32,088 nt of DNA from Thermoproteota archaeon. Lineage in GTDB: Archaea > Korarchaeota > Korarchaeia > Korarchaeales > Korarchaeaceae. This document shows, piece by piece, positions 1-32,088 of this stretch; positions within the stretch are counted from its first letter, which is position 1; the number at the start of each line of letters is the position of its first letter. A program made the position numbers and the translations under genes. The stretch is from positions 1 to 32,088 of the forward strand of contig JAOZGP010000029.1 of NCBI GenBank assembly GCA_027491735.1. The letters run 5' to 3'. The notes below the pieces were generated by a model, which saw only the letters and a program-made list of their open reading frames with translations, made no database searches and had not been told where the DNA came from.

Positions 1-213
1 GAGGAGTGCCGGATCTGTCCTTACAGGCACATATGTGGAACGCCCTGTCCGGCAGAGGTGTATGCTGAGAACGGCAGCATGTTTGAAAAGAGTCCCTACT
101 GCGATTTCTACAGGAAAGTGATAGAGCATGCATTTAAAGTGATTGCTGAAGGAAAGGCAAAGTACGTCATAAGGGAGGGAGTAATGAGGACGAAGTATCG
201 CATTGAGGTGTAG
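1..213 (+). CDS. C-terminal part (5'-truncated by window) of a radical SAM/SPASM enzyme, CbpB-like peptide-modifying family
   Basis: Hand translation of frame +1: EECRICPYRHICGTPCPAEVYAENGSMFEKSPYCDFYRKVIEHAFKVIAEG...YRIEV*. CxxCxxxxxCxxxC...C is the SPASM pattern; RHxCGxPCPAE resembles CbpB (from memory). Not in the ORF track. Confidence 0.8.
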   Translation, partial: EECRICPYRHICGTPCPAEVYAENGSMFEKSPYCDFYRKVIEHAFKVIAEGKAKYVIREGVMRTKYRIEV

Positions 214-426
214 TATCATACTTGGTTAGTTAGATTAAAGATCGATATAAAAATAATTGACAGCATGAAAGTATATTGTCTCAGTATATGTGCTCTAAAA
301 GACTTAATCCAGTAGATTTGGGAGCTATTCATCTGGAAGTGCTTAAATATAGCCACCTTACGAACATCTGAGGCATCTCTAACAGAAAACGCTGAGAGGT
401 CTTTAACTCAACCCCGCCCGATGTAA

Positions 427-437
427 TTTTTATATTC
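427..437 (+). promoter_or_regulatory. TATA box of the membrane-protein gene (probably leaderless transcript)
   Basis: TTTTTATATT about 20-30 nt upstream of ATG 458; no SD. Confidence 0.55.
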
Positions 438-457
438 AGGTTAACACACTTCTTCAT

Positions 458-1249
458 ATGAAGGTCGTGACGAATGCCACTCACGAGTTGAGGAGAGGAT
501 TGAACAGGCTGAAGCTTGGAGCCCTCTTCTACATCACAGCCTTTATCTTAGCATTTGTGGGAATTGCCGCCATATTTTCCTTGCCTGGAGTGTTCTCTCT
601 TATAACTCAGAGCTTCTCGGAAGAACTTTCAGGATCCCCAGCTCTTCCTGGGCTCCCTGGATATACACCGAGGGCTCCTCTCATCGCGATCCATCCGAAG
701 TTACTCGCTGTCCTGGGAGTCAGCGCCCTCCTTCTGCTGATCGCTGGAATTCTTGGAGTAATCTCCTTTGTGCTCTGGTTCATGGCCACAGGGGACCTGA
801 AGAGATACAGGAAGAGGCTTGGAATAGGGAGAACTGGTATGATCCTGCAGATCCTAGCTGTGATAATAATTATCGTCTGTGTGGTCGGCCTTATCGCGTT
901 CTCAGCCGTCTCAGCAGGGCAGCTGATCTTCGAGAAACCCTTGTTCGGCGCATCCACCGTAATGATGGTCTTAGGAGTTCTCGGTGTCGTCGTAATAGGA
1001 GCGATATTAGCGATCATAGGGAGCATAATGTTCGGTTTGATGCTCATGAGGATGCCTGAAGAGGGTCTGGACAGCGGATTCAAGAAGGCAGGCATCATCT
1101 ACTTGGTGGGTATGGTGACCTCTCTGATACCCTTCGTGAGCCTTATCTCCTGGATATTAGATCTGACCTCGGCCGTTCTCGTATATAGGAGCTCAAAGAG
1201 AAGCCTGGAGTCCTTGCATGAGGGCACCTCCTTCCTGTTAGAAGGCTAA
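458..1249 (+). CDS. Multi-pass membrane protein, DUF973-like
   Basis: About 6 hydrophobic segments; GLNRLKLGAL near the N-terminus and GFKKAGIIYLVG...ISWIL near the C-terminus resemble archaeal DUF973/DUF996. Confidence 0.7.
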   Translation: MKVVTNATHELRRGLNRLKLGALFYITAFILAFVGIAAIFSLPGVFSLITQSFSEELSGSPALPGLPGYTPRAPLIAIHPKLLAVLGVSALLLLIAGILGVISFVLWFMATGDLKRYRKRLGIGRTGMILQILAVIIIIVCVVGLIAFSAVSAGQLIFEKPLFGASTVMMVLGVLGVVVIGAILAIIGSIMFGLMLMRMPEEGLDSGFKKAGIIYLVGMVTSLIPFVSLISWILDLTSAVLVYRSSKRSLESLHEGTSFLLEG

Positions 1250-1410
1250 ACCGCTCTATTTTTACTTCAGAATCGAGGTGAGCGAACGCTTGGGTACCTG
1301 ACAGACATCGCAATCCTTGGACGTCGTGTGGAACCGTATTCGTCTGAGGTGATGATTGCTGAGAATGTTCGCGAGTGAGCATCCGACAGGTTAGGCAGGT
1401 TCACCTGACC

Positions 1411-1451
1411 AGAAGGCTTATATCATAGAGACGCCAGGACACTGTAGGTGA
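1411..1451 (+). promoter_or_regulatory. aro operon promoter (BRE + TATA) and SD
   Basis: AGAAGG-CTTATATC (1411-1424), then AGGTGA (1446-1451) 4 nt before ATG 1456. Confidence 0.6.
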
Positions 1452-2447
1452 GATCATGCGCCAATTTCAGAGGTTGATGTCCCGCCAATATCATCTTTAG
1501 ATCTCCTTACCATAAGGAAGATCCTCTGGAGAGCCATTAATGAAAACCAGCTCCTCATTCTTCGATCCATAGCTAGATCGAATGGTAGAACAATAACCTC
1601 TGTTCTGACAGAGATATCCAGATCTGAGGGGGTCCCTCTCTCAACTCTGAAGCTGAACTCCAAGATACTCAAGGAACTCGGGCTCATAGAGTATGGAGGA
1701 GGAAGGCCCGCCAGGCTTACAAACTCAGGCCTCAGCGTGCTCAAGCTAATGGACGACGACTTCCTCAGAACAGTGAGGAGGATCTCCGATAAGCTAGGAG
1801 GAAATCACATCTATTCCTCTCTGTCATGTGCTGATATCCTGAGAGCCATCTTTCACGTGAAGGATAAGAACGATGTGGTGCTCCTCAGCAAGGGCCACGC
1901 TGCACCAGCTCTCTACGCAGTTTTAATGGAGATGGGATTGATCGATGAGGAGGAGATCGAAAAAGCGGGAACCCCATCCTCAAGGCTGCAGACCCATCCG
2001 GAGAGAGGAACTCCTGGAGTCCTTCTTTCCTCAGGATCACTAGGTCAAGGCCTTTCCATGGCTAACGGGATAGCTCTGGCCGCTAAGATGGATGGAGTTC
2101 GAAGGAGGATTTTTGTGGTGCTGGGGGATGGCGAGCTTGATGAGGGACAGATCTGGGAGGCCGCTGCCACAACAGCCACCTATGAGTTGAACAACGTGAT
2201 AGCTATCGTGGACAGAAACGGACGACAGCTCACCGGACCCACACACGAGATCAAGATCAAGGAACCCCTGGCTGGTAGATGGTCCGCTTTTGGGTGGAGG
2301 CCAGTTGAGTGCTCTGGAAGTCCTGAGGAAGAGATTCTGAGAGCTATTGATCTAGCTGAAGAGACTGGAAGACCTACTGTTCTCATATTCAGGGCGGTGA
2401 ATGTGCATGAGGAGCTTCAGAGACGCCTTTGGAGAGGAGCTTGTTAG
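1452..2447 (+). CDS. Winged-HTH domain fused to transketolase N-terminal (TPP-binding) subunit; true start unresolved (ORF track starts at GTG 1737)
   Basis: Frame open from 1452 (after TGA 1449-1451). ...NENQLLILRSI...TITSVLTEISRSEGVPLSTLKLNSKILKELGLIEYGGGRPARLTNSG (wHTH) runs into GNHIYSSLS, SKGHAAPALY, SGSLGQG and GDGELDEG...N (TPP motif). Confidence 0.8.
   Translation, partial: DHAPISEVDVPPISSLDLLTIRKILWRAINENQLLILRSIARSNGRTITSVLTEISRSEGVPLSTLKLNSKILKELGLIEYGGGRPARLTNSGLSVLKLMDDDFLRTVRRISDKLGGNHIYSSLSCADILRAIFHVKDKNDVVLLSKGHAAPALYAVLMEMGLIDEEEIEKAGTPSSRLQTHPERGTPGVLLSSGSLGQGLSMANGIALAAKMDGVRRRIFVVLGDGELDEGQIWEAAATTATYELNNVIAIVDRNGRQLTGPTHEIKIKEPLAGRWSAFGWRPVECSGSPEEEILRAIDLAEETGRPTVLIFRAVNVHEELQRRLWRGAC
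1456..1500 (+). other. 14-codon upstream ORF MRQFQRLMSRQYHL* (leader peptide, or frameshifted 5' end of the next gene)
   Basis: SD-preceded ATG 1456 and TAG 1498-1500; overlaps the long open frame 1452-2447, which is the -1 frame. Confidence 0.45.
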
Positions 2448-3324
2448 GATCGGGGAGTCCAAGCCGGATCTTGTGGTCCTTGACGTTGACGTCTCGACAT
2501 CTACGAGGACGAGGATGTTCGCCACCAGATTTCCAAGGAGGTTCATACAGCTCGGCATAAGCGAGCAGGATGCTGTCTCCACGGCTGCTGGCCTAGCAGT
2601 AGCTGGAAAGATCCCTGTCCTGGCTGGCTTTGCCATGTTCCTGATGAGGGCCTGGGAACAGATCAGAAACACAATCTCCAGAGATAATCTCAACGTGAAG
2701 ATAGCTGGAACGCATTCCGGTTTCTCAGACCATGTGGATGGATCCTCACATCAGTGCCTCGAGGACATAGCCCTGATGAGGGTTCTGCCCAACTTCACAG
2801 TGGTGTGTCCCGCGGATGCTCAGGCCACGAGGTGCCTCCTGAGCCAGGTCGTCGAGAGAACAGGCCCATGCTATCTGAGGCTTGGAAGAGACAATGCCTC
2901 GAGCATCTATGATCAGGAGAAACTCGAGCTCGGCAAAGCGAGTATCCTGGCGGATGGAAGCGATGTCTCCCTGATATCCTGCGGGCCTACTCTTGGAATA
3001 TGTCTCGAAGCCGTTGAGGAGCTTAGGTCCAAGGGCTTCAGCTGTCTCGTGTTGGATCTGCACACAATAAAACCTCTGGATGATCACAGCATCGTTCAGG
3101 CAGCAGACACAAACGGTATAGTTGTTGTGGAGGAGCACAGAGTCCAAGGAGGGCTGGGCAGTGCCGTTGCTGAAGTGGTGTCCGAGAGAAAACCCGCCAG
3201 AATCGTGAGAATAGGTGTCAGAGATGGTTTCGGGACATGTTCCAGGAGGTACGAGGACCTGCTGAGTCTCCACGGGATAACAAAGGAGAGCATCATAAGG
3301 GCAGTGGAGGCGTTGATGAGATGA
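2407..3324 (+). CDS. Transketolase C-terminal subunit
   Basis: [45 protein letters not shown]...GGLGSAVAE. Confidence 0.93.
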
Positions 3325-4073
3325 GGAGAAAGATAGTCGAAGTTGAGGGTGTAAGGATCGGAGAGAAGTTCGTTGTCATAGCTGGCCCCTGCTCCGTGGA
3401 GAGCGAGGAGCAGATCATGACCGCTGCTGAGATCGTTAAGAGAGCTGGCGCTGATCTGCTGAGAGGAGGGGCTTTCAAGCCGAGAACTTCTCCGAGATCA
3501 TTCCAAGGACTTGGAGAGGAGGGTCTTAAGCTCCTCAGGAGGGCTGGAGACTCTTTTGGACTCCCAATAGTGACGGAGGTCCTGGATCCGAGGCACGTCT
3601 CCTTGGTATCCAGGTACGCGGACATGTTGCAGATAGGTGCCAGAAACATGCAGAACTTTCCCCTCTTGAGGGAAGTAGGAAAATCAGGCATGCCGGTCCT
3701 TCTTAAGAGAGGTTTTGCAAGTACAGTAGAGGAGTGGCTCTCTGCAACCGAATACATCCTGATGGAGGGTGATGAGGAGATAGTGCTGTGTGAAAGAGGG
3801 ATAAGAACCTTCAGCTCCTCTACGAGGTTTACCCTGGACATCTCCGTTGTGCCCGTGTTGAGAGAGTTTACGGCTCTTCCAGTGATAGTAGATCCTTCTC
3901 ATGCCGCTGGAAGAAGGGAAATCGTTCCTCCCCTCGCTAAAGCTGCTAAAGCTGTGGGAGCTGATGGTATAATGGTGGAGGTTCATCCCAACCCAGACGA
4001 GGCTCTCTCAGATGGCAGACAAAGCCTCACGCTTGAGCAGTTCGAGAGACTCATGAGGGAGATGAGAAAATGA
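3321..4073 (+). CDS. aroF: 3-deoxy-7-phosphoheptulonate (DAHP) synthase, type I-beta, no regulatory domain
   Basis: [47 protein letters not shown]; ATGA overlap with the upstream gene. Confidence 0.95.
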
Positions 4074-5089
4074 GACTTGTTGTCGGGAGGGGGGTTCTCG
4101 ACTCCCTAAGAGAGGAGGTGTCTCGCTTCAATCCTCACTCCGTCTTTCTCGTCACCGATGATGTGGTGGCTGAACTCCACTCAGATAGGGTTCTTGAAGC
4201 CCTCGGTGATGTTAGATGCCTGGTTCTAGGCTCCGGTGAGGAGATAAAGTCCTTAGATGTTCTGAAGAGGATCTGGAGGTGGCTTTTCAGATTTGGAGCT
4301 TCCAGAAAGAGCTTGTTGGTGGCCCTGGGAGGGGGAACCGTTCTGGATGTAGGAGGTTTCGCTGCCTCCACCTACATGAGGGGTATGCTCCTAGCCAACG
4401 TGCCCACCACCCTCCTAGCTCAGGCGGACGCTGCGGTTGGAGGGAAGAACGGCGTGAACTACCTTGGGAAGAACATTATAGGAGGCTTCTACGATCCCCA
4501 TCTAGTGGTCATCGATGTTTCTTTTCTTGAGACATTGAAAAGAGATTCTCTGCTCTCCGGTTTAGCTGAGATAATAAAGCATGGCGTCGTGGGGGATGAG
4601 GAAATCTTCTCCCTTATCGAGAGAAAGGGCTTCTCAGTTCTTGAGGAGGATTCTGAGTTCCTCGTGAGAAGGAGCATCGAGGTGAAGATGAGAGTCGTTT
4701 CAAGAGACCCAAGAGAGGAGAAAGGGATCAGGATGATTCTCAACCTCGGACATACCGTAGGGCATGCTCTCGAGCTGCTGTCTCGATACTCCATCCAACA
4801 TGGTTTTGCCGTCGCTATTGGAATGGTCGTCAGCTGTCTGATCGCTGAGGAGGTCAACGGATTTCAAGAAGCGGACAGGGTTATCAGGCTCTTGGAGAAT
4901 GTCGGGCTCCCTACTAGGTTTGAACTCAGTTCTAAGAGCATTGGGAGGGTTATATCTCTCATGAAGCGGGATAAGAAGGCCTGGAGGGGAGGAATAGTCA
5001 TGGTCCTCCCTGTGAGGATCGGGAGGGTTGAGATCAGATGTGTGAAGGAGGATCGGGTGAGGAAGGCTTTGAGGATGGTCCTTTCATGA
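4070..5089 (+). CDS. aroB: 3-dehydroquinate synthase
   Basis: [64 protein letters not shown]. Confidence 0.95.
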
Positions 5090-5706
5090 TATGCGTCTCT
5101 GCTCCAGGAGGAAAGGTCCAAGAGGCTGCTTTGAGATATCCCAGTCATCTGGTGGAGGCCAGACTCGATCTGGGAGGATCTCCAGATGACTTGAGAGGAA
5201 TCGAGAGAAGGACAATGATAACGATAAGGAGAAGGGAGGAGTGGGGATCCTGGAGGTGGGGTGAGGAGGAGAGAAAGGCCCTCATGAGAAGGGCGATCGA
5301 CCTGAATCCAAGGTATGTGGATCTGGAGATCTCCAGCGCCATCTACGATCTCATCGATGAGGCAAGGGATAGATCCGTAGGCGTGGTTGCCTCGATACAT
5401 CTGGGCAGGAGTGATTGGAACCTCCTCCTCTCCCTTCAAAGGAAGGCCATCTCCTCCGGGGCGGAGGTGTTCAAGGCGGTGATCACCCCCTCCTGCATAG
5501 GAGATTGTGTTAAGATGATGACCATGACAGCAAGCTCTAAGATACCAATGGTGGGGATATGTTTGGGTGAGCTCGGCGTCATCACCAGGTTCGCTGCGCC
5601 TCTTGTGAGATCCCCCTTCACATACGCCTCCCCATGGAGACTGGCTCCTGGACAGCCAACCCCCGAGGAGCTCGAGGAGGTGTGGAGGTCATGGGATCTG
5701 ATGTGA
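5086..5706 (+). CDS. aroD: Type I 3-dehydroquinate dehydratase
   Basis: VEARLD, ITIRRREEWG, YVDLE, ASIH, VFK, MVGICLGELGVITR, APGQ; position in the operon. Confidence 0.88.
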   Translation: MICVSAPGGKVQEAALRYPSHLVEARLDLGGSPDDLRGIERRTMITIRRREEWGSWRWGEEERKALMRRAIDLNPRYVDLEISSAIYDLIDEARDRSVGVVASIHLGRSDWNLLLSLQRKAISSGAEVFKAVITPSCIGDCVKMMTMTASSKIPMVGICLGELGVITRFAAPLVRSPFTYASPWRLAPGQPTPEELEEVWRSWDLM

Positions 5707-6494
5707 TATTGGGAGTCATGGGGGACCCCGTGGATCACTCCCTCAGCCCCAAGATGCATAACGCTGCGTTGAGATTCCTGGGATTAAGTGGAATATACAC
5801 GAAATTCAAGGTGACGATTCAAGAGCTCCCCAGAGCTCTGGACTCCGTCAGATGTCTGGGAATAAGGGGCGTGAACCTCACGATGCCCCTCAAGCTGGAG
5901 GCCCTCCGGCACCTGGATTCCATCGATGAAAGAGCTTATGAGTGTGGTGCTGTGAACACAGTCCTGAACGAGAAGGGATATCTAAAGGGGTTTAACACGG
6001 ACGTGAGTGGCTTCGTTGATTCCCTTAGGGAAGCTCCGAGGATGGCTGTTGTCCTGGGATCGGGAGGCGCAGCTTCGGCGGTCCTGTTGGCGCTCTCCGA
6101 CTTGGGATCCGAGCCGATCGTCATGGGGAGGACTAAGAGGAAGGTAGAGCTTCTGGCTCGGAGGTTCGGAGCCAAGCCGATGAGCTTTAATCCTCAGGCT
6201 CTCACGAAGATCGAGTGGGATCTCCTGGTTAACGCTACCCCCCTGGGTATGAGAGGATTTCCTGCCTTGGATATACCTCTTGAGGCCCTCAAACCTGGAA
6301 GAACTGTTTTTGATCTGGTATACAGTCCGAGAGAGACTGCCCTTCTGAAGCTTGCCAGGAGAAGAGGATGCCGCGTCATAGAGGGGCTGGAGCTCCTTGT
6401 CAACCAGGGCGCCAGGAGCTTCCGCTTATGGACCGGAATGAAACCACCTCTGCAGGTCATGAGGGAGGCTGTTGGACTTGAGAGGTGTTGGTGA
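5691..6494 (+). CDS. aroE: Shikimate dehydrogenase
   Basis: GDPVDHSLSPKMHN, NLTMPLK, GAVNT, NTD, GSGGAA, NATPLGM, DLVYSP, QG. Start is ATG 5691 or GTG 5703. Confidence 0.95.
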   Translation: MGSDVILGVMGDPVDHSLSPKMHNAALRFLGLSGIYTKFKVTIQELPRALDSVRCLGIRGVNLTMPLKLEALRHLDSIDERAYECGAVNTVLNEKGYLKGFNTDVSGFVDSLREAPRMAVVLGSGGAASAVLLALSDLGSEPIVMGRTKRKVELLARRFGAKPMSFNPQALTKIEWDLLVNATPLGMRGFPALDIPLEALKPGRTVFDLVYSPRETALLKLARRRGCRVIEGLELLVNQGARSFRLWTGMKPPLQVMREAVGLERCW

Positions 6495-7284
6495 GGCTTA
6501 CGGAGCTATAACCGTTGTGTGTGGACTTCCCCTCTCCAGGGGAATTGCTCTCGGGGTGGACCTGAAGGTCGAGGCTGAGGTCGAGCTGACGGAAGAATGC
6601 TGCGAGGAGATGACCTCCTGGGTGAGGGGGCGCAGAGTTGTGATGGGTGAGGCGCTCTTGAAAGGTTTGCGCAGAATTCTCAAGTTCTTTGGGTTTGAAG
6701 GAGGTTTGAAGGCGAAGATCAACTCAGAAATACCTCCAGAGAGAGGACTTAAGAGCAGCAGCGCCGTCTCCAACGCCTTGATATTGGCCGCTATGGAGGC
6801 GCTCGGAGAAAAGCTCGAACCTCTGGAGGTCCTGAGGCTCAGCGTGAAGCTCTCGAGGATGGCCGGCATCACCCTGACCGGAGCCTTGGACGATGCCTGT
6901 GCCTCCCTTCTAGGAGGGCTTTGTGCTGCGGATAGCAAGAGGATGAGGATCATAGCTAGAAAATCCGTTCCCGAGTTTAGTGTGGGAATTCTGGTTCCAA
7001 GGAGGAGAGTTCTCACCTCATCACTTCGAGATGTGAATTTCTCCCTCTATGCCGAGCTTTTTGATCAAATTTTCAGAAGAGCCCTCGAGGGAGACTGGAT
7101 AAAATCCATGACGGAAAACGGTGAAGCTATGTGCAGCGTGCTGGGTTACAGCAGAAGACCCATCACCGAAGCGCTCAGATCCGGAGCTCTAGGAGCCGGG
7201 CTAACAGGAAAGGGACCAGCATTCGCTGCCATCTTTGAGGGAGATGTCGGATGGGGAAATATGGAGACCAGGGTGAGATCTTGA
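6472..7284 (+). CDS. aroK: Archaeal GHMP-family shikimate kinase
   Basis: GAITVV, SEIPPERGLKSSSAVSNA, TLTGALDDACAS, AGLTGKGPA. Confidence 0.92.
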   Translation: MDLRGVGEAYGAITVVCGLPLSRGIALGVDLKVEAEVELTEECCEEMTSWVRGRRVVMGEALLKGLRRILKFFGFEGGLKAKINSEIPPERGLKSSSAVSNALILAAMEALGEKLEPLEVLRLSVKLSRMAGITLTGALDDACASLLGGLCAADSKRMRIIARKSVPEFSVGILVPRRRVLTSSLRDVNFSLYAELFDQIFRRALEGDWIKSMTENGEAMCSVLGYSRRPITEALRSGALGAGLTGKGPAFAAIFEGDVGWGNMETRVRS

Positions 7285-8492
7285 GGATCGTGGTCAGGCC
7301 ATCTGATCTTTCTGGTGAGGTGAGAGCTCCATCATCTAAAAGTCACACCCACAGGGCTTTCTTTGCTGCCCTCCTCTCCAGTGGAAGGAGTCGCATAGAG
7401 GGTGCCCTGAGGTCCGGGGACACTAAGAGAACGCTTGATGCTGTAAGGTCCTTTGGTTCAAAATCCTCCTGGGACGTTGTCGAGGGAGCAGATCCTCTCA
7501 GACCTGCCCATGTGTTCAGTGGTAGATCGGGAACAACTAGGAGAATAGCTTGCGCTGTTGCGTCCCTGATAGACGGAAGAAGCATTATAATGTGCGATCC
7601 TCTGGCGAAGAGGAGGCCAATAGCTCCTCTGCTAGAAGCACTGAGGAGTCTGGGTGCTAGGGTAAGCCTAAATCCTCTGACCGTTGAGGGACCAATAGAG
7701 GGAGGCTCTGTGACGATAGATTGCTCCCTGTCCTCACAGTTTCTCACAGCACTTCTAATCATAGCTCCTTTGGTGGGTATGACGATAAAGGTTGAGAACC
7801 TAGTCTCCAAATCCTATGTTGAGACCACTTTAGAGGTTCTGAGATGCTTCGGCGTCTCTATATCCGGAAAGGACCTGGTATTTGAGATCCCTCTACAGAG
7901 CTACGTTCCATCGATATATAGGGTTCCAGGCGACTTCTCATCCGCTTCCTTCCTTCTAGCAGCTGGAGCATTGTGTGGAAAGGTGAGAGTCGAGAACCTC
8001 TCCTTCAAGCACCCAGATGCGAGGATCGTGGATGTATTGGAGCGGATGGGTGCCCGAGTCAGGAGGGGGGATCGTTGGGTTGAGGTGGAGAGCTCCGGCG
8101 AACTGGAGGGTGTTGAGGTGAACTTGTCCTCCTCGCCGGATCTTCTCCCCATTTTGGCTGTGCTTGGAGCCTTTGCCTCAGGGATCACCGTCCTCAGGGG
8201 TGTTGGACATACTAGATACAAGGAGAGTGATAGGATCAGGTCCATGTCCTTAAACCTGAGAAGAGCGGGAATAGAGGTTAGAGAGCTCTATGATGGGCTT
8301 GTCGTTCGGGGAGGAAGTCCTAGGGGATCCCACTTTCTTTCCTCGGGTGATCACAGGGTAGAGATGGCTATGGTCATCCTGGGGCTTGCTGCTGAGGGAG
8401 AGAGCTCTGTAGAGGGTGTTTTTTACATGGATTCATATCCAGGGTTCTTGAGCGATCTCAGATCGCTGGGAGGGTCGGTATGCTTGGTGTGA
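7281..8492 (+). CDS. aroA: 3-phosphoshikimate 1-carboxyvinyltransferase (EPSP synthase)
   Basis: PSSKSHTHRA, SGTTRR, RRP, SSQFLTALL, PGDFSSA, RYKESDR, GDHR, SYPGF; TTGA overlap start. Confidence 0.95.
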   Translation: MRIVVRPSDLSGEVRAPSSKSHTHRAFFAALLSSGRSRIEGALRSGDTKRTLDAVRSFGSKSSWDVVEGADPLRPAHVFSGRSGTTRRIACAVASLIDGRSIIMCDPLAKRRPIAPLLEALRSLGARVSLNPLTVEGPIEGGSVTIDCSLSSQFLTALLIIAPLVGMTIKVENLVSKSYVETTLEVLRCFGVSISGKDLVFEIPLQSYVPSIYRVPGDFSSASFLLAAGALCGKVRVENLSFKHPDARIVDVLERMGARVRRGDRWVEVESSGELEGVEVNLSSSPDLLPILAVLGAFASGITVLRGVGHTRYKESDRIRSMSLNLRRAGIEVRELYDGLVVRGGSPRGSHFLSSGDHRVEMAMVILGLAAEGESSVEGVFYMDSYPGFLSDLRSLGGSVCLV

Positions 8493-9568
8493 TGTTCAGG
8501 GTATCCCTGTTCGGGGAGAGCCACGGTCCTTGCGTTGGGGTGCTCGTGGAGGGCTGCCCTCCTGGTGTGGAGGTCTCCGAGGAGGAGATGAATAGGGAGC
8601 TTTTGAGGAGATCGAGGGGGTTCATGTCCACCCCGAGAAGAGAGGGAGAGGAGGTCTTCATCGCCTCCGGTGTGTTCAGGGGAAGGACCACAGGAGCGCC
8701 TATAGCGATCTTCCTGAGAAATTCGGACGTGGATTCAAGACCCTATGAGGTTTTCAGAAGGAGACCAAGACCTGGACACGCTGATTACGTTGCAAGGATA
8801 AAATACATGGGATATCACGATCACAGAGGAGGGGGTATCTTCTCTGGGAGGATCACCGCTGGGCTTGTCGCCGCTGGGTCGATAGCAAGGTCTCTCTTGA
8901 GAATGTGGGGGATAAAGATCGCTGCTCACACTGTTCAAGTTGGAAGGAGTAGGGTTGAGGGAGAGCTCAGCTTTGAGGAGGTGATAAAGGCCGAGAAGAG
9001 CCCTGTCAGATGTGTTGATCCTGAAAAATCGAAGGAAATGATGGAAGAGATAACCAGAGCTTCTGAAGAGGAAGATAGCGTTGGAGGGGTGGCTGAGGTC
9101 CTCGCCGTAGGTCTCCCAGTTGGGTTGGGGGAACCTCCGATCGACACACTGGACGGAGATCTATGCAAGGCCATAATGATGGTGCCGGGGGTTAAGGGGA
9201 TCGAGTTCGGAGATGGGTTCAAGATGGCCGAGATGCGGGGGAGTGAGGCCAACGATCCTATCGTCCTCAGGGATGGGAGGATTGCCACCAAAACCAATCG
9301 GTCAGGGGGAGTGAACGGTGGAATCAGCAACGGAATGCCTCTTAGGATCCGGGTAGCGTTCAGACCAACACCTTCCATAAGAAAAGAGCAGAGAACTGTC
9401 GATCTGGACTCCATGAGGGAGGTATCTTTGAAGATCGAAGGTAGATACGACTCCTGTATAGTCCCAAGGGCCGTCCCGGTCCTGGAGTCCGTGGTCGCCA
9501 TCGTGCTCGCTGATCACCTCCTGAGGTGGTTGTCTTGGATGAAGTTCTCAGGATCAGGGACAAGATAG
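8480..9568 (+). CDS. aroC: Chorismate synthase
   Basis: FGESHG, TTGAPI, RPGHADY, RGGG-SGR, DSVGG, GGISNG, PTPSI, GRYDSCIVPRA. Confidence 0.95.
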   Translation: MLGVMFRVSLFGESHGPCVGVLVEGCPPGVEVSEEEMNRELLRRSRGFMSTPRREGEEVFIASGVFRGRTTGAPIAIFLRNSDVDSRPYEVFRRRPRPGHADYVARIKYMGYHDHRGGGIFSGRITAGLVAAGSIARSLLRMWGIKIAAHTVQVGRSRVEGELSFEEVIKAEKSPVRCVDPEKSKEMMEEITRASEEEDSVGGVAEVLAVGLPVGLGEPPIDTLDGDLCKAIMMVPGVKGIEFGDGFKMAEMRGSEANDPIVLRDGRIATKTNRSGGVNGGISNGMPLRIRVAFRPTPSIRKEQRTVDLDSMREVSLKIEGRYDSCIVPRAVPVLESVVAIVLADHLLRWLSWMKFSGSGTR

Positions 9569-10536
9569 ACGAGATCGATTTCGAGATAATGAAGCTCCTG
9601 AGGAGAAGGCTCGAGCTTGCTGCCAGGATAGGAGAGGAGAAGAGGAGAAGAGGATTGGACGTCCTCGATGAGAGGAGGGAGAGAGAAGTCCTCAGAAGAG
9701 TCGGACCATTCGAGTCCATATTCAAGGAGATAGTAAAGGTCTCCAGAGAGGTCCAGGGAGAGAAGAAGATCTTAGGGATTGTAGGAATGGGTAGGATGGG
9801 CTCTTGGATGGCTAGGCGGCTTAGTCCTTTTGTTGATGTGCTATGTAACGATATAAGGAGGATAAAAGGATACAGAAGTGTTTCTTTGCATGAGATAGCC
9901 AGAAGATGTGATCTCATCATGGTATCAACTCCGAGCGATGTGGCTCCCAGGATCGTGAAGCGCGTTGGCAGGCTGATGAGAGAGGACTCCCTCATCTTCG
10001 ACATAGCCACCGTGAAGGGGGATCTAAAGAGGGAGCTTCTGTCCGTCAGGGGAAGAGCTTGCAGCCTCCACCCCATGTTCGGTCCGATGGCCAGACAGGA
10101 TAGGGAGCAGAGGGTGGTTCTGATGGAGGTGAAGGGGGAATGTGAGGATCTGGTGAGCCTGCTGGAGAGAGCTGGGCTTGTGGTTGAGAGAGGTTCCATG
10201 GATGAACACGATCGCGTGGTGGCCAGGACGATAGGTCTTCCTTATCTGATAGCTCTCTCCCTCCTCAAGATCAGGAGAGATGAGATGAGGATTTACGAGG
10301 GTACTTCCTTCTCCTACCTCATGAACTTATCAAGCGCGCTGGTTTCAGATGATGTAGGGCTCGTGTCGACTATACTCGGGATGAAGGAAATGCCTGAGGC
10401 TGTTAAGGAGTTTGTAGGTGCCATGAGGGGAATCTTGGGCTCTGAGCTCGAAGCCGTGCTAGATGAGCTCAGGGATAAAGTTGATGTAAGTCCCGAGGTA
10501 GCTTATAGAAGAATATATGAGGCTTTGAGTAGATGA
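9526..10536 (+). CDS. tyrA: Bifunctional chorismate mutase (AroQ) / prephenate dehydrogenase
   Basis: N-terminal IRDKIDEID...RR...IGEEK...DERRE; then GIVGMGRMG, DIATVK, HPMFGP, EHDRVVA. Confidence 0.9.
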   Translation: MVVLDEVLRIRDKIDEIDFEIMKLLRRRLELAARIGEEKRRRGLDVLDERREREVLRRVGPFESIFKEIVKVSREVQGEKKILGIVGMGRMGSWMARRLSPFVDVLCNDIRRIKGYRSVSLHEIARRCDLIMVSTPSDVAPRIVKRVGRLMREDSLIFDIATVKGDLKRELLSVRGRACSLHPMFGPMARQDREQRVVLMEVKGECEDLVSLLERAGLVVERGSMDEHDRVVARTIGLPYLIALSLLKIRRDEMRIYEGTSFSYLMNLSSALVSDDVGLVSTILGMKEMPEAVKEFVGAMRGILGSELEAVLDELRDKVDVSPEVAYRRIYEALSR

Positions 10537-10590
10537 TCGCTCCAGCGAGTCTTCCACGTGAACAGATCACCAGACTCAAGCCTTGATGCT

Positions 10591-10620
10591 ATCCCCCTCA
10601 CTTCAGTGAGGGGCTTTCTT
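10591..10620. mobile_element. IS200/IS605-type terminal hairpin remnant (could also act as a terminator)
   Basis: CCCCTCAC-TTCA-GTGAGGGG (10594-10613) followed by CTTTC; resembles archaeal IS200/605 end hairpins and lies where hicB is truncated. Confidence 0.45.
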
Positions 10621-10631
10621 AGCGACCTTTT

Positions 10632-10730
10632 GTAAAGTCTGTGATAAAATTCCACATAGAGACTTTCGGCGAGGAAGCCTTAGAAACAGATGAGGTGGTT
10701 GAAACTTTTATTGTAGAGGTGGCAATATAA
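10632..10730 (+). pseudogene. hicB: 5'-truncated HicB-family antitoxin remnant
   Basis: Reads VKSVIKFHIETFGEEALETDEVVETFIVEVAI*, like the HicB C-terminus (VKSAIxFHIETFG); N-terminal half missing. Confidence 0.7.
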
Positions 10731-10830
10731 ATGAAATTTCCAAGAGATGCGAGCGTAAGGTCATAAAAGCATTGGAGAACCTTGTTTCAAAACCGTCAGG
10801 GTTGGAGATTACATATCAATGGTAGGAGAG
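10731..10830 (+). pseudogene. hicA: Frameshifted, truncated HicA-family toxin remnant
   Basis: ATG directly after the hicB TAA; MKFPRDA / RKVIKALENL / FKTVRVGDYISMV with two frameshifts, like HicA (FPxDAPKxRVIKALExLGFxxVRxxxHIxM). Confidence 0.7.
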
Positions 10831-10909
10831 ATCCTCCGAGTCTATCTTGAGAGAGGTCTTGACGAAGGCCCTTCTGAGAACTTCCTCGCCAACCCCCGAG
10901 ATTGCCTTG

Positions 10910-11035
10910 TGAAACTGTTAAATATTTGATAGACAAAAATAGACATTGATAGGCATGAGGAGACTATACACAATGAAGGAAGCTTCGAAGCTACTGGAAG
11001 TACTGTTAGGACAATCCAAAGACAAGGATAAAGCG
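10910..11035 (+). mobile_element. IS607-family left end and degenerate tnpA (serine recombinase, MerR-HTH) 5' fragment
   Basis: ATG 10955: MRRLYTMKEASKLL(E)V / TVRTIQR..DK matches the IS607 TnpA N-terminus. Upstream are three 10-bp-periodic repeats GATAGACAAA/AATAGACATT/GATAGGCATG (10928-10957). Confidence 0.65.
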
Positions 11036-11188
11036 ATTAATAATTAGAAATAACAAGCCAGCATCTCTGTGTGATTGCTGTCGGGATCACATCTCCGCCA
11101 CTGTTGCGCTGAGGAGATGTGGAATATGTGTCGCTGCCTCTCGAGCCCAATGCTTTTTTTAAGTAGGTGATTGCCAGATCCCAGTACC

Positions 11189-12130
11189 ATGAGGTTCCTG
11201 GCAGCAGGAAACATATCCATAGATCTGATACACACGGAGGCTGGTACCGAGAGGAGGGTAGCGGGCTCCTCTATCTACGCCGCTGTGGTGGCGCGAAGAC
11301 TGGGGGCAGAGCCATATGTGGTGGCCAGGTGCGGGAGAGATGTGGAGCTCGATCATCTCAGACTGCTTGTTGGGAATTCCCTCTCCGGGGTGGTTATGAG
11401 TGAGAGCACAACCTCTTTCGAGCTCATTTACATGGGAGAGGACAGAGTGCTTAGGCTTCTCTCCAGATCGGAGGAGATACCTCCAAGATCACTGGACAAC
11501 ATTCCGAACTGTGAGGTTGGGCTCGCCTCCCCGATATATCACGAGATACCTCTGGACACTATGCGGGAGATCAGGAGGAAGTGTGGGTTCCTCGGACTCG
11601 ACCCTCAGGGATGCATAAGGTTATCGAGAGGGGACGGTACCATAGAGTTCAGGCCAGCTGAGAACCTGGATGAGTACATCCTACTGTCAGATCTGGTATC
11701 CACGAGCAGACCAGAAATACGCTACCTCTCCGGAAGAGATGGCATTGAGGGTCTGAGATCTCTGCTGGACAGAGGAGCTCCGATGGTCCTCCTGACTAGA
11801 GAGGGTGGGTCCGATAGGTATATCTTGATCACAGAGGACCTCACTCTGGAGGCTTCCGCAATACCACCTGCCAGGATGGTGGATCCTGGAGGAGCCGGTG
11901 ATGCATCAACAGCAGCATTTTTGGTGGAGTACTCAAGAACCAAGGACCCCCTCTGGTCTCTATGGATGGCGAGTTCTGTCTCAAGCTTTGTGTACGAGGA
12001 GTTCGGTGTGAGTGGAGCAGCTACTCGAGAGAAGGTCATCGAAAGGTTGCGTGAATTTTTATTAAGGAATAGACCGGACCTCTACCGTAGATTCAGGGAG
12101 AGACTGGAGGAGATCTCTTATGAAGCCTAA
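11189..12130 (+). CDS. PfkB/ribokinase-family carbohydrate or nucleoside kinase
   Basis: AGNISID, AGSSIYAA, LDPQG, VDPGGAGDA. TTTTTTTAAG at 11154-11163 favours ATG 11189 over TTG 11171. Confidence 0.85.
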   Translation: MRFLAAGNISIDLIHTEAGTERRVAGSSIYAAVVARRLGAEPYVVARCGRDVELDHLRLLVGNSLSGVVMSESTTSFELIYMGEDRVLRLLSRSEEIPPRSLDNIPNCEVGLASPIYHEIPLDTMREIRRKCGFLGLDPQGCIRLSRGDGTIEFRPAENLDEYILLSDLVSTSRPEIRYLSGRDGIEGLRSLLDRGAPMVLLTREGGSDRYILITEDLTLEASAIPPARMVDPGGAGDASTAAFLVEYSRTKDPLWSLWMASSVSSFVYEEFGVSGAATREKVIERLREFLLRNRPDLYRRFRERLEEISYEA

Positions 12131-14465
12131 GATCACTGAAAAGCATTGGACTCCTGATTTGGAACTGGAGGTTCAGAAGATTTGGGAAGAAGAGGACCTC
12201 TACAGGTTTGACCCGGACAGCGATAAGGTCTTCTCCATCGACACGCCTCCCCCATACGCCAGCGGGAGATGGCACGTCGGAGCAGCGATCCATTACTCTC
12301 AGATAGACATGATAGCTAGGACCATGAGGATGTTCGGTTACAGCGTCTACTTTCCATTTGGAGTAGATAGGAACGGTCTGCCCGTTGAGGTGGAGGTGGA
12401 GAAGAGGTATAAAATCAGAATGTGGGAGCACCCGAGGGAGAAGTTCATAGAGCTCTGCAAGAAGTTCTTGGATGAGGCTGAGAACGATATAGTGAGGATC
12501 TCCAGGAGGCTCGGCATGAGCGCTGACTTCAAAAACCTCTTCAGGACCGATAGCGATCTCTGGAGAGCCCAAACGCAGAGAACCATAATAGAGGCCTTTA
12601 AGAAGGGTCTCGTCTACGAGGACTACAGACCGAACAACTACTGTCCGAGGTGTAAGACCACACTAGCAGACGCCGAGGTCGAGCATAAGAGGTTGAGGGG
12701 AAAACTAGTCTACTTGAAGTTCAGAGAGAAGGAGTGCGGAGAGAAATATCTCATAGCCACCACGAGACCTGAGCTCCTGCCTGCTTGTGCTGCTGTGATA
12801 TACAATCCAGAGGACGAGAGGTATAGAGAGCTGAGAGGAAAGGTTCTGGTGACACCCTTAGGTGATGAAGTCGGGGTCCTAGAGCATCCAGCAGCGAAGC
12901 CAGAATTTGGCACCGGCTTGATGATGGTCTGCTCGTATGGAGATGCGGTGGACGTGATGTTGTTCAGAGAGCTCAAGCTCGATCCTAAGGTCATAGTTGA
13001 TGAGAACGGGAGGCTCAATGAGAGAGCCGGAAAGTATAAAGGCCTTACAGTGGAGGAAGCCAGGGAGAGGATCATAGAGGACCTGAGGAGGGAAGGATAC
13101 GTTGAGAGGGTGGAGGAGATAAAGCACGACACACCTGTCTGCTGGAGATGTAAGACTCCCGTAGAGATCGTGCCGATGCATGAGTTCTACCTGAGGCAGA
13201 AGGAATACGTGGACGGGCTTAGGAAAACAGTACTTGAGGAGGCTAAGTTCTATCCGGACTGGGCTGTCAACTACTGGCTCAATTGGCTGCGATCCATAGA
13301 GACCGATTGGCCCATCTCCAGGAGGAGGTACTACGCCACGGAGATACCTGTCTGGTACTGTAGATCCTGTGGAAAGATGGTTCTGCCCAAGCCAGGAAGA
13401 TATTACAGACCATGGAAAGAAGATCCTCCGCTCAACAGGTGCCCACACTGCGGCTCCACTGAGGGATTTATTGGGGAGACAAGGGTCTTTGACACCTGGG
13501 TAGATTCCAGCATATCACCGCTGGTCTACAACGGTTACGGATGGAATGATGAGCTCTTCAAGAGACTGGGACCTAGCGACCTGAGGCCCCAAGGCAAGGA
13601 CATAGTGAGGACCTGGCTCCACTACACCCTGCTCAGGGTTTACCTATTGCTCGGGAGATCCGCTTTCAAGCACATATGGATCTCGGGAATGGGACTTGAT
13701 GAGAAGGGAAGGGCAATGCACAAGAGCCTGGGTAACGTGATATACCCATGGCCGCTTTTCGAGAAGTTTGGAGCTGATGCTGTGAGGCTTGCTGGTGCGT
13801 CTGAGGCTCACCACGGATCTGACTTCAGGATTTCTGAGGAGAGAATAGGTGGTTGCTTCAAATTTCTTCAGAAGCTTTGGAATGTGGCTAGATTCGTTTC
13901 CATGCTTCCGTTTCCTAGCGAAGAGCCAAAGCTAACTCCCACAGATCTCTGGATTTTGGGCGAGCTGAATGACCTCATAAGAAGGTCGGAGGAGGGATAC
14001 AGATCCTTCGACTTCTTCAATCCGGCAACCCTGTCCAGAAGGTTCGTGTGGGAGATCCTTGCCCCTCATTATCTGGAGATGGTCAAGTGGAGGGCCTACG
14101 GAAATGGAGATGAGGAGGAGGTCAAGGCCGCCAGGTGGACGTTACACACAGTCCTCAGAGCAGTTTTAAGGCTCCTGGCTCCGATAATACCTCATATAAC
14201 TGACTACATATGGAGAGCTGTCTACGGCGGATCAGTTCACAGAGGGAAGTTTCCCAGGCCCAACGAGAGATGGGATACCGAGTACGCCAGGTTCACCGGG
14301 AGGATAATGGCGTTCAACAGCACAGTTTGGAAGATCAAGAAGGAGAGAGGAATACCATTCTCTCAGGGAATAGAGGTTAAGATACCTGAAGAGCTTAAAC
14401 CCTTCGAGAAGGATCTCAGGGCTCTACACAAGATCTCCCAGTCTCCCAGCTATTTTTATCGCTAA
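12120..14465 (+). CDS. valS: Valine--tRNA ligase (archaeal type)
   Basis: SIDTPPPYASG-W-HVGA, GVDRNGLPVE, TTLADAEV, ATTRPE, FGTG, DWPISRRRYYATEIP, DTWVDSS, QGKDI, AMHKSLGN. Confidence 0.93.
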   Translation: MKPKITEKHWTPDLELEVQKIWEEEDLYRFDPDSDKVFSIDTPPPYASGRWHVGAAIHYSQIDMIARTMRMFGYSVYFPFGVDRNGLPVEVEVEKRYKIRMWEHPREKFIELCKKFLDEAENDIVRISRRLGMSADFKNLFRTDSDLWRAQTQRTIIEAFKKGLVYEDYRPNNYCPRCKTTLADAEVEHKRLRGKLVYLKFREKECGEKYLIATTRPELLPACAAVIYNPEDERYRELRGKVLVTPLGDEVGVLEHPAAKPEFGTGLMMVCSYGDAVDVMLFRELKLDPKVIVDENGRLNERAGKYKGLTVEEARERIIEDLRREGYVERVEEIKHDTPVCWRCKTPVEIVPMHEFYLRQKEYVDGLRKTVLEEAKFYPDWAVNYWLNWLRSIETDWPISRRRYYATEIPVWYCRSCGKMVLPKPGRYYRPWKEDPPLNRCPHCGSTEGFIGETRVFDTWVDSSISPLVYNGYGWNDELFKRLGPSDLRPQGKDIVRTWLHYTLLRVYLLLGRSAFKHIWISGMGLDEKGRAMHKSLGNVIYPWPLFEKFGADAVRLAGASEAHHGSDFRISEERIGGCFKFLQKLWNVARFVSMLPFPSEEPKLTPTDLWILGELNDLIRRSEEGYRSFDFFNPATLSRRFVWEILAPHYLEMVKWRAYGNGDEEEVKAARWTLHTVLRAVLRLLAPIIPHITDYIWRAVYGGSVHRGKFPRPNERWDTEYARFTGRIMAFNSTVWKIKKERGIPFSQGIEVKIPEELKPFEKDLRALHKISQSPSYFYR

Positions 14466-15347
14466 CCGAACCGCTTCCACAGCGCTTCTCCCTAGAACAT
14501 ATATCGCTGGCTCTACACCGAACTCGCCCGGATCAATGAGGACATCCGGCTTCTCGCCCCTACATATCCTTTCCACCTCTTCCAGGAGCTCCTTCTCTCT
14601 TACCTCAGGACTTTTCTTACCAGGAGCCCTTCTTATCCTCCCATACTTGAGACCCATACCCTCGAGAACTCTTTCAAGCCCGTCTGCGTACCTGAGGTTC
14701 ACGATCGCCCTGACCTTCGGGTGAGAGTTCATGACCTTCTCGAGGACTATGCCGTTATGCTGGCTGGCTCCAAGCTCGGGTCCGGAGAAGGCCCTAAGCC
14801 CTCCTCTGTACTTCACTATCCTTCCAGGAACACCTAAGATCTCCTTTAATTCACCGTTAGATGATCTAGCCAGGTTTATTCCGACCTCAGGATATATCTT
14901 CATGAGGATTGGAGCGTTGTCCTCTATCATTCTCATCGCCGAGATCATGTCGGAGAAAGCGTCCTCCTTCATGGTGAGGGGGGCCTCAACGATCTTACAC
15001 ACAGTGCATCTTGAGGAGAGGACGCCATACACCTTCATGTGTGTTGAGCAGAGATTTCCGTGTATCTTCAGGAATTTACACGTTCTGCAGAATCTTTCGA
15101 TGATCTCCTCAGCGTTCTTCTCTGATCTTATAGCTGAAAAAATCTCCTGTGCGAGCAGTTCAGCCTCCCTGCTTAGCTCCCCCATAGGATCAGGTGATGA
15201 AATGAGCTCAGAGACCATGGGTTGAGATACCCCTAGAAGCCTGCCTATATCCTTCTGAGTCCACCCGTATGAGGAGAGCTTCTTCACTAGCTTGATCCTG
15301 AACCTAGGAATCAGCTCCCTCAGGACGACCTCACAGGGGGGTCTCAC
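14424..15347 (-). CDS. ThiR-like regulator: HTH plus ThiN-like thiamine-phosphate-binding domain
   Basis: RPPCE...WTQKDIGRLLGVSQPMVS (HTH), Cys/His linker, PEVGINLA, GVPGRI, PELGASQH, NLRY, DPGEFGVEP. GTG 15347 overlaps the HAD stop. Confidence 0.8.
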   Translation of the reverse strand: MRPPCEVVLRELIPRFRIKLVKKLSSYGWTQKDIGRLLGVSQPMVSELISSPDPMGELSREAELLAQEIFSAIRSEKNAEEIIERFCRTCKFLKIHGNLCSTHMKVYGVLSSRCTVCKIVEAPLTMKEDAFSDMISAMRMIEDNAPILMKIYPEVGINLARSSNGELKEILGVPGRIVKYRGGLRAFSGPELGASQHNGIVLEKVMNSHPKVRAIVNLRYADGLERVLEGMGLKYGRIRRAPGKKSPEVREKELLEEVERICRGEKPDVLIDPGEFGVEPAIYVLGRSAVEAVRLAIKIAGRLGDLV

Positions 15348-15982
15348 CTTATCACCTTTGGGAGCTCCCATATCCCTTCTATTATCTCCTCAGCCCCATT
15401 CAGGAGGAGCCTTTCCTTGGGTTCGAGGCCTGTGAGCACAGCTATCCTCCTGACACCTAGCTCTCTAGCTGAGCGCATGTCCATCCAGTAGTCAGCTATG
15501 AAGATCACTTCATCTGGAGAGACGGAGAACTTCCTCATGACGTGTTCTATCATCCCTTTTTTGGACCATAAGAAATCTTCGTTTTTTATCTGAGCAAAAG
15601 AGCATGCGTAGTCCACGTACTTATCAATCCCGAAAGCTCTGAGCTCGTCCCAGAGCTCCTCTTCCGAGCACTCCCTTCCAGTAATGATCACGATCCTGAA
15701 ACCTCTCTCCTTCAGATATCTCAGGACATCATGGACACCCTCGTAAAGTCTATCCTTTTGATGTCTTCTGGAGCAATGCATTCTGCGAAACTCCCTCCAG
15801 AACTCCTCAACATCGATGCAGTCTGGTACATACTTGTCGAGCTCATCTGCTGAGTAGGACTCGACAAACTCCTTCCAATCGAGCTCTCTGAGACCATGTC
15901 GCTTGAGCAGTTCATTGAAGCATACATGGAACCTATGAAGGGTGTCCACCAGCGTCTGATCCAGATCGAATATGACCATCAT
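15344..15982 (-). CDS. HAD-superfamily hydrolase (phosphoglycolate phosphatase-like)
   Basis: IFDLDQTLVDT, IITGR, K, FIADYWMD. Likely start is ATG near 15982, not 16102. Confidence 0.88.
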   Translation of the reverse strand: MMVIFDLDQTLVDTLHRFHVCFNELLKRHGLRELDWKEFVESYSADELDKYVPDCIDVEEFWREFRRMHCSRRHQKDRLYEGVHDVLRYLKERGFRIVIITGRECSEEELWDELRAFGIDKYVDYACSFAQIKNEDFLWSKKGMIEHVMRKFSVSPDEVIFIADYWMDMRSARELGVRRIAVLTGLEPKERLLLNGAEEIIEGIWELPKVIR

Positions 15983-16033
15983 CGTGATACTCAGGAAGCA
16001 CCACTTTAAAATGATCATCCAGTCGATTGCAGG

Positions 16034-16660
16034 ATGGACTTCGGACAAGTTCTGAGCAGGATCGTCGGGCTCAGGTGCCTGACCAGGGTTGGATGGGAGC
16101 AATCCGGTGTGCCCCCAGCGCTAGCTGAGAACGTCGCTGAACATTCTTTCTTAGCCGCTTCCATATCCCTGCTCTTATGCACACGACTCAGATCTCTCGG
16201 AGCTTGTGTCGACATGGGTAGATGCCTCGCTATGGTCTTGATGCATGACTGGCCCGAGGCGGTGACGGGAGATATACCGCTCTGGACCTCTGTGAGGATG
16301 AGACCTGGTGAGAAAAGCTTCCTGGAGAAGGAGGCTCTGTCCGAGATGGGGATCAATTCGCTCGTAGATCTCCTGGAGGAGTTCAACGAGAGGTCTACGA
16401 TGGAGAGCAATGTTGCACGGATCTCAGATCTTATAGCAACTGCTGTCCAAGCTGAGGAGTATGCTCGTTCAGGGTTCAGAAGAGCAGTTGATGTGGGAAG
16501 GGAATGTCTGAGGAGGGCTTTTGAGATCTCCAACAGGGATGACTCTCTAGCGATCGCCATCAAGGAGCTCGCATCAGGCCTCACATTTACTAAAGAGATA
16601 GGCTCCCGTGAAGATCGTGAAGCAGGTGACACCAAGGATCACCAGAAGGTCGATCCATAG
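16034..16660 (+). CDS. HD-domain hydrolase (YfbR/5'-deoxynucleotidase-like)
   Basis: RVGW, ENVAEHSF, MHDWPEAVTGDIP, E..A, SDL. Confidence 0.88.
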   Translation: MDFGQVLSRIVGLRCLTRVGWEQSGVPPALAENVAEHSFLAASISLLLCTRLRSLGACVDMGRCLAMVLMHDWPEAVTGDIPLWTSVRMRPGEKSFLEKEALSEMGINSLVDLLEEFNERSTMESNVARISDLIATAVQAEEYARSGFRRAVDVGRECLRRAFEISNRDDSLAIAIKELASGLTFTKEIGSREDREAGDTKDHQKVDP

Positions 16661-17335
16661 GGAGATGTAGCCCACTCCTATAAGGACCTGCCTGACGGCA
16701 TCCACCTCGTAAGTGACAGGATTTGCATATATCACGAGCTTAAAAGCCTCTGGTATTCCCTCAAGAGGGAAGAACGCTGTGGAGAGAAACATGGCTGGCA
16801 TTATCAGGAGGTTCATTATGAGGGAGAAACCGTGAACATCCTCCATGCGAGATGCTGCGGCCAATCCAAAGCCCACCCATGAAAAGGCCACGAGGATCGT
16901 CAGGAGCACACAGGCTGCCGCACTGAGAGCTGAGATCCTTACCCCCAGAGCGACGCTTGCCGCCAAAATTATAAATCCTTGAATTAAAGCTATTGTGCTG
17001 CCTCCGAGCGTCTTGCCTACTACTATTGATATCCTCCTGACGGGAGCCACGAGGACCTCCTTGAGAAAGCCGAACTGTCTGTCCCAGAGGACGGAGATCC
17101 CCGCAAACATTGATGAGAAGACAACACTCATGACGATCATTCCTGGAGCCAGGAACTCCAAGTAGCTCACCGTTGTGGGTATACCAACGAATCTAGCTCC
17201 CCTGAATCCGAATCCAAAGGCTGCTAGAAACAGTAGTGGTTGAAAGATGTTCCCCACAAGCCTGCTCTTGGCTCTGATGAACCTCTTCACCTGCCTCAGC
17301 CACATCACGTAGATGGCCTGGACGTCGGATCTCAT
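16574..17335 (-). CDS. ABC-2 type exporter permease (DrrB-like)
   Basis: YLEFLAPG, WDRQFGFLKEVLVAPV, GKTLGG, FLSTAFFP, NPVTYEVDAVR. Confidence 0.92.
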   Translation of the reverse strand: MRSDVQAIYVMWLRQVKRFIRAKSRLVGNIFQPLLFLAAFGFGFRGARFVGIPTTVSYLEFLAPGMIVMSVVFSSMFAGISVLWDRQFGFLKEVLVAPVRRISIVVGKTLGGSTIALIQGFIILAASVALGVRISALSAAACVLLTILVAFSWVGFGLAAASRMEDVHGFSLIMNLLIMPAMFLSTAFFPLEGIPEAFKLVIYANPVTYEVDAVRQVLIGVGYISLWIDLLVILGVTCFTIFTGAYLFSKCEA

Positions 17336-18321
17336 GACAGACGCCTCCCTCTCAACATCCTCACGTGCTCGACAGGTCCGGCCTCATCATCTCTCATCTT
17401 GCGGCCGGTGTAGTATATGTAAACGTCCTCCAAGCTTGGTTTCTTCATTTTTATGCTCTCGATCTCCACTCCGACCTCCTGAGCTACTTTGAATATGAGA
17501 GGGATCCTCTTCTCGCTGAAACTTGTATAAATTGCCAGCTCCTCACCGACCTTTACTTCGCTGACCCATCCTTCGGATTTAAGGTTTTCCGCCAATCTGA
17601 GATCATTGCTCGACCTCACATATATGACGTCACGCCCGACAACGTCCTTGAGATTTGATGGTTTGTCTAGAGCTATCGTTCTCCCGTGATCTATTATGGC
17701 AACACGATCACAGAGCTTGTCCGCCTCCTCTATGTAATGTGTGGTGAGAAATATTGTCATTCCCTCCTCCTTGTTCAGCTTCCTTATGTACTGCCATATC
17801 GCCCTTCTGGTCTGAGCATCGAGACCTAGCGTAGGCTCGTCTAGAAAGAGGACCTTGGGGTAGTGCATGAGCCCTCTTGCTATCTCGAGCCTCCTCCTCA
17901 TGCCACCCGAGTACTTCTTTACGAGATCATCGGCCCTATCGGTAAGTTCTACAAGCTCCAGAACCTCCTCTATTCTTCTCCTCCTCACATCACTGCTCAG
18001 ACCGTAAAGCCTGGCGTGGTAATCCAGGTTCTCCCTTCCGGTCAGTTCGGTGTCCAAGGCGGGATCCTGAAAGACTATTCCTATGGACTTCCTGACCTCA
18101 TGCGCCTTCTTCATAACATCATAGCCGCAGACCTTGGCCTCGCCTTCCGTTGGTTTGAGAAGGGTCACAAGAATCTTTATCGTGGTCGTCTTGCCCGCAC
18201 CGTTAGGACCCAGGAAGCCGAAGACCTCCCCTTCCTCAACCTCAAAGTTCATATGATCAACCGCCAGAACACCACCTTCGTAGACCTTGGTCAGATTCCT
18301 GGCCTCGACAACGAAGCCCAT
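17332..18321 (-). CDS. ABC exporter ATP-binding protein (DrrA-like)
   Basis: GPNGAGKTT, YSGGMRRRLEIARGL, LFLDEPT, TTHY, PSLEDVY. Confidence 0.95.
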   Translation of the reverse strand: MGFVVEARNLTKVYEGGVLAVDHMNFEVEEGEVFGFLGPNGAGKTTTIKILVTLLKPTEGEAKVCGYDVMKKAHEVRKSIGIVFQDPALDTELTGRENLDYHARLYGLSSDVRRRRIEEVLELVELTDRADDLVKKYSGGMRRRLEIARGLMHYPKVLFLDEPTLGLDAQTRRAIWQYIRKLNKEEGMTIFLTTHYIEEADKLCDRVAIIDHGRTIALDKPSNLKDVVGRDVIYVRSSNDLRLAENLKSEGWVSEVKVGEELAIYTSFSEKRIPLIFKVAQEVGVEIESIKMKKPSLEDVYIYYTGRKMRDDEAGPVEHVRMLRGRRLS

Positions 18322-18443
18322 TGGAGATCTCTATATCGACAATGCCTGGATATTTAAGCTCATGGGTTTCTCGGAGTGAACCATATGGCATGATCGTGAG
18401 TCTTCTGTCTTCTTTTTTTAAAAAAATGGGGCTCTGAGCTCGT

Positions 18444-18917
18444 TCAGGATGCCCGAGTCCTCAGCTCTCCTATGAAACGGCACTTCTTTAAAGCCTTGAG
18501 CTTGGAAAGCGATCGCGGTATCTCCACCAGCCTGCAGTCCACTATGTTGCCGACCTTTTCGTCAAATAGCTCCTGTGTGACGTCGTCAGAGAATACGAGC
18601 TCCTTTATCCCTACGAACAACAAGGGGCTCTCGGCCTCCTCCAGAAGAGCCCTATCCACTTCCAGTTTCTCAATGTCCTTTATGAGTTGCACGTTTACCT
18701 TCTTTTTTATACCGCTGAGGACCGACTCCGTGAAGGATATCACCTTACCACCAGCCTCAAGAAGTGAGAGGTAGAGTTTAAACGCTTGACTGACTATGTC
18801 ACCTATGGTCCTTCCTTTGAGCCTGGCGAGCTCGGATATCTTGTCGTAGAGTTCGCTGTCGACACCTTTTATTGTTATGGCTCTCTTATCCTCCTCTCTC
18901 CTGGCCTCCTCAACCAT
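18444..18917 (-). CDS. Ribbon-helix-helix DNA-binding protein with uncharacterised C-terminal domain
   Basis: AITIKGVDSELYDKISELARLKGRTIGDIVSQAFKLYL is an RHH pattern; SD GGTGA precedes ATG 18917. Confidence 0.75.
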   Translation of the reverse strand: MVEEARREEDKRAITIKGVDSELYDKISELARLKGRTIGDIVSQAFKLYLSLLEAGGKVISFTESVLSGIKKKVNVQLIKDIEKLEVDRALLEEAESPLLFVGIKELVFSDDVTQELFDEKVGNIVDCRLVEIPRSLSKLKALKKCRFIGELRTRAS

Positions 18918-18924
18918 TGGTATC

Positions 18925-18948
18925 ACCAGTAATACTAGTATTACTGGT
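18925..18948. promoter_or_regulatory. Perfect 24-bp palindromic operator between the TATA box and the start of the RHH gene
   Basis: ACCAGTAATACTAGTATTACTGGT equals its reverse complement; minus-strand TTTTTATA at 18951-18958. Confidence 0.75.
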
Positions 18949-19093
18949 CATATAAAAATCTTCCGAAAGACTGGTGTTCAGCGATGCTAGAGGGCTTTCA
19001 TGCACTTCTCTTTCAATAGCGAAGGTTTCGATTGAAGGGAGTACCTTCCGTACAGCATCACGTGTTCAGCTCTGAGGACTGTGGTTGAATGGA

Positions 19094-20461
19094 TCACTCA
19101 TAATCGTCCTCAAACCTAACTACATCGTCCTCTCCTAAGTAATCACCTATCTGAACCTCTATGAGTTCTAGATCTATCTTTCCAGGGTTCTCCAACCTGT
19201 GAGGCGCTCCGGGTGGTATAAAAGTGCTCTCCCCGGGTCTGAGAAAGATCTCCTCGCCCTCCCTGAGAATTTTTGCCATCCCCCTCAAGACCATCCAATG
19301 CTCGCTCCTGTGATAGTGGAGCTGTAGGCTGAGACGTCTCCCTGGCCTGACAACAACTTTTCTTACCTTATACCGATCTCTCTGCTCCAGAAGCGTGTAA
19401 CTACCCCAAGGACGATACACGGTCACGTGATGCTTGGCCTCGCTCAGTCCCCTGGACAGAAGATCTTTGGTGAGCTCCCTGACCTTCTGGGACTCACCCC
19501 TTGGAAGCACTAGCATGGCGTCCTCCGTATCCACAACTATCAGGTCCCTAACACCAATGAGGGCGACCAGCTTGTTGCTCACTATCAAGTTCTCGAAGGA
19601 GTCTTTTGTTATTATCCTTCCCCTGAAGCCATTCCCTACATTATCCTTAGGGAGCTCGTCGTAAAGGCTATCAAAGCTTCCCACATCGTTCCAGTAGAAG
19701 GAAGCTCGCACGACAGCTGCTTTTGAAGTTTTCTCCATGACCCCATACTCCATGGATACAGATTGAACCTCCGCGTAGATCTTATCTATGTCGTCCTCGC
19801 TCAAGAACTTCTCATAGACTTCTGGTATGAACTTCCTGGCCTCCTCCTCAAAGACCTTCTTCCTTACTATTAGTATCCCGCTGTTCCAGAGGGCTCCTTC
19901 CTCTATCAACTTCCTTGAAAGCTTGATTTCAGGCTTCTCCACGAACCGCATGACCGTGCTAACTCCGTCAAACAGTTCCTTCCCCGGTAGAATGTAACCA
20001 TAAGCGCTGGTAGGGTATCTGGGCTTTACTCCTAGCGTTACTAAATACCCCTCGGCAGCTGCCTCAGCCCCTCTCTCCATGCAGGAGAGAAAATTCTCCT
20101 CACCCCTTATCACATGATCAGAAGGCATTACGTAGGCGATCACATCATCCTCAAACTTCCTGATCAGACAGTACAGGAGGGCCGGTGCCGTGTTTTTCTT
20201 CTCGGGTTCTCTCAAGACGTTCTCCTCGCGGAGGTTAAGTTTGACCTCCTCCGCTTGGTTAAGTGCATGATAGTAATACTTCTCGTGTGTGACCAAATAA
20301 ACATTCTCCAGTCCCACGAGCTTGACTGCCCTCTCGAGCGACTCCTGAAATAGGGATCTCTCATCGAACATCTTGATGAACTGCTTTGGATAATCGTCTC
20401 GGCTGAGGGGCCAAAGTCTCGTCCCTCCTCCTCCTGACATCAGTATGGCTACTCTTCGCAT
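19094..20461 (-). CDS. manC: Mannose-1-phosphate guanylyltransferase / mannose-6-phosphate isomerase
   Basis: GGGGTRLWPLSR-PKQF, NTAPA, PSDH, YGYI, FVEKP, WNSG, WNDVGS; cupin RPWGSY, LSLQLHYHRSEHW, EVQIG. Confidence 0.95.
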   Translation of the reverse strand: MRRVAILMSGGGGTRLWPLSRDDYPKQFIKMFDERSLFQESLERAVKLVGLENVYLVTHEKYYYHALNQAEEVKLNLREENVLREPEKKNTAPALLYCLIRKFEDDVIAYVMPSDHVIRGEENFLSCMERGAEAAAEGYLVTLGVKPRYPTSAYGYILPGKELFDGVSTVMRFVEKPEIKLSRKLIEEGALWNSGILIVRKKVFEEEARKFIPEVYEKFLSEDDIDKIYAEVQSVSMEYGVMEKTSKAAVVRASFYWNDVGSFDSLYDELPKDNVGNGFRGRIITKDSFENLIVSNKLVALIGVRDLIVVDTEDAMLVLPRGESQKVRELTKDLLSRGLSEAKHHVTVYRPWGSYTLLEQRDRYKVRKVVVRPGRRLSLQLHYHRSEHWMVLRGMAKILREGEEIFLRPGESTFIPPGAPHRLENPGKIDLELIEVQIGDYLGEDDVVRFEDDYE

Positions 20462-20472
20462 AACTGATCCAA

Positions 20473-20506
20473 CAACAACTAATTTATAAGAGATAAAAAG
20501 TTGTTG
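20473..20506. promoter_or_regulatory. Compact divergent promoter (manC/ahb) with 8-bp inverted repeat around TTTATAAG
   Basis: CAACAACT (20473-20480) and AGTTGTTG (20499-20506) bracket TTTATAAG (20483-20490). Confidence 0.45.
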
Positions 20507-20521
20507 AGGCCTGAGAGGAGG

Positions 20522-21466
20522 ATGTTCAAGGAGAAAACCAAAGAAATCCTGATGGCACTCCAGTACAGGTTCCCTGTATCGAGGACACCCTTTGCGGATC
20601 TAGCATCGGATCTTCGAGTGAATGAGAGGGACCTCTTGCGGGAGGTCAGGAGGCTCAGTGCTGAGGGAGTTATAAAAAGGATAGGAGCTTATCTGAGCTA
20701 TCGAGCGGAGGGCAAGGAGTCCTATCTTGTGGCTGTGAGAACAGATGATCGTGTGGGCTCGCTTCTCGAGAAGGAGCTCCTGAGGAGGAATTCAGTATCT
20801 CATAACTACCTGAGAAGGCACCATTACAACATGTGGTTTGTGGTGAAGGGTCATAGGGCTCTAGATGAGATAAGGGAAATCGTGTCCCGATATGATCTAT
20901 CGGATCATGTCGTGTTGAGGTCGGTGAGGACTTACAAACTGGCCGTGAAGTTCGACCTTTGGAGAGGCGTCTCGAGGAGTCCACAGGGCATGCTTCCTCA
21001 TAGGACATCATCACCAGAGGACTTGAACCTGAATCCTGAGGTGCTAAGATCCCTGAAGATCCTCCCCCTGGTAAGCAGACCCTTCCTCAAGATCGCTGAG
21101 AGATTCGGCACCAACGAAGACGATTTGCTGAACCTCATAGAGAGGTTCCTCAAAGAAGGAATTCTCACGGACTATGGAGCTGCGCTCGATGGGGATAAAC
21201 TCGACTTTAAAGTCAATCTCATGGTAATGCTGGGCTCTGGAGATCCGAACCGCACATGTGAGAGGATATGCACCGAGGTTCCGGAAGCGACGCATGTGAT
21301 CCTCAGGGAGCCAATCGATCGAGAGTGGCCCTACAGAAGTTATTGTGTTCTCCATGCTGTAGATCTGAAGCTCCTAGAGAAGCCTATCAATAAGCTCTCT
21401 GAGATCTCAGCAGACCTGGTGATCGCCCCCAGCGAGAGGAACCTCAAGCCCGGTGTGATAAGATGA
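20522..21466 (+). CDS. ahbAB: Fused siroheme decarboxylase AhbA/AhbB (two Lrp/AsnC-like halves)
   Basis: LQYRFPVSRTPF...GVIKRIG...VSHNYLR...YNMWF, then a second half LPLVSRPF...THVILR...WPY; adjacent to the heme radical SAM genes. Confidence 0.85.
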   Translation: MFKEKTKEILMALQYRFPVSRTPFADLASDLRVNERDLLREVRRLSAEGVIKRIGAYLSYRAEGKESYLVAVRTDDRVGSLLEKELLRRNSVSHNYLRRHHYNMWFVVKGHRALDEIREIVSRYDLSDHVVLRSVRTYKLAVKFDLWRGVSRSPQGMLPHRTSSPEDLNLNPEVLRSLKILPLVSRPFLKIAERFGTNEDDLLNLIERFLKEGILTDYGAALDGDKLDFKVNLMVMLGSGDPNRTCERICTEVPEATHVILREPIDREWPYRSYCVLHAVDLKLLEKPINKLSEISADLVIAPSERNLKPGVIR

Positions 21467-22626
21467 TACCAATCTCCGTCATGGTAACAGGCAGAGGCAC
21501 TACGTCATTTAGGTTGAAGGGAGAGTTCGGACTGGGCAGACCCAGTAGGTTCAGTTCCACGATGAGACCTGTTATCACATGGAACATAACCAACAGATGT
21601 AACCTCAGATGCTCTCACTGTTACATGGATGCAGGATCCGGTTACGGGTCGGAGCTCAAGGACGTCGAGACCATCTGTGTGGTCGAGAGGATAGTCGAGC
21701 TCAACCCACCTTTGGTGATCTTGAGTGGAGGAGAGCCTCTCGTAAGGGAGAACTTGTTTGAGATAGCCTCTATGATTAGATCTCATGGAATAAAGCTTGC
21801 TCTCAGCACTAATGGAACATTAATAGATCGTGAGGTAGCGAAAAAGCTTCGAAAAACTGGATTCGTCTATGTGGGGGTGAGCATAGATAGCCCCGACGAG
21901 AGGTGGAACGATGAGTTCAGAGGAGTGAGCGGGGCCTTCAGGTCTGCTATCAGGGGCGCTAAGAACTGCGTTAGGGAGGGAGTTCCTGTCGGACTTCGCC
22001 TGACCCTGACGGAGAAGAACTGGAAGGAGGCTCCTGCTGTGGTGAGGCTTGCTCGAGAGATAGGTGCCGAGAGGGTTACCTTTTATCATCTCTCAGCAGT
22101 TGGAAGAGCTAGAAAGCTGAGCAGGAGATGGTATCTGACCCCGAAATCCTATTTCAGATTGATGAACAAGCTCATAGAGCTGGCTAGAAAGTACACCGGT
22201 GAGATGGAGATAGAGACGACCTTAGGACCTTTTGATGGCATTTATGTGGCCTGGAAACTGTCAAACAATGAGAAGGAGTTCAGATCGTTTCTCGAACTGA
22301 TCGGAAGTCAAGGGGGATGTGGACGCAGGATGATCTCAATATATCCAGATGGATCGGTTCATCCCTGTCAGTTTGTTGACTTCATGACCCTGGGAAACGT
22401 GCTGGAGGAGCCTCTGAGCAGCATGCTCTCGAGAATGAACCCCATATTTACGAATCCAGCACCTCTACTAAGAGGTCCCAAGTGCTCCGGATGTTCTTTC
22501 AAGGAGTTCTGCGGTGGAGGAGACAGAGTCAGAGCTTTCTATCTGACCGGAGATCTCTACGGCGATGATCCTCAGTGCTTCCTTCCCGTGAATGAGATCT
22601 CGTCAAGATATCGATTTCAACAGTAA
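21463..22626 (+). CDS. ahbC: Radical SAM/SPASM enzyme, AhbC (Fe-coproporphyrin III synthase, NirJ1-like)
   Basis: WNITNRCNLRCSHCY, SGGEP, STNGT, FYHL-GR, SPASM CG...VHPCQF...CSGC...C...DPQC; context. Confidence 0.75.
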   Translation: MIPISVMVTGRGTTSFRLKGEFGLGRPSRFSSTMRPVITWNITNRCNLRCSHCYMDAGSGYGSELKDVETICVVERIVELNPPLVILSGGEPLVRENLFEIASMIRSHGIKLALSTNGTLIDREVAKKLRKTGFVYVGVSIDSPDERWNDEFRGVSGAFRSAIRGAKNCVREGVPVGLRLTLTEKNWKEAPAVVRLAREIGAERVTFYHLSAVGRARKLSRRWYLTPKSYFRLMNKLIELARKYTGEMEIETTLGPFDGIYVAWKLSNNEKEFRSFLELIGSQGGCGRRMISIYPDGSVHPCQFVDFMTLGNVLEEPLSSMLSRMNPIFTNPAPLLRGPKCSGCSFKEFCGGGDRVRAFYLTGDLYGDDPQCFLPVNEISSRYRFQQ

Positions 22627-22654
22627 AAGTGTTTATTACCAAGCATCCTCGTAG

Positions 22655-23332
22655 ATGGGTGAAATCTTGAAGGTCCCTATGTTCGTGGAGGCTAATGATT
22701 TCAGGGTGCTCGTGATAGGAGGCCTCAGGGAGGGAACACGGAAGGCCAGGAGGTGGATAAGCGCAGGAGCCGAGGTGCGGGTTCTCAGCTTGGAGTTCAG
22801 CGATGAGCTGACCGAGCTCTCATCCTCCGGAAAGGTGCGCCTGATAAGAGGAGATCTCATGTCGGATAAATTGGAGGAGCTCATTGAATGGAGCGATCTG
22901 GTCGTCTACGCTGGACCACCCGTTCCTGAGTACGAGGAAAGGGTGATCTCAATTTCGCGCAGAGAGAGAAAGCTTCTCAACTTATCTACGAGCGCTGAGA
23001 GGACACAGGTAGTGATGCCGATAGAATGCAGATCAGGGGGAATTCGCGTGGCGGTGACGACGGAGGGGCTCAGCACTCTGATCAGTAAAGATGTGGTCAA
23101 GAGGCTGTGCTCCTATCTCGACGAGCAGGAAGACATACACTCGCTGTTGGAGGTCATGGGACACATAAAGAGGTACATGAAGAGACACGTGAAGGATCAC
23201 AGGGTGAGGATGAAGCTTTATTACGTGGTGTTCAGGAACCAGGAGGTCAGGAGGGCAGCTCTCCTCGACGTTGAGAGAGCTAAAAAAATAGCGGAGGAGA
23301 TAGTACGAAGAGAAGCGGGTATACAGATCTGA
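22655..23332 (+). CDS. sirC: Precorrin-2 dehydrogenase / sirohydrochlorin ferrochelatase (SirC/Met8p-like)
   Basis: VPMFV, VLVIGG...GTRKA, LLN, VAVTTEG; heme-cluster context. Confidence 0.8.
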   Translation: MGEILKVPMFVEANDFRVLVIGGLREGTRKARRWISAGAEVRVLSLEFSDELTELSSSGKVRLIRGDLMSDKLEELIEWSDLVVYAGPPVPEYEERVISISRRERKLLNLSTSAERTQVVMPIECRSGGIRVAVTTEGLSTLISKDVVKRLCSYLDEQEDIHSLLEVMGHIKRYMKRHVKDHRVRMKLYYVVFRNQEVRRAALLDVERAKKIAEEIVRREAGIQI

Positions 23333-24423
23333 ATAAAAGACCAATACTCGTGTTTTGGGAAGCTACAAAGGCCTGTGAGCTTAAATGCCTTCACTGCAGA
23401 GCTGAGGCCATAGAGGAGCCACAGCCGGGAGAGCTCAGCACCAGCGAAGCTGAGAAGTTTGTCCGATCGTTGGAGCTCTTTGGAGAACCACCACTATTGG
23501 TGATCACCGGCGGAAACCCGTTGAAGAGAAGAGATCTGTGGAACATATTGTCCAAAACAAGTGTTCCCAAAGCCCTCTCTCCGACGGTCGGAGAGCTCCT
23601 TGATCAATCCATCGATGAGATAAGGCGACGCGTGAGATCTGTCTCCATAAGCTTAGATGGAATATTGGACACTCACGACGAGATAAGGGGAGTCGAGGGA
23701 CACTTTCTGAGGACTATCAAAGCCATAGAGAAGCTGAGATCAGCAGGGGTGAGAGTACAGGTAAACACAATAGTGATCAGGAGAAACGTGCTTGAGCTCC
23801 CGCTTATCCTGAGGAGGATCGTTGAGCTGGGTGTCCCGGCGTGGGAGCTCTTCTTCTTGGTTAGAGTGGGGCGTGGACTCGATCTGAAGCATGAGGACCT
23901 AACCCCTCAGGAGTACGAGGATGTCATGAACTTCCTCTACGAGGCATCGTTCTACGGCCCAATGATAAGAACTGTAGAGGGACCCTTCTTCAGGAGAGTT
24001 GCCCTGGAGAGGAGCAGGGGAATCAAGAGAGCATCGCATCTCTACAAAAGGATTAGGGATAAGTTAAGAGAGGTTCTCGGTTCACCTACTCTCTCAAGAG
24101 CGAGAGCAACAACCTTCGGGACCAGGGACGGGAAGGGAATCATATTCGTCTCAAGTGAAGGAGATGTTTATCCAAGCGGATTTCTACCTTTCTCCCTGGG
24201 AAATATCAAGAGCAGAGAGTTGATAGATATCTACCGTCGTGACGAGCTGCTAGTAAAGATAAGGAGAGGCGAGTTCAATGGAAAATGTGGCATCTGTGAG
24301 TACAAGGACATATGTGGAGGTTCTAGGTCTAGAGCATATGCAGAGGAAGGCGATCCGCTAGGAGAGGACCCAGCTTGTCTGTATAAGCCTAGAAATAGGA
24401 CCTTCTTCGCCAGGCGATGCTGA
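23329..24423 (+). CDS. ahbD: Radical SAM/SPASM enzyme, AhbD-like heme b synthase (TIGR04053-like)
   Basis: (L)NKRPILVFWEATKACELKCLHCRAEA, TGGNP, FFLVRVGRG, EGPFFRR, DGKGIIF, YPSGFLP, CGICEYKDICGGSRSRA, DPAC. Start is CTG 23329 or GTG 23350. Confidence 0.75.
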   Translation: MNKRPILVFWEATKACELKCLHCRAEAIEEPQPGELSTSEAEKFVRSLELFGEPPLLVITGGNPLKRRDLWNILSKTSVPKALSPTVGELLDQSIDEIRRRVRSVSISLDGILDTHDEIRGVEGHFLRTIKAIEKLRSAGVRVQVNTIVIRRNVLELPLILRRIVELGVPAWELFFLVRVGRGLDLKHEDLTPQEYEDVMNFLYEASFYGPMIRTVEGPFFRRVALERSRGIKRASHLYKRIRDKLREVLGSPTLSRARATTFGTRDGKGIIFVSSEGDVYPSGFLPFSLGNIKSRELIDIYRRDELLVKIRRGEFNGKCGICEYKDICGGSRSRAYAEEGDPLGEDPACLYKPRNRTFFARRC

Positions 24424-24471
24424 TCTCGATGGGTTCGCAGGGCTCAAGTTTATCTTAAGCAGGATGTAGTC

Positions 24472-25338
24472 ATGCAGGTGATGGGTGCAAAAGACTTCTT
24501 TGAGCTTCTTAAGTTGAAACAGACAGCCTTATTAGTTTTCACGGCGATAGCTTCATATTTCGCAGCACCTTCTCAGAGCTGGAGTCTGAGAACTGTCGTT
24601 CTCCTGCTCATATCTGAGGTGCTGGCGGTTGGCGGAACCACCGCCGTGAATATGTACTTCGACAGGGATATAGACGCGCTCATGGAGAGAACTAAAGAGA
24701 GACCACTTCCAGCCAGAAGGTTGAACCCACCGATCTCATTGGCATACGGACTGGCAATATACGCCATTGGTCTCGCTCTCAGCCTGACAGTAAGTTTCTA
24801 TTTATTTGTAACCATCTTGCTCGGCTTCGTGTTTGATATATTTGTCTACACACTCTATTTCAAGAGGAAAACTCCCCTAAACATAATCTTCGGTGGGGTA
24901 GCTGGAGGAATGCCAGCTATGGGGGGATGGCTTACAAGAACTGGATTCTTCGACCTGGGAGCCCTGCTTTCCTTCTTGCTGGTCTTCCTGTGGATACCCA
25001 TGCACATATGGTTCATCTCCATCTACTACTTGGAGGACTACAGAAAATCCGGAGTTCCAATGCTCCCAGTTGTTGTAGGACCGATCAGAACAGCGAAGTT
25101 TATAATGATAAGCTTGGTCCTGCTGGAGACCGTGGTCATGGTCATGACGGCTCTGCAGTACGCCACACTGTTCACTCTCGTGGTATCAACGCTCCTCACA
25201 GCCTTCTCGATAAGAGTCATGTGGAAGTTCCTGAGGGACCCCAGGCGCGAGGTGGCAAGGCAGCTCTTCAAGCTCGCCAGTCCGTACCTAGCTGTGGTCT
25301 TCATCTGCATAATAATAGGCAGACTTCTCGGGATCTAG
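24472..25338 (+). CDS. ctaB: Protoheme IX farnesyltransferase (heme o synthase)
   Basis: NMYFDRDIDALMERTKERPLP, YTLYFKRKTPLNIIFGGVAG, WIPMH, DYRKSGVPMLPVV. Confidence 0.93.
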   Translation: MQVMGAKDFFELLKLKQTALLVFTAIASYFAAPSQSWSLRTVVLLLISEVLAVGGTTAVNMYFDRDIDALMERTKERPLPARRLNPPISLAYGLAIYAIGLALSLTVSFYLFVTILLGFVFDIFVYTLYFKRKTPLNIIFGGVAGGMPAMGGWLTRTGFFDLGALLSFLLVFLWIPMHIWFISIYYLEDYRKSGVPMLPVVVGPIRTAKFIMISLVLLETVVMVMTALQYATLFTLVVSTLLTAFSIRVMWKFLRDPRREVARQLFKLASPYLAVVFICIIIGRLLGI

Positions 25339-25339
25339 G

Positions 25340-25820
25340 GTTCACGGAAACTATTTTGGGTAACACTTCGTGGATGCCGGATGGCGAAATTCTGAGGCAG
25401 AACAGGTGTGGGCTTTGCACACACAGCATTCGACAGCAAGCGAGCTCTGCCCGGGATGTGGATGGTGGTGAGGTGCGGAGATGAGCCCGAAAGATTTAGA
25501 TGGAAGATGAAGGAGCTCCTCTCCACTGAAAGCCAGTTGATAAGGATTCCTCCGCCACAAACGTACTGAAAGCCATAAAAGTGGCGGAGATTCAGAACAG
25601 AGCTTAGCTTAGATGCCCCGATGTGGTTCGATCTACTGCAGGCATCCACTCCACAGTCGGTTTATCCAGCCCCTCGTTGAGGGGCGAGTTCGCGGGCGGC
25701 CCTCAACTTTCACATGAGGCTATCCGCCGTGAAGGTGGTGGAACGAAGAAGTTTCACCCTTTGAGCTGGACAGCTCACTCCTTAAACTACCTCAATGAGG
25801 AAAGAGAGCTGCTTCTCGCT
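25340..25820. other. Hairpin-rich non-coding region (candidate structured RNA and/or decayed IS200/605/607 3' end)
   Basis: At least 6 inverted repeats and an 11-bp direct repeat; the ORFs here do not look protein-like. Confidence 0.35.
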
Positions 25821-25864
25821 TGTGCTATTTTTATAACTCCATCATCTGATCTTTCTGGGTTAGG

Positions 25865-27016
25865 ATGGAGAACGTCTTGGTCTCCCTTGCTGGCGAGATA
25901 TCGCTTAAATCAGCGCCTGTTCGTAGGGCCTTTGAGAGAAAACTGAGGAGGAACATAAGGAAAGCAGTGAAGGTGAGGGCCTTCAGAAACTTGGGAGCAA
26001 AGTTCTCGCTCGAGGTAGACGACGTCGACAGCTCCATGAGTGCTCTCGGGAGGATATTCGGGGTTGCTTGGGCCTCGAGGATAACAGCACTCGATAGCTC
26101 CGACCTAGACGAAGTCCTCTCCTTTGTAAGGAGAAATTACAACGACTGGATACCTGAAGGAAGCACCTTCGCTGTTAGAGTTCGGAGAGTAGGAGAACAC
26201 CCATACAGAAGTATAGATGTGGCTCGCAAAGTCGGAGAGCTCGTGGATAGAGAAGTGGACCTTAAAAATCCTGATGTAGAGCTCTTTATAGAGATAAGAG
26301 GAAACAGAACTTACTTCTACACAGATAGAGACAGAGTAAAGGGACCTGGTGGTCTTCCCCTCGGGACTGCAGGCGCCGTTGTCTGCCTGATATCCGGTGG
26401 ACTTGACTCACCTGTTGCATCCTGGATGATGATGAAGAGAGGGTGTTCCGTGGTCGCCCTCTACGCGATGTCCCCTCTAGCTCCTGAAGGCCTTAGGAGG
26501 TTCTTCGATGCATTCAGAGTCTTGAGGAAGTGGCACATAGGCGAGAGGATAAGAGCTTTCGTTTATAGGACGGACTACGACATCACACCGTTCGGGAAGG
26601 AAGCACTCAGACATGCTTACGTGCTCGAGAGGAGGATAATGGTCAGAGTAGCTAGCGAGCTTGCTAGTAGAGTCGGGGCCAAGGGTATAGTGACAGGGGA
26701 CAGCCTGGGGCAGGTCTCCTCCCAGACGCTGGACAACCTCTACGTGATAGACAGAGCAGCCAGTTTTCCTGTGTTCAGGCCTCTAATCTCCTTTGATAAA
26801 AATGAGATAGTGGAAATTGCTAAAAAAATAGGAACATATGATATATCCACGAGGAAGTGCTATCAGGAGTGCGGCAGCCTCACCGCCTGTGTAAGGAGGC
26901 CTGTCACCAAGGCGAGAATGGAGAAAGTATTAAAAATAGAAAATAAGATAGGGTCGAACAGAATGCTTGAGAGCTGCCTCTCCACCTTGGAGGAGGTAAC
27001 GGCTCTGGTAAGGTAG
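25865..27016 (+). CDS. thiI: tRNA 4-thiouridine(8) synthase, no rhodanese domain
   Basis: GEISLKS, THUMP (TFAVRVRR, VDLKNPD), GPGGLPLG, PP-loop ISGGLDSPVA, TGDSLGQVSSQT, RPLI-DK-EI; TTTTTATAA at 25828-25836. Confidence 0.93.
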   Translation: MENVLVSLAGEISLKSAPVRRAFERKLRRNIRKAVKVRAFRNLGAKFSLEVDDVDSSMSALGRIFGVAWASRITALDSSDLDEVLSFVRRNYNDWIPEGSTFAVRVRRVGEHPYRSIDVARKVGELVDREVDLKNPDVELFIEIRGNRTYFYTDRDRVKGPGGLPLGTAGAVVCLISGGLDSPVASWMMMKRGCSVVALYAMSPLAPEGLRRFFDAFRVLRKWHIGERIRAFVYRTDYDITPFGKEALRHAYVLERRIMVRVASELASRVGAKGIVTGDSLGQVSSQTLDNLYVIDRAASFPVFRPLISFDKNEIVEIAKKIGTYDISTRKCYQECGSLTACVRRPVTKARMEKVLKIENKIGSNRMLESCLSTLEEVTALVR

Positions 27017-27022
27017 TTTCTC

Positions 27023-29356
27023 ATGCTAGGGTTCATAGAGGAGGTGAGGTTGGAGAACTTCAAGTCCTTCAGGAGGGCGAGGATCGTCTTCCCAAGCAGA
27101 CTCGTGGCAATAACTGGTCCCAACGGGGGCGGCAAATCCAATGTAATGGATGCCATAGCTTTCGTCTTGGGGGAAAGAGCTAGATCTCTGAGGGCCAAGA
27201 GGCTCAGTGGACTTGTCAGAAAGGGTGCTGAGAGGGCGAAGGTCGTGTTGGTCATCAAACATGGAAAAAGGAGAATCCATGTAAGTAGAGAGATAAGGAG
27301 GAACGGAGATAGTGTGTACAGAGTTGATGGATCGATTAAGAGAGCCTCTGAGGTCGAATTATTGCTCTCAAGGGTGGGACTGCGTTTGGGATCCTACTGC
27401 GTAGTGTCCCAAGGAGAGATAACGAGAATAGCTGAGATGTCTCCTCGTGAGAGGTTGCAGCTTTTGGAGGAGATAAGCGGGATTCTTGAATATGAGAACA
27501 AGAAGCAGGAAGCCTTGAGAGAGCTGGAGGAGATAGACAAAGTGATATCAGAGCATAAGGCGGTTCTCGAGTACAGAGAGAGAGCCCTCAGGGAAGCTGA
27601 GGAAGAGGTGAAGCGTCTCAGGAAGAGGAAGGAGCTGGAGAGGAAGAGAGACTCCCTGAGGAAACAGCTCCTACTTTTGAGGAGGGATCGGCTGATGAAG
27701 GACCTCAAGGCATTGGAGGAGGTTAAACTGGAGGTTGAGGATTTAACTCCGCTTGAAAAAGAATTAAATCAGGCAGAAATGGAGTTAGAGTTTTTAGAAA
27801 ATTCTGACGATCTGTCAGAGCTTAGAGAATATCAAAAGAGGAGAAGTAAGCTGGAATCCCTTAAATCGAAACTCAAAGTGATCGAGGCAAGAATCTCGGA
27901 GAAGAGAAAATCACTGGAGGCCCTGACAAGTTATCACCAGAGGAAACTTCCTTCGGAGGTAATCAACGACTCTGGCTTTCTGGGAGTTGTCGGTGATCTG
28001 GTCAAACCAGTCGAGGGATATGAGGTCGCTTACCGTGCTGCTGGAGGAGGAAGACTACAGGACGTCGTTGTCAGGACATATGAGGATGCACTCAGAATAA
28101 TCTCCAAGCTTAAAGGCAGAAAGATCTCGATGAGAATAATTCCTCTGGATACGATCAGATCTAAGAAGTGCAAAGAATCTTCTCCCAATGTTAGTATGGG
28201 CTTTCTCACTTCCTTCCTCCTCTACGACGAGAGCTGCTCGAAACTGATTGATCTGGTGTTCGGTGACTATGTGCTGGTCAGGGACATAGGCGAGGTTCCT
28301 AGGGATCTCCTCGGAAGGTATAAGTTTGTCTCCCTCGACGGTGAGATCCTCCTCAAGGATGGGACCATACGCATAGAAAGGAGGGACTGGGACGTTCTGG
28401 CATCCTCACTGATGAGAGAGAGGGGGAAGATAAACAGTCTGATCAGAGAGAGGGAGGAGATTTTCTCCAAGATCGAGGAGTTGGAATCTGCTATGAGAAG
28501 GCTCCCAGACCCAAAGGAGATCGCGACGAAACTGAGGGAAGCTAGGAATAGGGTCCATATGCTCAGGGAAAGGTATAGAAAGGCCCTGGAGGAGAGACGG
28601 AGGAAAATGGCGGGATTATCGAGGTTGTCGGAGAGAAAGGGGGAGATAAAGGCAGAGCTGAAGAGTCTAGATGAGGAACTTAGGAAGCTTGAGGGCGTGG
28701 AACCTGCCTCATCCAGTGATCCAAAAAGAGATCTTGAGGTCCTAGAGGCTAGACTGAGGATCCTTGGGGAAGTGGATCCGAATGCTGAGATCAAGTACTC
28801 GGAGATAAAAAGGAAGTACGAGGAACTCAGAAGCCTCCTCAACAAGGCACTAGAGAAGAGGGAAGGAGCCTTGAAGGCCATAAGCATGTGGGAAGAGAAG
28901 AAGAACAGGGAGTTCTCTGAGAAGTACAGGTCATTGAGAGAAGCCTTCAACAGGAAGCTCAAAGATCTTTTAGGATGGGAGGGAGACCTAAAGCTGGTTG
29001 AGATGGGTGAAAAGCTCTGTTTGATCGTGGAGGTCTCAGCACCAGGAAAGAAGCCCGTAGATATAGATGCATTCTCAGGAGGGGAGAAAAGCTTGATAGC
29101 CCTAGCATTTATCCTAGCAGCTCAGGAGGTCCGTCCGTCAGCAATATACCTCTTCGATGAAGCGGACTCAATGCTCGATGGAGTTAACTGCTCTAAGTAC
29201 GCCAACATGGTCAAGAAGCTTGCCGAGAAAGCCCAGGTGGTGATAGTCACTCTGAAGAAGGAAACCCTGAGCGAGGCTGATTACATCATAGGCATTACGA
29301 TGTCCGACGGATCGAGCAAACCAATCGCTGTGAGGTTGGAGGATGTCCGCTCCTGA
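27023..29356 (+). CDS. smc: Chromosome segregation SMC ATPase with short coiled-coil arms
   Basis: ENFKSF, Walker A GPNGGGKSN, Q-loop SQGEI, hinge (GFLGVVGDLV...GGRLQDVVV...IPLD...VFGD...VSLDG), LGEVD, FSGGEKS, Walker B YLFDEAD. Confidence 0.9.
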   Translation: MLGFIEEVRLENFKSFRRARIVFPSRLVAITGPNGGGKSNVMDAIAFVLGERARSLRAKRLSGLVRKGAERAKVVLVIKHGKRRIHVSREIRRNGDSVYRVDGSIKRASEVELLLSRVGLRLGSYCVVSQGEITRIAEMSPRERLQLLEEISGILEYENKKQEALRELEEIDKVISEHKAVLEYRERALREAEEEVKRLRKRKELERKRDSLRKQLLLLRRDRLMKDLKALEEVKLEVEDLTPLEKELNQAEMELEFLENSDDLSELREYQKRRSKLESLKSKLKVIEARISEKRKSLEALTSYHQRKLPSEVINDSGFLGVVGDLVKPVEGYEVAYRAAGGGRLQDVVVRTYEDALRIISKLKGRKISMRIIPLDTIRSKKCKESSPNVSMGFLTSFLLYDESCSKLIDLVFGDYVLVRDIGEVPRDLLGRYKFVSLDGEILLKDGTIRIERRDWDVLASSLMRERGKINSLIREREEIFSKIEELESAMRRLPDPKEIATKLREARNRVHMLRERYRKALEERRRKMAGLSRLSERKGEIKAELKSLDEELRKLEGVEPASSSDPKRDLEVLEARLRILGEVDPNAEIKYSEIKRKYEELRSLLNKALEKREGALKAISMWEEKKNREFSEKYRSLREAFNRKLKDLLGWEGDLKLVEMGEKLCLIVEVSAPGKKPVDIDAFSGGEKSLIALAFILAAQEVRPSAIYLFDEADSMLDGVNCSKYANMVKKLAEKAQVVIVTLKKETLSEADYIIGITMSDGSSKPIAVRLEDVRS

Positions 29357-29888
29357 GCACCTCGAGGAGAAGTTTCAGATCCTGCTTGTTGTGTTGGAGA
29401 GGGAGAAGGACCTGGCGATAGCTGGACTCCTCATATATGAGTTGGTGCGAACCCTGAAGTTCTACGTGAAGCTTCTCTTCAACGAAAGAGGGAAGGCCAG
29501 TAAGGAGAGGAAGAGGATCAGGGTTGGAAAGGTAAGAGCTCTCTTAATCCCCAAGAGAGTATTTCGAAGACCTGTAACTGTTACAGAGATAAAAAAGGCT
29601 CTGTTGTGGGCCACACGTAGGATAGAGAAGATGTCAAGCAGCAAGCTCCAGGTGATGGTCGAGAACTTCTCCGCGCTCATGGATGCAGTCTATCGGCGCA
29701 TTCTCTCAAAGTTCAGTGGAGAAAAACTTGCGTTTCGAGAACTGGTGAGCAGCAAGGATGAGGCCATAGATGTCTTTCTATCTATACTCTTTTTGGAGAA
29801 GGATGGGAAGGTCGAAGTGATGCAGGAGAGTCCGTTTGGTGAGATATACATACTCCCAAAGGTGAGCGTGGTTGAGCAGATGGGATGA
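29343..29888 (+). CDS. scpA: Kleisin ScpA, short and divergent
   Basis: RRPVTVTEIKKAL and C-terminal winged helix FLSILFLE..GKVEVMQESPFGEIYI; lies between smc and scpB. Confidence 0.8.
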   Translation: MSAPEHLEEKFQILLVVLEREKDLAIAGLLIYELVRTLKFYVKLLFNERGKASKERKRIRVGKVRALLIPKRVFRRPVTVTEIKKALLWATRRIEKMSSSKLQVMVENFSALMDAVYRRILSKFSGEKLAFRELVSSKDEAIDVFLSILFLEKDGKVEVMQESPFGEIYILPKVSVVEQMG

Positions 29889-30348
29889 GAAGAAGAGGCT
29901 CCTGGAGGCAGCTCTCTTTGCGGCGTCTCGTCCGCTCTCCACGGATGATCTGTCCAAATTCCTTGGACTCTCGGGGGTCTCGATAGAGAGAATGGTTGAA
30001 GAGATAAATGAGGAGCTCGAGAATCACCCCTTTCAGGTGGTGAAGCGTGGTGATGGTTGGGAGATGCGCCTCAAGGATGACTATACCGAAGCAGCTCTGA
30101 AGTTCGCTCCAGTACCGGAACTGAGCAAGTCTGAGCTGAGAACTCTGGCTGTAATAGCTCTTAAGAGGAAGATATCAGCAACGGAGCTTTACGCAATCAG
30201 GGGAAACGTTCGGGATCAGGTGAGGAAGATGATCAGGATGGGGCTCGTAAGAGAGAGGAGGGAAGGAAGGAGGGTCTACTTCACGGTGACGGGAAGGTTC
30301 AGCAGGTACTTCGACTTAGCTCTAGAGGATGGAGAGGGCGGTCCATAG
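29872..30348 (+). CDS. scpB: SMC kite subunit ScpB
   Basis: LEAALFAASRPLS, WEMRLK, LSKSELRTLAVIA, IRG, GR..YF.VT..F..YF.L. Confidence 0.9.
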   Translation: MSRWDEKKRLLEAALFAASRPLSTDDLSKFLGLSGVSIERMVEEINEELENHPFQVVKRGDGWEMRLKDDYTEAALKFAPVPELSKSELRTLAVIALKRKISATELYAIRGNVRDQVRKMIRMGLVRERREGRRVYFTVTGRFSRYFDLALEDGEGGP

Positions 30349-31314
30349 CTCCTCTCTTACGGGCTCGTTGAGATCTACTTCCTCCCCTTTCAAGGTCTTG
30401 AAGATCCTTTTCTTACCCTTGACGAATTTTCCAATGACCCTCGCATCAATTCCCTCCTTCTTCAATCTCTCGACGAGATCCTTAGCTCTCTCCGGATCTG
30501 CTGATATGAGCAGGGATCCAGAGCTTATGAGCCTGTATGGATCTATGCCAAGCGTCCTGCATATGGCTCTGGTCTCCCTCCTGACCAGGACGTCTCTCTC
30601 CCTGACGATCACCCCCAGGTTGGAGGCCATGGCCAGCTCCTGGATCCCGCCAAGAAGCCCTCCTTCAGTTGGATCATGCATAGCATGGACACCTCCCACC
30701 TCCATGGCGATCATGGCATCTTTGACAACGCTTATCATTCTTATGAAGTTCCTGGCTCTGTTCAACAGGTCCTTACTTAGTTTGCTGGCGAGTTTTTCAT
30801 AGAACTCTTCAGCCAGGATGGCTGTTCCCTCTATTCCAGCACCCTTAGTGAGTATGAGGCTGTCTCCCTCCCTGACTCCCGATGAGGTCACGTAGGATCC
30901 CGGATCTCCCTCGCCTATGGCGGTCACCATGACTATGGGTCTGCTGAGCCCCGGCGTTATCTCTGTATGCCCTCCAACTATCTTAACACCTAGCTCGGCA
31001 GCCGCTGACCTGAGCTGCTCGGAGATCTCATCGAGAAGTTCCTTTCTCGGAAGCAACATAACGACAAGCATCCACTTTGGTCTGAGGCCTGTGGTAGCTA
31101 CATCGTTGGAGGCCACGTTCACGGCAAGCCAGCCTATCCTTCTCTCGGCTCCTGTTATCGGGTCACAGTGCACAGCTATAATCCTATTGCCCACTCTGAT
31201 GATAGCGGCGTCTTCCCCCACCCTTGGACCCACAACCACTTGTGGATCTCCAGACGTGAGCTTGTGAAGGAGGCCCTCCAGCTCCCTGTACGAAAGTTTA
31301 CCGTACACGTGCAT
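30322..31314 (-). CDS. AIR synthase/HypE/ThiL-superfamily protein
   Basis: GKL, GEDAA, DPIT, NDVA, IVGGHTE, GIEGT, MHDPTEGG, LISSG. Confidence 0.85.
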   Translation of the reverse strand: MHVYGKLSYRELEGLLHKLTSGDPQVVVGPRVGEDAAIIRVGNRIIAVHCDPITGAERRIGWLAVNVASNDVATTGLRPKWMLVVMLLPRKELLDEISEQLRSAAAELGVKIVGGHTEITPGLSRPIVMVTAIGEGDPGSYVTSSGVREGDSLILTKGAGIEGTAILAEEFYEKLASKLSKDLLNRARNFIRMISVVKDAMIAMEVGGVHAMHDPTEGGLLGGIQELAMASNLGVIVRERDVLVRRETRAICRTLGIDPYRLISSGSLLISADPERAKDLVERLKKEGIDARVIGKFVKGKKRIFKTLKGEEVDLNEPVREELWTALSIL

Positions 31315-31331
31315 CCTTGATCAACTGCTCG

Positions 31332-31829
31332 TCATTCAATCAGCTTCCTTATAATCCTCCCGACTATGTTGGCAAACACTATGCCAGAGATCGCCTGAAA
31401 CGTGTTGCCTGGGAGCTCGGCTATCGCTCCTCCGAAACCGTAAAGGACTACCTCCACGATGAAGTATCCGGCGACCATGAGGATCCCAGCTATCACGGTT
31501 GCAGTGAAGAGGAGAACGCCTCCTCTCTTATAACTCAGTCCGACGACAGCACCCTCAGTTCCTTTTATGATAAACGTGAACGGGGCCCAGTGAGCATAGC
31601 CGGAGAGCACATCAGCAGCAGCTGAACCTATACCTCCCGCCAGAAAGCCCACAACAGGACCGAAAAGCATTCCGGACATCATGACCATCGTGTCCCCAAG
31701 GTTTACGTACCCTCTCGTCTGAGGAGTTGGGATCTGAATTATCATAGTGGCAAGAGCCGTAAGAGCTGCCATTAGCCCTGACAAAGCCACAAATTTGGCT
31801 TTGTTTTTCATACCTATCTCCCGTACCAT
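31332..31829 (-). CDS. ECF transporter S component (HmpT/PdxU2-like; substrate unknown)
   Basis: MAALTALATM-IQIP-GYVNLGD, GGIGSAAAD-GY-WAPFTFIIKG-EG, N-FQ. Confidence 0.88.
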   Translation of the reverse strand: MVREIGMKNKAKFVALSGLMAALTALATMIIQIPTPQTRGYVNLGDTMVMMSGMLFGPVVGFLAGGIGSAAADVLSGYAHWAPFTFIIKGTEGAVVGLSYKRGGVLLFTATVIAGILMVAGYFIVEVVLYGFGGAIAELPGNTFQAISGIVFANIVGRIIRKLIE

Positions 31830-32088
31830 CGAGCTGAAAATAAAAATTTAATCTTTACTGGTTTTATATGCGGAGTAATGAGTAGAGTTTGTTAAAAAAA
31901 TATCAGAAAAAAGGAAGCGTCCTCAGCCCACGAAAATCTAGAGTAATCTGAAAGCAGACCAAGGGGCTATCTCATGAATCATCAAGGGCCTGAGCGGCCT
32001 TCGATCAGCGTGGTGATGAAGCTCGACTGTCGACCGGTTCAGGCGTGTGGGTCCTGGGTAGGGGGCTTGATGGGAGATCCGAGAGCTC

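Follow-up and report, generated by a model that had tools for sequence, protein, structure and literature searches.

A short-arm Smc encoded in one overlapping unit with ScpA and ScpB in a Korarchaeota genome

Is an Smc whose two coiled-coil strands have less than half the usual length a genuine chromosomal condensin, and is it new? The question is raised by three genes, smc, scpA and scpB, in a window of 32,088 nucleotides, by which we mean the whole stretch of DNA analyzed (contig JAOZGP010000029.1 of assembly GCA_027491735.1). The role of arm length, of the joint, and of a possible elbow in DNA loading and loop extrusion is debated. To our knowledge, arm length has been tested systematically only in the resizing screen in B. 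subtilis. We propose that the locus very probably encodes a naturally shortened Smc-ScpAB, the one chromosomal complex of this kind in the organism. The features are collected in Table 1.

Table 1. Genes and protein features of the smc-scpA-scpB locus, in window positions.
Feature	Positions	Strand	Description
thiI	25865-27016		upstream neighbor; its end lies 6 nt 5' of smc
smc	27023-29356	+	777 aa; short-arm Smc; ORF with SMC_N and SMC_hinge matches
scpA	29343-29888	+	181 aa; shortened kleisin; overlaps smc by 14 nt
scpB	29872-30348	+	158 aa; kite subunit; TTG start; overlaps scpA by 17 nt
ATPase head, N-terminal half	27023..27502	+	aa 1-160; Walker A GPNGGGKS aa 32-39, Q-loop Q130
N-terminal arm strand	27503..27955	+	aa 161-311, 151 aa; low-confidence break aa 232-241
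Hinge dimerization domain	27956..28387	+	aa 312-455; PF06470, hinge structure matches
C-terminal arm strand	28388..28855	+	aa 456-611, 156 aa; break at LPDP motif aa 493-499
Joint-like interruption, C-terminal strand	28688..28783	+	aa 556-587: loop, short helix 567-581, LGEVDP loop
ATPase head, C-terminal half	28856..29353	+	aa 612-777; SGGEKS aa 685-690, D712 and E713, D-loop

The Smc protein has a match to Pfam SMC_N over aa 4-763 (184 bits) and to SMC_hinge, PF06470, over aa 317-422 (74 bits, 1.3e-20). In an alignment of 20 short Smc sequences, K38 of Walker A, Q130 of the Q-loop, S685-G686-G687-E688 of the signature, and D712-E713 of Walker B are invariant, as is the hinge glycine G440, and G447 is nearly invariant. 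Both head halves align to PDB chain 5xei_A, a head-joint construct of Smc, and a profile of the short Smc family matches the hinge structures 4rsj_A, 5h69_A, 3nwc_A, and 1gxl_A. The best NCBIfam model is TIGR02169 (archaeal SMC), with 443 bits in three stretches. It falls short of the cut-off of 729.4, and the difference corresponds to the arm segment that is absent here but expected by a model of 1165 positions. The original prediction of a complete set of head motifs with a recognizable hinge, encoded in a unit of three overlapping genes behind thiI, is thus borne out by the invariant residues, the PF06470 match, and the overlaps and gap in Table 1. The gene order smc-scpA-scpB is repeated in 13 related loci, with scpB directly 3' of scpA. 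The arrangement agrees with the one that Jeon et al. 2020 (Table 2) give for Korarchaeota, probably the host phylum. For ThiI, the nearest named homologues are from Bathyarchaeota (43%) and Sulfolobus (41%), in keeping with a TACK affinity but no more. Elsewhere in the host genome, a separate frame of 910 aa on contig C12 has SMC_N matches at both ends and is a candidate Rad50.

Arms were measured in every protein between the same head and hinge boundaries. With these boundaries, full-length archaeal and bacterial Smc have N-terminal strands of about 340-349 aa and C-terminal strands of about 335-346 aa, compared with 151 and 156 aa in the window Smc and 144-158 aa (N) and 149-160 aa (C) across its lineage. 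The LGEVD loop is found at aa 581-587, about 130 aa past the hinge. Both the loss of about 190-200 aa from each strand and the short distance from the hinge to this motif had been predicted, and both measurements agree. When aligned by E-INS-i with a 1187-aa Smc of Thermococcus, the window Smc has gaps opposite reference positions 238-506 in the N-terminal strand (187 aa in total) and 685-898 in the C-terminal strand (175 aa). MAFFT spreads these gaps over four blocks per strand, and their placement in low-complexity coiled coil is approximate. On the alignments, the deletion maps securely no finer than to the middle of the arm. Between them, the constructs 5xei_A (head and joint) and 4rsj_A (hinge) span all of the protein except about aa 513-540, and the joint-like region at aa 556-587 aligns inside the head-plus-joint construct. 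As judged from this coverage, the protein has kept the joint next to the head and the coiled coil next to the hinge and has lost the arm's middle.

The breaks in the arm are conserved to different degrees. A proline is present at aa 495 in 50% of the 20 sequences, and proline or glycine is present in 45-90% of them at aa 561, 565, 567, 582, 583, and 586; the script for helix breakers and heptads is crude and was used only for the conservation of the breaks at aa 495 and 556-587. Insertions and deletions in the family cluster after aa 232, 238, and 259. An AF2 model of Smc with a mean pLDDT of 83.2 (mostly above 85 in the strands and helices of the N-terminal half of the head) has long helices, the hinge, and the joint-like break, with arm helices at aa 154-231, 242-259, and 263-302 on the N-terminal side and at aa 456-492 and 498-555 on the C-terminal side. 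The pTM is 0.49 and confidence is low at mid-arm (aa 232-270 and 491-530), so strand pairing there is predicted only, not established. Antiparallel pairing of the two strands would give, from residue counts, a rod of about 21-23 nm, compared with 47-49 nm for full-length arms. With about 190 aa gone from each strand, the shortening equals roughly two of the arm-length periods of 91-99 aa to which Bürmann et al. 2017 (PMC5344682) tie Smc function, and the angular relation of head and hinge may therefore be preserved.

How widespread is this form? A hinge-bearing Smc was found in 33 of 43 genomes of the host phylum, and all 33 are short, with complete frames of 758-833 aa, or 954 aa where there is an intein. 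Same-length orthologues, looked for as a check on the original prediction, are therefore present. A second hinge-bearing Smc gene, also sought as a check, was found in none of the 43 genomes, which include genomes of 1-2 contigs and 99% completeness, nor in the host genome, which has one hinge match at 88% completeness. The congener Smc is 85% identical, and the comparison gives dN/dS values of 0.108 for smc overall, 0.052 for the N-terminal arm, and 0.222 for the C-terminal arm, together with 0.26 for scpA and 0.12 for scpB. On these comparisons, the symmetric arm loss is real, fixed in the lineage, and under purifying selection, as had been proposed, and the short form would be ancestral to the host phylum. 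Smc was found in neither of two genomes of genus g7 (91-92% complete); it was not found in four of five genomes of genus g3 (71-93% complete), with one partial match, and one g4 genome, 99% complete, has no Smc beyond a 201-aa frame with a weak match. The complex thus appears to be dispensable in some relatives.

The short-arm class extends beyond the phylum. In the 150 best representatives of clusters formed at 50% identity, mean arm length is 148-176 aa in 33 cases and in no case 177-226 aa, giving at least 33 short-arm clusters from the host phylum and from DPANN-like archaea. The DPANN-like proteins (G036, G040, P0012-P0014) have about 800-860 aa and arms of 163-177 aa, and their Atlas cluster has 857 members, most commonly from Aenigmatarchaeota. 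They share with the window Smc the canonical hinge, the short arms, and the grouping in the tree, but each of their strands is longer by about 10-20 aa and they are 26-31% identical to it. Furthermore, the ScpA of G040 has 239 aa and keeps the canonical N-terminus, unlike the window ScpA. In a head-plus-hinge tree built from sequences other than eukaryotic ones, the lineage stands with DPANN-type Smc (SH-aLRT 88-90), apart from the clade of Nitrososphaerota and Aigarchaeota. In the AU test, a tree with all 16 short rows in a single clade is not rejected (p = 0.189). Four 'short Smc' from CPR bacteria (L046, L093, L066, and L100; 742-880 aa) were rejected from the class, having SMC_N but no Pfam hinge.

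Could the short arms have arisen in the data rather than in the organism, by collapse of repetitive coiled-coil DNA during assembly or by faulty gene calling, with both arms halved? The genome is a metagenome bin of 41 contigs with 88% completeness, where such an error might be suspected. However, orthologues of the same length come from genomes of one and two contigs among others, an identical protein is on record on four contigs, the alignment with the congener is free of gaps at a dS of about 0.8, and in 33 independent cluster representatives the two strands have lost matching lengths. These conservation data already refute an artefact, the chance of which we put at practically nil. Decay is another reading: an Smc in the course of being lost, shortened under relaxed selection and no longer active as a DNA motor, would fit the genomes of g7, g3, and g4 in which Smc was not found, and also the loss of the first helix of ScpA. 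Against decay, dN/dS is 0.05-0.22 in every region of Smc, arms included; the catalytic and hinge glycine residues are invariant; the strands stay matched and vary within about 15 aa in length among orthologues only 34-50% identical; and distant archaea have arms of the same class. We consider decay very improbable, and the symmetric loss looks selected.

The protein might instead be a specialized SMC-like protein outside chromosome condensation, of the ASRP/coalescin or Rad50 type, or a defense ATPase such as JetC of Wadjet or mad3 of MADS. ASRP, coalescin ClsN, and Rad50 have in common with it an ABC-type SMC head and a similar total coiled-coil size. Among three PADLOC queries, which made up the defense-gene comparison, the mad3 model gives 185.6 bits on the head halves; the genome also encodes a hinge-less SMC-like protein of 572 aa, and the TIGR02169 score lies below its cut-off, all of which would agree with such an identity. 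However, the window Smc scores far below the family cut-offs of the ASRP model NF045487 (77 bits, cut-off 300) and of the Rad50 equivalog models (at most 79.5 bits, cut-offs 700-1087), and the Wadjet JetC models give 37.5 bits at the P-loop (aa 7-49) and no full-length match. The arcadin-4 model gives 39 bits. The canonical hinge is a further objection: we know of no SMC hinge in ASRP/coalescin-like, Rad50-like, JetC, or mad3 families, and of no partnership with ScpAB for ASRP, coalescin ClsN, or Rad50. In addition, smc shares an operon of overlapping genes with scpA and scpB, which like thiI are housekeeping neighbors, and the phylum genomes contain no other hinge-bearing Smc. A specialized role is thus very improbable. 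A slim chance is left for membership in the 'SMC5/6-related archaeal SMC' group of Yoshinaga et al. (PMC8665677), who set a Korarchaeota homologue beside the SMC5+6 clan with support of 87%/100%/1.0. The short arms would then echo those of Smc5/6, for which Bürmann et al. 2017 (PMC5344682) give an arm mode of 272 aa. However, the 500-1500 aa length filter described in PMC8665677 also admits hinge-less proteins of about 570-640 aa, so the Korarchaeota homologue placed there may be of either kind. Furthermore, the short-Smc family profile gives 526 bits on 5xei_A and 362-411 bits on eukaryotic Smc1-4, whereas chains of Smc5 and Smc6 reach only 106-114 bits, and the tree described above places the lineage with DPANN-type Smc. 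The reading as the chromosomal Smc-ScpAB complex accords best with these results.

What was known of such proteins before? Bürmann et al. 2017 (PMC5344682) describe natural arm modes of 238 and 341 aa and, more tentatively, two lesser modes at 163 and 423 aa, and their supplementary table mmc2 has 4 of 3,337 prokaryotic Smc rows with mean arms below 200 aa. The two scales are close: Bacillus-like Smc measure about 336 aa here and 344 aa in that study, and 153 aa in the window would be about 160 aa there. A 2018 preprint (10.1101/464701) mentions 'naturally occurring short variants'. This earlier record of short Smc leaves the anatomy and the reading as a natural small condensin intact but makes them less novel than the original prediction assumed. 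The short-arm class is known from sequence statistics and is not a new kind of machine; it is a natural variant already glimpsed in sequence surveys. A full-text search, within the library searched, found no paper on a short-arm Smc of Korarchaeota or DPANN. What the present data add to the 163-aa mode of Bürmann et al. 2017, represented there by those four sequences, is a whole phylum and a DPANN-like group.

Comparison with related systems places the complex more closely. It shares with canonical Smc-ScpAB of B. subtilis, Pyrococcus, and Thermococcus the head motifs, joint, hinge, predicted C-terminal winged helix of the kleisin, ScpB kite, and adjoining smc and scpA, but its strands have about 153 aa, whereas canonical ones have about 340 aa. 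The 238-aa class contains Smc of about 980 aa (e.g., Thomasclavelia, P0036) that are likewise natural, hinge-bearing, and symmetric (239 + 239 aa), but these are bacterial and one period short rather than two. The engineered Mini-Smc of B. subtilis (PMC5344682) were also shortened in steps of about 91-99 aa, and the shortest arms reported there as functional have 253-267 aa.

The function of the complex is suggested by its family membership. Two Smc chains would dimerize through the canonical hinge, and the ATPase heads would engage upon ATP binding. ScpA would link one Smc at its neck to its partner at the head, with ScpB probably sitting on ScpA, and DNA would be entrapped and translocated as in other Smc-ScpAB complexes. 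The neck, joint, and hinge-proximal coiled coil are kept, and an irregular mid-arm stretch remains. As a holocomplex found in nature, with arms of about 22 nm and probably thermostable, it could be used to ask if the rule of periodic lengths still applies two periods lower, and if DNA can be entrapped in a small lumen. For cryo-EM, the particle could be much smaller than the 50-nm complexes. A more far-reaching possibility, which we regard as rather doubtful in its entirety, is an old short-arm Smc-ScpAB lineage of single origin, linked by descent or transfer with DPANN-like archaea, in which exactly two superhelical periods were removed with the joint and central discontinuity kept, and which is a fully active DNA motor with a co-shortened kleisin and bound ScpB. 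If it were true, the locus would be a natural proof of the periodic arm-length rule, beyond the length reported for B. subtilis engineering, and would supply the smallest complete thermostable SMC-kleisin-kite holocomplex for structural work.

The kleisin is shortened as well. The window ScpA has 181 aa and lacks the first helix, compared with 215-228 aa for canonical ScpA. Only its C-terminal part is recognized, with Rad21_Rec8 at 24.0 bits (cut-off 22.7) and SMC_ScpA at 23.5 bits (cut-off 24.6), and this part aligns with canonical ScpA. All 13 ScpA of families f1 and f2 lack the N-terminal 25-30 residues or so, including the DPW..IDI motif, which are present in five others. Most of the phylum thus appears, from these alignments, to have a ScpA lacking the first N-terminal helix, and the neck contact could be altered as a result. 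The AF2 model of ScpA has helices at residues 5-21, 24-48, and 80-123, a disordered stretch at 49-79, and a winged helix at 129-172.

Is ScpB part of the complex? The window ScpB matches PF04079 with 105 bits (2.9e-30) and TIGR00281 with 67 bits, below the cut-off of 89.2. According to Jeon et al. 2020, binding was not found for six euryarchaeal ScpA-ScpB pairs, so that membership of ScpB in the window complex is not safe to assume. The same report describes scpB as remote from scpA in many Euryarchaeota; in the window, by contrast, all three genes overlap. So tight a coupling of scpA and scpB is relevant to the claim that a bound kite is generally missing from archaeal Smc complexes. A complex prediction with two ScpB chains and ScpA scored 0.50, compared with 0.32 for the control, a difference that we count neither for nor against binding.

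Arm lengths were measured with boundary HMMs for the N-head (aa 1-160), the hinge (312-455), and the C-head (612-777), made from an alignment (A1) of 20 short Smc, that is, hinge-bearing Smc with both coiled-coil arm strands less than half the usual length. The same boundaries were used for every protein measured. The window Smc has an N strand of 151 aa and a C strand of 156 aa, and its phylum relatives have 144-158 and 149-160 aa, respectively. The strands are 163-170 and 163-204 aa in DPANN-like short Smc, 239 aa each in the 981-aa Thomasclavelia Smc, and about 340-349 and 335-346 aa in full-length archaeal and bacterial Smc. Thus, the loss is symmetric, at ~190 aa per strand, as the original prediction had proposed. 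The Bacillus-like Smc arm is about 336 aa by our boundaries versus 344 in Bürmann et al. 2017 (PMC5344682), so the window's 153 aa is about 160 aa on the scale of that paper, where it corresponds to the possible minor mode (163 aa). The loss is about two periods: in the same paper, B. subtilis Smc with resized arms shows a 91-aa period in function, and the shortest constructs that still worked had arms of 253-267 aa. The last four rows of its table of 3,337 prokaryotic Smc (supplement mmc2) have mean arms below 200 aa (193, 173, 160, and 159); the C-head of the 159-aa row ends at residue 751, so that protein is about the size of the window Smc. The presumed novelty therefore stands only in part. 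The short-arm Smc represents a variant form of a machine already known, one that had been noticed statistically, and no lineage-level description or study of it was found in the literature searched.

Features of the smc-scpA-scpB locus (nucleotide positions in the window) and of the AF2 model of its Smc (aa)
Feature	Position	Strand	Remarks
Two upstream ORFs	23350-25338	+	357 and 288 aa
smc	27023-29356	+	777 aa
scpA	29343-29888	+	181 aa; 14-nt overlap with smc
scpB	29872-30348	+	158 aa; 17-nt overlap with scpA
ORF	30322-31314	-	330 aa; convergent with scpB, overlaps its 3' end
Helices before hinge	aa 154-231, 242-259, 263-302		AF2
Hinge	aa 311-451		AF2
Helices after hinge	aa 456-492, 498-555		AF2
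Joint-like element	aa 567-581 (short helix)		AF2; loop, short helix, LGEVDP loop
Helix running into head	aa 588-650		AF2

Could the short frame be an assembly artefact, or a paralogue beside a full-length Smc? A single hinge match is present in the window genome, a 1.36-Mb assembly of 41 contigs at 88% completeness. Besides the Smc, SMC_N matches a hinge-less SMC-like protein of 572 aa, a frame of 910 aa presumed to be Rad50, and ABC-type ATPases in this genome. Among the 43 genomes of the phylum in the collection, Smc was matched at E <= 1e-30 in 33 and the hinge family likewise in 33, and a second, full-length smc was sought without success, with more than one hinge-bearing frame in 0 of the 43. 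Same-length orthologues were found: complete Smc frames in the phylum span 758-833 aa, with one intein-bearing frame at 954 aa, and the short-Smc genomes include one- and two-contig genomes at 99% completeness. The identical window Smc is recorded on 4 contigs. Its gene aligns gap-free with that of congener G001 at 85% identity, with dS ~0.8 and an overall dN/dS of 0.108 (N arm 0.052, C arm 0.222, heads about 0.07, hinge 0.19); against the same congener, dN/dS is 0.26 for scpA and 0.12 for scpB. The short orthologues across the phylum, with at most one hinge-bearing frame per genome, exclude both artefact and paralogue, and the short-arm feature is real and conserved.

In a second congener, G002, the Smc match falls into two pieces, aa 2-348 and aa 352-775, separated by about 100 nt within one 800-aa open frame (contig C106, 4606-6975, - strand), which suggests a ~30-aa insertion just past the hinge start. 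The intein (PF14890) lies in the P-loop/Walker A loop of the short Smc of phylum member G029 (locus L032:1995-4850, - strand; frame about 951-954 aa).

Pfam assigns SMC_N to aa 4-763 and the SMC hinge to aa 317-422 of the window Smc. Of the NCBIfam models, TIGR02169 (archaeal SMC equivalog) scores highest, with 443 bits over three matched stretches; this falls short of its cut-off of 729, as a missing arm would lead one to expect. NCBIfam scores for Rad50, ASRP, and arcadin-4 are 39-80 bits, and PADLOC JetC gives 37.5 bits. The head-only PADLOC model mad3, which belongs to a methylation-associated defence system, reaches 185.6 bits over both halves of the head (window 27023-29353), which we read as common SMC-head ancestry rather than a defence role. 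A Korarchaeota homologue is placed near Smc5/6 in Yoshinaga et al. 2021 (PMC8665677). However, the short-Smc profile gives 362-411 bits on Smc1-4 versus 106-114 bits on Smc5/6, scores that would favour Smc1-4.

Which part of the arm was lost? In an E-INS-i alignment that includes 16 longer Smc (981-1199 aa), the lost part is the mid-arm, with gaps at 238-294, 310-380, 423-443, and 469-506 in the N strand and 685-712, 731-766, 779-868, and 878-898 in the C strand (numbering of the 1187-aa Thermococcus Smc), exact positions inside a coiled coil being unreliable. Solved constructs agree with mid-arm loss: on the window Smc, 5xei_A (head plus joint) aligns to aa 1-265 and 541-774 and 4rsj_A (hinge plus coiled coil) to aa 246-512, jointly leaving about 28 residues unaccounted for. 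In the AF2 model (mean pLDDT 83.2, pTM 0.49), the loop, helix, and LGEVDP loop taken as a unit resemble the joint. The model is of low confidence over aa 232-270 and 491-530, the same stretches in which the family has indels and a half-conserved proline (aa 495). A central irregularity, possibly an elbow, is therefore kept in the short arm.

A full HMMER search across 1.84 billion cluster representatives yielded 5,935 matches at E <= 1e-30, and arms were measured for the best 150. Mean arms were 148-176 aa in 33, 177-226 aa in none, 227-240 aa in four, 263-300 aa in seven, and 300-359 aa in 97, and nine had no match to the hinge HMM; the ranking is biased to short proteins, so these counts show the existence and diversity of the short class, not its frequency. 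Among these best 150, the two strands of the 33 short representatives differ by <=11 aa, and six of the 33 carry a large P-loop insertion at the same residue as the G029 intein. The nearest protein Atlas cluster (830 aa, 857 members) is mostly Aenigmatarchaeota. In a quick IQ-TREE tree (491 head and hinge columns, 49 Smc, prokaryotic sequences only), the 11 phylum rows form one clade (SH-aLRT 100), joined by four DPANN-like short Smc (SH-aLRT 88). A fifth DPANN-like short Smc falls in the polytomy next to this group, among full-length Smc of Nanoarchaeota, Woesearchaeota, and Micrarchaeota. A single clade of all 16 short rows is not rejected (AU test, p = 0.189), so a single origin, by transfer or ancient descent, is possible.

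The three overlapping genes fill window 27023-30348, and smc starts 6 nt after the end of thiI, a neighbour that is not conserved, other genes occupying its place in related loci. The order matches the arrangement listed for Korarchaeota by Jeon et al. 2020 (PMC7055376), with smc, scpA, and scpB all adjacent in 3/3 species. Together with the small size of the phylum, this match makes Korarchaeota its probable identity. Pfam matches ScpB at 2.9e-30 and recognises ScpA weakly, via its C-terminal winged helix only. In alignment A2, all 13 ScpA of families f1 and f2 lack the N-terminal ~25-30 residues with the DPW..IDI motif, i.e., the first conserved N-terminal helix of canonical ScpA; the segment is kept in five others, two from family f4 within this phylum and three from archaea whose Smc is full-length. 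No upstream extension of the window scpA frame is possible, and its product is modelled as two N-terminal helices, a disordered linker, two more helices, and a winged helix. ScpA-ScpB binding was absent in the six euryarchaeal pairs reported by Jeon et al. 2020. The window most likely encodes a functional complex that is the only Smc-ScpAB in its hosts, shorter than the usual form by about two coiled-coil periods; its mechanism is inferred entirely from family membership.

No Smc or hinge was found in either genome of genus g7 (G027, G028), in four of five g3 genomes (G005, G009, G012, G018; the fifth has a partial Smc copy at a contig end), in the 99% complete g4 genome G006, where all that is left is a 201-aa frame matching the head weakly, or in two bins of 66-70% completeness. 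The genomes named are 71-99% complete, and the pattern suggests repeated loss of the complex within the phylum. The hinge-less 572-aa protein of the window genome (contig C40, about 103357-104973, - strand; locus L003:361-2079, - strand) scores 177 bits with SMC_prok_A and 69 bits with ASRP, whose cut-off is 300. Many relatives, among them g3 genomes that gave no Smc match, have comparable frames of 559-679 aa. Proteins of 742-880 aa at loci L046, L093, L066, and L100 (Ryanbacteria, Saccharibacteria, and other bacterial bins) have strong SMC_N heads and no Pfam hinge; these candidate-phyla-radiation proteins are a different sort of short SMC-like protein.
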